A DNA stretch of 64,000 bases, taken from assembly GCA_963749075.1 (NCBI GenBank), contig CAVVLJ010000016.1:896001-960000 (forward strand), given 5' to 3'. This document shows, piece by piece, positions 1 to 64,000 of this stretch. Source of the stretch: an uncultured Pseudomonadota bacterium (GTDB taxonomy: Bacteria; Pseudomonadota; Alphaproteobacteria; JACZXZ01). Under the pieces are notes generated by a model. The model had not been told where the DNA came from and did no database searches. It saw nothing but the letters and a program-made list of their open reading frames with translations. Positions within the stretch are counted from its first letter, which is position 1; each line of letters opens with the position of its first letter. Made by a program: the position numbers and the translations under genes.

Positions 1-148
1 GCAAGGGGGCGAGGGGGACGATGCGTAGGATGGCGATGACGGTGCCCACGATGCCGCCGCCCGCGAAGGCGATGAGCGAGAGCAGAAGCGTCCAGCGCAG
101 GCTCTTGACGAGGAAGAGGAACTCGGGCGTGGCGAAGTCGCGGCTCAT
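1..148 (-). CDS. Amino acid ABC transporter permease, 5' part (runs off window start)
   Basis: ATG at 148-146 overlaps the stop of the upstream permease; reads MSRDFATPEFLFLVKSLRWTLLLSLIAFAGGGIVGT, a HisM/GlnP-type N-terminus. Confidence 0.8.
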   Translation of the reverse strand, partial: MSRDFATPEFLFLVKSLRWTLLLSLIAFAGGGIVGTVIAILRIVPLAPL

Positions 149-819
149 CAGGCCGCCGCCCTGCGCTGGAAGACCGCGAAATAGATGAGGCCGAGCGCTC
201 CGCGGAAGCCGAGCGCCATGGCGAGATAGAGGCCCGTCGTCACGAAATAGAACTCGAAGGAGCGGAAGGTCGTGGATTGCAGGGAGTTGGTGACGGCGGT
301 GAGCTCGACCGCCGAGATCGCCGACACCACGCTCGAGCCGAGCATGAGGAGGATGAACTGGCTGGCGAGCGCCGGGAAGACGGTCTTGAGCGCCTGGAAG
401 AGGACGACGTGGCGGAAGACGGCGAGCCGCCCGAGGCCGAGCGCGCGCGCCGCCTCGATCTGGCCGTGGGGTACGGCGTCGATACCGGCGCGCACGATCT
501 CGGTCGCATAGGCGCCGAGGTTGATCGTCATGGCCGCGAGTGCCGCCTCGTCCGCCTCGAGGCGGATGCCGAGCGCCGGCAGCGAGAAATAGATGATGAA
601 GATCTGCACGAGGAAGGGCGTATTGCGGATGAGCTCGACGTAGCCGGCGACGAGGAGGCGGAGCGGCCGCGGCGCCGCCATCTTCGCGTACGCGCAGACG
701 ACCGCGAGTGCGAGGCCGAGCGCCATCGCCATCGCCGAGATCCGGATGGTGAGCCAGGCGCCCTCCAAGAGCTCCGGCAGATGGTCGAAGACGACGTTGA
801 AGTGGAAGACGTAGTTCAC
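148..819 (-). CDS. Polar amino acid ABC transporter permease (HisM/GlnP family)
   Basis: YVELIRNTPFLVQ and EIVRAGIDAVPHGQIEAARALG (EAA loop) motifs; hydrophobic. Confidence 0.93.
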   Translation of the reverse strand: MNYVFHFNVVFDHLPELLEGAWLTIRISAMAMALGLALAVVCAYAKMAAPRPLRLLVAGYVELIRNTPFLVQIFIIYFSLPALGIRLEADEAALAAMTINLGAYATEIVRAGIDAVPHGQIEAARALGLGRLAVFRHVVLFQALKTVFPALASQFILLMLGSSVVSAISAVELTAVTNSLQSTTFRSFEFYFVTTGLYLAMALGFRGALGLIYFAVFQRRAAA

Positions 820-836
820 GTGCCGCTCCGGCAGCG

Positions 837-912
837 CCGCTGTCCCTCACCCGGCTCGCTTACGCTCGCCACCCTCTCCCGCAAGCGGGAGAGGGAAGGG
901 GTGAGGGACGGC
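837..912. repeat. REP-like intergenic palindromic repeat (family A)
   Basis: Contains hairpin CCCTCTCCCGCAAGCGGGAGAGGG inside TCCCTCAC...GTGAGGGA arms; near-identical inverted copy at 20424-20525. Confidence 0.85.
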
Positions 913-931
913 TACGCCGCGCCCGCCGGCC

Positions 932-1732
932 TCAGAACACCGGCAGCGCGGGCAGGTCGACGCCGGTGTATTTCTTGTAGATGTCGGCGAGCACGCCGTT
1001 CTCGGTGTTGAGGAACACCCAGGTGTTGATCCATTGCAGGAGCTCGAAGTCCCCGGGTCGCAGGGCGGCGGCGTAATAGGCGGTCGTCACCGTGAACTTG
1101 TTCTCGAGCTTCTTGTCGGGATTGCGCTGGGCGACGGACTTGGCGGCGAAGGCCGACATGCCGGCGGCGTCGATCTGGCCGGAGAGGAGGGCCTGGATGG
1201 TGGCCGCGATGTCGTCGAAATAGACGAGCTTGGCGTCCTTCGGCGCCAGCTTCGGCACCGTCGCCTCCTCGAGGGTGGCGCGCGTGAGCCCGACGCGTTT
1301 TCCCGCGAGGTCGGCCGCACTCTTGATGGCTGTGCCCGCGGGTGCGGTGATGACGATTGAGAGGGCGCCGTGGGGATTGGCGAACATCACGGTCTTGGCG
1401 CGCTCGAAGGTGATGCTGAGCGAGGAGATCGCCACGTCGGCGCGGCCGGCGAGAAGGGCCGGGATGCGGTTCGGTGCCGTCACCTGCACGAGCTCGAGCT
1501 CGACGCCCAGGTCCTTGGCAAGCTGGCGCGCGGTCGCGATCTCCGAGCCGTCGGGCTTGCCGTCCTTGTCGAGGATGCCGAAGGGCGGCGAGGTGACCTC
1601 GGCGGTGATGCGGATCTTCTTCTCGCGCAGGATGCGGTCGAGCGTGGTCTCGGCCTTGGCCGCGTGCATGGCGGCAAGTCCCGGCGCAAGTGCGACCAGT
1701 GCGATGGCGAGCAACCTCAGACTGCGTCTCAT
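932..1732 (-). CDS. Amino acid ABC transporter substrate-binding protein (SBP family 3)
   Basis: Signal peptide MRRSLRLLAIALVALAPG; SPPFG, RIPALLAGRADV, ITFERAK motifs; GGAGG RBS before ATG 1732. Confidence 0.92.
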   Translation of the reverse strand: MRRSLRLLAIALVALAPGLAAMHAAKAETTLDRILREKKIRITAEVTSPPFGILDKDGKPDGSEIATARQLAKDLGVELELVQVTAPNRIPALLAGRADVAISSLSITFERAKTVMFANPHGALSIVITAPAGTAIKSAADLAGKRVGLTRATLEEATVPKLAPKDAKLVYFDDIAATIQALLSGQIDAAGMSAFAAKSVAQRNPDKKLENKFTVTTAYYAAALRPGDFELLQWINTWVFLNTENGVLADIYKKYTGVDLPALPVF

Positions 1733-1763
1733 GGCGTTTCCTCCTTTTGTGTGCGTGTCCCGC

Positions 1764-2552
1764 TTATGCGCCCGTCCCACCGAGCGCCTTGAGCCCGGCC
1801 GCAAGCGCGCCTTGCAGCAGGGCGATGTCCGTGCCGTAGCCGAGGCAACGGAAGCCGCGCGCGCGCCACAACTCGGCCGAGGCCGGGTCGGTCACGAGAA
1901 ACCCCGGCGCCTTGCCGTGGCGCTTGCAGGCCGCGAGCAGCCGCTCGACCGCGGCCAGGAAGTCGGGATGCGCGAACTCCCCGGTGATGCCGAGCGAATT
2001 GCTGAGGTCGTAATGGCCGAGCCACACCACGTCGATGCCGGGGACCGCCGCGATCCCCTCGATGTTGGCGATGCCCGCCGCCGTCTCGACGAGGGCTATG
2101 GTGAGCGTGCGCGCGTTGGCCGCCGCCATCTTCGCCACCACGTCGCCGCCCGTATAGTCGTCATGGGCCATGCCGAAGGCGAGGCCGCGCGCGCCCTCCG
2201 GCCGGTAGCGGCACCATTTGGCGAGGCTCTCGGCCTGCGCCACGGTCTCGACCATGGGCACCATGATGCCCATGGCGCCGGCATCGAGCACCGGGGCGAT
2301 CAGGTGATAGTGGCAGCCCGGCACGCGCACCATGGGCACGATGCCGACCCCGCGCGCCGCGGCGATCTGCATCTTGATGGTCTCGATGCCGATGCCGCTA
2401 TGCTCCATGTCGAGGAGGACGAACTCGGCTCCGGCGGCGGCGAGCACCGCAGGCAGGCCGGGCGTGAAGAACTCGAACGCCATGGTGCCGAGCGCAGTGC
2501 CGCCTGCGAGCAGCTTCTCGCGCATGGGATTCGGGCGCATGGGGCTCGTCAC
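1764..2552 (-). CDS. HpcH/HpaI class II aldolase family protein
   Basis: LLDMEHS, VRVP, LDAGAMGIMVPMVET, YRPEGARG, LVET, GHYDLS motifs. Confidence 0.92.
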   Translation of the reverse strand: MTSPMRPNPMREKLLAGGTALGTMAFEFFTPGLPAVLAAAGAEFVLLDMEHSGIGIETIKMQIAAARGVGIVPMVRVPGCHYHLIAPVLDAGAMGIMVPMVETVAQAESLAKWCRYRPEGARGLAFGMAHDDYTGGDVVAKMAAANARTLTIALVETAAGIANIEGIAAVPGIDVVWLGHYDLSNSLGITGEFAHPDFLAAVERLLAACKRHGKAPGFLVTDPASAELWRARGFRCLGYGTDIALLQGALAAGLKALGGTGA

Positions 2553-2581
2553 GATGCGCGCTCTCCGCTGGGGGGCAAGGC

Positions 2582-2881
2582 TCAGGATGCTGAGAGGAGA
2601 TCGAGGGCCGTGATGGTGCGGCCCGTGACCATGTCCTTGGTCGCCGCGGCGAAGGACTTGAAATGGGGCGACCTCAAGTGCGCCTGGAACGCCGCCTCGT
2701 CGTCGTAGATCTCGTAGAGGAAGACGCGGTTGGGCCCGTCGTGCGGCAGCGCCACGTCGAAGCGGCGGCAGCCCGGCTCGTCCGCGAGCGAGCGCTTGGC
2801 GTTCTCCCGTACGAGCGTCACGAAGTGTTTATGTTGGTCGGGCGCAATCTCGAAATCGACGGTTATCACATAGCCGGCCAT
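2582..2881 (-). CDS. ABM-domain (putative quinol monooxygenase/LsrG-like) protein
   Basis: DEPGCRRFDV, FLYEIYDDEAAFQAHLRSPHF motifs; 99 aa. Confidence 0.88.
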   Translation of the reverse strand: MAGYVITVDFEIAPDQHKHFVTLVRENAKRSLADEPGCRRFDVALPHDGPNRVFLYEIYDDEAAFQAHLRSPHFKSFAAATKDMVTGRTITALDLLSAS

Positions 2882-2894
2882 GCTCTTTTTCCTC

Positions 2895-3803
2895 TCACGG
2901 CAGCTCGCGGATTTTGACGCCGTTGAGCTCGGCGAGGATGCCCGGCAGCGTCGGCATGAAGCGCTCGCCGTGGCCGCGGATATTGGCGAGCTGATAGGTC
3001 TGGTTGACCGCCTGGGCGATGAAGGCGGCGGCGGGCGCGGATTCGGCGAGCCGCGTGTAGAAGCGCATGTCCTTGCCGGCGATGCGGATGGGGCCCTTGA
3101 GCCGGCTGTCGTCGCCCTCCAGCACCCACGGCATCATCATCTGGAACATGGCGCTGTTGGCGCCCCCTGCCGACACCACCTCGTAGAGCTTGGCGAGATC
3201 GACGCCGAGCTTGGCCGCGGTCGCCACCGCCTCGGCGATCACGGCGCTGGTGCCGATCGAGATGAAATTGTTGAGGAGCTTGAGCGTGTGCGCCATGCCG
3301 AGCGGCCCCGCCTCGATGATGGTGTCGGCGTAGCAGGCGATGATCGGGCGCACCTTGGCGAGAGCGTCTGGGTCGCCGGCGATGAAGGTCGAGAGGCGGC
3401 CCTCCTCGGCCTCCTTCGGCGTGCGGCCGACCGGCGCATCGACGATTCTGCAGCCGCGCGCGGCATAGTCCTTGGCGAGGCGGCGCGTCGAGCTGGGATC
3501 GGCGGTCGTCTGGTCGACGTGGATCATGCCGGGATGGGCACCCGCGAGAATGCCGCCCTCGCCCAGCACCGCCGCCTCCACCTCGACGGAGGAGGGGAGG
3601 CAGGTGAAGACCACGTCCGACGCCGCGGCGACCGCGGCGGCCGTCGGCATCTCGAGCGCACCCCGCGCCACCAGGTCCTCGACCGGCTGGCGGTTGCGGT
3701 GGCCGAGAATGGTAAGCGGGTGGCCCTTGGCGAGGATGTTCTTGGCGGCGCCGTGGCCCATGAGGCCGACGCCGATATAGCCGACGCGCAACTTGTCGCT
3801 CAA
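2895..3803 (-). CDS. NAD(P)-dependent oxidoreductase, 3-hydroxyisobutyrate dehydrogenase family
   Basis: GYIGVGLMG Rossmann motif, VDAPV, KLLNN; TTG start at 3803 with GGAGG RBS. Confidence 0.92.
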   Translation of the reverse strand: MSDKLRVGYIGVGLMGHGAAKNILAKGHPLTILGHRNRQPVEDLVARGALEMPTAAAVAAASDVVFTCLPSSVEVEAAVLGEGGILAGAHPGMIHVDQTTADPSSTRRLAKDYAARGCRIVDAPVGRTPKEAEEGRLSTFIAGDPDALAKVRPIIACYADTIIEAGPLGMAHTLKLLNNFISIGTSAVIAEAVATAAKLGVDLAKLYEVVSAGGANSAMFQMMMPWVLEGDDSRLKGPIRIAGKDMRFYTRLAESAPAAAFIAQAVNQTYQLANIRGHGERFMPTLPGILAELNGVKIRELP

Positions 3804-3914
3804 GCAGCCTCCCCGCATTTCCGCCGGGGCCCGTAGCGCGGGCCTCTCGATCCGCGGCCGAGCCTGTCACACAAATCCGCTCGCTGCAAGAATGACCGCA
3901 GCGAGAGGCTCGGC

Positions 3915-4835
3915 TCAGATCGGGTCCCAGCAGAAGACGTCGCCCGAGCGCTCGAGGGGATAGAAGCTCGGCTTGAGCGCGGGCAGCATCTGCTCGGCAA
4001 GAGCGGCCGGCGTCCAGCCCTCGGCGCGGTGCACCGAGCGGACGGGCCGCGGCTGGCTCATGAGGAAGACCTCGTTCTTGCGCACGGCGAAAATCTGGCC
4101 GCTCACCTCCTTGGCAAGGTCGCTAGCTAAGAAGACGACGAGCGGGGCGATCTTCTCGGGTCCCATGGTCTTGACCCGGGCGACGCGCGCCTGCTCCTCC
4201 GCCGTCTCCGTAGGGATGGTGCCGATGAGCCGGCTCCAGGCAAAGGGCGAGACGCAGTTGGAGCGCACGTTGAAGCGTGCCATGTCGAGGGCGATCGATT
4301 TCGAGAGCCCGACGATGCCCATCTTGGCCGCGGCGTAGTTCGCCTGGCCGAAATTGCCGACGAGGCCAGAGGTCGAGGTGAAGTGCACGTAGCTGCCGCT
4401 CTCCTGCTCGCGGAAATGGCGTGCCGCCGCCTTGGCGACGTAGAAGCTGCCGAGGAGATGGACGCGGATCACCGCCTCGAAATCGGCGACGCTCATCTTG
4501 TGGAAGATGCGGTCGCGCAGGATGCCGGCGTTGTTGACCACGCAATCTATGCGCCCGAAGGCATCGAGCGCCGACTTGACGATGCTCTCGCCGCCCTTGG
4601 GCTCAGCGACGCTGTCGGTGTTGGCGACCGCCCGGCCGCCCGCCCTCTTGATCTCCTCGACGACCGCCTGCGCGGGACCCGCGTCCTGGCCTTCGCCCTC
4701 GGCGCTGCCGCCCAGGTCGTTCACCACCACCTGCCCGCCTTCGGCTGCGGCGAGGAGGGCGATCTCGCGGCCGATGCCGCGGCCGGCACCTGTGACCACG
4801 ACGACCTTGCCCTCGAGGCACTTCGTTCTCCCCAT
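3915..4835 (-). CDS. SDR oxidoreductase (3-hydroxyacyl-CoA dehydrogenase/MFE-2-like)
   Basis: TGAGRGIG, VVVNDLG, NNAGILRD, GNFGQANYAAAK. Confidence 0.93.
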   Translation of the reverse strand: MGRTKCLEGKVVVVTGAGRGIGREIALLAAAEGGQVVVNDLGGSAEGEGQDAGPAQAVVEEIKRAGGRAVANTDSVAEPKGGESIVKSALDAFGRIDCVVNNAGILRDRIFHKMSVADFEAVIRVHLLGSFYVAKAAARHFREQESGSYVHFTSTSGLVGNFGQANYAAAKMGIVGLSKSIALDMARFNVRSNCVSPFAWSRLIGTIPTETAEEQARVARVKTMGPEKIAPLVVFLASDLAKEVSGQIFAVRKNEVFLMSQPRPVRSVHRAEGWTPAALAEQMLPALKPSFYPLERSGDVFCWDPI

Positions 4836-4990
4836 CGCGGACTCCTTCCGTCTTTTGCTTTGCCGCGGCGGAAACTCTCGCATGGCGCTTCGGCGGGCGT
4901 CAACGCAATCGGCCCCGTACCCGCCGCATTGACGCTCGAATCTCGCCCGTGCGAGAGTGCGCGCGCAACCGGGCGGGGGGAGTGCTGCGC

Positions 4991-5851
4991 GTGGCGATCG
5001 ACCATCAGACGCTGGTGAATTGGCGCTTCGGCGATCTCGAGCATGCGTATTCGGCGCGCGACACCATCCTTTATGCGCTCGGGGTCGGGCTCGGCGCCCC
5101 GCCGGACGACCGCGACCAGCTCGCCTTCGTCTATGAGGACGGCCTCAAGGCACTCCCCACCATGGCGGTTGTGCTCGGCTATCCCGGCTTCTGGATCAAG
5201 GACCCGCGCACGGGCATCGACTGGACGCGCGCGCTCCACGGCGAGCAGGGCCTCGTCCTCTTCGCTCCGCTGCCGGCAAGCGGCACGGTGATCGGCCGCA
5301 CGCGCATCACCGGGCTCGTCGACAAGGGTGCCAGGCGGGGAGCGCTCCTCATCTCCGAGCGCGAGGTGATCGACAAGGCGAGCGGCGTGCTCCTCTGCCG
5401 CCTCTCCCAGACGGCGGTGCTGCGCGGCGACGGCGGCTTCGGCGGGCCCGGCGGCCCCACGCCCGAGCCGCACCCGATCCCCGCCCGTACGCCGGATTCT
5501 GCCTGCGAGCTCCCGACGCTCCCCCAGGCCGCCCTCATCTACCGCCTCTCGGGCGATTACAATCCGCTACATGCCGATCCCGCGGTCGCCGCCAAGGCCG
5601 GCTTCGAGCGCCCGATCCTTCACGGCCTTTGTACGTTCGGCGTCGTGGGCCATGCCTTGCTCAAGACGCTCTGCGCCTACCGCCCGGAACGGCTCAAGAG
5701 CATGCAGGTGCGCTTCTCGGCACCGGTCTTCCCGGGCGAGACCATCCGCACGGAGATGTGGCGGGACGGCCACATGGTATCGTTCCGCGCGCGCTCGCTT
5801 GAGCGCGACGTGGTGGTGATCAACAACGGTCGGGCCGAGATCGGGACCTGA
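4991..5851 (+). CDS. MaoC double hot-dog enoyl-CoA hydratase 2-like protein
   Basis: ILYALGVG, LHGEQ and the hydratase-2 motif YRLSGDYNPLHADP...PILHGLCT. Confidence 0.93.
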   Translation: MAIDHQTLVNWRFGDLEHAYSARDTILYALGVGLGAPPDDRDQLAFVYEDGLKALPTMAVVLGYPGFWIKDPRTGIDWTRALHGEQGLVLFAPLPASGTVIGRTRITGLVDKGARRGALLISEREVIDKASGVLLCRLSQTAVLRGDGGFGGPGGPTPEPHPIPARTPDSACELPTLPQAALIYRLSGDYNPLHADPAVAAKAGFERPILHGLCTFGVVGHALLKTLCAYRPERLKSMQVRFSAPVFPGETIRTEMWRDGHMVSFRARSLERDVVVINNGRAEIGT

Positions 5852-5870
5852 CGAGAGGGGGAGGAGAGCC

Positions 5871-7988
5871 GTGCCGGGAGCGGAGCCGTCGCTCAGCGCG
5901 CTGTTCCGGCCGCGCTCGCTCGTCGTGCTCGGCGCCTCGGCCGATCCGGCCAAGCTCGGCCACCGCACCTATGTCAATCTCCTGGAGCGCTTTCCCGGGC
6001 GGCTTTATGGCGTGAACGCGCGGGGCGGCGAGGTGCGCGGCCGAGCGCTCCACAGAAGCGTGGCCGAGCTGCCTGAGTGTCCCGATCTTGCCGTGCTCTC
6101 GGTTCCCGTCGAGGGGGCGCTCGAGACGCTCGCGGCCTGTGCCGCGAGGGGAATCAAGAGCGCCGTCGTCTTCACCTCCGGCTTCGCCGAGCTCGGCCCC
6201 GAGGGGCGCCGGCTCCAGGAGCGCCTGCTGGCCATCGCGCGCGGCCACGGCATGCGCCTCCTGGGTCCCAACTGCATGGGTTTCATGGACATCGCGCGCG
6301 GCGTGATCGCGAGCTTCATGGGTCCGGCTACGCTCGCCGGCGTGCTTCCCGGACGCGTGGCGATCTTGAGCCAGAGCGGCGCCATCGGCACGCTCTCGCT
6401 CGCCTTCGCGCGCGAGCGCGGCCTCGGCATCAGCCTCTGGATCACCACGGGAAACCAGTGCGACGCGGACTTCGCCGAATGCCTCGCCTATCTCGCCGAG
6501 GACGACGGCACCGACGTCATCATAGCCGGGCTCGAGGGCTCGGCGGCGGGGGACGCGCTCTGCCATGCCCTTCGCCTCGCGCACGCGCGGAAGAAGCCGG
6601 TCGTCATGCTCAAGATCGGCCGCAGCGAGGTCGGGGCGGCGGCCATCGTCTCCCACACCGGCGTGCTCGCCGGCAACGACGCGGTCTACGACGCCGTCTT
6701 CCGCGCCCACGGCGTCCACCGCGCCGCGGATTTTTCCGAGCTCATGGACGTGGCCGAGGCGGCGGCGGCAGGGCTCTTTCCCGAGAACGCGCGGATCGGC
6801 CTCGTCACGGTCTCGGGCGGGGTCGGCGTCATGATGGCGGACGAGGCGGTTGAGCGCGGCCTCGAGGTCGCAGCCATGCCCGAGCGCGCGCAACGGCGCC
6901 TCAAGGCGATCGTGCCGTTCGCGAGCCCGCGCAATCCGGTCGACGCCACGACGGTCATCATTTCGGACCCGCCGGTCTTGCGCCGCTTCCTCGAGGAGAC
7001 GCTGGCCCAAGGCCGCTACGGCGCCGTCGTCGTCTTCCTCGCCACGCTGGGGCTCAACCTCGCCCATATGGAGCGCACGCTCGCGGCCCTCGACGGCTTG
7101 AGGCAGTCCTATCCGCGGCGGCCCATCGTCTTCGTCATGGCGGCGACGCCCGAGACGCGGGCGCTGACCGAGGCCGCGGGCTTCCGGGTGCTCGACGAGC
7201 CGGTGCGCGCGGTGGCAGCCCTTGCGGCGCTCGAGCGCATGCGCGAGGCGTGGCGGCGGCCCGCGCCGAAGCCGGCAGGCAGGTTGCGCGCCCGGCCGCT
7301 CGCGGTGCCGCCGCGGAACGAGGACGAGGCGCTGGCGTTTCTCGCACGCCTCGGCATCCCGGTGGTGAAGCGCCGCCTCGTCGCCTCGCGCGCGGCGGCG
7401 GAGCGCGCGGCGGCCGGATTGGGCTTTCCGGTTGCGCTCAAGATCGTCTCGCCCGACATCGCGCACAAGTCCGACATCGGCGGCGTGGCGCTCGACGTGG
7501 CGACGCGGGCGGCGGCGGGCGAGGCCTTCCGGCGCATCATGCGGCGCGTGGCACAGCAGAAGCCGCGGGCGCGGCTGGACGGCGTCCTCGTGGCGCCGAT
7601 GGTCAAGGGTGGGGTCGAGCTCATCCTCGGCGCGCGCCGCGACGCGGTCTTCGGGCCGGTCGTCATGCTCGGCATGGGCGGCATCCATGCCGAGACCCTC
7701 AAGGACGTGAGCCTGCGGCTGGCACCGCTCGACGCGCGCGAGGCGATCGCCATGATCCGCGAGCTCGCCGGCTATCCGCTCCTCGCCGGCGCGCGCGGCC
7801 GACAGCTGCTCGATCTCGCCGCCCTCGCCCGCGCCATCGCGGCACTCTCGCGCGCCGCCGCGGCTTATCGCGACAGCATCGAGAGCATCGACATCAATCC
7901 CTTCGTCCTGCTCGCGAAGGGGGGCATGGCGCTCGATGCTCTCGTGCTGCCCCTCAGAGCGCCGCGACGACGCGGATCTCCACCTTGA
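5871..7988 (+). CDS. Acetate--CoA ligase (ADP-forming acyl-CoA synthetase) family, fused alpha/beta
   Basis: LFRPRS..VLGAS, LLGPNCMG, SQSGA, SHTG phospho-His, NPVD, ALKIVSPDIAHKSDIGGV, DINP. Confidence 0.93.
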   Translation: MPGAEPSLSALFRPRSLVVLGASADPAKLGHRTYVNLLERFPGRLYGVNARGGEVRGRALHRSVAELPECPDLAVLSVPVEGALETLAACAARGIKSAVVFTSGFAELGPEGRRLQERLLAIARGHGMRLLGPNCMGFMDIARGVIASFMGPATLAGVLPGRVAILSQSGAIGTLSLAFARERGLGISLWITTGNQCDADFAECLAYLAEDDGTDVIIAGLEGSAAGDALCHALRLAHARKKPVVMLKIGRSEVGAAAIVSHTGVLAGNDAVYDAVFRAHGVHRAADFSELMDVAEAAAAGLFPENARIGLVTVSGGVGVMMADEAVERGLEVAAMPERAQRRLKAIVPFASPRNPVDATTVIISDPPVLRRFLEETLAQGRYGAVVVFLATLGLNLAHMERTLAALDGLRQSYPRRPIVFVMAATPETRALTEAAGFRVLDEPVRAVAALAALERMREAWRRPAPKPAGRLRARPLAVPPRNEDEALAFLARLGIPVVKRRLVASRAAAERAAAGLGFPVALKIVSPDIAHKSDIGGVALDVATRAAAGEAFRRIMRRVAQQKPRARLDGVLVAPMVKGGVELILGARRDAVFGPVVMLGMGGIHAETLKDVSLRLAPLDAREAIAMIRELAGYPLLAGARGRQLLDLAALARAIAALSRAAAAYRDSIESIDINPFVLLAKGGMALDALVLPLRAPRRRGSPP

Positions 7989-8298
7989 GGTCCGCCCGCG
8001 CGAGCTTGCTCTCGACGCAGGCGCGCGCCGGGGTATTGCCCTGGGAGACCCAGGCGTCCCACACCTTGTTCATCTGATCGAAGGTCTTGATGTCGGCGAG
8101 CCAGATGGTGGCCGAGAGCATCTTGCTCTTGTCGCTGCCGGCCTCCTTGAGATAGGCGTCGATCTTGGCGACGATCTGCTGGGTCTGGCCGGCCACGTCG
8201 ACCGTGGCATCGTCGGCGACGACGCCGGCGAGATAGACCGTGTCGCCGTGGATCACGATCTGGCTCATGCGGGGGCCTACTCTCAAGCGCTTGATCAT
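7954..8298 (-). CDS. RidA/YjgF (YoaB-like) family protein
   Basis: RMSQIVIHGDTVYLAG, MNKVWDAW, PARACVES, KVEI. Confidence 0.92.
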   Translation of the reverse strand: MIKRLRVGPRMSQIVIHGDTVYLAGVVADDATVDVAGQTQQIVAKIDAYLKEAGSDKSKMLSATIWLADIKTFDQMNKVWDAWVSQGNTPARACVESKLARADLKVEIRVVAAL

Positions 8299-8427
8299 GG
8301 CGTTCTCCCTTAGGGTTTCCGGCCGATCATAGCGGGCCGGGGCGCCGCTACCAACCGTGCCGATATCACCTTGCGCCGGGCGCGCAAGGCAGCCATGCTC
8401 ACGGCGAGCAACAGGGAGAGTGCCTAT

Positions 8428-11236
<2,809 letters not shown>

Positions 11237-11245
11237 GGCCTCTCC

Positions 11246-12130
11246 TCACATGCGCCGCGCGAGGCGCGGATCGAGCGCGTCGCGCAAGCCGTCGCCCACG
11301 AGGTTGACCGCGAGCACGGTCGCCGAGAGGAAGAGGGCTGGGAAGATGATCATGTAGGGCGACACCTCGAAGAGGCTGCGCCCCTCGGCCATGATGTTGC
11401 CCCAGCTCGGGATGTTGGGCGGCGTGCCGGCGCCGATGAAGGAGAGGATGGCCTCGGTGATCATGGCGGAGGCGCAGATATAGGTGCCCTGCACCAGGAT
11501 CGGCGCCACCGTATTGGGGAGGATGTGGCGCGAGAGCGTGCGGAAGAAGCCGGTGCCGGCGGCGACCGCGGCCTCGACGAAGGGCTGCTCGCGCAAGGAG
11601 AGCACGACGCCGCGCACGAGCCGCGTCACGCGCGGCACCTCGGACACGGTGATGGCGAAGATGACGTTTCCCAGGCTCGCCCTGGTGAGCGCCATGAGGG
11701 CGATCGCCAGCAGCACCGAGGGGATCGACATGAGCCCGTCCATGATCCGCATGACGATGGCGTCGGCCCAGCGGTTGAAGCCGGTGACGAGGCCGATTGC
11801 GAGGCCGGCCGCGGTCGAGAAGAGCGCCACGCTGAGGCCGACCGCGAGCGAGACGCGCGCGCCATAGACGGTGCGGCTGTAGATGTCGCGGCCGAGCATG
11901 TCGGTGCCGAACCAATAGGCCGCGGAGGGCACGCGCAGGCGCTTGATGGGCGCCACGGCCTGGGGGTCCGAGGTCCAGAGATAGGGTGCCAGGATCGCCA
12001 TCAGCGCCATCAGGAGGAGGAGGGCTGAGCCCACGACGATGGTCGGGTGGCGGCGCATCGCCTCGCGCACGAAGCCGCGCCTGGCGGGTGAGGCGATCAG
12101 CGGCGCGCTCGCGAGCGGCTCGGCGGTCAT
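11246..12130 (-). CDS. Peptide ABC transporter permease (OppC/DppC-like)
   Basis: WFGTDMLGRDIYSR, FVEAAVAAG, HILPN, PSWGNIM. Confidence 0.93.
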   Translation of the reverse strand: MTAEPLASAPLIASPARRGFVREAMRRHPTIVVGSALLLLMALMAILAPYLWTSDPQAVAPIKRLRVPSAAYWFGTDMLGRDIYSRTVYGARVSLAVGLSVALFSTAAGLAIGLVTGFNRWADAIVMRIMDGLMSIPSVLLAIALMALTRASLGNVIFAITVSEVPRVTRLVRGVVLSLREQPFVEAAVAAGTGFFRTLSRHILPNTVAPILVQGTYICASAMITEAILSFIGAGTPPNIPSWGNIMAEGRSLFEVSPYMIIFPALFLSATVLAVNLVGDGLRDALDPRLARRM

Positions 12131-12132
12131 CC

Positions 12133-13074
12133 TCAGTACCTTACGCGCGGATCGAGGAGCGTGTAGCTCACGTCGACGAGCAGGTTGACCAGCACGAAGA
12201 CGGCCGAGAAGAGGAGGGTGACGCCCTGGATGATCGGGTAGTCGCGGCGGAGGATGGCGTCGACCGTGAGGCGGCCGAGGCCCGGAATGGCGAACACCGT
12301 CTCGGTCACGATGACGCCGCTGATGAGAAGGGCGACGCCGATGCCGATGATGGTCGCGATGGGCACCGCCGCGTTCTTGAGCGCATGGCCGATGAGCACG
12401 TCGCGCGTGGCGAGCCCCTTGGCCCGCGCGGTGCGGATATAGTCCTGGCTCAAGACCTCGAGCATGCTGGCCCGCGTGATGCGCGCGATCAGCGCGGCAT
12501 AGATGAGGCCGAGGGAGAGCGAGGGCAGCACGATGTGGGCGAGGAAGGGGAGGAAGCCCACGCGGATGCTGACGTAGCCCTGCACGGGGAGGAGGTCGAG
12601 CTCGACCGAGAAGACGAGGATGAGGAGATAGGCGAGCACGAAGGCGGGGAGCGAGAAGCCGAGCACCGCGAAAGCCATGGCCGCGCGGTCGATCCAGGTG
12701 CCCACCTTCCAGGCAGCTAGGACGCCGATGGGAATCGCGATCGCGATGGCGACGATCATGGTGGTGACGGTGAGCGCCACGGTCGGCTCGAGGCGCTGGG
12801 CGATGAGCGTGCTGACCGGCAGGTTGGTGAAGATCGAGATGCCGAGGTCGCCGTGGAGCACGCCCCAGAACCATTTGCCGAAGCGCAAGAGGAAGGGCTC
12901 GTCGAGGCCGAGCTGCTGGTGGATGCGCGCGATGTCCGCGGGCGTCGCGAGATCCCCCGCGATGATCGCGGCCGGATCGCCGGGTGCCAGATAGAGGAGC
13001 GAGAAGACGAAGACGGCGACGACCCCCATGACGGGAATCGTCGCAAGCAGCCGTCGGGCGATATAGGCGATCAC
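12133..13074 (-). CDS. Peptide ABC transporter permease (OppB/DppB-like)
   Basis: PGDPA, GDLGIS, DYIRTARAKGL, ETVFAIPGLG, RDYPIIQG. Confidence 0.94.
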   Translation of the reverse strand: MIAYIARRLLATIPVMGVVAVFVFSLLYLAPGDPAAIIAGDLATPADIARIHQQLGLDEPFLLRFGKWFWGVLHGDLGISIFTNLPVSTLIAQRLEPTVALTVTTMIVAIAIAIPIGVLAAWKVGTWIDRAAMAFAVLGFSLPAFVLAYLLILVFSVELDLLPVQGYVSIRVGFLPFLAHIVLPSLSLGLIYAALIARITRASMLEVLSQDYIRTARAKGLATRDVLIGHALKNAAVPIATIIGIGVALLISGVIVTETVFAIPGLGRLTVDAILRRDYPIIQGVTLLFSAVFVLVNLLVDVSYTLLDPRVRY

Positions 13075-13148
13075 GGGACCAGCCGCCGCATCACTCTCAC
13101 CGTGGCGTCGCGTTCGCGATGTTACCCGCTCGCGGGCGGGCTTGACAC

Positions 13149-13164
13149 AGCAAATAGCGTGCCA
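13149..13164 (-). promoter_or_regulatory. Sigma-54 (-24/-12) promoter
   Basis: Minus strand reads TGGCAC-GCTAT-TTGCT, an exact match to TGGCAC-N5-TTGCW, about 75 bp upstream of the permease start. Confidence 0.8.
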
Positions 13165-13184
13165 GGGGGTTAGTTAGGATGGAA

Positions 13185-13285
13185 CCCCCCACCCCAACCC
13201 TCCCCCTCAAGGGGGGAGGGGGCCCTTATTGCGCTCGCCCGTGGATTTCCCTCCCCCCTTGAGGGGGAGGGTAGGGAGGGGGGTG
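13185..13285. repeat. REP-like palindromic repeat pair (family B)
   Basis: Two inverted units CCCTCCCCCTCAAGGGGGGAGGG / CCCTCCCCCCTTGAGGGGGAGGG; related unit at 40192-40263. Confidence 0.8.
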
Positions 13286-13310
13286 AAGATCGTAAGACGC
13301 CGGCGCGCCC

Positions 13311-14408
<1,098 letters not shown>

Positions 14409-14425
14409 GCTTGGGACTCCCGGGA

Positions 14426-15322
14426 TCAGCCCTTGGTGGCGCCGGCGGTGAGCCCGGCAATGTAATAGTCCATGAGAAAGGCGTAGATGACGAGCGGAGG
14501 TGCCGCCGCGATGAGGGCGGCGGTCATGATCATGCCCCACTGGTAGACGTCGCCCTTGACGAGGGTGGTCACCGTGCCGGCCGTGAGGACGAGCTGGTCG
14601 GAGCTGAAGATGAAGGCCATGGGATAGACGAACTCGGACCACGACACCGTGAAGGCGAAGATCGTTGCCGCGATGAGGCCGGGCAGCGCCACGGGGATGA
14701 AGATCTTGAAGAGCATCTGGACGTGGTTGGCGCCGTCGATGAGGGCCGCCTCGTCGAGCTCCTTGGGGATGCTCTGGAAGTAGCCGATCATGATCCAGGT
14801 GCAAAACGGCACCGTGAGCGTCGGATAGACCAGCACCAGCGCCCAATACGAGTTCAGCAGCCCGAGCGCGCCCACGATCTTGAACATCGGGATGAAGAGC
14901 AGCGAATCCGGCACGAGATAGGTGAGGAATACTCCCGTCGCGAAGACGCCCGAGCCCCAGAACTTCATGCGCCCGAGTGCAAAGGCGGCCGGCACGCTGA
15001 TCACCATGCTGATCGCCACGGTGAGCAGCGTCACGATGACGGTGTTGAGGAAGTAGATGGGAAAATCCGTGTGATACAGCAGGGTCGTGATGTTCTCGGA
15101 GGTCGGCGGCAACGCCGGCGTCCAGGGATCGAGGGTCTGGTTCGAGATCTGCGAGCTCGTCTTGGTCGCGGTGACGAGCGCGTAGAAAGGCGGGGTCAAG
15201 AAGAAGATCGCGAAGACGATGAGGAAGACGTAGGACAGGATGAGCGCCCAGCGCCGGTTGCGCGAGAGGCTGCCGCGGAAGGAGAGCCGAGGCGCTGCGA
15301 CGGCGGCGGCGTCGGCCGTCAT
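14426..15322 (-). CDS. Carbohydrate ABC transporter permease (MalG-like)
   Basis: SIPKELDEAALIDGA EAA motif; hydrophobic. Confidence 0.93.
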   Translation of the reverse strand: MTADAAAVAAPRLSFRGSLSRNRRWALILSYVFLIVFAIFFLTPPFYALVTATKTSSQISNQTLDPWTPALPPTSENITTLLYHTDFPIYFLNTVIVTLLTVAISMVISVPAAFALGRMKFWGSGVFATGVFLTYLVPDSLLFIPMFKIVGALGLLNSYWALVLVYPTLTVPFCTWIMIGYFQSIPKELDEAALIDGANHVQMLFKIFIPVALPGLIAATIFAFTVSWSEFVYPMAFIFSSDQLVLTAGTVTTLVKGDVYQWGMIMTAALIAAAPPLVIYAFLMDYYIAGLTAGATKG

Positions 15323-16272
15323 CAGATCTCCCTCCCGCGCCGCATCACGCCGCGCAGGATGAAGAAGGCGGAGACGCCGAGGATGGGGAACATGAAGAGG
15401 GACACCGCCGAGCCGAGCGGAATGTCGCCCACCTGGATGCCCAGCTGGAAGGCGTAAGTTGCGAACACGTGGGTCATGTTGCGCGGACCGCCCGAGGTCA
15501 ACACGCGGACGATGTCGTAGTTCGCGAAGGTGACGATGAGCGAGAGCAGGACGGTGATGGCGATGATGTTACGCATCATGGGCAGCGTGATGTGGACGAA
15601 GCGCTGCCAGGCGCTGGCTCCGTCGATGGACGCCGCCTCATAGAGCTGCTCGGGCACCGACTTGATGGCGGCCAGGTACATGATCAGGAAGAAGGGCGCG
15701 CCGTACCAGACGTTGACCAGCACCGCGCAGAAGCGTGCCCAATAGGGCTCGCTGAGCCAGGCCACGTGCATGCCGAAGTGGCCGAGGATCCAGTTGAAGG
15801 CGCTGTAGGTGGGATCGAACATCCACCACCAGGTCAGCGTCGAGAGCGAAAGCGGCATGACCCAGGGCACCAGCAGCATGCCGCGCCATTTGCGCTGGCC
15901 CTTGGAGGGCAGATTGTTCACGAGATGCGCCGTGATGATGCCGATGAGCGCCTTGAAGAACACCGCGCTGACCGCGAAGATCGTCGATTGCTCGACCACC
16001 ATCCAGAAGGTGTCGCGGCCCAGGAGAAACGTGAAATTGCCGAGACCGATGAACTTGGTCTGGGCCTTGTTCAGCAGCGAGAGATAGATCGAATAGAGGA
16101 AGGGAAAGAGCACCAGCCCTATCACAAGGGCCATGAGCGGGGTGCACCACAGGACCGCGATCGTCGTCCGCCGTTGCATCAGCTTGTGCAGGCTGCTGCG
16201 CGACGGGCGCGGCAAGGTCGCGGCACCCAGGAAATCGGCCGCGCCGAGCGGCTTGTGGACTTGGTCGACCAT
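15322..16272 (-). CDS. Carbohydrate ABC transporter permease (MalF-like)
   Basis: FIGLGNF, LYEAASIDGASAWQRFVHITLP, TSGGP. Confidence 0.93.
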   Translation of the reverse strand: MVDQVHKPLGAADFLGAATLPRPSRSSLHKLMQRRTTIAVLWCTPLMALVIGLVLFPFLYSIYLSLLNKAQTKFIGLGNFTFLLGRDTFWMVVEQSTIFAVSAVFFKALIGIITAHLVNNLPSKGQRKWRGMLLVPWVMPLSLSTLTWWWMFDPTYSAFNWILGHFGMHVAWLSEPYWARFCAVLVNVWYGAPFFLIMYLAAIKSVPEQLYEAASIDGASAWQRFVHITLPMMRNIIAITVLLSLIVTFANYDIVRVLTSGGPRNMTHVFATYAFQLGIQVGDIPLGSAVSLFMFPILGVSAFFILRGVMRRGREI

Positions 16273-16308
16273 GGCGATCAGCTCCCGCTGTTGCCGTTCC
16301 ACAATCGG

Positions 16309-16340
16309 GAGCGGGCGTGCCCCGCCGGCAGCCCGCTCTC
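16309..16340. other. GC-rich stem-loop between SBP and permease genes (possible mRNA-stabilising hairpin)
   Basis: GAGCGGGC...GCCCGCTC inverted repeat. Confidence 0.4.
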
Positions 16341-16425
16341 AAGAACCCGGATGGAAACGGCGGCCGTCATGCCGAAGCGGCGGTGCGCCGTTCCACCGAT
16401 ACCTGTCCCGTCCTCCGCGCGGCGA

Positions 16426-17779
16426 TCAGGTGCGGAGATAGCCCTCAAGCTCGCCCGACGCCCACTTGATGACCTCGTCGATCTTCTGCTTGCCCTGGGC
16501 GACCTTCGCGATCATGACGGTCTGCAGGGCCTGATTGTAAATCTGCGCCGCGATATCGGGCCGCGCCGGATATCCGGCCATGCTGTATTGCTCGTCCCCG
16601 CGCGGCGGATAGTTGTAGACGGTGCCCAAGGGCGGCTCGACCGTCTTCCAGGTATCGAAATCATAGTAGCTCTTGAAGGACGGCAGGTCGTAGCCGCTCG
16701 AGGCGGCAACGAGACGCCTCGCTTGCGGCTTGTCCACGATATAGTGGACGAGCTCCTTGGCGGCCGTCTTGTTGGTGCCGAAATTCCAAATGCCGTAGAT
16801 GAACGGCAGGTGGGGGGCGAAGCGGCCCTTGGGTCCGCGCGGCATGTCGTGGGTCCAGCACTGCTCGCCCACGGGACGGTTGTCGCGCACCGCGACGGCC
16901 CAGGCGCTCGGCGGATTCATGATGTTCGAGCCCTTGCCCGAGATGAGCCAGCGGTTGTTGCCGGCGTCGTCCCAGGCATAGACGTTCAGGCGAATTGGCC
17001 GCCATCAGTTTCGCGGCGTATTCGAGGACGGTGCGGGTCTCGGGCGAATCGATCTTGATCTGGTCCTTCTCGTCGACGAAGACCGAGCCGTGGCCGCGGA
17101 AGAGGGCGCCCACCCAGTCGATGGCGTCGCTCGTCTGGCCCATGGGCAAACCGACCGGGAAGCCGCCCTTGAAGAGCTGCTCCGCGGTCTTGAGGTACAT
17201 CGCCCAGTCCCAACTCTCGACCAGCGCCTTGTCGCGCTCCACGCCCGGGCCGGGAAACATCTTCACGATGTCGACGTCGCAATACTTCTTGTAGAGATCG
17301 ATGCGCGAGCAGCACGGCTTGACCTGGCTGCCGCAGATAGCCGGAATGCCCATCCAGTGGCCGTCGAACTTGGAGAGATACTCGCAAGTGTCGGCGATCG
17401 GCCCATGGTCCTTGATGAGCGCCGAGATCACGTCGTCGGTAGGCTCGAGCTTGGCGCGGTGAACCGTGATCTGCCAGGCGCGATGGGAGAAGATGTCGTG
17501 GCCGGTGCCGGCTTGCGCCTCGGCGCTTCCGGTCAAGAGATCCTTGTCGCCGATCGTGGTGATGTAGTCGATGTGGATCTCGACCTTGTTCTTCTCGCCC
17601 CATTCGTTGACGATCGCCGTCAAGGTATCGTTGGCGCCGGGGACCCAGTGGTCCCAGGCCCCGATGGCTAGCTTGCCGGCAGCATAGCTCGTGCGCATGT
17701 AGGGTGCTGCCACGAGCGCAGTCGTGGCCAGCGCGGTCTTCGCGATGAACTTGCGGCGTGAAATCTTGCTCCGAGTCAT
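16426..17779 (-). CDS. Carbohydrate-type ABC substrate-binding protein with Tat signal; +1 frameshift near 16987
   Basis: SRRKFI twin-arginine leader; WDHWVPG; after the shift the frame continues VYAWDDAGNNRWLISG...MNPPSAWAVA. Confidence 0.85.
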
Positions 17780-17884
17780 CTCTGCTCCTCCCAAGGTCGC
17801 GGGCGATCACTGCACCCGATCGTTGATATCATTGAGTCCGATAATATAACCGAATGCGGGCAAGAGGAATAGGCCGATCGTAGC

Positions 17885-17900
17885 GGCAAGCAAAAGGCCG
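17885..17900 (-). promoter_or_regulatory. Possible sigma-54 promoter upstream of the SBP gene
   Basis: Minus strand CGGCCT-TTTGC-TTGCC keeps GG-N10-GC spacing but deviates at -24. Confidence 0.3.
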
Positions 17901-18007
17901 CGGCCTCGGGCGGAGGTGCTGCAAATCCAGGCAAAAATGCGGCACGAGGCCGCCAAACGTCCCGGCCGGGCCGTTGCCCCGGTCGCCCCGCCCGGCCGCC
18001 GGCGCGC

Positions 18008-20338
18008 TCAGGCGCGCCCGTTGCCGCGGATCGCCTGCCAGATGCGCTCCGGCGTGGCCGGCATGTCGATGTGCTCGATGCCGTGCTCCGCGAGCGCATC
18101 GACGAGGGCATTGATGACCGCGGGCGGCGCGCCGATGGCGCCCGCCTCGCCGGCACCCTTGACGCCGAGCGGATTGCTGCGGCAGGGCACGATGTTGTAG
18201 CTGCTCTCGATGGCGGGGACGTTGTCGGCGCGCGGCATGCAGTAGTCCATGAACGAGCCGGTGACGAGCTGGCCGGTGGCCTGATCGTAGACGCAGCTCT
18301 CGAGGAGGGCCTGGCCGATGCCCTGCACGACGCCGCCGTGGATCTGGCCGTCGAGCAGCAGCGGGTTGAGCACGACGCCCACGTCGTCGACCACGAGATA
18401 GCGCGCGATGCTGACGCTGCCCGTCTCGGGATCGACCTCGAGCTCGCAGAGGTGGCAGCCGTTGGGAAAGGTGGAGGCCGGCGGCGTGAAGTGCGCCTTG
18501 GCGCCGAACCCGGGCTCGATCTCGGGCGGCAGCTGCAAGGGATCGTAGGCCGCCTGCGCCACCTTGGCGAAGCTCACGCTGCGGTCGGTGCCGGCGATGC
18601 GGTAATGACCCTCGGCGAACTCCACGTCGGCGGCCGAGGCCTCGAGGATATGGGCGGCGATGGGCTTGCCGCGCTCGATCACCCGGCGCGCCGCGAGATC
18701 GACGGCAACCCCGCCCACGGGAAGCGAGCGCGAGCCGCCGGTGCCGCGGCCATAGGCCACCACGTCGGTGTCGCCCTGCACCACGCGGATCTCCTCGAAG
18801 GGAACGCCGAGCGTCTCGGCGAGGATCTGCGCGTAGGCGGTCTGGTGGCCCTGTCCGCTCGATTGCGTGCCGACGAGGAGCGAGACGGAGCCGCTCGGAT
18901 CGACGCGCACCTCGGCCGATTCGTCCGGGCCGCCGCCGCACTGCTCGATGTAGGTCGAAAAGCCGAAGCCGCGCAGCTTGCCTGCCTTGCGCGCCGCCGC
19001 CTTGCGCTGGGCGAAGCCCGCCCGATCCGCGAGCTTGAGCGCGTCCTCCATGTTGCGCGCGAAATGGCCGCTGTCGTAGGTGAGGCCCATCGAGGTCGTA
19101 TAGGGCATCTTCTCCGGCGGGATGAAGTTGCGCCGGCGAAGCTCGTCTGGCGCAATGCCGGCCTTGCGCGCCGCATGGTCGACCATGCGCTCGATGACGT
19201 AGGCCGCCTCCGGCCGGCCGGCGCCGCGATAGGCATCGACGGGTGCGGTGTTGGTGAAGACGCCTTTGACCGAGACGTGGATGGCCGGCACCACATAGAC
19301 GCCGACCAGGAGCTGGGTCCCGCAGAGCGTCGGGATGAAGGTGCTGAAGTTGGAGAGATAGGCGCCGAGGTTGGCGACCGTCGCTACCCGCATGGCGAGG
19401 AAGCGGCCATCCTTGTCGAGGCCGAGCTCGGCCTCGGTCACGTTGTCGCGGCCGTGGGTGTCGGCGAGGAAGCAGTCGGCGCGCTCGCCCGACCACTTGA
19501 CCGGGCGGCCGAGCTTCTTCGCGGCATAGAGCACGAGGGCGTGCTCGCGGTAGAGGAATATTTTGGCGCCGAAGCCGCCGCCCACGTCCGGCGTCACCAC
19601 GCGGATGTCGTGCTCCGGCACCTTGAGGACGTGCTTGGCGAGCAACTCGCGCACGAAGTGGGAGCCCTGGCTCGAGGTATAGAGCAGGTAGCGCTCCTCG
19701 CCGCGCTCGTAGGCGCCGAGGGCCGAGCGCGGCTCCATCGGATTGGGCACCAGGCGGTTGTTGACGAGGCGCAGCTTGACCACGTTGGCCGCCTTCGCCA
19801 TCGCCTTGTCGGCGGCCGCCTTGTCGCCGATCTCCCAGTCGAAGCAGAGGTTGCCCGGCGCCTCGTCCCAGATGCGCGCCGGATGCTTGGCGTCCGCCAC
19901 CGCCGTCTCGCTCCAGGCCGGCAGGCTCTCGTAATCGATCTCGACGAGCTCGGCCGCGTCGCGCGCCGCGTCGAGGGTCTCGGCCACGACGAGGGCGACC
20001 GCGTCGCCCACGTAGCGCACGCGGTCGACGGCGAGGCAGGGATAGGGCGGCGAGGGATTGGTGCTGCCGTCGCGGTTGGTCGTCGGCGTGAGAAGGGGGA
20101 TGGTGCCGATGCCGTCGTTCGCGAGATCGGCGCCGGTGAAGACCGCAAGCACGCCGGCTGCCGCCTTGGCCTCAGCGGCGTCGATGCTGCGGATGCGCGC
20201 ATGGGCATGGGGCGAGCGCAGGATATAGGCGTAGCTCTGCCGCGGCAGGCTGATGTCGTCGGCGTAGCAGCCCTCTCCGGTCAGGAAGCGCGCATCCTCG
20301 CGCCTGCGGATCGCCTGGCCGAAAGCAAACTTGCCCAT
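18008..20338 (-). CDS. Xanthine dehydrogenase-family molybdopterin-binding subunit (form II CoxL-like)
   Basis: [32 protein letters not shown] active-site loop, [14 protein letters not shown]. Confidence 0.93.
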
Positions 20339-20423
20339 GCTGGATCTCCCGGGATGTCTCGGACGCAACAGTAGGCCGAGCGGGGACTAGGCGCCAAGGG
20401 TCTTGTCGTTTTTCGACAAGAGC

Positions 20424-20525
20424 CCGCTGTCCCTCACCCTTCCCATCGCTTGCGCGATGGGCCCCTTCCCTCTCCCGCAAGCGGGAGAGGGTGGCGAGCG
20501 TCAGCGAGCCGGGTGAGGGATAGCG
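20424..20525. repeat. REP-like intergenic palindromic repeat (family A, longer form)
   Basis: Inverted near-copy of 837-912 with an extra hairpin CCCATCGCTTGCGCGATGGG. Confidence 0.85.
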
Positions 20526-20536
20526 ACCACGCGCCG

Positions 20537-21563
20537 CTATTTGCTCTTCCGCATCGCTTCGTTGTAGTAGCTCGCATCGTAGAAGCGCATGGGATCGCCG
20601 AGCGTCATCTGCGGCTTGCCGTATTCGCTGCGCAGTGCCAGCACCTTGCGAGCGCCGGTCACGTCGAACTTGACCTTATGGGTGAAGCCGGTCTTGGCGT
20701 CGAACAGCACCTTGTAGCTCTCGGCCGCGACCTCGGGCGACATCTGCGGCAGGTTCTTCCTCAGGATCGCGATGCCCTCCTCGCGGTTGCGCGGGTCGTA
20801 GAGCCAGTCGACCGCCTGCGAGAAGCCGCGGATGTAGGCGACCACTTTCTCCCTGTTGTCCTTGGCCCAGGGCCGGCGCGCAGCACCCACTAGGCCCTGG
20901 TAGCGGTGGTAGACGTTGATCGCGCGGACGACCTGATTGAAGCCCTCGGCCTTGGCCACGACCTCGAAGGGCGTGAGCAGCAGCGTACCGTCGTGCTTCT
21001 TCTCATGCAGGTCCTGCCAGCGCTGCAGCACGCCGCCCACGATGTCGACCTTGTAGTCGCCGGGCTTGAGACCGCCGCGCTTCAAGAGATCGAAGAGCAC
21101 GAAGGCATAGCCGGTGGTGAGCGCGTCGACCGTGACGCTCCTCCCCTTGAGCGCCGCGACGCTCTTCACCTCGGGCACGGTCACGACGCTGAGAGAGCCG
21201 TTGTCCACCCCCATGAAGGCGAAGAGCTCGGGATGCGCTCCGACCGGCGCCTCGCCTTGGCCGACCGCATAGGCGACGACGTTGTCGTAGGCGGTCATGG
21301 CGATGTCCCACTTGCCGTCGATCAGGCCGGTCAGCTGCATGACGGAGCCCGTCGTCGGCGTGAGGCTGACGCTGATGCCGCGCGAGGCGAAGAAGCCCTT
21401 CTCCTCGGCCACCCAGATCGGCCAGTTGAAGCCGCCGGGAAAGACGATGACCGAGACAGGCTTCGGCTCGTCGGCCCGTGCCGCCGCCGAGAACTCCCGC
21501 AAGACTGGCGATCATGGCCGCCGCCACGCGCGCCACGCGCCAATAGCGCCGCAATGCCCCCAT
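20537..21563 (-). CDS. SsuA/THI5/NMT1-type ABC substrate-binding protein; probable frameshift near 21480
   Basis: PIWVAEEKGFF, LKGRSVTVDALTTGY; signal-peptide-like MGALRRYWRVARVAAAMIASLAG lies in an adjacent frame behind a GGGGGG RBS. Confidence 0.8.
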
Positions 21564-21767
21564 CAGTTCCCCCCCTTTGTCGACCCGCCGGTTCTGCCGC
21601 CGGCATCTCGACTTCGGCATCGACTATGGCGCCGGGCCGGCCTGCCATCAACGGGAATTCGCGGCGACGGCGCCCTCGGCCGGTCTTGACTTGTCGGGCG
21701 CGGGGCGGAATGTTGGGCCAAGCGCCTCCGGCCGCCGGAGCGCAAAACAAGGAAAGGGGAATTCGCC

Positions 21768-23116
21768 ATGTCCGCCGTCAGCGAGCTTCTCGAGCTCGAC
21801 CAGCAGCATCTCATCCATCCGCTTCATCACCCCAAGGACCGCGAGCATCCGCTCCTCATGGTCGAGGGGGAGGGCGAGATGCTGCGCGACGCGGAGGGCA
21901 AGTCCTACATCGACGGTCTCTCCGGCCTGTGGAACGTTAACGTCGGCCACGGCCGCAGGGAGCTCGGCGAGGCCGCCTCCAAGCAGATGTCGAAGCTCGC
22001 CTTCGCCTCGGCCTACATCGGCGCCTCGAACGAGCCGGCCATCCGCCTCGCCGACCGCCTGGTGAAGCTCGCCTATGCCAACATCTCGGCGGTCTATTTC
22101 ACGACGGCCGGGGCGGAATCGAACGAATCCGCCTTCAAGTTCGCGCGCTATCACTGGAAGGTGCGGGGCAAGCCGGAGAAGGTGAAGATCTTCTCCCGCG
22201 TCCATGCCTATCACGGCGTCACCATGGCGGCGATGAGCGCCACGGGCATGGCGGTCTATCACAAGATGTTCGGCCCGCTGGTGCCCAACTTCCATCAGGT
22301 GCCCGCACCCTACCCCTACCGCTGGCCGGGCAACGGCGACCCCGGCATCGAGGCGGCGGACGCCCTCGAGGAGGCCATCCTCAAGGAAGGCCCGGGCACC
22401 GTCGCCGCGGTGATCGCCGAGCCGGTGATGGGGGCGGGCGGCGTCATCGTGCCGCCCGAGACCTACTTCCCGCGCCTGCGCGAGATCTGCGACCGCCACG
22501 ACGTGCTGCTCATCGCGGACGAGGTGATCACCGGCTTCGGCCGCACGGGCCGCTGGTTCGCGCTCGGCCATTGGGGCGTCGAGCCCGATCTCGTCTCCTT
22601 CGCCAAGGGGGTTACCAGCGCCTATCTGCCGCTCGGCGGCGTGCTGGTCTCCAAGCGCGTGCACCGCTCGCTCGAGGAAGCGCCCGCCGACCAGCGCTTC
22701 ATGCATGCGGCCACCTATTCGGGCCATCCGGTGTGCTGCGCCGTGGCCTTGCGCAACCTCGACATCATCGAGAAGGAAGGGCTCGTCGAGCGCGCCGCCA
22801 CCGTGGGCCGCCGTCTCCTCGCCGGGCTCGAGTCTTGCGCGATCTTCCCGCGGTGGGAGACGTGCGCGGCCTCGGCATGATGTGCGGCGTCGAGCTCGTG
22901 GAGAGCCGCGAGACGCGCAAGCCCGCGATCGGGCTCGGCGGCAAGGTGGTGCGCGCGGCGCTCGCCCGCGGCCTCTTGGTGCGCATCCGCGCGGGCGGCG
23001 CCAATCCCGCCATCGGCGACACCCTTTGCATCGCTCCGCCGCTCATGACGCCGGTCGAGACCATCGACCGCATCGTGGAGATCGTGCGCGCGTCGATCGT
23101 GGCGGCGGCGAGATGA
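21768..23116 (+). CDS. Class III PLP aminotransferase (omega-amino acid/putrescine:pyruvate type); frameshift near 22835
   Basis: YIDGLSGLWNVNVGHG, YHG, EPVMGAGG, ADEVITGFGRTG, AKGVTSAY; C-terminus VGDVRGLGMM in the shifted frame. Confidence 0.9.
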
Positions 23117-23166
23117 CGAGATGACAAGATAGCAAGATAGAGGGACAGGGCAACGGGAGGATCACC

Positions 23167-24198
23167 ATGACTCGCATCATCGCAGCGTTCTTCGCGACCG
23201 CGCTCTTTGCGGCAGCGGCCCACGCCGAGGACAAGACCCTCTACGTGGCGGCCTACGGCGGCTCCTTCGAGCAGACCTTGCGCAAGGAGGTCTTCCCGCC
23301 CTTCGCCAAGGCGCACGGCATCGACATCGAGTACGTCGCCGGCAACTCGACGGACAACCTCGCCAAGCTCCAGGCCCAGAAGGGCAGCGAGCAGATCGAC
23401 GTGGCGATCCTCGACGACGGTCCGATGTACCAGGCGGTGGCGCTCGGCTTCTGCGCGCCGCTCGCCAAGGCCGCGGTCTACGGCGACCTCTACGGCCTTG
23501 CCAAGCTGCCCTCGGGCAAGGGGGTGCTCATCGGCATCACCGCGACCGGCATCATGTACAACACCAAGGTCTTCGCCGAGAACCACTGGCCGGCGCCCAC
23601 CTCCTGGCAGGACCTCAAGGACCCGAAGTTCAAGCAAAAGCTGGTGATCCCACCGCTCAACAACACTTACGGCCTCCACGCCCTCGTCGTCTATGCCAAG
23701 GCCGGCGGCGGCGGGGAGAAGAACATCGAGCCGGGCTTCAAGGCCTTCAAGGACGAGATCGGCCCCAACGTGCTCGCCTACGAGCCGTCGCCGGGCAAGA
23801 TGACCGAGCTCTTCCAGAGCGGCCAAGCCATCGTCGCCATCTGGGGTGCTGGTCGCGAGAAAGCGCTGGCGGACACGGGCTTTCCGGTCGCCTTCGTCTA
23901 TCCCAAGGAAGGCGGGGTCGCCCTCGGCGTCGCGGCCTGCCCGGTCGCCGGCGGCAAGGACAAGCCCGAGGCGCAGCTTTTCATCCAGCACCTCCTCTCC
24001 CCGGAGATGCAAGCCGTCCTCGCGGCCGGCGCCGGGCTCGGCCCGGTCAACAAGAAGGTCGTGCTGCCGCCGGATAAGCGGGCCGGCATCCCCTACGGCC
24101 TCGAGCAGATCGGCAAGCTCGTGACGATCGATTGGGATACGGTCAACGAGCACCGGGAGGAATGGAACAAGCGCTGGGTGCGCGAGATCGAGCGCTGA
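23167..24198 (+). CDS. ABC substrate-binding protein (PotD/AfuA-like)
   Basis: Signal peptide, AYGGS, PTSWQDL, VYPKEG. Confidence 0.9.
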   Translation: MTRIIAAFFATALFAAAAHAEDKTLYVAAYGGSFEQTLRKEVFPPFAKAHGIDIEYVAGNSTDNLAKLQAQKGSEQIDVAILDDGPMYQAVALGFCAPLAKAAVYGDLYGLAKLPSGKGVLIGITATGIMYNTKVFAENHWPAPTSWQDLKDPKFKQKLVIPPLNNTYGLHALVVYAKAGGGGEKNIEPGFKAFKDEIGPNVLAYEPSPGKMTELFQSGQAIVAIWGAGREKALADTGFPVAFVYPKEGGVALGVAACPVAGGKDKPEAQLFIQHLLSPEMQAVLAAGAGLGPVNKKVVLPPDKRAGIPYGLEQIGKLVTIDWDTVNEHREEWNKRWVREIER

Positions 24199-24220
24199 CC
24201 CGCGGGAGTGCCGTCGAGCG

Positions 24221-25075
24221 ATGCGCGCGCCGCTCGCACCCTATCTCCTCTCGGGGCCGGCGGTCCTTCTCTTCGCCGCCATGGTGTTGACGCCGCTCGC
24301 GGCGACGGCCCTCCTCTCGCTCCACAGCTTCAGCCTCTACAAGGGCATCGAGGACGTCTATCGCCTCGCCAACTACGCCGACATCCTGAGCGACAGCTAT
24401 TTCTACGGCATCTTCGCGCGCACCTTCCGCCTGGCGCTCCTGGTCACGCTCATCGCCGTCATCATCGGCACGCCAGAGGCCTATATCCTCAACCGAATGC
24501 GCCCGCCCTGGCGCGGCATCTTCCTCCTGGTGGTGCTCGGCCCGCTCCTCATCTCGGTCGTCTCGCGCACCCTCGGCTGGGCGCTCCTCTTCGGCTCGAC
24601 GGGGCTCATCAACCAGGGGCTCGAGGCCCTGGGGCTGATCGCAGCACCGCTCCGCTTCATGTATACCGAGACCGGCATCGTGATCGCGCTCACCCACGTG
24701 CTGGTCCCCTTCATGGTGATCTCGGTGTGGGCGTCGCTCCAGCGCCTCGACCCGCAGATCGAGAACGCGGCGGCCTCGCTCGGCGCCGGCAGCTTCACCG
24801 TGCTGCGGCGCATCACGCTGCCGCAGGTGATGCCGGGCGTGCTCTCGGGCGCCATCATCGTCTTTGCCCTCGCGGCGAGCGCCTTCGCGACGCCCGCCAT
24901 CATCGGCGGACGGCGCCTCAAGGTGGCCTCGACGCTCGCCTACGACGAGTTCCTCAACACCCTCAACTGGCCGCTCGGTGCCGCCGTGGCCGTGCTACTC
25001 CTCGCCGCCAACGTGGCGATCATCGTGGGCTGCAACCGCCTCATCGAGCGGCGCTATGCCGAGGTGTTCCGGTGA
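24221..25075 (+). CDS. ABC permease (PotB-like)
   Basis: PLLISVVSRTLGW, IENAAASLGA, LNWPLGAA. Confidence 0.92.
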   Translation: MRAPLAPYLLSGPAVLLFAAMVLTPLAATALLSLHSFSLYKGIEDVYRLANYADILSDSYFYGIFARTFRLALLVTLIAVIIGTPEAYILNRMRPPWRGIFLLVVLGPLLISVVSRTLGWALLFGSTGLINQGLEALGLIAAPLRFMYTETGIVIALTHVLVPFMVISVWASLQRLDPQIENAAASLGAGSFTVLRRITLPQVMPGVLSGAIIVFALAASAFATPAIIGGRRLKVASTLAYDEFLNTLNWPLGAAVAVLLLAANVAIIVGCNRLIERRYAEVFR

Positions 25076-25872
25076 GACGAAACGGACCCGCAGCACTCCT
25101 CTTCCACGCGCTCTTCATCGCCTTCATCGTGGCGCCGATCGCCGTCGTCTGCCTCGTCGCCTTCACGCCCGAGGGCTATCTATCGCTGCCGACGCACGGC
25201 TTCTCGCTGCGCTGGTTCCGCGCCATTGGCGCCAATCCCGAGTTCGTCGAGGCGTTCTGGACGAGCCTCTGGCTCGGCGCCCTCTCCTCGACGATCGCCG
25301 TCGGCTTCTCGGTGCCGAGCGCCTTGGCGCTCGCGCGCTTCCGCTTCCCCGGCCGCGAGGCGATCGCCGCACTCTTCCAATCGCCGCTCATGATCCCGCA
25401 GGTCGTGCTCGGCATCGCCTTCCTGCGCTTCTTCACCGAGATCGGGCTCGGCGGCACTTTCGCCGGGCTCGTGCTCGGCCATATCGTCATCGTGATGCCC
25501 TTTGCACTTCGCCTGGTGCTCGCCGCGGCGACCGGCCTCGATCCGCGCATCGAGCGCGCGGCGGTGTCGCTCGGCGCCTCCTGGTGGAGCACCTTCCGCC
25601 AGATCACCCTGCCGCTCATCCTGCCGGGGCTGGCGAGCGGCTGGCTGCTCGCCTTCATCACCAGCTTCGACGAGGTGACCATGACGGTGTTCATCGCCTC
25701 GCCCAAGGCCACGACCTTGCCGGTGCGCCTCTTCCTCTACATCCAGGACAACATCGATCCCCTGGTGGCGGCGGTCTCGGCCGCCCTCATCGGCCTCACC
25801 GCCGTGGCGATCGTCCTGCTCGACCGTCTCTACGGACTGGAGCGGCTCCTCGTCGGCCGCGGCCGGGACTGA
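25072..25872 (+). CDS. ABC permease (PotC-like)
   Basis: GTGA overlap with upstream gene; FSLRWF, IERAAVSLGA, SFDEV, TLP. Confidence 0.9.
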   Translation: MRRNGPAALLFHALFIAFIVAPIAVVCLVAFTPEGYLSLPTHGFSLRWFRAIGANPEFVEAFWTSLWLGALSSTIAVGFSVPSALALARFRFPGREAIAALFQSPLMIPQVVLGIAFLRFFTEIGLGGTFAGLVLGHIVIVMPFALRLVLAAATGLDPRIERAAVSLGASWWSTFRQITLPLILPGLASGWLLAFITSFDEVTMTVFIASPKATTLPVRLFLYIQDNIDPLVAAVSAALIGLTAVAIVLLDRLYGLERLLVGRGRD

Positions 25873-25898
25873 GGAGGGGAAGAGTGGCGGGCGGCTCC

Positions 25899-27029
25899 AT
25901 GGAGTTCGAGGTTGCGGTGATCGGCGGCGGGCTGCTCGGCTCCGCCATTGCGTGGGGACTTCAGCGCCTCGGCCAACGCACGGCGGTGCTCGACGAGGGC
26001 GACGTCGCCTACCGCGCCTCGCGCGGCAATTTCGCCCTCGTCTGGGTGCAGAGCAAGGGGCTCGGCCTGCCCGAGTACGCCGCCTGGAGCAAGCGCTCGT
26101 CCGACGGCTGGGGCGGCTTCGCGGCCGAGCTCAAGGAGACGACCGGCCACGACACGGCCTTTGCGCGTCCCGGCGGCTTCCATCTCTGCCTCTCGGAGCG
26201 CGAGCTCGAGGCGCGCGCGGCGACCTTGAAGCGCCTGCACAACCAGCCGAACATGGTGCGCTACCCTTACGAGATGCTCGAACGTGCGGCGCTCGAGAAG
26301 CTTTTGCCGCGCATCGGCCCGGAGGTCGCGGGCGCCTCCTATTGCCCGCTCGACGGCCATTGCAACTCGTTGCGCCTGCTCAAGGCGCTGCATGCCGGCA
26401 TGCAGGCGCTCGGCGCGCGCTATCTCCCGGAGCATCGCGTCGAGCGCATCGAGCAGGGCTCCGGCGGCTTCCGCCTGGCGAGCAAGGCGGGCGAGGTGCG
26501 CGCCGGGAGGCTCGTGCTCGCCGCCGGCAACGGCAATGCGCGGCTCGCCCCCATGGTCGGGCTCAAGGCGCCGGTCAGGCCCCAGCGCGGCCAGATCATC
26601 GTGACCGAGAAGGTGCGCCCCTTCTTCGACTACCCCATGTCGACCCTGCGCCAGACCGACGAAGGCGGCATCCTCATCGGCAACTCCCTCGAGGAGGCGG
26701 GCTTCGACGACGCGGTCGGCATCGGCGTCATCTCGGCCCTTGCGGCGCGCGCGGTGCGCTTCTTCCCCGAGCTCGCCGGCCTCAACGTGGTGCGCAGCTG
26801 GGCGGCGCTCCGCGTCATGACGGAGGACGGCTTTCCCGTCTACGACCAATCGGCGAGCGCTCCGGGCGCCTTCATCGCGACCTGCCACAGCGGCGTCACC
26901 CTTGCCGCCAATCACGCGCTCGTGCTGGCGCCCATGGTGGCAGCGGGGCGGCTCGCACCCGAGCTCGATGTCTTCAGCGCCCGGAGGTTCGATGTTTCCC
27001 AAAGGTCCGATGTTCCGGCGTCTGCCTGA
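25899..27029 (+). CDS. FAD-dependent oxidoreductase, DAO family (opine oxidase B/HcnC-like)
   Basis: VIGGGLLG, ASRGNFALVW, PQRGQI, WAALR, HSGVTLA. Confidence 0.9.
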   Translation: MEFEVAVIGGGLLGSAIAWGLQRLGQRTAVLDEGDVAYRASRGNFALVWVQSKGLGLPEYAAWSKRSSDGWGGFAAELKETTGHDTAFARPGGFHLCLSERELEARAATLKRLHNQPNMVRYPYEMLERAALEKLLPRIGPEVAGASYCPLDGHCNSLRLLKALHAGMQALGARYLPEHRVERIEQGSGGFRLASKAGEVRAGRLVLAAGNGNARLAPMVGLKAPVRPQRGQIIVTEKVRPFFDYPMSTLRQTDEGGILIGNSLEEAGFDDAVGIGVISALAARAVRFFPELAGLNVVRSWAALRVMTEDGFPVYDQSASAPGAFIATCHSGVTLAANHALVLAPMVAAGRLAPELDVFSARRFDVSQRSDVPASA

Positions 27030-27306
27030 TCCTGCCGGCGGGAGTGTCACGCTCACCGTCGACGGCCGCGCGATCAACGCGCGCGCCGGCGACAGCGTTG
27101 CCGCGGCGCTCCTTGCCGCCGGCATCGCGGCCTGCCGCACCACGCCCGTCTCCGGCGCTCCGCGCGCACCTTACTGCCTGATGGGCGTGTGCTTCGAATG
27201 CCTCGTCGCCATCGACGGGCGGCAGAACCGCCAGGCCTGCATGGTGCCGGCGGCAAACGGCATGACCGTCGAGACGCAGAGCGGCAAGCGGGAGGTCGGG
27301 CGGTGA
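27010..27306 (+). CDS. 2Fe-2S binding subunit (HcnA/opine oxidase gamma-like)
   Basis: GDSVAAALL, CLMGVCFECLVAIDG...QAC. Confidence 0.92.
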   Translation: MFRRLPDPAGGSVTLTVDGRAINARAGDSVAAALLAAGIAACRTTPVSGAPRAPYCLMGVCFECLVAIDGRQNRQACMVPAANGMTVETQSGKREVGR

Positions 27307-28727
27307 GCGCCGCAGCCGCCCTCAAGGAGAGCTACGAGCTCGCGGTGATCGGCGCCGGGCCGGCCGGCCTCGCCGCGGCGACGCTGGCAGCTACGCTCGG
27401 CATCGATACCGTGCTGCTCGACGAGCAGCAGGCGCCTGGGGGGCAGATCTATCGCGGAATTGCCGAGCCGCCGATCCGCGAGCGCGGCATCCTCGGCGCC
27501 GACTATTGGCATGGTGCTACGCTCCTGGCACCCTTCCGGGCAAGCGGGGCGCACTACGTGCCGGGTGCCACCGTGTGGAGCGTCTCCCGCGAGCTCGAGA
27601 TCGGCGTCTCGCTGGGAGGTGCAGCGCGGCTTCTGCAGGCGAAGCACGTCATCGTCGCTACGGGTGCGCTCGAGCGCCCGTTTCCCATCCCGGGCTGGAC
27701 CCTGCCCGGCGTCATGACCGCGGGTGGCGCGCAAATCCTCCTCAAATCCTCGGGCCTCGTGGCGGAGGGCAAGGTCGTGCTGGCCGGCAGCGGACCGCTT
27801 CTCTGGCTGATCGCCGCGCAACATTTGCGCGCGGGCGGGCGCATCGCGGCACTCCTCGATACCACCCCACGCAAGAACCGGCGCGCGGCATGGCCGCACC
27901 TGCCGGCCTTCCTCGCCTCCAACTATTTCGCCAAGGGATGGCGGCTCCTCGCGCAAGTGAAGCGCCGCGTGCGCGTCGTGCGCGGCGTTAGCTCGCTTCG
28001 CGCCGAGGGCGACGGCTGGCTGGCCGCGGTCGTCTACGCAACGGGCCGCGGCGAGGAGCGGCTTGCCGCGGACCTTCTTCTTCTGCACCAGGGCGTCGTG
28101 CCCAACGTCAACCTCGCCAACGCGATCGGCTGCACCCATGGCTGGGACGAGGTGCTGCTCTGCTTCAAGCCGCTCGTCGACGAGTGGGGTGCCAGTTCGG
28201 TGGAAGGTGTCGCCATCGCCGGCGACGGCGCCGGGATCGCGGGCGCCGTTGCCGCCGAGCAGCGCGGCCGCCTTGCAGCGCTCGCCGCGGCTGCCCGGCT
28301 CGGGCGCATCGATGCGGCGCAGCGCGACAGCAGCGCGGCACCCCATCGGGCGGCACTGCAGCGTGCTGAGCGCGGGCGCGCCTTCCTCGATGCGCTCTAC
28401 CGTCCGGCCAGGGCCTTCCGCGTGCCGCAAGGCGATACCATCGTCTGCCGTTGCGAGGAGGTCACGGCACGGCAGATCGTGGAGACCGTGGCACTCGGCT
28501 GCGTCGGGCCCAACCAGATGAAGTCTTTTCTGCGCTGCGGCATGGGACCGTGCCAGGGACGTCTTTGCGGCCTCGCGGTGAGCGAGCTCATCGCGGGCGC
28601 GCGCGGCGTCTCGCCGGGCGAAGTCGGCTATTATCGCCTGCGCCCGCCGGTCAAGCCGATCACCGTCGCCGAGCTTGCCGCACTGCCGCGGAGCCCCGAG
28701 GCGGTCAAGGCCGTGGAGCGCGGCTGA
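27303..28727 (+). CDS. NAD(P)/FAD-dependent oxidoreductase with C-terminal BFD-like 2Fe-2S (opine oxidase A/HcnB-like)
   Basis: GAGPAG, PGGQIYR, ATGALERP.P.PGWTLPGV, VCRCEEV, RCGMGPCQGRLC, RPPVKP. Confidence 0.92.
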   Translation: MSAAAALKESYELAVIGAGPAGLAAATLAATLGIDTVLLDEQQAPGGQIYRGIAEPPIRERGILGADYWHGATLLAPFRASGAHYVPGATVWSVSRELEIGVSLGGAARLLQAKHVIVATGALERPFPIPGWTLPGVMTAGGAQILLKSSGLVAEGKVVLAGSGPLLWLIAAQHLRAGGRIAALLDTTPRKNRRAAWPHLPAFLASNYFAKGWRLLAQVKRRVRVVRGVSSLRAEGDGWLAAVVYATGRGEERLAADLLLLHQGVVPNVNLANAIGCTHGWDEVLLCFKPLVDEWGASSVEGVAIAGDGAGIAGAVAAEQRGRLAALAAAARLGRIDAAQRDSSAAPHRAALQRAERGRAFLDALYRPARAFRVPQGDTIVCRCEEVTARQIVETVALGCVGPNQMKSFLRCGMGPCQGRLCGLAVSELIAGARGVSPGEVGYYRLRPPVKPITVAELAALPRSPEAVKAVERG

Positions 28728-28734
28728 GGCGGCG

Positions 28735-29871
28735 ATGGCGCTGCCCGACGTCATCGTCATCGGCGGCGGGCTGCACGGCTGCTCGACCGCCGTCCACCTG
28801 GCGCGCCGCGGCGTCAAGGTGACGCTGCTCGAGAAGGATCACGTTGGCCGCCACGCCTCGGGCGTCAATGCGGGCGGCGTGCGCCGGCTCGGCCGCCACC
28901 TCGCCGAGATCCCGCTTTCGCTTGCCGCCATGGAGCTGTGGCACGGCATCCGCGATCTCGTCGACGACGACTGCGGCTTCGAGAGCCATGGCCAGGTGAA
29001 GGTCGCGGAGAGCGAGGGGGAGCTCGCCACGCTCAACCGACGCGTGGCGCAACTGAGGGAGCTCGGCTACAGCCACGAGGAGCTGGTGGATGCCGCCGAG
29101 CTGCGCGAGCTCTTGCCGGCGCTCTCGCAGCACTGCGTCGGCGGCATCGTCTGCCGGGCGGATGGTGCCGCCAATCCCTACCGCACCACCATGGCCTTCA
29201 AGCGCAAGGCCGAAAGCCTCGGCGCCGTGATCGTGGAGGGCAGCCGCGTGGTCGGCCTCGCGCGAGCCGGGACGCTCTGGCGGGTCGTAACCGCGGACGG
29301 CGGCCAGAGAGAGGCGCCGGCCGTGGTCAATTGCGCCGGCGCCTGGGCCGACCGCATTGCAGCGCTCCTCGGCGAGCCGGTGCCGCTCGAGGTATGGGCG
29401 CTCATGCTCATGATCAGCCAGCGCCTGCCGCCTTTCGTCAAGCCGGTGGTGGGGGCTGCCGGGCGCCCGCTCTCCTTCAAGCAGTTTGCCAACGGCACGG
29501 TGCTCATCGGCGGCGGCTACCGCGGACGGGCCGAGCGCGAGAGCAATGCGACCGAGCTCGACTTCGCCGGCCTCGCCGCGAGTGCGGCAACCGTAGCCGA
29601 GCTCTTTCCCGTCATGCGCGATGCCGGGATCGTGCGCGCCTGGGCCGGCATCGAGGCGCGCATGCCCGACGACATCCCGGTGATCGGCCCGAGCTCGACC
29701 TCGGAGAGCCTGTTTCACGCCTTCGGATTCTCTGGGCACGGCTTCCAGCTCGGTCCCATTGTGGGCGCCGTGATCGCCGAGCTCCTGACCACCGGGCGGA
29801 GCAATCTTCCCCTCGCGCCGTTTCAAATCGGCCGCTTCAAGGAAAACCAAGTTGTGACGAATTGTGGATAA
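28735..29871 (+). CDS. FAD-dependent oxidoreductase, DAO/sarcosine oxidase beta-like
   Basis: VIGGGLHG, HASGVNAGGVR, NCAGAW, WAGIE, GFSGHGFQLGP. Confidence 0.92.
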   Translation: MALPDVIVIGGGLHGCSTAVHLARRGVKVTLLEKDHVGRHASGVNAGGVRRLGRHLAEIPLSLAAMELWHGIRDLVDDDCGFESHGQVKVAESEGELATLNRRVAQLRELGYSHEELVDAAELRELLPALSQHCVGGIVCRADGAANPYRTTMAFKRKAESLGAVIVEGSRVVGLARAGTLWRVVTADGGQREAPAVVNCAGAWADRIAALLGEPVPLEVWALMLMISQRLPPFVKPVVGAAGRPLSFKQFANGTVLIGGGYRGRAERESNATELDFAGLAASAATVAELFPVMRDAGIVRAWAGIEARMPDDIPVIGPSSTSESLFHAFGFSGHGFQLGPIVGAVIAELLTTGRSNLPLAPFQIGRFKENQVVTNCG

Positions 29872-29958
29872 CATCGCCGGCGCCCTTGCCAAATCCAACG
29901 GGCGCGATTACAGGTCAATTGATTTACGCTCTCAAACCTTCAAGGGGGGTTAGGGGAC

Positions 29959-30234
29959 ATGAACCAGGCAGAGCTCATCGCGCAGATCGCGAAGAAGAAT
30001 AAGCTCAGCGCGCGCCAGGCCAAGGACGCGGTTCAAGCGGTGCTTGCGGCGGTAGAAACCGCTCTCGTCAAGGGCCAGTCGGTGCGCACGACGCTCGGCA
30101 CCTTCTCGATCTCCAAACGCGCGGCGCGCATGGGACGCAATCCCCAGACCGGAGCGCCGGTCCAGATCAAGGCCTCCAAGGGCGTGCGCTTCAAGGTCTC
30201 GCGTACGATCAAAGGCGCGCTCAACAAGCGCTGA
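29959..30234 (+). CDS. HU family DNA-binding protein
   Basis: MNQAELIAQIA, GTFSISKRAARMGRNPQTG; 91 aa, basic. Confidence 0.93.
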   Translation: MNQAELIAQIAKKNKLSARQAKDAVQAVLAAVETALVKGQSVRTTLGTFSISKRAARMGRNPQTGAPVQIKASKGVRFKVSRTIKGALNKR

Positions 30235-30438
30235 GCGGCGCCGCGGTCCGCCGGCTCCCGCAAGGGAGGGCGGCGCTCCGAGACCGTTCGCCTCGCCGAT
30301 CCGCTTCGCATCTGCGATCTAGCTCGGCGGCAGGGCTCCGATGCCTGCCGCCCGGAGCCTCCTGCACCTCTCCTGAGGCATGAGCGTCCGGGCGGGGCGC
30401 TTGCTTTGCCGGCCGCCTTCGACGGGGAGGACGCGATC

Positions 30439-31950
30439 ATGAGCGCGATCGTGAGTTCGGGGGGCGAAGCGCTTCATTTCGACGTGGTGGTGGTGGGCTC
30501 CGGCATCGCCGGCCTCGCCGCGGCCGTCTCGGCTTTGCAGGCCGGGGCGAAGACGGCGATCCTCGAGCGCGCGCCCAAGGAGGAGCGCGGCGGCAATACG
30601 CGTTGGACCGAGGCGATGCTGCGCATGCGAAGCGAGGACGCGGTGGCCGACGACTTCGAGAGCCATTTCGCGGCGAACTCCGGCCACTACCTCGACCCCA
30701 AGCTCGTCAATGAGGCGGCCGGCAGCTTCGAGAGCTGGTCCTCGATCGTGAAAGTGCTCGGCTTCACCGACCCCGAGGTCATCGCCACCTTCGCCGAGCG
30801 CGCCGGGGCCACGCTCGGCTGGCTCAAGGGCTTCGGCCTGCGCTTCGCTTTCCTGCCCGGCTATTTCATCACCACCTGCACGACGCGCATGGCGCCGGTG
30901 GGCGGCGGTCTGGCGCTCGTCGAGACGCTCGGCGACTGGGCCGAGAGGAACGGCGCCGCCGTGCATTACCGCACCACGGCACGGCGGCTCATCGAGGACG
31001 CCTCGGGCGCCGTGGTCGGGCTCGCGGCGGTCGGCCCCGGCAATCGGGCGCTCGAGTTCAGGGCACCTTCCGTCGTCCTCGCGAGCGGCGGCTTCGAGGG
31101 CAACCCGGAGATGCTGGTGCGCTACATGGGGCCGCGCGCCCGCTATCTCCGCCCGGTGGCGCGCGGCGGCTATTACAACAAGGGCGAGGGCATCCGTATG
31201 GCGCTCGACATCGGTGCCGCACCCTGCGGCGACTTCGGCAGCATCCACGCCGAGCCGCTCGACCCGCGCTCGGGCACGGGCGAGCCGATCGTGCTCGTCT
31301 TCAATTACGGCATCCTCGTCAACAAGCGGGGCGAGCGCTTCGTCGACGAGGCGCCGGCCACGGTCGACGCCACCTACGAGGCGATCACGCGCCTCATCAA
31401 CGAGCAGCCCGAGGGCATCGCCTACGCGATCCTCGACGGCAAGCTCGACGAGGTGCCGGGCTGGAAGCGCTCGGTGCGCTCGGACCAGCCGCCGATCGCG
31501 GCGGCGGCGCTCGCCGAGCTCGCCGCCAGGATCGGCGTGGCCGCCGAGCCGCTCGCGGCGACGGTCGCTGCCTATAACGCGGCGTGCCCGCCGGACGGTG
31601 CCTTCAAGCCGCTCGAGATCGACGGCCTCGCGACCCGCCCGGGCTACGCACCGCCGAAATCGAACTGGTCGCGGCCCATCGAGCGCGCCCCCTTCATGGC
31701 CTATCCGATCATCTGCGGCAATTGCTTCACCTTCGGCGGCGTCAAGGTGAACAGCAGGAGCCAGGTCCTCAACTGCGACGGCGAGGTCATCCCCGGCCTC
31801 TATGCCGCGGGCGAGACGATCGGGCTCTACTACGGCACCTACACCGGCGCCACCTCGGTGCTGCGCGGCGCCGTGTTCGGCCGCATCGCCGGCCTCGATG
31901 CCGCGGCAAGGGCGCGCGGTGCGGGCGGCCGGAGCTCGGCAGTCACCTGA
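30439..31950 (+). CDS. FAD-dependent tricarballylate dehydrogenase TcuA/flavocytochrome-like oxidoreductase
   Basis: DVVVVGSGIAG, ERGGNTRWT, ASGGFEGN, NKGEGI, FTFGG, PGLYAAGE. Confidence 0.85.
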   Translation: MSAIVSSGGEALHFDVVVVGSGIAGLAAAVSALQAGAKTAILERAPKEERGGNTRWTEAMLRMRSEDAVADDFESHFAANSGHYLDPKLVNEAAGSFESWSSIVKVLGFTDPEVIATFAERAGATLGWLKGFGLRFAFLPGYFITTCTTRMAPVGGGLALVETLGDWAERNGAAVHYRTTARRLIEDASGAVVGLAAVGPGNRALEFRAPSVVLASGGFEGNPEMLVRYMGPRARYLRPVARGGYYNKGEGIRMALDIGAAPCGDFGSIHAEPLDPRSGTGEPIVLVFNYGILVNKRGERFVDEAPATVDATYEAITRLINEQPEGIAYAILDGKLDEVPGWKRSVRSDQPPIAAAALAELAARIGVAAEPLAATVAAYNAACPPDGAFKPLEIDGLATRPGYAPPKSNWSRPIERAPFMAYPIICGNCFTFGGVKVNSRSQVLNCDGEVIPGLYAAGETIGLYYGTYTGATSVLRGAVFGRIAGLDAAARARGAGGRSSAVT

Positions 31951-31973
31951 AATGCACGGACGCCGCCGGCCGT

Positions 31974-33359
31974 TTACGCTCCCGGCAACTCGCCGTCTGC
32001 GCGCATGAGCGCTATGGCATGCTTGAGCGCGGCCGCCGTCGCCCCAAGCTCGGCGTCGCCGTGGCTCGCCGAGATGAGGCCGCCGGGCCGGCCGTTGAGG
32101 TCGACGCCGCCGAGCAGCATGGCGAGGCGCAGCTTCTGGGCGAGCCCGGGCGGGTTGCGCACGAGCTCGAGCGGATCGTGCGTCAGGGGATCGAGCCGCC
32201 CCGGCTCGAGCGGCCGGCTGCCGCCGCCGAGGCAGAAGTAGAAGCCGCTGAAGCTGCCGAAGACGGCCCAGGGCACGCGCTCCTCGGCGAGCACCTCGTT
32301 GAGGCGGCGGCGCAGCGTCTCGCCATAGGCGTTGGCGCGCGCGCAGGCATCCGTCGCAGCGACGATGCCGAGCGTCGCGATGCCGGCCGCGGCCGAGACG
32401 GGATTGGCGTTGAAGGTGCCCTGGTGGGCGATCTTCTCGTGGCCTTTGGCCTTGGCGGCCTCGAAGTCGAGCTCGTCGAGGATGTCCTTGCGACCGACGA
32501 CGGCGCCGCCCGGGAGCCCGCCCGCGAGGATCTTGGCGAAGGTCGCGAGGTCGGGTATGACGCCGAAATGCGCCTGGGCGCCGCCGGGTGCTATGCGGAA
32601 GCCGGTCACCACCTCGTCGAAGACGAGAAGGGCGCCGGACGCCGCGGTGGCCTCGCGCAGGATCTCGAGCGTGCCGGGCCTGAGCGGCCCGTTGCCGAAG
32701 CTGGCACCGGTCGGCTCGAGGATGACGGCCGCGATGTCGCGGTCGGCCTCGATCGCACGCCGCATGGCCTCCGGGTCGTCGGGCCGCAGGAGCACGACGT
32801 GGCGGGCGACCTCCTCGAGCACGCCCGCGGTCGGCGTGCCGTCGAAATGCGCGGCGTAGCCCGAGGTCATGTGATCGTGCCAGCCGTGGAAATGGCCCAT
32901 GAGACGGGCGATCTTGCGGCGGCCCGTGAAGGCGCGCGCGAGACGGAGCGCCATCAACGTCGCCTCGGTGCCGGACGAGGTGAAGCGCAGGCACTCGGCG
33001 CACGGCACCAGGCGCTTCACCGCCTCGGCCCAGCGGATCTCGAGAGTGTGGTTGGCGCCGAAATGGCTGCCGCGATCGAGTGCGGCGTGCACGGCCGCGA
33101 TGACGTCCGGATGGTTGTGGCCGAGCAGCAACGCGCCGTGGCCGCCGAAGTAATCGACGTACTCGTTGCCGTCCACGTCCCATTTGCGCGGACCCTTGGC
33201 GTGATCGACATAGATGCCGTAGGGCGAGAGGTTGCGGCTGTCGTGCGTGATGCCGCTCGGGAAATGGCCGCGCGCTTCTAGGGCGAGCCGCGCCGAGCCG
33301 GGCGTGCGCTCGCGATAGGCGGCGATGATCCTGGAATTGGTCAGGCCGGCGTCGGGCAT
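31974..33359 (-). CDS. Class III aminotransferase, glutamate-1-semialdehyde aminomutase-like paralogue
   Basis: WDVDGNEYVD, FTSSGTEA, FHGWHD, FDEVVTGFR, AKILAGGLP, GTFNANP. Confidence 0.9.
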   Translation of the reverse strand: MPDAGLTNSRIIAAYRERTPGSARLALEARGHFPSGITHDSRNLSPYGIYVDHAKGPRKWDVDGNEYVDYFGGHGALLLGHNHPDVIAAVHAALDRGSHFGANHTLEIRWAEAVKRLVPCAECLRFTSSGTEATLMALRLARAFTGRRKIARLMGHFHGWHDHMTSGYAAHFDGTPTAGVLEEVARHVVLLRPDDPEAMRRAIEADRDIAAVILEPTGASFGNGPLRPGTLEILREATAASGALLVFDEVVTGFRIAPGGAQAHFGVIPDLATFAKILAGGLPGGAVVGRKDILDELDFEAAKAKGHEKIAHQGTFNANPVSAAAGIATLGIVAATDACARANAYGETLRRRLNEVLAEERVPWAVFGSFSGFYFCLGGGSRPLEPGRLDPLTHDPLELVRNPPGLAQKLRLAMLLGGVDLNGRPGGLISASHGDAELGATAAALKHAIALMRADGELPGA

Positions 33360-33504
33360 GGCAGCGTCACCTCGGCTTCAAGCGAGTTTGCGGCGCGATC
33401 TTAGTCTCCCCGATCGCCGGCGCGCGAGCGGCGATTTCGCGCGCATCCCCTGCGAATCCCGCGGCCGCCGAGCGAGGGGCACCCGCGGAGCGGTCGGTCC
33501 GAGT

Positions 33505-33700
33505 TCATACGCGGTACGCATGTTGTATAATTTTTTGTGTCACCAGATTGACTCGTTCAATTGCGAAATTAGCGTTAGATACCAATGCGCCCCTGGCGAG
33601 CGACGGGCTGCGCCTCTAACTCGCGTGAATGTTTTGCACACGAAGCTGGAGAACTCATCGATTGTCAGCGGGCAAAAACGCGCTTAACTCCATGGCCTGA
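33505..33700. promoter_or_regulatory. AT-rich divergent regulatory region
   Basis: Marked local AT enrichment (TTGTATAATTTTTTG, TTCAATTGCGAAATTAG) between divergent genes. Confidence 0.5.
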
Positions 33701-33740
33701 GATGGCACCGCGCAAGCGAGGAGAGCGAAGGAGAGGGACG

Positions 33741-34577
33741 ATGGATACGCTGTTGGAGGCAAGGGCGAAGTCCGTGACCGCGAGCTTGAACTACCTGGCG
33801 CCGATGGCCGAAAGCCCGGTCAGCTACACCTTCGAGCCGCCGCCGGGAACGCCGTGGCGCACCGGGGAATCCGCTCCGCATTGGGTGCAGATCACGGATG
33901 GGCGCCCCTTCGCGGACCGCCTGTCCTTGGACCTGAACGGTTTCGCCTTGGTCCGCGACGTGAGCGCCGTCGCCGATTTCCATGACGAGCGCGCGCTGCG
34001 GGCGGTCTATTTGCCAGAGGCCGAGCGGCTGGTGCGCGAGGTGACCGGGGCCAGGCGCGTGATCGCCTTCGATCACAATCTGCGCCACGGCGAAAGTCCC
34101 GACGGGGGTGCCAATGGAATCAAGCCGCCGGTCAAGCGCGTGCACAACGACTTCACCGTGCGCTCCGGACCGCGCCGCGCCGCCGACGAGATCGCGGCGC
34201 GCGGCGAGCAGCCGAGCGAGGCGCTCAAGGGCCGCTTCGCCATCGTCAACGTGTGGCGCCCGATCCGCGGCCCGGTCGAGGAACAGCCGCTCGCCGCCTG
34301 CGATGCGCGCAGCATAGCGCCCGCCGATCTCGTGCGCGCCGATCTGGTCTATCGCGACCGCGTGGGCGAGACCTATTCGGTCACCTTCAATGCGGCGCAC
34401 CGCTGGTTTTATTTTCCCCGCATGACGCGCGACGAGGCGCTCCTCATCAAGGTCTTCGATTCCGCCGAGGACGGCCGCGCCCGCTTCAGCGCCCACAGCG
34501 CCTTCGAGGATCCCGCGACGCCGCCCGGCGCCGCACCGCGCGAGAGCATCGAGGTGCGCACGCTCGCGATCTTCTAG
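33741..34577 (+). CDS. CmcJ/NvfI-family (AsaB-like) putative Fe(II)/2OG-type oxidoreductase
   Basis: LSLDLNGF, FDHNLR, VHNDFT (HxD), NVWRPI, PLAACDARS, HRWFYFP.M, AHSAF, RESIEVR. Confidence 0.85.
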   Translation: MDTLLEARAKSVTASLNYLAPMAESPVSYTFEPPPGTPWRTGESAPHWVQITDGRPFADRLSLDLNGFALVRDVSAVADFHDERALRAVYLPEAERLVREVTGARRVIAFDHNLRHGESPDGGANGIKPPVKRVHNDFTVRSGPRRAADEIAARGEQPSEALKGRFAIVNVWRPIRGPVEEQPLAACDARSIAPADLVRADLVYRDRVGETYSVTFNAAHRWFYFPRMTRDEALLIKVFDSAEDGRARFSAHSAFEDPATPPGAAPRESIEVRTLAIF

Positions 34578-34590
34578 GCGAGTGCTGCGC

Positions 34591-35505
34591 CTAATCGCGC
34601 TCCTCGAAGTTGGCGCCGAAGTCCGCCGGCACCGCCGGGCCCCAGCGGTAGAGCGCGTCCTCCGCGGGGTAATCGGTGGCGCGCCAGGAGCTGTCGGGCG
34701 GGATCTGGTCGATGTCGCAGAAATATTCGGCCAGGCTGTTCCAGGGATCGCGCACGTAATGGAAGAAGTTCGAGCCGATGACGTGCCGGCCGAAGCCCCA
34801 GCCGTTCTTGTAGCCGGCCTCGAGCACGGTCTTGGCACCCATGCCGATGTGGTCGATCGAGGACACCTCGAAGCTCGCGTGGTGGAAGCCGGGGCGCTCG
34901 TCGCTCAAGAGCGCCACCACGTGGTGGTCGCCGCCGCCCGGCAGATGCATGAAGGCGATGATCGGGCCGCAGCGGTCGGAGAGCCGCATGCCGAGCACCT
35001 CGCCGTAGAAGCGGATCATCTCGTCGAGCCGCGGCGTATGGAGCAGCACGTGCCCCAGCCGGTGCGGCTGCACGGCCGTCTTGGCGGGACATCCGCAGGC
35101 GCCGACGCGGCCGTAATGGCCGGGCGTGTTGAGGGCGACGGCGGCCGCCGTGCGCGCCGGCTTGGCCGCCTCGGCGCGCACGTTGACGGCGTTGCCGTCC
35201 GGGTCCCTGAGCCAGATGCCGCGGCCGAAGGCGTTGTGCGGCGCGTTGCCCTCGGCGATGCCGTGCCGCGCCATGCGCGCACGCACGTCCTCGAGGCCCG
35301 CGCGGTCGGAGCCGAAGCGCAGATGGTTGAGGCGCTTCCTCTTGCCCTCGACGAGATGGACCTGGTCCTGCTCGCGCCCGGCGCAGCGGAAGGCAAGCGC
35401 GTTCTCCCGCTCCTCGGCCAAGAGGCCGAAGGTCGTGTAGAAGCGGCGGCCCGCCTCGAGGTCCGGCACGGTGAGCGCATAGCTCAAGAGCGACTGCACG
35501 GTCAT
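34591..35505 (-). CDS. Two-domain VOC family protein (extradiol dioxygenase-like)
   Basis: RFYTTFGL, DPDGN, RLGHVLL, DHHVVAL, HHASFEV, GFGRHVIGSNFFHYVRDPW..LAEY. Confidence 0.88.
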   Translation of the reverse strand: MTVQSLLSYALTVPDLEAGRRFYTTFGLLAEERENALAFRCAGREQDQVHLVEGKRKRLNHLRFGSDRAGLEDVRARMARHGIAEGNAPHNAFGRGIWLRDPDGNAVNVRAEAAKPARTAAAVALNTPGHYGRVGACGCPAKTAVQPHRLGHVLLHTPRLDEMIRFYGEVLGMRLSDRCGPIIAFMHLPGGGDHHVVALLSDERPGFHHASFEVSSIDHIGMGAKTVLEAGYKNGWGFGRHVIGSNFFHYVRDPWNSLAEYFCDIDQIPPDSSWRATDYPAEDALYRWGPAVPADFGANFEERD

Positions 35506-35623
35506 GGCGTCCTCCTCGCCGCGCCGAGCGGCGCGGATGGCGCCATTCTCCCCCATCTCGCGAGCGAGGCCAATCGCAAAGGCGCGGCCGGCGCCCCCGG
35601 CGCCGTGACGCTCGCGGGAGGTC

Positions 35624-35944
35624 TCACTTGATGGGCGAGAAGGCGGTCGGCACCATGATCTTGCTCTCCTGCGACTGCAAGGCGGCGAGCTCGCCGTTGC
35701 GCTTGAGGAAATCCGCCCACTCCGGGTCCTTCGCCATCTCGGCGCGGCGGCGCTGGCGCTCGTCGAGGCTGTCATAGGACCAGATGTGCACGACCTGGTT
35801 GAGCGGCCCGATCTCGCTCACGAAGAAGCCGACGAGTCCGCCGAGGTGCTTGAGCTGCACCGGCAGCCCGTAGCGCTCATAGAGCTCGAGCCACGGGCGC
35901 AGCTTGTGGGGGTTGAGCGTATAGGTGCGGTGGTCGATGATCAC
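35624..35944 (-). CDS. NIPSNAP family protein
   Basis: DHRTYTL, EIGPLNQVVHIWSYDSLDER, PTAFSP. Confidence 0.92.
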   Translation of the reverse strand: MIIDHRTYTLNPHKLRPWLELYERYGLPVQLKHLGGLVGFFVSEIGPLNQVVHIWSYDSLDERQRRRAEMAKDPEWADFLKRNGELAALQSQESKIMVPTAFSPIK

Positions 35945-35962
35945 GTGAGCCTCCCTGGGCGC

Positions 35963-37219
35963 CTAAGGCCGCCAGCCTTTCATCGGCCATTGGATCGGGG
36001 CCAGCGCGGCATCCTCCGGCCATACCGCCACGTAGCCCTTGCCGTGGAGCTGGATGAGGTAGGTGGCGGCCTCGATGTTCTGGCCCGTCTTGTCGAACTT
36101 GACGCCGCGATAGCCCATCATGAGCTGCGCGGGCTTGAGGTCGGTCGCGGCGAGGGCGGCCTGGATCTTGGCGGGCTCGGTCGAGCCGGCGCGATCGATG
36201 GCGTCGGCCAGCACGAGGAAGCCCTCCATGTCGCGCCCGCTCGTGTCGTCGAGATCGCGGCCGGTCTTGGCCTTGTACATCTCGTTGATGCGGTAGGTGG
36301 CGCTGCCGGGCTTGCCGATCGTCCACGCGCTGCGGTTCATGACGCCCTGCGAGATGCCGCCGACGCCCGGGATGAAGGACGGATCCGAGAAGCCGGTGTC
36401 GTCGCCGATGATCATGGGCGGCAGATAGTTGAGCTCCTTCATCGTGCGCATATAGAGGATGGCGTCGGAGGTGTAGCTCACGAAGATCACCACGTCGGGG
36501 TTCTTCTCCTTGAGCTGCAGTATCTGCGGCGAGACGTTGGCCGCGTTGGCGCTGTAGGGAATGCGCGCCGCCACCTTGAAGCCGTGCGCCTTCGCCGCCT
36601 GCTCCACGGAATCGGCGACCGAGGTGCCGTAGTCCGTGTTCTCGTTGACGATGGCGATGCTGTCGACCTTGTGCCCGGCCTTCTGCATGTCGGGGAGGAA
36701 GCGCATATAGGCCTCGGCGTAGTCCGACGCGATCGGCGTCACGCGGTAGACCCATTTGAAGCCGCGGCCGGTGATGTTGAGGGCCGCCGAATCGCCCACC
36801 ACGAAGGGAATGCCGTAGCGCTCGGCGACGGCGGTCGCGGTGAGCGTCACCGAGGATTGATAGGCGCCGAAGAGCGCGTTCACGTTCTCCTGGGTGACGA
36901 GGCGGATGGCCTGGGTCTGGCCCACCTGCGGGTCGCCCTGGTGATCGACGAAGAGGGGCGCGATCTTGGCATGGCCGAGCCCGGGGAGGCCGGCCTCCGC
37001 GGCGAGCGGCAGCCCGTTGAGCTCGGGGTGCGCGTTGTTGATGACGTCGATCGCCACTTCGATTGCGGCCTTCTCCGCCTGGCCGGCCGCACCCGCATTG
37101 CCGCTCAAGGGCAACAGGATGCCGACCTTCACCGGCTGCTGCGCGCTGGCTGGCGACGCCGCCGCGATGGCGATGGCGAAGAGGGGGGCGGCCGCGACGG
37201 CCGCGAGAAGCTTTTTCAT
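35963..37219 (-). CDS. Branched-chain amino acid-type ABC substrate-binding protein (LivJ-like)
   Basis: Signal peptide; VKVGILLPLSG, GAYQSSVT, ENTDYG, VKFDKTGQN. Confidence 0.92.
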   Translation of the reverse strand: MKKLLAAVAAAPLFAIAIAAASPASAQQPVKVGILLPLSGNAGAAGQAEKAAIEVAIDVINNAHPELNGLPLAAEAGLPGLGHAKIAPLFVDHQGDPQVGQTQAIRLVTQENVNALFGAYQSSVTLTATAVAERYGIPFVVGDSAALNITGRGFKWVYRVTPIASDYAEAYMRFLPDMQKAGHKVDSIAIVNENTDYGTSVADSVEQAAKAHGFKVAARIPYSANAANVSPQILQLKEKNPDVVIFVSYTSDAILYMRTMKELNYLPPMIIGDDTGFSDPSFIPGVGGISQGVMNRSAWTIGKPGSATYRINEMYKAKTGRDLDDTSGRDMEGFLVLADAIDRAGSTEPAKIQAALAATDLKPAQLMMGYRGVKFDKTGQNIEAATYLIQLHGKGYVAVWPEDAALAPIQWPMKGWRP

Positions 37220-37299
37220 GTCTCCTCCCAAAATCTGCATCCCCGGGTTTGACCCTCGGGGCTGAGCCCTTGACCGGGCGCTGGGGCCTGACTAGCCTC

Positions 37300-37317
37300 T
37301 GGTCAGATGTCCGGCCA
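37300..37317. promoter_or_regulatory. Putative FadR-subfamily operator
   Basis: TGGTCAGA-TG-TCCGGCCA imperfect palindrome (6/8 arm match) between the divergent SBP and FadR genes. Confidence 0.55.
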
Positions 37318-37381
37318 CTTTTTCCATGCTACAAGGCTGGGCGCGCGCGATCAAGTGGCGCGCGGCCGGTGCAGAGGAGGG

Positions 37382-38131
37382 ATGGACATGGCGACATCAG
37401 AGCGCCGCGCGCGCCCCGTCTTCGCGCCGCTGAAGACGGTGCGCAAATCGGACGAGGTCTACGGGCAGATCTACGGCCTGATCAAGCGGGGCCGCCTGCC
37501 GCTCGGCAGCAAGCTGCCGGCGGAGCGCGAGCTCGCCGCCAAGTTCAACGCCAGCCGGCAGACCGTGCGGGAGGCGCTCTACCGCGCCGAGCTCGTCGGC
37601 ATCCTCGAGGTGCGCCATGGTGCCGGGAGCTTCGTCGTCTCGGCGAGCGAGCAGGCGCCGGCCGGCGCCTCACTTGCCGGCCTGATCGCGAAGGAGGCCG
37701 GCCGCATCAACGAGTTCCTCGAGCTGCGCCGGCTCATCGAAGGGTGGTGCGTGGCGCGGGCCGCGGAGTGCGCCACGGCCGCCGACCTCAAGGCGCTCTG
37801 GCGCCTGCTCGAGCGCATGCGCAGCCTCGATCTTGCCGATCCCGAATGGGAGGCCAACGACATCGAGTTCCATCTCACCATCGCGCGCGCGACCGGCAAT
37901 CCGCTCGTCGTGCGCATGATGGGGCTCTTGCGCGAGAGCTTCGCCGCCTTCTACCGCCTGAAGCGCATCATCCCGAGCAAGGAGGAGCAGCGGCTGGTGT
38001 GGCGGCTCCACTGGGAGCTTTACGACGCCATCCGCAAGCGGGCACCCGAGCGGGCGCGAAAGAGCGTCTTGGCGCACATGGACTTCATCGCGGAGAAGTT
38101 CAAGGAAAGCGTTGCGGACATCGACGATTGA
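37382..38131 (+). CDS. GntR family, FadR subfamily transcriptional regulator
   Basis: KLPAERELA..F..SRQTVREAL wHTH; DIEFHLTIARATGN FCD domain. Confidence 0.94.
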   Translation: MDMATSERRARPVFAPLKTVRKSDEVYGQIYGLIKRGRLPLGSKLPAERELAAKFNASRQTVREALYRAELVGILEVRHGAGSFVVSASEQAPAGASLAGLIAKEAGRINEFLELRRLIEGWCVARAAECATAADLKALWRLLERMRSLDLADPEWEANDIEFHLTIARATGNPLVVRMMGLLRESFAAFYRLKRIIPSKEEQRLVWRLHWELYDAIRKRAPERARKSVLAHMDFIAEKFKESVADIDD

Positions 38132-38144
38132 GTAGGAGGAGCGC

Positions 38145-38903
38145 ATGAGTGCGGCGGGACGGGCGGAGAACATGTGCGCTCTAGTGACGGGCGGCGGCCG
38201 CGGCATCGGCGCCGCGATAGCACTCCGGCTCGCCGCCGAAGGGGCCAAGGTCACGATCTTGGGGCCGCACGGCGAGACGCTCGCCAACACCGTAGCCGAG
38301 GCCCGCCGGCAAGGCCGCGAGATGGACCCCCTCATCGGCGACGTGACGGTCGAGGCGGACGTGAAGCGCACGGTCGAGAAGATCGTCGGCAAGCACGGCC
38401 GCATCGACATCCTGGTGAACAACGCCGGCGCCTCGCGCTCGAAGCCCTTTTTCGAGAAGACGCGCGGCGACTGGCTCGCCGCCCTCGAGATCAATCTCAT
38501 AGCCCCTTTCCTCTGCGCCCAGGCCGCCGGCCGGCACATGGTGAAGGCGAAATTCGGCAAGATCGTCAACATCACCTCGGTGCGCGGCGTCGAGCACTGC
38601 GGCCGCGAGGGCGTCATCGACTATTCCGCCGCCAAGGCCGCCATGGTGAGCTTCACCAAGACGCTCGCCAAGGAATTTGCACCGCACGTCAACGTCAATG
38701 CCGTCGCCCCCGGCCATACCAATACGGATCTCCTGAAGACCGTGCCCGAGGAGGTGAAGGCGGCCATGCTGGCCGGCACCTATCTCAAGCGCTTTGCCGA
38801 GCCCGCCGACATCGCGAACGCGGTGCTCTTCCTCTCCTCGCGCGAGGCCGACTTCATCACCGGCCAGCATCTCGTGGTGGACGGCGGCTTCTCGCTCAAA
38901 TAG
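38145..38903 (+). CDS. SDR family oxidoreductase (FabG-like)
   Basis: TGGGRGIG, NNAG, YSAAK, VNAVAPG, VDGG. Confidence 0.93.
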   Translation: MSAAGRAENMCALVTGGGRGIGAAIALRLAAEGAKVTILGPHGETLANTVAEARRQGREMDPLIGDVTVEADVKRTVEKIVGKHGRIDILVNNAGASRSKPFFEKTRGDWLAALEINLIAPFLCAQAAGRHMVKAKFGKIVNITSVRGVEHCGREGVIDYSAAKAAMVSFTKTLAKEFAPHVNVNAVAPGHTNTDLLKTVPEEVKAAMLAGTYLKRFAEPADIANAVLFLSSREADFITGQHLVVDGGFSLK

Positions 38904-38987
38904 CGGCCGGCGCGGTTATTGATCGGCGGCGGGCTTTGGCCTATTGCTGGGCGCGTGCGAGCAAGCGCGTCTGCAAGGAGGAGCGCC

Positions 38988-40130
38988 ATGCCGTTCGATC
39001 TCGCCCCCGCCGAGCCTGCGGCGATGGGTCTCCGTCCCCAGGCCCTCGAGCGCCTGGTCCGCATCATCGAAGGGCACATCGCGGCGAGCCGCTATCCCGG
39101 CGCCCAGATAGCACTTGCGCGCCACGGCAAGCTGGCGCTTTTCCGCACCTTCGGCCATGCGCAGCTGGCGCCCGAGCGCACGGCCGCGCGGCCGGACACG
39201 CTCTGGCTCCTCTATTCCAACACCAAGGTGATCACCGCGGCGGCGGTGTGGCTGCTCGTCGAGGAGGGTGCCCTCACCTTCCACGACCGCATCGCGGACC
39301 ACGTGCCCGAGTTCGCCCGCCACGCCAAGGGCGAGATCACGCTGCTCCAGCTCCTCACCCATCAGGCCGGCTTCCCGAGTGCTGCGATGCCGATGCCGTC
39401 CGCCGCCTGGGAGGATCACGATCTCCTGCGCAAGCTGGTGTGCGACTTCACGCTCGAATGGGCGCCGGGCTCGCGCGTCCACTACCACGCGGCCGCGGCG
39501 CACTGGACGGCGGCCGTGCTCATCGAGGCGGTGGCCATGATGGACTACCGCCAATTCATCCGCAGCCGCGTGATCGAGCCGCTCGGCCTCGCGCGCGAGC
39601 TCTACGTCGGCCTGCCGGAGGCCGAGGGCGCGCGCGCCGCCGTGATGCACATGCCGGAGGCCGACGGGACTGCGCAAACCCCCATGGCCGACGAGAACAC
39701 CCCTGCCTTCCGCCGCGCCGGCATCCCCGGCGGCGGCGGTTATGCCACCGCGCGCGCCATGGCGGCCTTCTACCAGATGCTGGCGGCGGGGGGCCGCCTC
39801 AACGGTACCCGGCTCTTCTCGCCGCGGATGGTGCAGTACGTCACGCGCAACTTCACCGGCGACCGGCCCGACGGCTACATGGGCATGCCCATGCACCGGG
39901 GCCTGGGACCTCACTCGCGCGGCACCACGCCGGGCATCCGCGGCCTCGGCTCGATCGCCTCGCCCTCGACCTTCGGCCACGGCGGGGTGGGCTCGTCCTA
40001 TTGCTGGGCCGATCCCGAGACCGGCGTCTCCTTCGCCTATCTCACTAACAGCCGCGTGCCCGACCCCTGGCACTCGCGCCGCCTCGACATCGTGTCGAGC
40101 GCGGTGCACGCGGCGATCGAGGACGCGTGA
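38988..40130 (+). CDS. Serine hydrolase, beta-lactamase/family VIII esterase-like
   Basis: SxxK (YSNTK), LLTHQAG, YH, FGHGG, WADP. Confidence 0.9.
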   Translation: MPFDLAPAEPAAMGLRPQALERLVRIIEGHIAASRYPGAQIALARHGKLALFRTFGHAQLAPERTAARPDTLWLLYSNTKVITAAAVWLLVEEGALTFHDRIADHVPEFARHAKGEITLLQLLTHQAGFPSAAMPMPSAAWEDHDLLRKLVCDFTLEWAPGSRVHYHAAAAHWTAAVLIEAVAMMDYRQFIRSRVIEPLGLARELYVGLPEAEGARAAVMHMPEADGTAQTPMADENTPAFRRAGIPGGGGYATARAMAAFYQMLAAGGRLNGTRLFSPRMVQYVTRNFTGDRPDGYMGMPMHRGLGPHSRGTTPGIRGLGSIASPSTFGHGGVGSSYCWADPETGVSFAYLTNSRVPDPWHSRRLDIVSSAVHAAIEDA

Positions 40131-40191
40131 GGGGAGGGGGAAGCTGCTTTAGCTCGCGGCCGGGGCTAGTACGAGGAATCATTGGCGCGTA

Positions 40192-40263
40192 GCCCACCCC
40201 CCTCCCTAACCCTCCCCCTTGAAGGGGGCTCGAGCCGCGAAGCGGATCGAGGGGGAGGGGGTG
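40192..40263. repeat. REP-like palindromic repeat (family B variant)
   Basis: CCCTAACCCTCCCCCTTGAAGGGGG...GGGGGAGGGGGTG between convergent genes; related to 13185-13285. Confidence 0.7.
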
Positions 40264-40287
40264 ACGCTCGTCGCAATGATCGTGAGT

Positions 40288-40865
40288 CTAGCGAGCTTCC
40301 GTCCAGCTCTCGGAGAACGCCAGCGCGCAGGTGCTGAATGGCCGGCCTTCGCGCTCCCTTGGCCATGGCCGGCCCGCTGCCTCGATGCCGTTACGCGACA
40401 GGCGGGCGGCAAGCGCGGATAGCAGAACGGTGCACACCCCGTAAGGACGTCCCGGCGCCGCGTTGGGCTGCGTGTGGATCAGCAAGGGCTCGCCGATTTC
40501 ATACCATGTGAGGGTGATCTCGTCGTCCCGTGCTGCCACCCGCTCGGTCCAGAAATAGCGCGGATCGCCCGACTTGGTGAACTGGGCGTCGAGCACCGGG
40601 ATTGCCGCGTCTCTCGTCTCGGCATTGAGCATGCCCTGGACGGTCGCTTGCAGCCAACGCGCCATGGCAATGTTGTCGGAGTAGATGCGCCAGCGATTCT
40701 CCGTCAGCTCGCTCTTGAGATAGAGAACGTGCCCCGGTCCGGCCGGGCAAAAGATGATGCGACAGAAGCTCGCGTCGGTCTTGTTGGCGTCGCGTCCTTC
40801 TCGCTCAGCCGTATGAAGGGGTTTTCACCCGTTAGGATCAGGCGGTTGGAGTCCGCGATGCTCGT
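40288..40865 (-). pseudogene. Hypothetical protein of about 190 aa with ACG at the start position and a frameshift near 40793
   Basis: GGAGG RBS followed by ACG AGC ATC; joining two frames gives one coherent protein ...GENPFIRL...GPGHVLYL...IYSDNIAMARWLQ...AFSESW. Confidence 0.6.
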
Positions 40866-41011
40866 GGCGTAAACCTCCGGTCCATCACAGGATTGCCGCC
40901 TCCGGACGGGGAGGCCGAAGTCCCCGCCTCGCGGCAATCATGCTCGCTTCCGAGCCCGTAGGCTACCGCGTTGCAGGAGGGGAAAGGATAGCGGAGCCAG
41001 GGCCCGCGAGC

Positions 41012-43012
41012 CTACACGTCGAGTTCCTTCACGAACCTCGCGTTCTCCTGGATGAAGGCGAGGCGGAGCTCGGGCTTGCGGCCCATGAGCTGCTCGACGA
41101 GGGCGGCGGTCTCGCGCGCGTCGGGCGCCTCGGCGTCCACATGGCCGTTCGGTAGCACGACCTTCAAGAGCGTGCGCGTCCTGGGGTTCATGGTGGTCTC
41201 GCGGAGCTGCTGCGGCGGCATCTCGCCCAAGCCCTTGAAGCGGCTCGTCTCGACCTTGCCGCGGCCGGCGAACTCGGCGGCCATGAGCTCGTCCTTGTGC
41301 TTGTCGTCGCGCGCGTAGAGCACCTTGCCGCCTTGCGAGAGACGGTAGAGCGGCGGGAGGGCGAGGAAGAGCCGGCCGTCCTCGATGAGCCCGCGCATCT
41401 CCTTGTAGAAGAAAGTCATGAGGAGCGAGGCGATGTGGGCGCCGTCCACGTCGGCGTCGGTCATGATGATGACGCGGTCGTAGCGCAGCTTGTCGGCGCT
41501 GTAATGGGCGCCGAGGCCGCAGCCGAGCGCCTGCACGAGGTCGGCAAGCTCCTGGTTGGCGCGCAGCTTGTCGGCCGAAGCACTCGCGACGTTGAGGATC
41601 TTGCCGCGCAAGGGGAGCACGGCCTGGCTCTCGCGCTCGCGCGCCTGCTTGGCCGAGCCGCCTGCGGAATCCCCCTCGACGAGGAAGATCTCGGTGTCCT
41701 CGGAGGAGCGGCGCGCGCAGTCGGCGAGCTTGCCGGGGAGGCGCAGGTTGCGCGTGGCGCTCTTGCGCTTGAGCTCGCGCGCATCGCGGCGGCGCTGGCG
41801 CTCCTCGGCGCGCTCGACGATGGCGTCGAGGAGGAGCTTGGAGGCCGCCGGATCGGCGGCCAGCCAATGGTCGAAATGGTCCTTGACGTGCTGCTCGACG
41901 AGGCGCGCCGCCTCCGGCATGGAGAGGCGCTCCTTGGTCTGGCCCTGGAACTGCGGATTGCGCACGAAGAGGGAGAGCATGATCACCGCCCCGTCGGCCA
42001 CGTCGTCGGCGGCGATCTGCCTCGCCTTGCGGTTGCCCGTGAGCTCGCCGTAGGCGCGCATCGCGCGGGCGAGTGCCGTGCGCAGGCCGAGCTCGTGGCT
42101 GCCGCCGTCTGGCGTCGGCACGGTGTTGCAGTAGGAGTTGAAGAGGCCCTCGCCGTCGAGCGGCCAGGCGATCGCCCATTCGACGCGGCCCTCCTCGCCC
42201 GGGAAGCGCGCCTCGCCGGCGAAGGGGAGGGGGGTGATGGTCTTGCGCTCCTCGAGCGAGGCCACGAGATAGTCCGAGAGCCCGCCGGGGAAATGGATGG
42301 TCGCCCCGGCCGGCACATCGTCGAGGCCGGCCAAGAGCTCGGGCGCGCACTTCCAGCGCATCTCGACGACGCGGGTGAGATAGGCCTTGGCGCGCGCCAT
42401 GCGGTAGACCTGCGCCGGCTTGAGATGAACCTCGTTGCCGAAGATCTGCGGGTCGGGGTGGCAGCGCACCGTGGTGCCGCGGCGGTTCGACACGGCGCCC
42501 GCGTCCTTGAGCTTGCCCTTGGGCTTGCCCCGCGCGTAGTCCTGCACCCAGAGGCGGCGGTCGCGCGCCACCTCGACGGTCAAGCGGTCGGAGAGCGCGT
42601 TCACCACCGAGAGGCCGACGCCATGGAGGCCGCCCGCCGTGCTATAAACCTTGTCGGAGAACTTGCCGCCGGAATGGAGCGTGGTGAGGATGACCTCGAG
42701 CGCGGATTTGTCCTTGAACTTGGGATGACGGTCGACCGGGATGCCGCGGCCGTTGTCGCGCACCGTAAGCGCCCCGTCGGCCGCGAGCTCGATCTCGATC
42801 CAGCTGGCATGCCCGGCGATGACCTCGTCCATGGCATTGTCGAGGAGCTCGGCCACGAGATGGTGGATGGCGCGCTCGTCGGTGCCGCCGATATACATGC
42901 CGGGCCGGCGGCGCACGGGCTCCAGCCCCTCGAGCACCTCGATGTCCTTGGCGGTATAGCTGCCGCGTCCCTTGGCGGCACCGCCCGGCGGCAGATCGAA
43001 AAGGTCGGCCAT
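41012..43012 (-). CDS. parE: DNA topoisomerase IV subunit B
   Basis: IEVLEGLEPVRRRPGMYIG, DNAMDE, GLHGVG, VEGDSAGGSAKQAR, IMTDADVDGAHI, RFKGLGEM; EPVR and the absence of the GyrB insertion indicate ParE. Confidence 0.95.
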   Translation of the reverse strand: MADLFDLPPGGAAKGRGSYTAKDIEVLEGLEPVRRRPGMYIGGTDERAIHHLVAELLDNAMDEVIAGHASWIEIELAADGALTVRDNGRGIPVDRHPKFKDKSALEVILTTLHSGGKFSDKVYSTAGGLHGVGLSVVNALSDRLTVEVARDRRLWVQDYARGKPKGKLKDAGAVSNRRGTTVRCHPDPQIFGNEVHLKPAQVYRMARAKAYLTRVVEMRWKCAPELLAGLDDVPAGATIHFPGGLSDYLVASLEERKTITPLPFAGEARFPGEEGRVEWAIAWPLDGEGLFNSYCNTVPTPDGGSHELGLRTALARAMRAYGELTGNRKARQIAADDVADGAVIMLSLFVRNPQFQGQTKERLSMPEAARLVEQHVKDHFDHWLAADPAASKLLLDAIVERAEERQRRRDARELKRKSATRNLRLPGKLADCARRSSEDTEIFLVEGDSAGGSAKQARERESQAVLPLRGKILNVASASADKLRANQELADLVQALGCGLGAHYSADKLRYDRVIIMTDADVDGAHIASLLMTFFYKEMRGLIEDGRLFLALPPLYRLSQGGKVLYARDDKHKDELMAAEFAGRGKVETSRFKGLGEMPPQQLRETTMNPRTRTLLKVVLPNGHVDAEAPDARETAALVEQLMGRKPELRLAFIQENARFVKELDV

Positions 43013-43110
43013 GACGGGCATTATGGTGGGGCAGGCGGCCGGCTTCAAGGGCATGCTGTGTGTTGTTGCAACGCATTCAACAAGATGTTGTGGGCAAAGG
43101 GAGCAGGACC

Positions 43111-43548
43111 ATGACCGAGCGAGCGCCGGCGCAGGATGAGGGGGCGCGGCCCGGGGCGATGCGGGAGCCCGGCGAGCCGCGCGGCGAGCTGCAGATCCGC
43201 ACGGCGACGCGCCCCGCGGACACCAACCAGAACGGCGACATCTTCGGCGGCTGGGTGCTCGGCCAGATGGACGTGGCCGGCGGCATCTTCGCCTCGAAGA
43301 TCGCCAACGGGCGGGTGGTGACCGTGGCGGTCGACGGCATGACCTTCAAGCGGCCGGTCTATGTGGGCGACGTGCTCTGCGTCTATGCCGATCTGGTGCG
43401 CGTCGGCACGAGCTCGATCACCGTATGGATCGAATCCTGGGTGCTGCGGCGCAATGCTGGCGAGCGCATCCTGGTCACCGAGGGTAATTTCACCTACGTC
43501 GCGATCGACGACGAGGGGCGGCCGCGGCGCGCGAAGGCTTCGCAGTAG
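43111..43548 (+). CDS. Acyl-CoA thioesterase (YciA-like hot-dog fold)
   Basis: PADTNQNGDIFGGWVLGQMD, PVYVGD, VGTSS, FTYVAID. Confidence 0.93.
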   Translation: MTERAPAQDEGARPGAMREPGEPRGELQIRTATRPADTNQNGDIFGGWVLGQMDVAGGIFASKIANGRVVTVAVDGMTFKRPVYVGDVLCVYADLVRVGTSSITVWIESWVLRRNAGERILVTEGNFTYVAIDDEGRPRRAKASQ

Positions 43549-43711
43549 GGTTGGCGCGGCAATGGTCAGAAATTGGTGCCAGAACAACGCACTAAAGGGC
43601 TCCTGAAAAATTTTGAAACGACACCGTTGCGTTTCCACAGGATTTTTGCTAGGTCTTCGTATGTTGGTAAGGCGCACGAGCCCGCGCCGACACTCTTAGG
43701 AGTATGCCACC

Positions 43712-44035
43712 ATGACGCTCAAGGCTGCCGCGATCTCGCTTGCCGTTGCTGGCGCCATCGCCTTGGCACCTCTGTCATCCGCCTCGGCCCGCGACTTCCA
43801 TCACGGCCGCGGCATTCTGTTCGGACTGTTCGGCCTGGGGGCGGCGGCGGTCATCGCCGCGGCCACGCTGGCGACGGCGCCGGTCGTGGCGCTGGCCGGG
43901 GGCGCTCCCGGCTATTACGCCCCGCCCGCGCCGGCCTACTACTACCCGCCGCCGGGCTACTACTATCCGCCGCGCGCCTATTATGCGCCGCCCGCCTACT
44001 ATGCCCCGCCTCGCGTGGGATATGGCGCGCAATAG
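43712..44035 (+). CDS. Small exported Pro/Tyr-rich hypothetical protein
   Basis: AGGAG RBS, signal peptide ending ASA, second hydrophobic segment, YYAPP-type repeats. Confidence 0.75.
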   Translation: MTLKAAAISLAVAGAIALAPLSSASARDFHHGRGILFGLFGLGAAAVIAAATLATAPVVALAGGAPGYYAPPAPAYYYPPPGYYYPPRAYYAPPAYYAPPRVGYGAQ

Positions 44036-44123
44036 AAAGGCACGTCTGCTGCCCTCGCGTCGGATACGCCGCCTCGGCTGTCTGAGCGAAGCGAGCGCGC
44101 GCTAGGCGGCGCGCCGACGGGAG

Positions 44124-44843
44124 GTGCAGGTGGCGAACGAGGCAGCGCGCGGAAATGCGACGGGGGGCGTGGCGCGCCGCGGCGGACGGCCGCCGCGCCT
44201 TGAGGCCGAGCAGATCCGCGAGCGCATCCTCGACATCGCCACGGCGCTCTTCTTGAGCCAAGGCTATGGCGCCACCAGCATCGAGGCGGTGGCCAAGCGC
44301 GCCCGCATCTCCAAGCGCACCTTCTACCACCGCTTCCGCGACAAGGCCGATCTCTTCGGCGCCGTCGTGCATCGCCTTGTCGAACGGCTGCGGCCGCCGC
44401 CCCAGAACGAGGGGCAGCTCTTCGACGGCGGCGAGCTCAAGGAGATCCTCGAACGCCTTGCGGCCTTCATCCTGCGCGCAGCGCTCTCCGCGGAGGCGCT
44501 GGCGCTGCAACGCGTGATCCTCGCCGAGGCGACGCGTTTTCCCGAGCTGGCCGCCGTCGTGAACGAGCGCGGCGCACGCCAGCAGGCGATCGAGCGTATC
44601 GCCGGACTCCTCGAGCGCACGGCCCCTCCCGGCCACCCCGGCGCCGCACGCTCCCGCTTCGCCGCCGAGCAATTCCTCCTGATGGTGGTCTCGGCGCCGC
44701 AGCGCCGCGCCCTCGGCCTGGGCACGCCGCTCTCGCCGGCGGAGCTCGACGGCTGGGCGCGCGCTGCCGTCGACCTCTTCCTCAACGGCTGGCTGCCGCG
44801 AGAAATCAAGAATTTACAAGGCCCGATGAACGAGCAAGGATAG
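44124..44843 (+). CDS. TetR/AcrR family transcriptional regulator
   Basis: GGRP..RERILDIA..LF...GYGATSIEAVAKRARISKRTFYHRF.DK. Confidence 0.93.
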   Translation: MQVANEAARGNATGGVARRGGRPPRLEAEQIRERILDIATALFLSQGYGATSIEAVAKRARISKRTFYHRFRDKADLFGAVVHRLVERLRPPPQNEGQLFDGGELKEILERLAAFILRAALSAEALALQRVILAEATRFPELAAVVNERGARQQAIERIAGLLERTAPPGHPGAARSRFAAEQFLLMVVSAPQRRALGLGTPLSPAELDGWARAAVDLFLNGWLPREIKNLQGPMNEQG

Positions 44844-44846
44844 CGT

Positions 44847-44921
44847 CCCATGTGCAAGACGCCCATGTGGAAGACGCCCATGTGGAAGACGCCCATGTGG
44901 AAGACGCCCATGGGCAAGACG
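44847..44921. repeat. Tandem repeat, 5 x 15 bp (CCCATGTGGAAGACG)
   Basis: Units at 44847, 44862, 44877, 44892 and 44907; the three central units are identical. Confidence 0.95.
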
Positions 44922-45491
44922 AATGCCTTGCGGGCGCAAAACGAGCCGCCTGCCGACGCCGAGCGCGAGGCGGCGCTCGCGGCACTTGCCGGCATGGCGC
45001 GGCGGTTCGAGGCCGTCCTCGCCGCGATCCCGGCGGAGCTTTGGCGCGAGCCGCCCGCGGCCGGCGGCTTTGCGCTGGTCGAGCACGCCTGCCACCTGCG
45101 CGACATCGAAATGGAAGGCTATCGCGTGCGCCTCGAGCGCATGCTCGCGGAAGCCGCACCGCTCCTTCCCGACCTCGACGGCGCCAAGCTCGCGCGCGAG
45201 CGCAATTACCTCGGCGAGGACCTGAGGGCGGGCTTAGGTGCCTTCGCAAGCGCGCGCGGCGAGGTCGTCCGCCGCCTGGCCGGCCTCACGTCCGCCGAGC
45301 GGCGCCGCTGCGGCACGCTCGAAGGTGTGGGCGAGATCACCATCGACGGCCTCGTCGCCAAGATGCTCGAGCACGACCGCGAACATCTTGCCGAGCTCGC
45401 GGCACTCCGAGGCGGAGCTCCTCGCGCGCGCTCGCCGCTCAATGCAGGGCGAAAACCGGTAGATCGGCGTCCTGCAGCATGGCGCGCGTGA
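44850..45491 (+). CDS. DinB/YfiT family protein (true start uncertain because of the repeat)
   Basis: EHACHLRDIE and EHDREH His motifs; four-helix DinB pattern. Confidence 0.82.
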   Translation: MCKTPMWKTPMWKTPMWKTPMGKTNALRAQNEPPADAEREAALAALAGMARRFEAVLAAIPAELWREPPAAGGFALVEHACHLRDIEMEGYRVRLERMLAEAAPLLPDLDGAKLARERNYLGEDLRAGLGAFASARGEVVRRLAGLTSAERRRCGTLEGVGEITIDGLVAKMLEHDREHLAELAALRGGAPRARSPLNAGRKPVDRRPAAWRA

Positions 45492-46308
45492 AGCCGCCGA
45501 ATATGAGCTCCCGCGCGCGGCTGTGGCCGTAGGCGCCCATGACGATGAGATCCGCTTTGAGCCTGCGGGCGGCGGCGAGCAGCGCCTCGGGGCCGCGCTG
45601 CCCTTTCGCCGCGATGGTGCGGCTCGTGGCATTGAGGCCGTGCCAGCGGAGCTGGAGCGCCACGCCCTCGGCCGCGTCCTTGTCCTGCCGGGCGCTCTCG
45701 CCGATGCTGAGCACGGCAATCTTCTTCGCCTTGCCGAGGAGCGGCATGGCAGCACTCACCGCGCGCGCCGCCTCGGCCGAATCCTTCCAGGCGACGACCA
45801 CGGTGCGGGCGATCTCCTTCGGCGGCTCCGGCGGTGCCAGGAGCAGCGGCCGTCCGCTGCCGATCAGGATGCTGCCCACCGTGCCGAGCGGCAAGCCGCG
45901 GTCCGCCGCGGGGCGGGCCAGCACGACGAGGTCGTTGGCCCGCGCGCTGAGCGTGATGCGCTCGACCGCGTTGCCCACGCTTTCGCGCCAGGCGACAGAG
46001 ACCGCCGCGGTCTTGGCCGGCGCCGTGCGCCGCTTGATGTCCTCGCGCCGGCAGAACTCGTCGAATGTCCGCCGCGCGCGCCCGAGGCGGGCCTCCTCGC
46101 GCTTCTCGAGATCGTCCAGCAGGTCGGCGGTGACGACGCCGGCAGCCATGTCGCCGGCTCCCGCCATCACGAGCGTCTCGGTCGGATCGGCGCGGCAGAA
46201 GATGACCTCGAGATGGGCGGTGAAGAGCCGGGCCACGGTCGCGGCGGTGCGGAGCGCCGGATCGTCGCTGTCGTCGCCGGTCACGGGCACCAGAATGGTC
46301 TTGATCAC
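45439..46308 (-). CDS. Universal stress protein (tandem Usp domains)
   Basis: KTILVP, DLVVL, GRPLLL, AWKDSAEAARA, DLIVMGAYGHSR..E.IFGG.T. Confidence 0.93.
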   Translation of the reverse strand: MIKTILVPVTGDDSDDPALRTAATVARLFTAHLEVIFCRADPTETLVMAGAGDMAAGVVTADLLDDLEKREEARLGRARRTFDEFCRREDIKRRTAPAKTAAVSVAWRESVGNAVERITLSARANDLVVLARPAADRGLPLGTVGSILIGSGRPLLLAPPEPPKEIARTVVVAWKDSAEAARAVSAAMPLLGKAKKIAVLSIGESARQDKDAAEGVALQLRWHGLNATSRTIAAKGQRGPEALLAAARRLKADLIVMGAYGHSRARELIFGGFTRAMLQDADLPVFALH

Positions 46309-46448
46309 GGTGCTGACATCCTCCGTCGGGGTCGCGGCACCCCGTCTATAGCGCGCGCCGCATCATTCGACAAGGTGAGCGGCATGCCGCGCGAGGCCGC
46401 GGGTGGCTGCGTCGCTTAGGCCGAATGGTGCAGGGCTGCCGGGTGATC

Positions 46449-47030
46449 TTAGGCGGGACGACGCGCTGATTTGGCCGTGCTGAGATGGCGGGCGCGTTCC
46501 TCCTCCGCTGTATCGATCGCGAGCTGGGGCGCGCGGTCGCGCATCAGCGACAAGGCCCTCTCATGGGCCTCGGGGGTCTTGGCGCCGCAGGCGTTGGCCA
46601 CGACGCGCACGAAGGCGCCGTCGTCGATCGCGGCCAGCGCCGTTGCCAGCACGCAGCAATCGGTGGAGACGCCGCAGAGCACGATCGGCGCCGTCTTTCC
46701 CGTGATCCGCTGGAGCTCCGGAATCCACTTGGAGAATTTGTGGCTGTCCACGCTTGGCGCATTGCGCCACGGCCCGGCGAGCGCCCACAGCTCGTGCTCG
46801 GGCGGCGCCGCAGCGAAACTCCATTTGCGGTAATAGTCGCTCCAGCTGCCCGCGATGTCGCCGGGCGGCACGAAGCGCGTGAAGACCGTTCGCGGAGCGA
46901 AGAGCGGCAGGAGCCCCGCGATCTTCTCCGCGACGGCCGCGAACGGCGGCGTGCACCATGGGCTGTCGCGCTCCGCGAAGACGTTCTGCATGTCGATGAC
47001 GACGAGCCAGCCGGCATCATGTGCGCCCAT
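46449..47030 (-). CDS. Cysteine hydrolase (isochorismatase family)
   Basis: LVVIDMQNVF, FTRF, GVSTDCCVLATA. Confidence 0.9.
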   Translation of the reverse strand: MGAHDAGWLVVIDMQNVFAERDSPWCTPPFAAVAEKIAGLLPLFAPRTVFTRFVPPGDIAGSWSDYYRKWSFAAAPPEHELWALAGPWRNAPSVDSHKFSKWIPELQRITGKTAPIVLCGVSTDCCVLATALAAIDDGAFVRVVANACGAKTPEAHERALSLMRDRAPQLAIDTAEEERARHLSTAKSARRPA

Positions 47031-47049
47031 CGCCGCCCTTACCCCGTGC

Positions 47050-47860
47050 TCACGAGACCCGCGAGAGGAACGCGCGCGTGCGCGAGTTCTCCGATGCGGC
47101 GAGAACCTGCTCCGGCGCACCGCTCTCGACGATGACGCCGCCGTCCATGACGGCGACCACGTCCGCCACGTCCCGCGCAAACGAGATCTCGTGGGTGACG
47201 ATGATCATCGTCATGCCGCCCGCGGCAAGCGCTCGGATGACGTTCGAGCACCTCGCCGACGAGCTCGGGGTCGAGCGCCGAGGTCGGCTCGTCGAACAGC
47301 ATGAGCTTCGGGCGCATCGCCAATGCCCGGGCGATGGCGACCCGCTGCTGCTGCCCGCCGGAGAGATGCCGCGGGTAGCTCTGCGCCTTGTCGGCGAGGC
47401 CGACCTTCTTAAGGAGCTCATGCGCCCGCTCCATGACTTCGGCCCGCGGCTCGCGCTTGATGCGCATGGGCGCGTCGGTCACGTTGCCGAGCACCGTCAT
47501 GTGGGCGAAAAGATTGAAGTTCTGGAACACCATGCCGATCTCGGAGCGCTGCCGGCAAAGCTCCCTCTCGCTGAGCTCGTGGAGCTCGCCGTCGCGCTCG
47601 CGATAGCCGATGGGATGACCGTCCACGTAGATGAGGCCGCGGTCGATGGTCTCGAGGCCGTTGATGCACCTCAGCAAGGTGCTCTTGCCGGCGCCGGAGG
47701 GGCCGAGGAGACAGACGACCTGGCTCTTCCAGGCCGCGAAATGCACGCCCTTCAGGACCAGGTTGGCACCGCGCGATTTCCAGACGTCGATGCCCTCCAC
47801 CATCGCGCGCCCCGCGGCACGATGCGATCCGGCGTCGTTCGGTTGCTCTGCCGTCTTCAC
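47050..47860 (-). CDS. Amino acid ABC transporter ATP-binding protein; +1 frameshift near 47245
   Basis: [33 protein letters not shown], then [17 protein letters not shown] in the next frame. Confidence 0.88.
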
Positions 47861-47951
47861 CGCTGCGGCCTGCCCATGCGAAGCATCGCCAATCTATCTG
47901 CGCCGCGCGGCACTCGCAAGGAGCTGCGCGCCGGCGCGCAAGCGAGCACGC

Positions 47952-48905
47952 TCAGCGCGGCAAGCCGGCCGCGGCGCGCGGGTGCCGCGCGTGCTCCGGC
48001 TCCCGCCGTGGCGAGGGAAATTGGGCGAGCAGCCATTCCTGAAAGGCAAGCGCCTCGCCGCTCGACTTCCTGTCGGCGATGACGAAGTAGTAGGCGCCGT
48101 CGGTGTGCATCACGGCGTCGACCGGCCGCACCAGGGTGCCGCGGGCGAGGAGATCGTCGGTCAAGAGGCTCCAGCCGAGTGCTATGCCCTGTCCCGCGCA
48201 GGCCGCCTGCAGCAAGAGGGGCAGGCTGTTGAATTTGATGTGCCGATGATTGGTGTTGCTGACGCCCTGGCTGGCGAACCACAGCGACCAGTCGATGAGG
48301 TTGACGCGGTTGCCGTCCAGCATGAGCAGTATCTCGCCGAGCAGCTGCTGCACGTTGCCGAGCGCCGGACGGCCGCCGAGATAGGACGGGCTGCAGACGG
48401 GAAAGGCGTCCCCCTCCCTGAGGAAGGTGGTGCTGAACCCGGGCCAGGAGCCGCGGCCGAAGGCGATGCCGACGTCCGCACGGTCGGCGACGGCGTCGAA
48501 GCCGAGGTCGGAGGCCACGATGTGGACGTCGATGTCCGGGTGGAGGGCGCGGAAGTCCGGCAGCCGGGGCACCAGCCAGAAGGTGGCGATCGCCGAGGTG
48601 GTCCCGATCATGACGGTGGGTTGGCCCGCGCTGCGGACGTCCTCCGCCGCGGTGGCGATGCATTCGAAGCTCATGGCTACGGCGCGGTAGAGCCGGCGGC
48701 CCTCGGAGGTGAGCTCGAGGCCGCGATGCTGGCGCACGAAGAGGGCAATGCCGAGCTCGAGCTCGAGCGCGCGCACCTGCTGGCTGACCGCCGCCTGGGT
48801 CACCTTGAGCTCGCGCGCGGCGCTGGTGAAGCTCAGCTGCCGCGCCGCCGCCTCGAACGCCATCAATCCGGAAAGGCGCGGCAGGCGCCTCGAAAATCCG
48901 CTCAT
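47952..48905 (-). CDS. LysR family transcriptional regulator (GcvA-like)
   Basis: LPRLSGLMAFEAAARQLSFTSAARELKVTQAAVSQQVRALE; WLVPRL; GQGIALGW. Confidence 0.94.
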   Translation of the reverse strand: MSGFSRRLPRLSGLMAFEAAARQLSFTSAARELKVTQAAVSQQVRALELELGIALFVRQHRGLELTSEGRRLYRAVAMSFECIATAAEDVRSAGQPTVMIGTTSAIATFWLVPRLPDFRALHPDIDVHIVASDLGFDAVADRADVGIAFGRGSWPGFSTTFLREGDAFPVCSPSYLGGRPALGNVQQLLGEILLMLDGNRVNLIDWSLWFASQGVSNTNHRHIKFNSLPLLLQAACAGQGIALGWSLLTDDLLARGTLVRPVDAVMHTDGAYYFVIADRKSSGEALAFQEWLLAQFPSPRREPEHARHPRAAAGLPR

Positions 48906-49004
48906 CGGGCCCCTCGGCGCTGGCGTGGAACCGGGAACGCTGGCAGATCGCAAGAATGATAGAGGAATAGTGCCCCTCGCACCCGCGGTCCAGCCCTAAG
49001 CAGG

Positions 49005-49572
<568 letters not shown>

Positions 49573-49717
49573 CGACAGCGCTTGGGTCGGCCCGCCGACG
49601 GGTCAAAGCCTAGCGCTCCACCTGGCGCAAAACCGTAAAGTCGACCTATGGGCAACATTGATTACATCCCTCGTTGTGTGTTTCAATCCAGGCTTGCAGA
49701 TGCTCTGGGGGAAGAGC

Positions 49718-50437
49718 ATGGGTGGGATGCATGAATTCCGAACCCGGTTTCCGGTGGAGGCCGGTAAGGTTGATAACGATACGGGATTGCCTAATGCGGT
49801 CACGGTCGCCTTCTGGCGTGACGTTGACAATTGGGACGGTATAGTGCCAATTGAGGAACACGTTCAACAGTGCTGCATTCGGGCCAACTTTTCAGGTAAC
49901 AAAGTGGCTCTACTGCGGGGCGAGAATCTGGGTACATCGCAGCAACCGACGAGCATTGCGAACGCCGTTGCGAGCCCAAAGACGTTGGACCCAACTCACG
50001 CTCCCCCGCCTCTACGCCACGAAGCCGAGCGATGGTTGCGCGGCATCGCATCTACTGTCGATGCGACCAGCGCCCTCACGGAATTTAAACGCCTATTCGG
50101 CTCATTCCGGCTACGAAACCATAGGATTTTTGCATTTCGAAATCCGGATAACCCTCGCAATCCTTTAGGTGTTCCAAATCTTGATATCCACTTCCGTCGA
50201 CTCGCGATACCAGGCGCGAATCCCGCCGATTATCTCATGCTCGCCTACGAGCCGGATGGCGCAGACGAGGTCCGCCAGCCCACGGCCCTCGACGCAGGCA
50301 ATGATCTCAGGAACCTGGAAATGTTCGAGCCCGGCGGCTATACACGACCCGAGGGCGGCCTTGATGGCGTACCTGAAGTCGTTACGACGCCCCCTTTGGG
50401 CCGCCAAGTGACAGTTCCGCCAAGGCAAATACGATGA
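49718..50437 (+). CDS. Island ORF1, hypothetical protein of about 239 aa (possible ADP-ribosyltransferase-like C-terminus)
   Basis: Open frame in lower-GC DNA, GGGGAAG before ATG 49718 (alternative starts 49700 and 49727), ATGA overlap with ORF2; motif PTALDAG..F.PGGYT.P.GG.DG.PEVV. Confidence 0.75.
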   Translation: MGGMHEFRTRFPVEAGKVDNDTGLPNAVTVAFWRDVDNWDGIVPIEEHVQQCCIRANFSGNKVALLRGENLGTSQQPTSIANAVASPKTLDPTHAPPPLRHEAERWLRGIASTVDATSALTEFKRLFGSFRLRNHRIFAFRNPDNPRNPLGVPNLDIHFRRLAIPGANPADYLMLAYEPDGADEVRQPTALDAGNDLRNLEMFEPGGYTRPEGGLDGVPEVVTTPPLGRQVTVPPRQIR

Positions 50438-51180
50438 CCAAGGCGCAATGGAAGGAGCTAATTCTTCGCGTGATTTTGACCGCAGGTGCGGAACCGCCCG
50501 ATCGGTCCGGGCGGACCCCATACGATCTCCTGACTGATCGGATGCGTTCTCTCGACAACGGCGATGACGAGTGGAACCGCGCACTTGGCGCCGTTGTAGA
50601 GATTGTGCGCAATCCCGACGGGGCGGATGTTCAGGCATGGCTGCGGCTCATAGGGTTGCTTGAGGAGCTTGCGCCATTGCCGCGCAAAGTTAGAGAAACA
50701 CTGGTTGGGTCGGTTGAAGCGCGCCAGCCCGCTAATTCGGATTTCCGTGCATACCTCATCCGAGTGCTTGCATCAGTAGACGCCCCAATCGATTGGGAAA
50801 GACTACGGCGAAGTGGCATTTCCGAAGAATTCTCACGCAACTCACCCCTGGTGTGGGCGGATGCACTTGTTTGTGGAAATCGCCTCGATGAGGCCTGCGG
50901 TATAGTTCGGCATCTTCTTTCGTCCGACACAGTTACCGCCGAATCTGTCGCAGAATTGCTCAGCCGTTGGAGCTACCGACTGCCAAACGATGAGACGAAG
51001 GAAATCTTCAACGATTTCCGGGATGCGGCAAAACCTGCGGAGCGTCATATATTTGACGAGTGGGCTAGACGTTCCGGACACGGGGAGTGGGCCTCGCGCG
51101 ATCCGCGGCCTCTAGCGAGGACGAGGCCGTCTCTTATGGGCGACGATGAGCGGGATTGGCTCCGGCAGGTTTCAGCATAA
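50434..51180 (+). CDS. Island ORF2, hypothetical, predominantly alpha-helical protein (248 aa)
   Basis: Long ORF overlapping ORF1 (ATGA) and ORF3; Leu/Trp-rich amphipathic helices; no catalytic motif recognised. Confidence 0.78.
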   Translation: MTKAQWKELILRVILTAGAEPPDRSGRTPYDLLTDRMRSLDNGDDEWNRALGAVVEIVRNPDGADVQAWLRLIGLLEELAPLPRKVRETLVGSVEARQPANSDFRAYLIRVLASVDAPIDWERLRRSGISEEFSRNSPLVWADALVCGNRLDEACGIVRHLLSSDTVTAESVAELLSRWSYRLPNDETKEIFNDFRDAAKPAERHIFDEWARRSGHGEWASRDPRPLARTRPSLMGDDERDWLRQVSA

Positions 51181-53834
51181 ACGCGGCCACGAGGGGATTA
51201 CCGGAAGTGCGCTCGATTTCGTTTGACGTTGACGATTTGCCGTACGGCGCGCTACTTCCGCAGCTCCTCGACGCGGTGTTCGCCTCGCTGGGGATTCTCG
51301 CTAATCGCGGCCTTGGTGGTAGCGGACTACAGGAGTTAGATCATGGAGCGATTAACGCGGCTTTCTCATTCCTGACCGATGCGCCGCGAGAGGGAATAAA
51401 CCGCCACCTAAGCTACCACGTCGGCCAAGAATTGCCCGGACTGTGGGCTGAGGGTAGCAGCACCAAAAAGCAAGCTGCACAACCGACACGCATGAGCCTG
51501 GTGATATGCAACTGGTTCGACGCAATCGATGACGCAAAGCGCTGGCGTATCCACCCGGCATCTACCGGCCGTCGACGCAGGGAGATGCCCGTGGCATTCC
51601 TTCCGTCGCCCCTGGCGATTCTGTATGACCTCCTGACTGATCCGGAGGACTCCTCCACGCGAGCGTATGCACAGGTTTCTATACGCAACATACTTCTTAG
51701 GTCATTTCGAATTGCTCCATCGGGATTCGGTCCCGCCCCTGAGGGGTGGAAAACCATGACCCCCGAGGATGTGTCAGTAGCGCTCTCAACGATTTCCACG
51801 TTTCATGCCGGGCGCGACAATATCCGGGCCGCGCGTCGTAGCGATATCGACAATTTCGTTCGGCACTTCATGGCGGCCAAGGGCATGATGCACTTTCGGT
51901 TCGGGTCTCGGGAAAACAAACCGACGGACGGTCTAAGGGATCGGTCCGAATACTGCAAACGGGGTATATTGCACCCGAAAGCGGAGTCATTTGAGTTCCG
52001 CCCTGATCCGGATTTGGCCCAAGTTCCGGGACTTTCCGACATCGAGAATGAAATTTGGGGAGTTCCTCTACCTGTCAGGGGAGCAGACACCCTCTTTTTT
52101 GGCGGCCTGCGGTTTTCGGAAACCGGTGGTCTGGTTGTTGGTGTGTCGGGCGGACCTGGGACTGGTAAGACTTCGTTTGCCCTGTCGTTGATCGGGCGGT
52201 TGGCGCCCTTAGGCACAAAAACACTTTATGTTACGGCTGAAGAGGCAAAGGAAGACCTCTACGCTCGAATTTCATCGATCGTAGCTGATAGGACAAAGCG
52301 GCTTAGTTTCGCGCCAAAATATGACAGAACGGGCAGCTCGGATTGGCTGTTCATCCGAAGCGGGAGAGATCCGAGTAACCCAGATCAAGAATTAGACCCG
52401 GAACTTCTGGTTAATTTTTTGGAGGATATCCGAACCATCAGATCGGAAACCCGGCAAGAATATGCTCCAAGTGCTCCACCTCCGCATCCGTGTAAATTAG
52501 TCGTTGTTCTGGACAATCTTCACAGTTTCGTTCCACATCTTCCGAGTCCCGACGAGAAAAATTCGCAGCACCCGCTTGAGCAAATTATCTCGGCCTGCCG
52601 TTCTATCGGTGCCCTTGTAATAGCAACCTTTGCTAAAGACTGGTGGGGGAGCGCTTGGATCGACTATCTTGTCGATACCGCGGTTGAACTTGAGTACGAA
52701 CAAACGAATGTCCGGGGCCATAAGCCGGCCCGTCTGATGATCCTGAGGAAAACGCGTCAGCAAATCTCACGGCCCGGCGCGCACGGGTTTCATATGTCCG
52801 GCAACTCAGGCTTTCGGATCACGCCGCAAATACCTTCCCAGCTGGACAGGAAGGCGATTTTTAAGAGTGTATTGCCGGATCGGGATTGGCAAATCGACGT
52901 GTTTCGGAGACCTTGCTTTCGCGATGAGTTGGCGGGCATGCCGGGTGCAATGAAGGGGACCCGAGTACCGGAATTCGATACCGCATCTCTCAATGATCAT
53001 CTGCGAATTGCTGTAAACTCTCACGTCCTCCTGCATGGCAAGGGGAGTGGTGGGAAAGCGGGGCTTGCGCTCAAAATCGCCGTCGCTCCGATCCTACCCT
53101 TTGTCCCCTTAAGCTCGGCTCACGTCAAACGTCGAAAGGTCCTTGTCATCTCTTTTCTATATCCGGAACAGTACTATTTGGACGTTAGCGATCATCTGCA
53201 TGCGTTGGCCAAGAGGGAATACGATGACGCCGGCGTCGCAGTTAGCGAACAAGCCCGCGTTGAAGTTGTTTCGCTGTATCCTGGATACATCCAGCCTGAG
53301 GACCTGTTTGATCGGATTATGAGGCGAATCGATAAAGCTGAACTAGAAGGCGAGCCCTTTACGGCAATTGTTCTCGATGGCCTCCACAACGTGGGCCTCC
53401 AGTTTCCGTTGCTCCAGGACTACCCAATGCTATGGCCGGCGCTATACGCAACACTTCGCCGAAAGAAGCTGACTGTCGTGACCACCCACACGATGATCAC
53501 GGTAGAGAGTGGTGTCAGCCATACTGAGTCGATTTCGATCGATGATCCGCGTTCATTGCCCCTTTTACAGGCGCTTGTTCAAGGGTCGGACTATGTCCTT
53601 GCTATAGACCGTGTGCCCAATCCAAAAACAAAATGGCCCGAAGACTATCAAGGAATTGGCGCAGCGATGGAAGTTCGGGTTGTCTCTGCAAATTACCAAG
53701 GAATTCCGCAAGACGAGCTGTTTTGGAGCCGAGACAAACTCGTTTTGTTTATAGACCAAGAGTCCCAACCAAAGCTCAGCTTACAAACGTCGCACGCAAT
53801 CCAAAGTCGCTCCAATTTATCAAGCCGAGAGTAG
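51156..53834 (+). CDS. Island ORF3, tandem KaiC/RAD55-like RecA-fold ATPase with an unknown N-terminal domain (892 aa)
   Basis: GADTLFFGGL, Walker A GGPGTGKT, YVTAEE, Walker B VVVLDNL, RKTR arginine finger; second domain LLHGKGSGGKA ... AIVLDGL; start codon uncertain (TTG 51156 or GTG 51207). Confidence 0.85.
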   Translation: MAPAGFSINAATRGLPEVRSISFDVDDLPYGALLPQLLDAVFASLGILANRGLGGSGLQELDHGAINAAFSFLTDAPREGINRHLSYHVGQELPGLWAEGSSTKKQAAQPTRMSLVICNWFDAIDDAKRWRIHPASTGRRRREMPVAFLPSPLAILYDLLTDPEDSSTRAYAQVSIRNILLRSFRIAPSGFGPAPEGWKTMTPEDVSVALSTISTFHAGRDNIRAARRSDIDNFVRHFMAAKGMMHFRFGSRENKPTDGLRDRSEYCKRGILHPKAESFEFRPDPDLAQVPGLSDIENEIWGVPLPVRGADTLFFGGLRFSETGGLVVGVSGGPGTGKTSFALSLIGRLAPLGTKTLYVTAEEAKEDLYARISSIVADRTKRLSFAPKYDRTGSSDWLFIRSGRDPSNPDQELDPELLVNFLEDIRTIRSETRQEYAPSAPPPHPCKLVVVLDNLHSFVPHLPSPDEKNSQHPLEQIISACRSIGALVIATFAKDWWGSAWIDYLVDTAVELEYEQTNVRGHKPARLMILRKTRQQISRPGAHGFHMSGNSGFRITPQIPSQLDRKAIFKSVLPDRDWQIDVFRRPCFRDELAGMPGAMKGTRVPEFDTASLNDHLRIAVNSHVLLHGKGSGGKAGLALKIAVAPILPFVPLSSAHVKRRKVLVISFLYPEQYYLDVSDHLHALAKREYDDAGVAVSEQARVEVVSLYPGYIQPEDLFDRIMRRIDKAELEGEPFTAIVLDGLHNVGLQFPLLQDYPMLWPALYATLRRKKLTVVTTHTMITVESGVSHTESISIDDPRSLPLLQALVQGSDYVLAIDRVPNPKTKWPEDYQGIGAAMEVRVVSANYQGIPQDELFWSRDKLVLFIDQESQPKLSLQTSHAIQSRSNLSSRE

Positions 53835-53886
53835 CGACAGAGACGAAGCAACTCAGTTGGCGAATGCATGAATTTGAGGAAAGATA

Positions 53887-54916
53887 ATGAAGAAACCGGT
53901 TGCGATCGACTTGTTTGCCGGATGCGGTGGCTTGACTTTAGGCCTTGAGCAAGCTGGTTTTCGTGTTATTGGGGCTGTCGAAATTGATTCTTTGGCTGCG
54001 ACAACATACAGAACCAACCACCCCCGTGTGTTGGTAAAGCAAATGGACATTCGGCAGCTCCCGGCAACGCAGTTACGGCGGGACCTTAAACTCCGTCGTG
54101 GGCAACTCGACCTTCTCGCTGGGTGTCCGCCGTGCCAAGGTTTCTCCACGCTGCGCACGCGCAATGGTTCGAATAGGAACAGAGACGCGCGAAACGACTT
54201 GGTTTACGAAATGCTCCGCTTCACGAGAGCGTTTCGCCCGAGAGCCATAATGATGGAGAACGTCCCCAAGCTTCAAGATCGTAAGTCATTTAAAGACCTT
54301 TGCAATGCACTTCGGCTACTCGGTTATCAGCTAAACTCCGACATCAAGGATGCGGGTCTTTACGGTGTTCCCCAACGCCGGCAACGTCTTATTCTTCTGG
54401 CCGGCCGCGGCTTCAACATACAGTTCGCGATCGAGTTCGCGCCGCTTTCGTACTGTGCGGGGAGCGATCGGTCGAATGGCGAAGCCGGGCAATAGCAAAG
54501 ACGCACTTCATAACCTCCCAGAAAAGAAACGGTCGCTGAGGGTGCGTAGGCTGATAACGGACATTCCCAAAGATGGCGGGAGCCGCGGCGACTTGCCCAA
54601 GAGACGGCAGTTGCCGTGTCACAAGAGGAGCGACGGCTTCAGCGATACGTACGGCCGCATGGCCTGGAACAAGGTGGCGCCGACCATAACAAGCGGTTGC
54701 TTTAATCCATCAAAGGGGCGTTTCCTCCACCCAGAACAAAATCGTGCCATTACTATGCGGGAAGCAGCACTCCTTCAAGGGTTCCCTCGCGATTACTCGT
54801 TCGAACTATCGCGGGGAAAGGAGGCAATAGCATTGATGATCGGCAACGCCCTCCCGCCAGAGCTCATAAGACGGCATGCGTTACAAATTCGCGCGGCCTT
54901 GAGAGAGCATAGTTAG
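53887..54916 (+). CDS. dcm: DNA (cytosine-5)-methyltransferase; +1 frameshift near 54435
   Basis: DLFAGCGG (motif I), GCPPCQGFS (IV), MENV (VI), PQRRQR (VIII), then REAALLQGFP (IX) and IGNA (X) in the shifted frame. Confidence 0.93.
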
Positions 54917-54933
54917 TTCACCGAATGTGGTAG

Positions 54934-55399
54934 GTGATGGCCAACGTTTTTTCGCGAGACAAACGCTCCGACATCATGTCGAGGGTAAAGAGCCGTGGGA
55001 ACCGAGCCACGGAGCTCCGCCTAATGCGCATATTTCGCGAGTACGGTATCCGGGGCTGGCGGCGCCACTCGGCAATTTTTGGAAACCCTGATTTTGTTTT
55101 TCCGGCAGCGCGTCTGGCTGTGTTCGTGGACGGATGCTTTTGGCATAGCTGTCCTACTCACGGCAGCGTCCCCTCCAGTAACTGTGCGTTTTGGAGTCTG
55201 GAAGCTAGACCGGAATCGGATGCGGGATCGCCAAGTGCGTCGGAAATTGTGCCGCTTAGGATGGCGCGTGCTTCGCGTGTGGCAGCACGACCTTAGAGAG
55301 CCCGATCGCGTGGTGCGCCGGGTTACCCGATCAATAGACTCGGTTGCTACTGAGCCGCGAGGCGGAAACGGGCGGCGGCGGAAAGGTCGGAGCCGGTAG
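54934..55399 (+). CDS. vsr: Very short patch repair endonuclease; +1 frameshift near 55200
   Basis: KRSDIMSRVKS, E.RL, G.PDFVF, AVFVDGCFWH.CP; then KLDRNRMRD...GWRVLRVW.HDL in the shifted frame. Confidence 0.92.
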
Positions 55400-55548
55400 G
55401 CGTCCAGGGTTTCCCCGACGTTGTCCAAGTTACAGAGTTGGTCGTGTAAGGGCGGCTTAAAGATAAAGGGCGAGGTTCTTGCCGGTCTCGAGCGGCGGCG
55501 GCGCTTGGGTTCGGAGGAGAAGGCTGGGATCGTCGCGGAGACGATGCT
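55396..55548 (+). mobile_element. IS66-like left end with a truncated TnpA (HTH_Tnp_1) fragment
   Basis: Begins GTAGGCGTCC (IS66 ends typically start GTAAGCG); encodes EVLAGLERRRRLGSEEKAGIVAET and is cut off at the repeat boundary. Confidence 0.65.
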
Positions 55549-56116
55549 GCCGGCGGCGCCTACTCGGCGGCCTCCTCGGCCGGAATCGCGGGCGCCGGGT
55601 CCGCGTGCCGGAAGCCGCCCGACTGGCGCTGCCAGAGGCGCGCATAGCTGCCGCCGCTCGCCAAGAGCTCGGCATGGCCGCCTTCCTCGAGGATGCGCCC
55701 GTGGTCGAGCACGACGAGGCGGTCCATGCGCGCGATGGTGGAGAGCCGGTGCGCGATGGCGATCACCGTGCGGCCGCGCATGAGGCCGTCGAGCTGCTCC
55801 TGGATCGCCGCCTCGACCTCGGAATCGAGGGCCGAGGTCGCCTCGTCGAGGACGAGGATGGGCGCGTTCTTGAGGATCACCCGCGCGAGTGCGACGCGCT
55901 GGCGCTGCCCGCCCGAGAGCTTGACGCCGCGCTCGCCCACGTGGGCCTCGAAGCCGCGGCGACCTTGCCAATCCTCGAGCCCCTCGATGAACTCGAGCGC
56001 GTGCGCGCTCGCGGCCGCCTGCCGCACCTCCTCCTCGCTCGCCTCCGGCCGGCCGTAGCGGATGTTGTCGCGGATCGAGCGGTGGAGGAGCGAGGTGTCC
56101 TGCGTCACCATGGCGA
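55549..56116. repeat. 568-bp direct repeat, copy B (3' end of the intact ABC exporter)
   Basis: Matches 49005-49572. Confidence 0.95.
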
Positions 56117-57431
56117 TGTGGGCGCGCAGGCTCTCCTGCGTGACGTGGGCGATGTCCTGCCCGTCGATCGTGATGCGCCCGCCTTCGAGCTCATAGAAGC
56201 GCAGGAGCAGGTTGACGAGGGTCGACTTGCCGGCACCCGAGCGCCCGACGAGGCCGACGCGCTCGCCGGGCTCGATCGCGAGGTCGATGCCGTGGAGCAC
56301 GCCGCGCTCGGTGCCGTAGCCGAAGCGCACCCGCTCGAAGCGGATGCGGGCCGCGCCCACGCGCAGCACCGCGGCATCCGGGCGGTCCGTCAGCTGCCGC
56401 GGCACCGCGATCGAGCGCATGCCGTCCTGCACGACGCCCACGTTCTCGAAGATCGAGGTGACGTTCTGCGCCACCCAGCCGGCGATGTTGGCGATCTGCC
56501 AGGTGAGCGGCAGCGCCATGGCGACCGTGCCCACGGCGATGCTTCCGTCGTTCCACAGCCAGACCGCGGCCGCTCCCGTGCCGACGACCATCGTGGCATT
56601 GAGCGTCGTGAGCCCCAGGCTGAAGAAGGTGATCACGCGCAATTGCCGGCGGAAGCTCTCGGTATGGTCGTCGATCGCCGCGCGCACGAAATTGTCCTCG
56701 TCGCGCGGCCGCGCGAAGAGCTTGACCGTGACGATGTTCGTATAGCTGTCGACGACCCGGCCGGTGAGGGCCGAGCGCAGCTCGGACATCCGCCGCGAGC
56801 GTTCGCGCAAGCGGGGGACGAAGTAGCGCAGCAGCGCCACGTAGCCGGCGAACCACAGCAGCACGGGGAGCGCCAGGCGCTTGTCGTTCGAGCCCATCAT
56901 CAGCACGGCGCCGCCGCCGTAGACGAGGATGTACCAGACCGCGTTCGTCGACATGACGAGGCTCTCGCGCAACGCCGGACCCGTCTGCATGACGCGGTTG
57001 GCGAGGCGGCCGGCGAAATCGTTCTGGAAGAAGGCCCAGCTCTGCCGCACCACGTGCCAGTGGCTCTGCCAGCGGATGAGGTTGCTGAGGCCCGGATTGA
57101 TGGCCTGGTTGGTGATGAGGTTCTGGAGCAGGAGGGCCGCCGGCCGGGCGAGCAGCAGCACGAGCGCCATCCCGACGAGCAAGCGCCAGGCCTCGGCAAA
57201 GAGCGCGCCCGGCGCGTGACTCGAGACGAGGCCCACCAGCCGGCCGATGAAGAACGGGATCGTGGTGTCGAGAGCCGCCACCGTGAAACCGGCGGCGAAG
57301 AGGGCGACCACCAGCCCGCGCGCCTGCCGGGCGTAATGCCAGTAGAAGGCCATGAGCCCTGAGGGCGGCGGCGCCTCGGGCGAGAGTGCCGTGGGGACGA
57401 GCAGGCTCTCGAAGAAACGGAAGACGCGCAT
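55560..57431 (-). CDS. ABC exporter, fused permease/ATP-binding protein (MsbA/multidrug type)
   Basis: Multi-TM N-terminus, [45 protein letters not shown]. Confidence 0.95.
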   Translation of the reverse strand: MRVFRFFESLLVPTALSPEAPPPSGLMAFYWHYARQARGLVVALFAAGFTVAALDTTIPFFIGRLVGLVSSHAPGALFAEAWRLLVGMALVLLLARPAALLLQNLITNQAINPGLSNLIRWQSHWHVVRQSWAFFQNDFAGRLANRVMQTGPALRESLVMSTNAVWYILVYGGGAVLMMGSNDKRLALPVLLWFAGYVALLRYFVPRLRERSRRMSELRSALTGRVVDSYTNIVTVKLFARPRDEDNFVRAAIDDHTESFRRQLRVITFFSLGLTTLNATMVVGTGAAAVWLWNDGSIAVGTVAMALPLTWQIANIAGWVAQNVTSIFENVGVVQDGMRSIAVPRQLTDRPDAAVLRVGAARIRFERVRFGYGTERGVLHGIDLAIEPGERVGLVGRSGAGKSTLVNLLLRFYELEGGRITIDGQDIAHVTQESLRAHIAMVTQDTSLLHRSIRDNIRYGRPEASEEEVRQAAASAHALEFIEGLEDWQGRRGFEAHVGERGVKLSGGQRQRVALARVILKNAPILVLDEATSALDSEVEAAIQEQLDGLMRGRTVIAIAHRLSTIARMDRLVVLDHGRILEEGGHAELLASGGSYARLWQRQSGGFRHADPAPAIPAEEAAE

Positions 57432-57647
57432 GCTTTGCGATCCTCGTGGCGTGGTCGTGGCGCCGCCCGGGCGCATGTCCTCATGCGAGATACGAGCGAC
57501 GCCGGTCAGGCCGGCGCTTCCCGGGCGGCAGCGGCGGCGGCGCCCGCGTCGACCATTGGACGATCGCAGATTGAACGCCGCAGTTTACTTCGTCGCGGCG
57601 CTGAGTTCGAGAAAAAGCAGGCGGCGACGGCGGCCGGCACGTGCGCG

Positions 57648-58607
57648 CTATCGGAGGTCCTCTTTCTCGCCGTCGAGCGGCAGCTTGAGGTACGCCGCGC
57701 GCCAGCCCTGCCACTCGCCCCGATAGTGGATCTCGATGAAGTACTGCACGATCGACAGCACGGTCGTCAGCGCCAGATACCAGAGCGAGGCCACGATGAG
57801 CAGCGGGATCGTCTCGAACGTCCGGCTGTAGATGTTGCCGGCCAACTCCATGAGCTCCTCGAGCGCCACGACGCTGGCGAGCGAGGAATATTTGAGCATG
57901 CCGATGACCTGATTGCCGGTCGGCGGCACGATGGCCTTCATGGCCTGCGGCAAGACCACGACCATCAGGGTCTGGAGCCGCCCGTAGCCGAGCGACTTGG
58001 CCGCCTCCGTCTGGCCGAGATCCACCGAGAGGATGCCGCCCCGCACGATCTCGGCCATGTAGGCGCCCTCGTTGAGCCCGAGGCCGAGAAGGGCGGCGGT
58101 AAAGGAGGAGATCGCCACGGTGCTCGGCACGGAGAGGAATTTGGGGCCGCCGAAGGGGATGCCCAGGGAGAGCGCAGGGAAGAGCGAGGCGAGGTTGTAC
58201 CAGAAGACGAGCTGCACCAGGACGGGCGTGCCGCGGAAGAACCAGATATAGGCGCCCGCGGCGAGCGCCATGACGTTGTTTCCCGAGAGCTTCATGGCCG
58301 CCAGGACCAGGCCGATCGCGATGCCGGCCGCCATGACCAGGAGGGTGAGCTCGCAGGTCATCGAGAGGCCGGAGAGGATCTCGCTTTCGAGCATGTATTT
58401 CGCGACGACGGACCACTCGAACCCGGGGTTGGTGAGCACCTGGAAGACGACCCAGGCGACGAAGACCGCGACGGCGGCAGCGCCGACCCATTGCCCCCAG
58501 CTCGCGCGGCGCACCACCTTGACCGGAGGGCCCGCCTCGGGGCTGCGCTTCTCGACTGCGGGTCCTGGCTCCATGACGGCATTATCCCGGCTGAGTGCGG
58601 CTACCAT
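57648..58607 (-). CDS. Amino acid ABC transporter permease
   Basis: YIWFFRGTPVLVQL, AYMAEIVRGGI, GQTEAAKSLG, LPQAM. Confidence 0.93.
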   Translation of the reverse strand: MVAALSRDNAVMEPGPAVEKRSPEAGPPVKVVRRASWGQWVGAAAVAVFVAWVVFQVLTNPGFEWSVVAKYMLESEILSGLSMTCELTLLVMAAGIAIGLVLAAMKLSGNNVMALAAGAYIWFFRGTPVLVQLVFWYNLASLFPALSLGIPFGGPKFLSVPSTVAISSFTAALLGLGLNEGAYMAEIVRGGILSVDLGQTEAAKSLGYGRLQTLMVVVLPQAMKAIVPPTGNQVIGMLKYSSLASVVALEELMELAGNIYSRTFETIPLLIVASLWYLALTTVLSIVQYFIEIHYRGEWQGWRAAYLKLPLDGEKEDLR

Positions 58608-58672
58608 AGCAGCGGGCCGCGCCGCACATCAACGAGGGGTCGGCCGGGGTGCGCGCGGGTACGGCGCCGAAT

Positions 58673-58726
58673 GGATTTCCTCATCCTTCGAGACGGGCCT
58701 GCGGCCCTCCTCAGATGAGGAAATCC
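58673..58726. repeat. REP-like hairpin (family C)
   Basis: GGATTTCCTCATC...GATGAGGAAATCC arms around CTTCGAGACGGGCCTGCGGCCCTCCTCA, between the SBP and permease genes. Confidence 0.7.
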
Positions 58727-58805
58727 GCCAAACCTGGAGGCGGCGGTAGGCAACGCTCCCCGCGGGCAGCTCCGCAGCCGGGCGCTCAGGCGGCGGTAAG
58801 GCGCC

Positions 58806-59702
58806 TCACTTGGCCCCGCCCTTCTGCACTTCCTCGAGCGTGAGCGCCGCATCGGCGACGCCGAACTGGTCGAGTATCTTCTCGTAGGAGCCGTCGCGCA
58901 CCATGTCCTCGAGCGCGCGGCGAAACGCCGCCGCGAGCTCGGCGTTGTCCTTGGCGATCACGATGCCGGCGAGGCTCGTCGTTCCCGCGAGCGTGCCCTG
59001 GGTCATGCTGAGCTTGTCGTTGCGCTGCGCCACATAGACGCCGACCGCGCGGTCGGTGAGGAAGCCGTCGCCCCGCCCGTTGGCGACCGCGAGATAGGTG
59101 TCGGCGCTGTCCGGGAAATATTGCAGGGTGATGGGCTTGTCCTTCGCGGCGACGCATTGGTCGGAGATGCGCTGGGCGACCGCGACCTGCGAGCTCCCTT
59201 GGGTGAGGCAGAGGGTGCGCCCGCAGAGGTGGGCGATGGTCACGTCCGTGACGCCGTGGCGGACGAGGAGGCCGAGCCCGCCCTTATAATAGTCGACGTA
59301 CTGCACGATCTTGAGCCGCTCGGGCGTCTCCGCGAGCTGATCGACGCCGGCATCGAAGCGGCCGGTCGAGACGCCCGGGACGATTGCCGGGAACTTAACA
59401 TCGGTGAAGTTGGGCGTGAGCCCGAGCCTCGCCGCGAGTGCCCTCATGAGGCGGATGTCGAGGCCGTCCGGCTGCCCGTCCGCCGTCTTGAAGTCGAAGG
59501 GCGGCCATTGCAGCGAGGTCGCCACCTCGAGCGTGCCCGAGCTCTTGTTCTTGGCGGGCAAGAGGGCGCGGGCGGCCTGATCGACGGCCGCCGCCGGCGC
59601 CGCGCTCGAGGCGGTCTGGGCGTTGCATAAAGCGGGGACGACCAAGGCCGCCGCCAGTCCGAGGCCAAGTAGCCAGCTGCTGCGTTGCTGTACGTCTGCC
59701 AT
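58806..59702 (-). CDS. Amino acid ABC transporter substrate-binding protein (SBP family 3)
   Basis: Signal peptide; WPPFDF, GLDIRL, TPERLK, LCG, DGSYEKILDQFG. Confidence 0.92.
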   Translation of the reverse strand: MADVQQRSSWLLGLGLAAALVVPALCNAQTASSAAPAAAVDQAARALLPAKNKSSGTLEVATSLQWPPFDFKTADGQPDGLDIRLMRALAARLGLTPNFTDVKFPAIVPGVSTGRFDAGVDQLAETPERLKIVQYVDYYKGGLGLLVRHGVTDVTIAHLCGRTLCLTQGSSQVAVAQRISDQCVAAKDKPITLQYFPDSADTYLAVANGRGDGFLTDRAVGVYVAQRNDKLSMTQGTLAGTTSLAGIVIAKDNAELAAAFRRALEDMVRDGSYEKILDQFGVADAALTLEEVQKGGAK

Positions 59703-59807
59703 GATACGAAGACCCTCCTCTGAATGAATGCCCTGATTCCAGGTGCTTGCGATGCGGGTTGCCGATGGCGATTCGCGGCCTTCCTCGCTGAGAAGCGCTC
59801 GCGTCCG

Positions 59808-60860
59808 CTATTGCGCCGCCGCGGGGCGGCGCTCGAGCAGCGCTCCGACATCCTCGACGAAGGACCGCATCACCTCGGCGATGCCCGTGCCCTTGCAGGC
59901 ATGCGGGCGGATCGTGATGCCGGTGACCTCCGGCCGCAGCATGGCGGCGATCCGTGCCGCGACGCGCTCGGGGCTGCCGGCGAGCATGCTCGCATCGACC
60001 ACCTCCAGCGGCAAGGCCGCCGCCGCGGCGTCCGCGAGCGATTTGTCCTGCTTCGCCGCGATGGCCGAGAACTCGGCCGGCACGCTGACGCCGAGGCGGG
60101 TTAAGAAATCCCAGCGCGGATAGGCGCTGATGAGGCGCAAGGCGAGGCGCCGGCGCATGGCCTCGATCGCCGCCGTCTCGTCGCGCGAGATGCAGACCTC
60201 CCAGCGCAGATTGATGTCGATCTCGCCCATCGCGCGGCCGGCCTTGGCCGCACCCTCGGCGATCTGCGCCAAATAGAAGTCGAGCGCCGCCGGTGCCGCG
60301 ATGTTGGCGATCAGCACGCCGTCGGCAAGCTCGCCCGCGAGCCGGCTGATCTGGGCGCCCTGGGTCGCGATGTAGATCGGAACGCGCTGGCGCAGCGGCG
60401 TGAACTCGAGCCTGGCGTCTCTCAGCGAGATCACCTTGCCGTCGTAGCTGACCTCCTCGCCGAGCAGCAGGCGGCGGACGATGGCGATGGTCTCGCGCAT
60501 GGCGGCCACGGGCAAGGTCTTGGCGATGCCGAGCTCGCGAAAGCCGGCGCCGCCGAGGCCGAGGCCGAGCACCGCCCGGCCTTGGGAAAGCTCGTCGAGC
60601 GTCGCGATCGCTGCGGCGGTGACCGCCGGGTGGCGCGAATAGGGGTCGGTGACGCCGGTCCCGAGCAGGATGTCCGTGGTCCGCATCGCGACGCTGGCGA
60701 GGCCGACGTAGCACTCGCGCAAGAGGCGCACGTCGGTGTACCAGAAGCTGCGGTAGCCGAGCTCCTCGGCGAGTGCGCCGAGCCGCAGCAGCTCGCCGGC
60801 CGGATACTCCGCATTCAGGAGGACGCCGAGCGGCCGCGTTGCGGAGGAAGCTGCGCTCAT
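59808..60860 (-). CDS. LLM class flavin-dependent oxidoreductase (Mer/luciferase-like)
   Basis: AEELGY..FW, LGTGVTDPYSRHPAVTA, LDELSQGRAVLGLG.G, PIYIA, AGELADG. Confidence 0.92.
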   Translation of the reverse strand: MSAASSATRPLGVLLNAEYPAGELLRLGALAEELGYRSFWYTDVRLLRECYVGLASVAMRTTDILLGTGVTDPYSRHPAVTAAAIATLDELSQGRAVLGLGLGGAGFRELGIAKTLPVAAMRETIAIVRRLLLGEEVSYDGKVISLRDARLEFTPLRQRVPIYIATQGAQISRLAGELADGVLIANIAAPAALDFYLAQIAEGAAKAGRAMGEIDINLRWEVCISRDETAAIEAMRRRLALRLISAYPRWDFLTRLGVSVPAEFSAIAAKQDKSLADAAAAALPLEVVDASMLAGSPERVAARIAAMLRPEVTGITIRPHACKGTGIAEVMRSFVEDVGALLERRPAAAQ

Positions 60861-61051
60861 TTACGTTGACGATCCGGCCACAAGAGCCCGCCGATGCTCC
60901 AGTTCTCCCGCTTCACCTCGTCGATCACCACGTGGACGGCCTCGGGGGGGACGGCGGCCACGCGCGCAACCACCTCGGTAATGCCCTTCACGAGCTCCCG
61001 CTTCTGATCGAGCGAGCGGCCATCGTACAGCGAGACGGTCACGATCGGCAT
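60857..61051 (-). CDS. 4-oxalocrotonate tautomerase family protein
   Basis: Pro-1 after Met: MPIVTVSLYDGRSLDQKREL...ENWSIGG; 64 aa; GGAGG RBS. Confidence 0.92.
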   Translation of the reverse strand: MPIVTVSLYDGRSLDQKRELVKGITEVVARVAAVPPEAVHVVIDEVKRENWSIGGLLWPDRQRK

Positions 61052-61097
61052 GGCATGCCCTCCGGGAGGCGGCCCCAACGGCCGAGAGCTCAATCGC

Positions 61098-61412
61098 TCA
61101 GAGATGGACTTCCTTGAACTCGCCCACGCTCTCGAGCGGGCTCGCGAGGATGGTCTTCGCCTTGGCGCGCAACGCCGCCTCGGCCGGTGCCGCCTGCCAC
61201 TTCTCGAGATCGGCGCTGCTCTCCCAGCCATTGACGAGAAGCCAGCTGTTGGCCTCCTTGGTGTCGCGCAGCAGGAGGGAATAGACGCAGCCCGGCCAGG
61301 CGCACATCTGCGGCAGGATCTCGTCGCGCCGGAAGGCCAGGTACACCTCCTCCTTGCCCGGCTGAACGCGGGCGCGGGAGACGGTGACGAAGAGATCCTT
61401 GTGGTAATGCAT
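61098..61412 (-). CDS. ABM-domain (antibiotic biosynthesis monooxygenase-like) protein
   Basis: RVQPGKEE, PGC, WESSADLEKW; GAGGAGG RBS. Confidence 0.75.
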   Translation of the reverse strand: MHYHKDLFVTVSRARVQPGKEEVYLAFRRDEILPQMCAWPGCVYSLLLRDTKEANSWLLVNGWESSADLEKWQAAPAEAALRAKAKTILASPLESVGEFKEVHL

Positions 61413-61575
61413 CGAGCACCTCCTCTCGAGACGGCAGCTCAGCACAGCGGGGCCGCTCGCCCTTCCTCGGAAGGCTAGGGGTGCCGCTTGGGGTGCATCA
61501 ACAAAAGATTTGCCGGGGAACGACGCCCCAGCTGAGCTAAGGGCAGGCGGGGAAAGCGTTGTGGCCGAGCGCGCG

Positions 61576-61615
61576 CTCCCCACCCCCGGGGCTCTTGGTC
61601 CCGGGAGTGGGAAGA
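61576..61615 (-). terminator. Possible terminator-like hairpin downstream of catalase
   Basis: CCCAC-C-CCCGGG ... CCCGGG-A-GTGGG stem; no clear U-tract. Confidence 0.3.
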
Positions 61616-61643
61616 CGGGCGAGGCGAGGCGGCGGCCTGGCGG

Positions 61644-63122
61644 CTACTCCGCCGCTTGCGGCCTCTTCTCCAAGCCGAGCCGCTCGGCGACGCCGCGGCC
61701 GTAGGCCGCGTCCGCCTTCGCGAAATGCTCGATCTGGCGCAGCTGGATCATCTCCGGTACGCCTTGCATGGCGGCGGCGACGTTGTCCATGAGCTGCTTT
61801 TTCTGCGTCGGCGACATCAGGCGGAACAATGCACCCGCTTGGCCATAATCGTCGTTGCCCTTGCGGTGGTCGTAGCGGTCCGCTTCGCCCGAGATCGGCA
61901 GCGGCGGCTCCTTGAAGCGCTGGTCCTCGACCGGGCCGCCGAAGCTGTTGGGCTCGTAATTGACGGCTCCGCCGAAATTGCCGTCGAACCGCATGGCGCC
62001 GTCGCGGTGATAGTCGTGGACCGGACAACGCGCCTTGTTGACCGGCAGGCTCTCGTAATTCACGCCGAGGCGATAGCGATGCGCATCGGCGTAGGAGAAG
62101 ATGCGGAACTGCAGCATCTTGTCCGGGCTGTGGCTGATCCCCGGCACCACATTCGCCGGCGAGAACGACGCCTGCTCCACCTCGGCGAAATAGTTATCCG
62201 GATTGCGGTTGAGCTCCATCACGCCGACCTCGACCAGCGGATAGTCTTTGTGCGGCCAGACCTTGGTCAGGTCGAAGGGGTTGTAGGGCGTCTTGGAGGC
62301 GTCCGCCTCGGGCATGATCTGCACGCTGAGGCGCCACTTCGGATAGTCGCCGTGCTCGATCGCCTCGAAGAGGTCCCGCTGATGGCTCTCGCGGTCGCCG
62401 CCGACGATGCGCGCCGCCTCCGCGTCGGTCAAATTGGCGACGCCCTGCATGGACTTGAAGTGGAACTTCACCCAGAAGCGCTCGCCCTTGGCGTTGATGA
62501 AGCTGTAGGTGTGGCTGCCGAAACCATGCATATGGCGATAGGTCTTGGGCAGTCCGCGGTCGGAAAACAGGATGGTGACCTGATGCAGGCTCTCGGGCGA
62601 AAGGGACCAGAAGTCCCACATCGCCGTCGGGTTGCGCAGGTTGCTCTTGGGATCGCGCTTCTGCGTGCGGATGAAGTCGGGAAACTTGTAAGGGTCGCGC
62701 ACGAAGAAGACAGGCGTGTTGTTGCCGACGAGGTCCCAATTGCCCTCGTCCGTGTAGAATTTCATCGCGAAGCCGCGCACGTCGCGCTCGGCGTCGGCGG
62801 CGCCCCGCTCGCCCGCTACGGTCGAGAAGCGCACCAGGCACTCCGTCTTCTTTCCCACCTTGCCGAACAGAGCGGCCTTCGTGTAGCGGCTGACGTCCTT
62901 GGTCACGGTGAGCGTGCCATAGGCCGCCGAGCCCTTCGCATGCACCACCCGTTCCGGGATACGTTCGCGGTTGAAATGGGCGTGCTTCTCGAAGAGCTGC
63001 CAATCCTGCACGAGCAACGGCCCGCGCGGACCGGCGGTCAGGCTGTTCTGATTGTCACCGACGGGTATGCCGGCGGCCGTGGTGAGCACGGCACCCCCGG
63101 CACTGCTGGATTTCTTGACCAT
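61644..63122 (-). CDS. katA: Monofunctional heme catalase (small subunit)
   Basis: [15 protein letters not shown] active site, [23 protein letters not shown] heme-ligand motif. Confidence 0.96.
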
Positions 63123-63200
63123 GATACGCCCTCCTTTCGCGAGCGGCCCGGAGATGCGAAGCAAAGCCGTACATATTCGCTGCCTCGCTCGGGACGCGCA

Positions 63201-63214
63201 TTGATCCAGATCAA
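63201..63214. promoter_or_regulatory. FNR/FixK box
   Basis: TTGAT-CCAG-ATCAA, perfect consensus, about 80 bp upstream of katA. Confidence 0.8.
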
Positions 63215-63285
63215 GTTGCCGGTGCGACGGGCGCAGCGGCGCGTTCTCGATGCGGAGACGGTGGACCGGATGCGGCGGCCGGTCC

Positions 63286-63323
63286 AATGAGTTCTTCTTG
63301 TCAAATAAATCGGAAATTCAATG
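63286..63323. promoter_or_regulatory. AT-rich tract, possible OxyR/LysR-type site
   Basis: ATGAGTTCTTCTTGTCAAATAAATCGGAAATTCAATGA loosely resembles the four-tetranucleotide OxyR pattern; upstream of catalase. Confidence 0.3.
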
Positions 63324-63346
63324 ACGAGGCGGGCACCGCCGGCGAT

Positions 63347-63360
63347 TTGATCAGGATCAA
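63347..63360. promoter_or_regulatory. FNR/FixK box
   Basis: TTGAT-CAGG-ATCAA, perfect consensus, about 95 bp upstream of the hemerythrin gene. Confidence 0.8.
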
Positions 63361-63453
63361 TGCGACGCGCTCGAGCCCGGCATACTCTGCAATCCAGCCA
63401 CGAGATCCGGCAGTCTCGACGGTCGAGACGGGCAAATTGGGGATTTCCTTGCG

Positions 63454-64000
63454 ATGCACGAAATCCTTCAGACGCTGCGGCAGGAGCACCGGAATATCCT
63501 CAGCCTGATCAGCGCGCTCGAGTGGCAGGTGGCCGAGTTCGAGCGCGGCAATGTGCCCGACTACGACGCGATCGGCGCGAATGTCGAGTATTTCCTGAAT
63601 TTCCCCGATCTTTTCCATCATCCGAAAGAGGATCTGGTGTTCGCGAAACTGCGCGAACGCGACCCGGCAGTGGCTGCCGGCGTCGGCGAGCTGCGCCGCT
63701 TGCATGAGGAGCTCGGCGCGCGCACGCGGGAATTCTCGGCGAGTGTGCACGCCGTGCTCGACGAGCTGGAGATTCCGCGCAACGCATTCATTCAACGGGC
63801 GCGCCGCTTCATCGAGCTGCAGCGCCAGCATATCGAGATGGAGGAGGCCGGCTTCTTTCCCGCCGCCGACAAGACGCTGACCGCGGAAGACTGGGCGGAT
63901 TTGAAGGCGTGCATGACGACGGCGGAAGACCCCTTGTTCGGCGAAAACGTCTCGCTAAAGTTCGACCACCTGCGCCAGATGATTCTGACCTGGCAGGCCG
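63454..64000 (+). CDS. Hemerythrin (HHE cation-binding) domain protein; runs off window end and is absent from the ORF track
   Basis: Translated by hand: MHEILQTLRQEHRNI...FPDLFHHPKEDLVF...LHEEL...QRQHIEMEEAGFFP. Confidence 0.88.
   Translation, partial: MHEILQTLRQEHRNILSLISALEWQVAEFERGNVPDYDAIGANVEYFLNFPDLFHHPKEDLVFAKLRERDPAVAAGVGELRRLHEELGARTREFSASVHAVLDELEIPRNAFIQRARRFIELQRQHIEMEEAGFFPAADKTLTAEDWADLKACMTTAEDPLFGENVSLKFDHLRQMILTWQA

What the first reader, a model, noticed from the sequence alone, without database searches (positions are those of the whole stretch)
49718..55399. Candidate novel defence system: ORF1-ORF2-KaiC-like tandem ATPase-Dcm-Vsr
Seen: five co-oriented genes in lower-GC DNA. 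ORF1/ORF2 overlap by ATGA, ORF2/ORF3 overlap, and only 52 bp and 17 bp separate the last genes. Known: C5 methylase plus Vsr pairs mark restriction-modification and defence loci, and NTPase-plus-effector architectures are common in anti-phage systems. I recognise no restriction endonuclease here and know of no named system with this composition. Inference: a KaiC-like ATPase sensor or switch controls a toxic effector (ORF1) through a helical partner (ORF2). Methylation may provide self/non-self marking or may be an independent passenger.
Basis: partly seen in the sequence, partly recalled or inferred. Interest (0 to 1): 0.88.

Follow-up and report, generated by a model that had tools for sequence, protein, structure and literature searches.

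The report
Methylase-linked KaiC-like ATPase defence cassette
A small, horizontally acquired gene island joins a DNA cytosine methylase and its repair nuclease to three uncharacterised genes built around a KaiC-like double ATPase; the same trio sits beside DNA methylases in many unrelated bacteria, so it is probably an undescribed, untested restriction-type immune module.

Summary
A 5,976-bp island of low GC (49573-55548) carries five co-oriented genes. It lies between 568-bp direct repeats of an ABC-transporter 3' end. ORF3 is a tandem KaiC-like ATPase (Foldseek E 7e-21 to full-length KaiC) with an unexplained N-terminal domain of about 290 aa. ORF1 and ORF2 match no Pfam, NCBIfam or PADLOC model. 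The dcm and vsr genes each carry one extra base in this assembly. A near-identical contig from a soil metagenome run lacks both bases, so both genes are probably intact.

Of 85 loci encoding ORF3 relatives, 45 of the 50 with enough upstream DNA have two co-oriented genes directly before it. Of the 34 with at least 3 kb on both sides, 32 have a DNA methyltransferase within 5 kb. These are m5C enzymes, often with Vsr; one well-supported clade has N4/N6 enzymes instead. A second five-gene unit (L040) is also bounded by direct repeats.

The best reading is a mobile, methylation-linked, NTP-dependent restriction-like module with no recognisable nuclease (confidence 0.5). The effector role of ORF1 is unproven. 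A weak ADP-ribosyltransferase-fold lead found no support in sequence profiles. I found no published description.

The parts
49005..49572 (.). Left direct repeat: a truncated copy of the last ~190 codons of the ABC-transporter gene (minus-strand fragment 49016-49606)
   Evidence: 96% identical to 55549-56116
49573..55548 (+). Low-GC insert (5,976 bp) holding the five genes. It has no tRNA, no Rfam match, and no integrase or transposase match among the five gene products
49718..50437 (+). ORF1 (protein A, 239 aa from ATG 49718; in-frame starts also at 49658 and 49701). It belongs to an unnamed family of stand-alone proteins of about 230-290 aa. Conserved residues: D192, G207, T209, E220
50434..51180 (+). 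ORF2 (protein B, 248 aa). A fast-evolving partner with no family match and no conserved catalytic-type residue
51207..53834 (+). ORF3 (protein C, 875 aa from GTG 51207, or 892 aa from TTG 51156). It has an N-terminal domain of unknown function (~290 aa) followed by two RecA/KaiC-like ATPase domains. Domain 1 has Walker A G332-T339, E362/E363 and D453. Domain 2 has G628-K634 followed by A635, and D741
53887..54916 (+). dcm (C5 cytosine DNA methyltransferase). It is read in two frames here because of one extra base near 54436; it is 342 aa without that base
54934..55399 (+). vsr (very-short-patch repair endonuclease). It is read in two frames here because of one extra base near 55199; it is 154 aa without that base
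55549..56116 (.). Right direct repeat: the 3' end of the intact ABC-transporter gene (55560-57476, minus strand, 638 aa)

Best explanation
The five genes form one self-contained, horizontally mobile, methylation-linked defence module of the restriction-modification kind. Dcm marks the host's own DNA, and Vsr repairs the T:G mismatches that 5-methylcytosine deamination causes. This role of Vsr is established knowledge of the family. ORF1, ORF2 and ORF3 would together be the NTP-dependent restriction arm. ORF3 is inferred to form a KaiC/RadA-type double-ring ATPase that acts as a motor or switch, with an extra N-terminal domain that may bind DNA or the partners. ORF1 is the best candidate for the catalytic effector, because it alone has a fully conserved acidic residue (E220). 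ORF2 is a rapidly diverging adaptor or specificity factor. Shown here: the gene content, the KaiC-like fold, the conserved trio, its tight linkage to methyltransferases of two chemical classes, and its boundaries as a mobile unit. Inferred, not shown: the defence function, the complex between the three proteins, which protein attacks what, and whether unmethylated DNA is the trigger. The island probably entered by the known mode called 'insertion with long target duplication'.
For: (1) Conserved trio. Of 50 loci with at least 2 kb upstream of an ORF3 relative, 45 have two co-oriented ORFs directly before it. The ORF1-family profile hits 35 of these 50 and the ORF2-family profiles hit 34. (2) Methylase linkage. 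Of 34 loci with at least 3 kb on both sides, 32 have a Dcm-type or N6_N4-type methyltransferase within 5 kb, and 13 of the 34 have Vsr. Across all 85 loci, the methylase abuts the block directly in 37, abuts it through Vsr in 4, lies one gene away in 7 and two genes away in 1; none is seen in 36, most of which are short contigs. Gaps between the methylase and the ORF1-type gene run from -17 to +20 nt in L005, L007, L011, L045, L046, L048, L051, L054, L063, L068, L069 and L081. (3) Methylase class switch. Six loci without Dcm have an N6_N4_Mtase next to ORF3 (five reach Pfam's cut-off, and L023 scores 23.9 bits against a cut-off of 26.7). With L072 these seven rows form one clade in the ORF3 tree (support 100; 0 of 500 label shuffles did as well). 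(4) Unit boundaries. In the window, the five genes and nothing else lie between 568-bp direct repeats. In L040, Vsr-A-B-C-Dcm lies between 98-bp direct repeats, with no tRNA. Furuta et al. 2010 (PMC2853133, passages read) describe this insertion mode for restriction-modification systems of types I to IV. (5) Foreign origin and patchy spread. GC is 0.51-0.58 against 0.66-0.73 in the flanks. None of 400 other genomes of the same class has ORF3, yet relatives occur in Pseudomonadota, Bacteroidota, Thermodesulfobacteriota and Binatia. (6) Defence-island neighbours: MzaB/MzaC, HerA, mad8-like ATPases, an Eco29kI-like nuclease and a GHKL ATPase. (7) ORF3 keeps every invariant ATPase residue of its family and matches full-length KaiC (E 7e-21, probability 1.00, 569-585 aligned columns). 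ORF1 keeps D192, G207, T209 and E220. (8) dcm and vsr are intact in a near-identical contig of run X1.
Against: No nuclease or other known effector domain is recognisable in ORF1-3. Two of 34 well-flanked loci (L038, L039) have no methyltransferase in the fetched DNA, so the trio can exist without an adjacent methylase. In several loci the neighbouring Dcm has another possible restriction partner: an Eco29kI-like nuclease in L002 and L082, MzaB/MzaC in L008, and a GHKL ATPase in L018. There the methylase may belong to that partner. The gene at the ORF1 position is not constant. A 499-552-aa protein with an FAD/NAD(P) Rossmann domain replaces it in L002, L036 and L038 (L003 carries a 66%-identical 552-aa homologue). 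Pairs of 320-335 aa plus 125-152 aa occupy the two upstream positions in L050, L052, L054 and L055. L082 has no upstream pair. The window's ORF1 departs from its family consensus at several conserved positions: W138F, L158H, G163A, L164I and W203F. In this assembly dcm and vsr are frameshifted. Run X1 may be the sample the genome was assembled from, so its contig is not independent proof. There is no expression or phenotype evidence.
Confidence: 0.5

Rival explanations
1. ORF1-3 are an independent defence system, abortive-infection-like or modification-dependent (type IV-like). Its action does not use the neighbouring methylase. It merely clusters with restriction-modification genes in defence islands and travels with them.
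For: L038 and L039 have the trio without a methylase nearby. In L002 and L082 the Dcm has its own Eco29kI-like nuclease. In L008 the Dcm is followed by MzaB/MzaC, and in L018 by a GHKL ATPase. The variable proteins at the ORF1 position resemble the effector swapping seen in sensor-effector systems; that comparison is recalled, not tested.
Against: 32 of 34 well-flanked loci have a methylase within 5 kb. It abuts the block, directly or through Vsr, in 41 of the 49 loci where one is seen, often with overlapping or nearly touching reading frames. The N4/N6 methylase has been co-inherited through a whole ORF3 clade. Two repeat-bounded units hold exactly these five genes.
Confidence: 0.2
2. ORF2 and ORF3, perhaps with ORF1, are accessory factors of the methylase, not a weapon. 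An ATPase and a co-regulator would load, activate or target the methyltransferase, as reported for MtsA/MtsB in MANTIS; or they would handle DNA repair or epigenetic control around methylated sites.
For: The MANTIS preprint (10.64898/2026.09.23.753747, abstract and outline read) reports that an ATPase and a co-regulator are both needed to recruit and activate a methyltransferase. ORF1-3 have no recognisable nuclease. The trio is linked to methylases of two classes.
Against: Stand-alone Dcm-type methylases normally need no loader (general knowledge). In L002 and L082 the trio sits beside a complete M-R-V set. L038 and L039 lack a methylase. ORF1 has a fully conserved Glu, which suggests catalysis. 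PADLOC's models, which by recall include Gao_RL, do not match.
Confidence: 0.12
3. ORF1-3 are the mobility machinery of the island. A RecA-superfamily ATPase with two partners would catalyse the homology-assisted insertion that leaves long target duplications, and would carry the methylase as cargo.
For: Two units (the window and L040) are bounded by long direct repeats of target DNA with no integrase or transposase inside. The mechanism of 'insertion with long target duplication' is not explained in the passages read of PMC2853133. ORF3 belongs to the RecA superfamily.
Against: Only 2 of the 46 other loci of at least 9 kb show flanking direct repeats, and one of those (L061) is an ordinary tRNA-Gly island. 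Furuta et al. saw the same insertion mode for ordinary restriction-modification systems that lack any such genes. The fold match is to KaiC, not to a strand-exchange recombinase.
Confidence: 0.05
4. The island is a decaying remnant with inactive dcm and vsr and no present function.
For: Both dcm and vsr are frameshifted in this assembly. The flanking repeats have diverged by about 4%. The window's ORF1 deviates from its family consensus at several positions.
Against: A contig of run X1 lacks both extra bases, which gives full-length frames of 342 and 154 aa. These are 67% and 55% identical, without gaps, to the L015 proteins. ORF1-3, about 1,360 codons, are open and keep all invariant family residues.
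Confidence: 0.05

Closest known systems
Type II m5C restriction-modification units with Vsr (M-V-R gene sets)
   Same: A C5 cytosine methyltransferase (PF00145) is directly followed by Vsr (PF03852). The unit is compact, low in GC and mobile, and it inserted with a long target duplication as described for restriction-modification systems.
   Different: There is no recognisable restriction endonuclease. In its place stand three genes totalling about 1,360 codons, built around an ATPase. In L002 and L082 a classical Eco29kI-like nuclease is present in addition to the ORF3 homologue.
Multi-gene methylation-based defence systems: BREX, DISARM, MADS, MANTIS (Gao_RL), Mza
   Same: A methyltransferase sits with one or more NTPases and proteins of unknown function. 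The spread is patchy and horizontally transferred, and the context is defence islands. MADS is described as rare but phylogenetically widespread (PMC13662399, passages read). In MANTIS an ATPase and a co-regulator work with the methylase (preprint abstract).
KaiC, the circadian clock ATPase/autokinase, and KaiC/RadA-like ATPases
   Same: Two tandem RecA-like domains align with full-length KaiC: E 7e-21, probability 1.00, TM-score about 0.62-0.69 normalised to KaiC. Domain 1 has the Walker A, the glutamate pair E362/E363 and the Walker B.
   Different: The NCBIfam KaiC equivalog scores 24.9 bits against a cut-off of 408. There is an extra N-terminal domain of about 290 aa. The second Walker A ends in Ala (A635) instead of Ser/Thr throughout the family. 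ORF1 and ORF2 match no KaiA or KaiB family. The context is a methylase island, not a clock locus.
Dcm-linked ATPase modules without a recognised nuclease (MORC/paraMORC GHKL type, HerA-NurA type)
   Same: They share the logic of Dcm, with or without Vsr, plus an NTPase and unknown partners. Such modules even share loci with this cassette: a GHKL ATPase in L018, MzaB/MzaC in L008 and HerA in L015. Earlier notes of this scan describe such modules in other genomes (unchecked AI notes).
   Different: The ATPase superfamily and the partner proteins are different. No sequence relationship was detected.

Membership tests
Classical Type II restriction-modification system | DNA methyltransferase with the catalytic motifs | tested here: met
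   PF00145 matches at E 1.7e-45 (N-terminal part) and 3e-12 (C-terminal part); TIGR00675 scores 136.8 bits against a cut-off of 100.65. The gene is in two frames in this assembly and is one 342-aa frame without the extra base near 54436.
Classical Type II restriction-modification system | A cognate restriction endonuclease recognisable by family or fold | tested here: not met
   ORF1 and ORF2 have no Pfam, NCBIfam or PADLOC match. ORF3 matches only ATPase families. The ORF1 model has no significant PDB or BFVD match.
KaiC clock protein family | Two tandem RecA-like ATPase domains | tested here: met
   Foldseek to 3k09_C, 2gbl_C and others: E about 1e-20, 569-585 aligned columns. Walker A and B are present in both halves.
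KaiC clock protein family | Score above the curated equivalog cut-off | tested here: not met
   NF006799 scores 24.9 bits against a cut-off of 408. PF06745 covers only residues 307-378.
KaiC clock protein family | KaiA/KaiB partners and autophosphorylation sites | not tested
   ORF1 and ORF2 have no Pfam match at all. The rest of the genome was not searched for KaiA or KaiB, and phosphosites cannot be assessed with these tools.
MADS (methylation-associated defence system) | The eight-gene mad1-mad8 set with an m6A methylase | tested here: not met
   The only match is a weak mad8 hit: 17.2 bits, E 6.8e-4, over ORF3 residues 328-409. 15 of 30 family members hit mad8, best E 2.8e-7. No other mad model matches. 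The methylase here is m5C. The MADS composition comes from PMC13662399 (passages read).
BREX / DISARM / Mza / Gao_RL (MANTIS) | Signature proteins (PglZ/BrxC, DrmA-C, MzaA-E, the RL proteins) | tested here: not met
   PADLOC shows no such match for ORF1-3 apart from DrmD at E 0.053. MzaB and MzaC occur only as neighbours in L008.
ADP-ribosyltransferase fold (DarT and relatives), considered for ORF1 | Significant structural or profile similarity to an ART family | tested here: not met
   Foldseek best E is 0.19 in PDB (probability 0.18; TMq 0.24 for that hit, highest TMq 0.33) and 0.25 in BFVD. hhalign against a DarT alignment gives probability 0.1-0.2, no better than unrelated controls. 0 of 17 members match any ART family in Pfam.
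Restriction-modification insertion with long target duplication (Furuta et al. 2010) | Direct repeats over 30 bp flanking an insert under 20 kb, with no mobility gene inside | tested here: met
   The repeats are 568 bp and 96% identical; the insert is 5,976 bp. The five gene products have no integrase or transposase match. The criteria come from PMC2853133.
Restriction-modification insertion with long target duplication (Furuta et al. 2010) | A related genome has the target once, at an empty site | tested here: inconclusive
   The same-genus genome G004 has one close (88% identical) copy of the repeated segment; its other listed matches are 69-84% identical and are read as paralogous ABC genes. 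Its downstream flank shares no similarity with the window, so an empty site could not be shown.

The most novel reading that the evidence does not exclude
The cassette is a nuclease-free restriction system of a new type. A KaiC-type double-ring ATPase, whose relatives act as slow ATP-driven switches, would use the neighbouring methyltransferase's mark, whether m5C or N4/N6, to tell self from non-self. It would then license ORF1, an enzyme of a new fold family whose weak structural neighbours are NAD-using ADP-ribosyltransferases, to disable foreign DNA chemically instead of cutting it. Replacement of ORF1 by an FAD/NAD(P)-Rossmann protein in one clade would fit a dinucleotide-dependent effector step.
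Probability: 0.12. Interest if true: 0.9.

Novelty: new variant of a known kind. Interest (0 to 1): 0.62.

Why it matters
Methylation-based immunity beyond classical restriction enzymes (BREX, DISARM, MADS, MANTIS) is an active field, and each new architecture has shown a different way of coupling self-marking to attack. This cassette adds an ATPase class, a KaiC-like double RecA ring, not seen in any defence model that I could search. It also adds two protein families with no annotation; the ORF1 family alone has 528 clusters at 50% identity. The cassette is small (about 6 kb) and self-contained. One search lists it in named strains by record title: Methylocystis rosea SV97, Mucilaginibacter pedocola TBZ30, Pelagimonas phthalicica DSM 26923, Rhodobacter lacus KCTC 15478, Bradyrhizobium sp. 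141 and Hyphomicrobium sp. D-2. An ORF1 relative is also on record from Rhizobium leguminosarum. The hypothesis is therefore directly testable. It also gives two more examples of a methylase unit inserted with a long target duplication, a mobility mode whose mechanism is not explained in the passages I read.

Tried and rejected
ADP-ribosyltransferase lead for ORF1. The weak Foldseek hits in PDB and BFVD are dominated by ART-fold proteins: DarT, SPN NADase, pertussis S1, cholera A1, Tpt1, RES and phage ADP-ribosylases. None is significant. hhalign of the 17- and 137-sequence ORF1 alignments against a DarT alignment gave probability 0.1-0.2, the same as unrelated controls. The 11-residue spacing between T209 and E220 does not fit my recalled R-S-E motif layout. 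I keep this as a lead only.

Complex prediction (ORF3 residues 1-300, ORF1, and ORF2 as the scored partner). The verdict was 'no answer', so it is not used for or against binding.

ESM Atlas. There was no usable hit for ORF1. For ORF3 residues 1-280 the best hit was a FokI recognition-domain cluster at 0.76, below the level at which shuffled proteins also score, so it is a lead only. The alternating helix-helix-strand pattern at 152-201 and 203-257 in the model is compatible with winged-helix units. That is my reading of secondary structure, not a test.

PDB sequence search with the ORF1 profile found nothing meaningful.

Sequencing runs: no RNA holder is listed. Runs X2 and X3 gave only small shares or matches in the repeat region.

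An empty-site comparison in relatives was inconclusive.

Other collections. IMG/VR gave only Walker-A-sized matches, in 7 loci. tblastn of ORF3 against PLSDB plasmids gave no match.

No Rfam family and no tRNA lies in or near the island. Promoter-like and terminator-like sites are at or below the shuffle expectation.

The maximum-likelihood tree run did not finish, so a FastTree tree was used.

Earlier findings of this scan: there was nothing for this place or this sequence. The word search returned analogous but different Dcm-linked ATPase modules.

Literature. Seven full-text searches were run. Five asked for a described KaiC-type methylase-linked defence system and found none. One search concerned long target duplication and concerned MADS.

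Candidate-system lists in the supplements of defence-discovery papers and of PADLOC could not be checked and might already list this cassette.
Full report
WHAT IS THERE

Between 49573 and 55548 the window has a 5,976-bp stretch with GC of 0.51-0.58. The flanks are at 0.66-0.73. The stretch lies between two direct repeats, 49005-49572 and 55549-56116, which are 96% identical over 568 bp.

The right repeat is the 3' end of an intact minus-strand ABC-transporter gene (55560-57476, 638 aa). The left repeat is a truncated second copy of that 3' end.

Inside are five + strand genes:
- ORF1 (49718-50437)
- ORF2 (50434-51180)
- ORF3 (51156 or 51207 to 53834)
- dcm (53887-54916)
- vsr (54934-55399)

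The ATGA overlap of ORF1 and ORF2 is real. The 52-bp and 17-bp spacers follow from the coordinates. The ORF2/ORF3 overlap depends on a TTG start. GTG 51207 has GAGGGG 10 nt upstream and gives the 875-aa protein held in the database (P0002), which leaves a 26-nt gap. No tRNA, Rfam family, integrase or transposase lies in the island.

THE TWO BROKEN GENES

In this assembly dcm and vsr are each read in two frames. Alignment to the intact homologues in L015, L016, L018 and L022 places one extra base in each gene.

Logan contigs of a soil-metagenome run (X1, which holds 0.83 of the island's sampled words) were laid on the region. One 1,265-nt contig covers 54258-55524. It leaves out exactly one letter at 54436 and one at 55199, and it also has four substitutions.

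Read that way, dcm is one 342-aa frame, 67% identical to the L015 Dcm over 330 aa without gaps. vsr is one 154-aa frame, 55% identical over 134 aa without gaps. X1 may be the sample the genome came from, so this shows an assembly error or a strain variant and is not independent confirmation. Either way a natural intact version exists. Another X1 contig (49400-51052, no differences) bridges the left repeat into ORF1 and ORF2.

THE PROTEINS

ORF3. Pfam sees KaiC only at residues 307-378, and NCBIfam's KaiC equivalog scores far below its cut-off. The AlphaFold model, built on a 30-sequence alignment (pLDDT 80, pTM 0.84), matches full-length KaiC chains at E about 1e-20 and probability 1.00 over 569-585 columns. 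So 'tandem KaiC-like ATPase' is right.

The family alignment shows three features:
- Domain 1 has a canonical first Walker A (G332-T339), the glutamate pair E362/E363 and D453.
- Domain 2 has a second P-loop (G628, G630, S631, G633, K634) that ends in a nearly invariant Ala (A635), and a D741-G-x-H-N motif.
- The first ~290 residues are conserved (S151, P152, L160 and P163 are invariant) but are not explained by any search.

ORF1. It has no family in Pfam, NCBIfam or PADLOC. A profile search of 1.84 billion representatives finds 528 clusters at E up to 0.001. All 150 listed are 125-317 aa long, mostly 230-290 aa, so no long fused forms appear. In a 137-sequence alignment E220 is conserved in 100% of sequences, G207 in 99%, and D192 and T209 in 94%. 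The model is confident (pLDDT 85, pTM 0.81), but it has no significant neighbour in PDB or BFVD.

ORF2. It has no family match, and its relatives share no invariant residue beyond the start Met. Sub-family profiles still connect them weakly; the window's ORF2 matches the B1 profile at E 1e-5.

LINKAGE ELSEWHERE

ORF3 has 79 relatives in the 5.8-billion-protein collection, and none is informatively named. I fetched 22 genome loci and 63 metagenome loci, called ORFs and mapped them with profiles.

- Of 50 loci with at least 2 kb upstream, 45 have two co-oriented ORFs directly before the ORF3 homologue. Three of the five exceptions still carry ORF1-type or ORF2-type profile hits. Only L082 clearly lacks a pair.
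- Of 34 loci with at least 3 kb on both sides, 32 have a DNA methyltransferase within 5 kb and 13 have Vsr. The two exceptions, L038 and L039, were checked with Pfam and have none in the fetched DNA.
- Over all 85 loci, the methylase abuts the block in 37, abuts it through Vsr in 4, is one gene away in 7 and two genes away in 1. In the remaining 36, mostly short contigs, none is seen.
- In many loci the methylase gene overlaps the ORF1-type gene or ends within 20 nt of its start.
- Six genome loci without Dcm carry an N6_N4-type methylase convergent on the end of ORF3. With L072 they form a single clade of the ORF3 tree (support 100; 0 of 500 shuffles as clustered; FastTree, 66 rows).

The association has therefore survived a change of methylation chemistry and long divergence. 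That argues for function, not accident.

VARIATION

The gene at the ORF1 position is not constant.
- A 499-552-aa protein with an FAD/NAD(P) Rossmann domain takes its place in one clade: L002, L036 and L038 by Pfam, and L003 by 66% identity to the L002 protein.
- Other loci have pairs of 320-335 aa plus 125-152 aa with no family match.

Some neighbouring Dcm genes have other partners:
- an Eco29kI-like nuclease (L002, L082)
- MzaB/MzaC (L008)
- a GHKL ATPase (L018)
- HerA (L015)

These neighbours show a defence-island setting. They also keep alive the rival that the trio merely keeps company with restriction-modification genes.

MOBILITY

The window's unit has the hallmarks that Furuta et al. 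(PMC2853133, passages read) list for restriction-modification 'insertion with long target duplication': long direct repeats of target DNA, an insert under 20 kb and no mobility gene.

Independently, in L040 the set Vsr-A-B-C-Dcm is bounded by 98-bp direct repeats (98% identical, no tRNA). L061 sits in a tRNA-Gly island. Among the 46 other loci of at least 9 kb, only these two show flanking direct repeats.

The family is rare and scattered. It was found in 0 of 400 other genomes of the window's class, yet it is present in at least four phyla. It was not found in PLSDB plasmids, and IMG/VR gave only matches the size of a Walker A motif.

HOW IT MOST LIKELY WORKS

Shown: the composition, the KaiC-like fold, the conserved residues, the linkage and the unit boundaries.

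Inferred: the methylase marks self DNA and Vsr limits the mutational cost of m5C. ORF1-3 form an ATP-dependent complex that acts on unmarked incoming DNA. ORF3 would be a hexameric motor or switch, ORF1 the catalytic part (E220), and ORF2 a fast-evolving adaptor or specificity factor. I put this at 0.5.

Rivals:
- an independent system that only co-localises (0.2)
- an ATPase and co-regulator that serve the methylase, as reported for MANTIS (abstract read) (0.12)
- a mobility module (0.05)
- a decayed remnant (0.05)

COMPARISON WITH WHAT IS KNOWN, AND NOVELTY

The cassette is not a member of the classical Type II, BREX, DISARM, MADS, Mza or Gao_RL families by any signature protein. It works like them in outline. 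Seven full-text searches, five of which asked for such a system, found no description of a KaiC-type methylase-linked defence system. Supplementary candidate lists could not be opened. I rate it a new variant of a known kind, namely methylation-linked multi-gene defence. It is untested, with an unrecognised effector chemistry.

Noticed in passing
L040:26-123 and L040:6485-6582: 98-bp direct repeats (98% identical) bracket exactly Vsr-A-B-C-Dcm in a metagenome contig. The right copy lies inside a 324-aa ORF, and there is no tRNA. This is a second example of the unit inserted with a target duplication.
   Followed up: partly
L002:5635-7218, L036:4551-6074, L038:4622-6121: In one ORF3 clade the gene at the ORF1 position encodes a 499-552-aa protein with an N-terminal FAD/NAD(P)-binding Rossmann domain (Pyr_redox_2). 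This is an unexpected partner for a methylase-linked ATPase.
   Followed up: partly
L005, L008, L009, L054 (downstream of Dcm or ORF3 homologue): In L008 MzaB-like and MzaC-like genes directly follow the Dcm that abuts the KaiC-like cassette. Gene pairs of similar size (about 490 aa plus 920-990 aa) stand in L005, L009 and L054. One methylase therefore appears to be flanked by two different ATPase modules. Only L008 was checked against PADLOC.
   Followed up: partly
L082:11336-12100 and L002:11068-11895: Eco29kI-like (GIY-YIG type) restriction endonuclease genes sit next to the Dcm beside the ORF3 homologue. L082 has ORF3 without an upstream partner pair.
   Followed up: partly
L039: Here the cassette has no methylase in the fetched DNA. 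It lies near an actin-like partition protein (ALP_N) and a TrwB/HerA-like ATPase, which suggests a plasmid or conjugative element.
   Followed up: no
window 44850-44920: The ORF at 44850-45491 starts with four tandem copies of a pentapeptide (KTPMW). The opposite-strand frames show matching repeats, so there is a short 15-bp tandem repeat at the gene's 5' end.
   Followed up: no
window 43712-44035: A small ORF has a signal-like N-terminus and a Pro/Tyr-rich tail (PPxYY repeats).
   Followed up: no
G000:C4:48121-48369: The genome has a second match to the C5 methyltransferase family on another contig. Only the C-terminal part of the profile matches, in an open frame of 251 aa.
   Followed up: no
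window 54383, 54943, 54948, 55439: The run X1 contig differs from the window by four substitutions within 1.27 kb of dcm-vsr. Its other contigs over ORF1-3 have 0-1 differences. This points to local assembly error or a strain variant confined to this end of the island.
   Followed up: no
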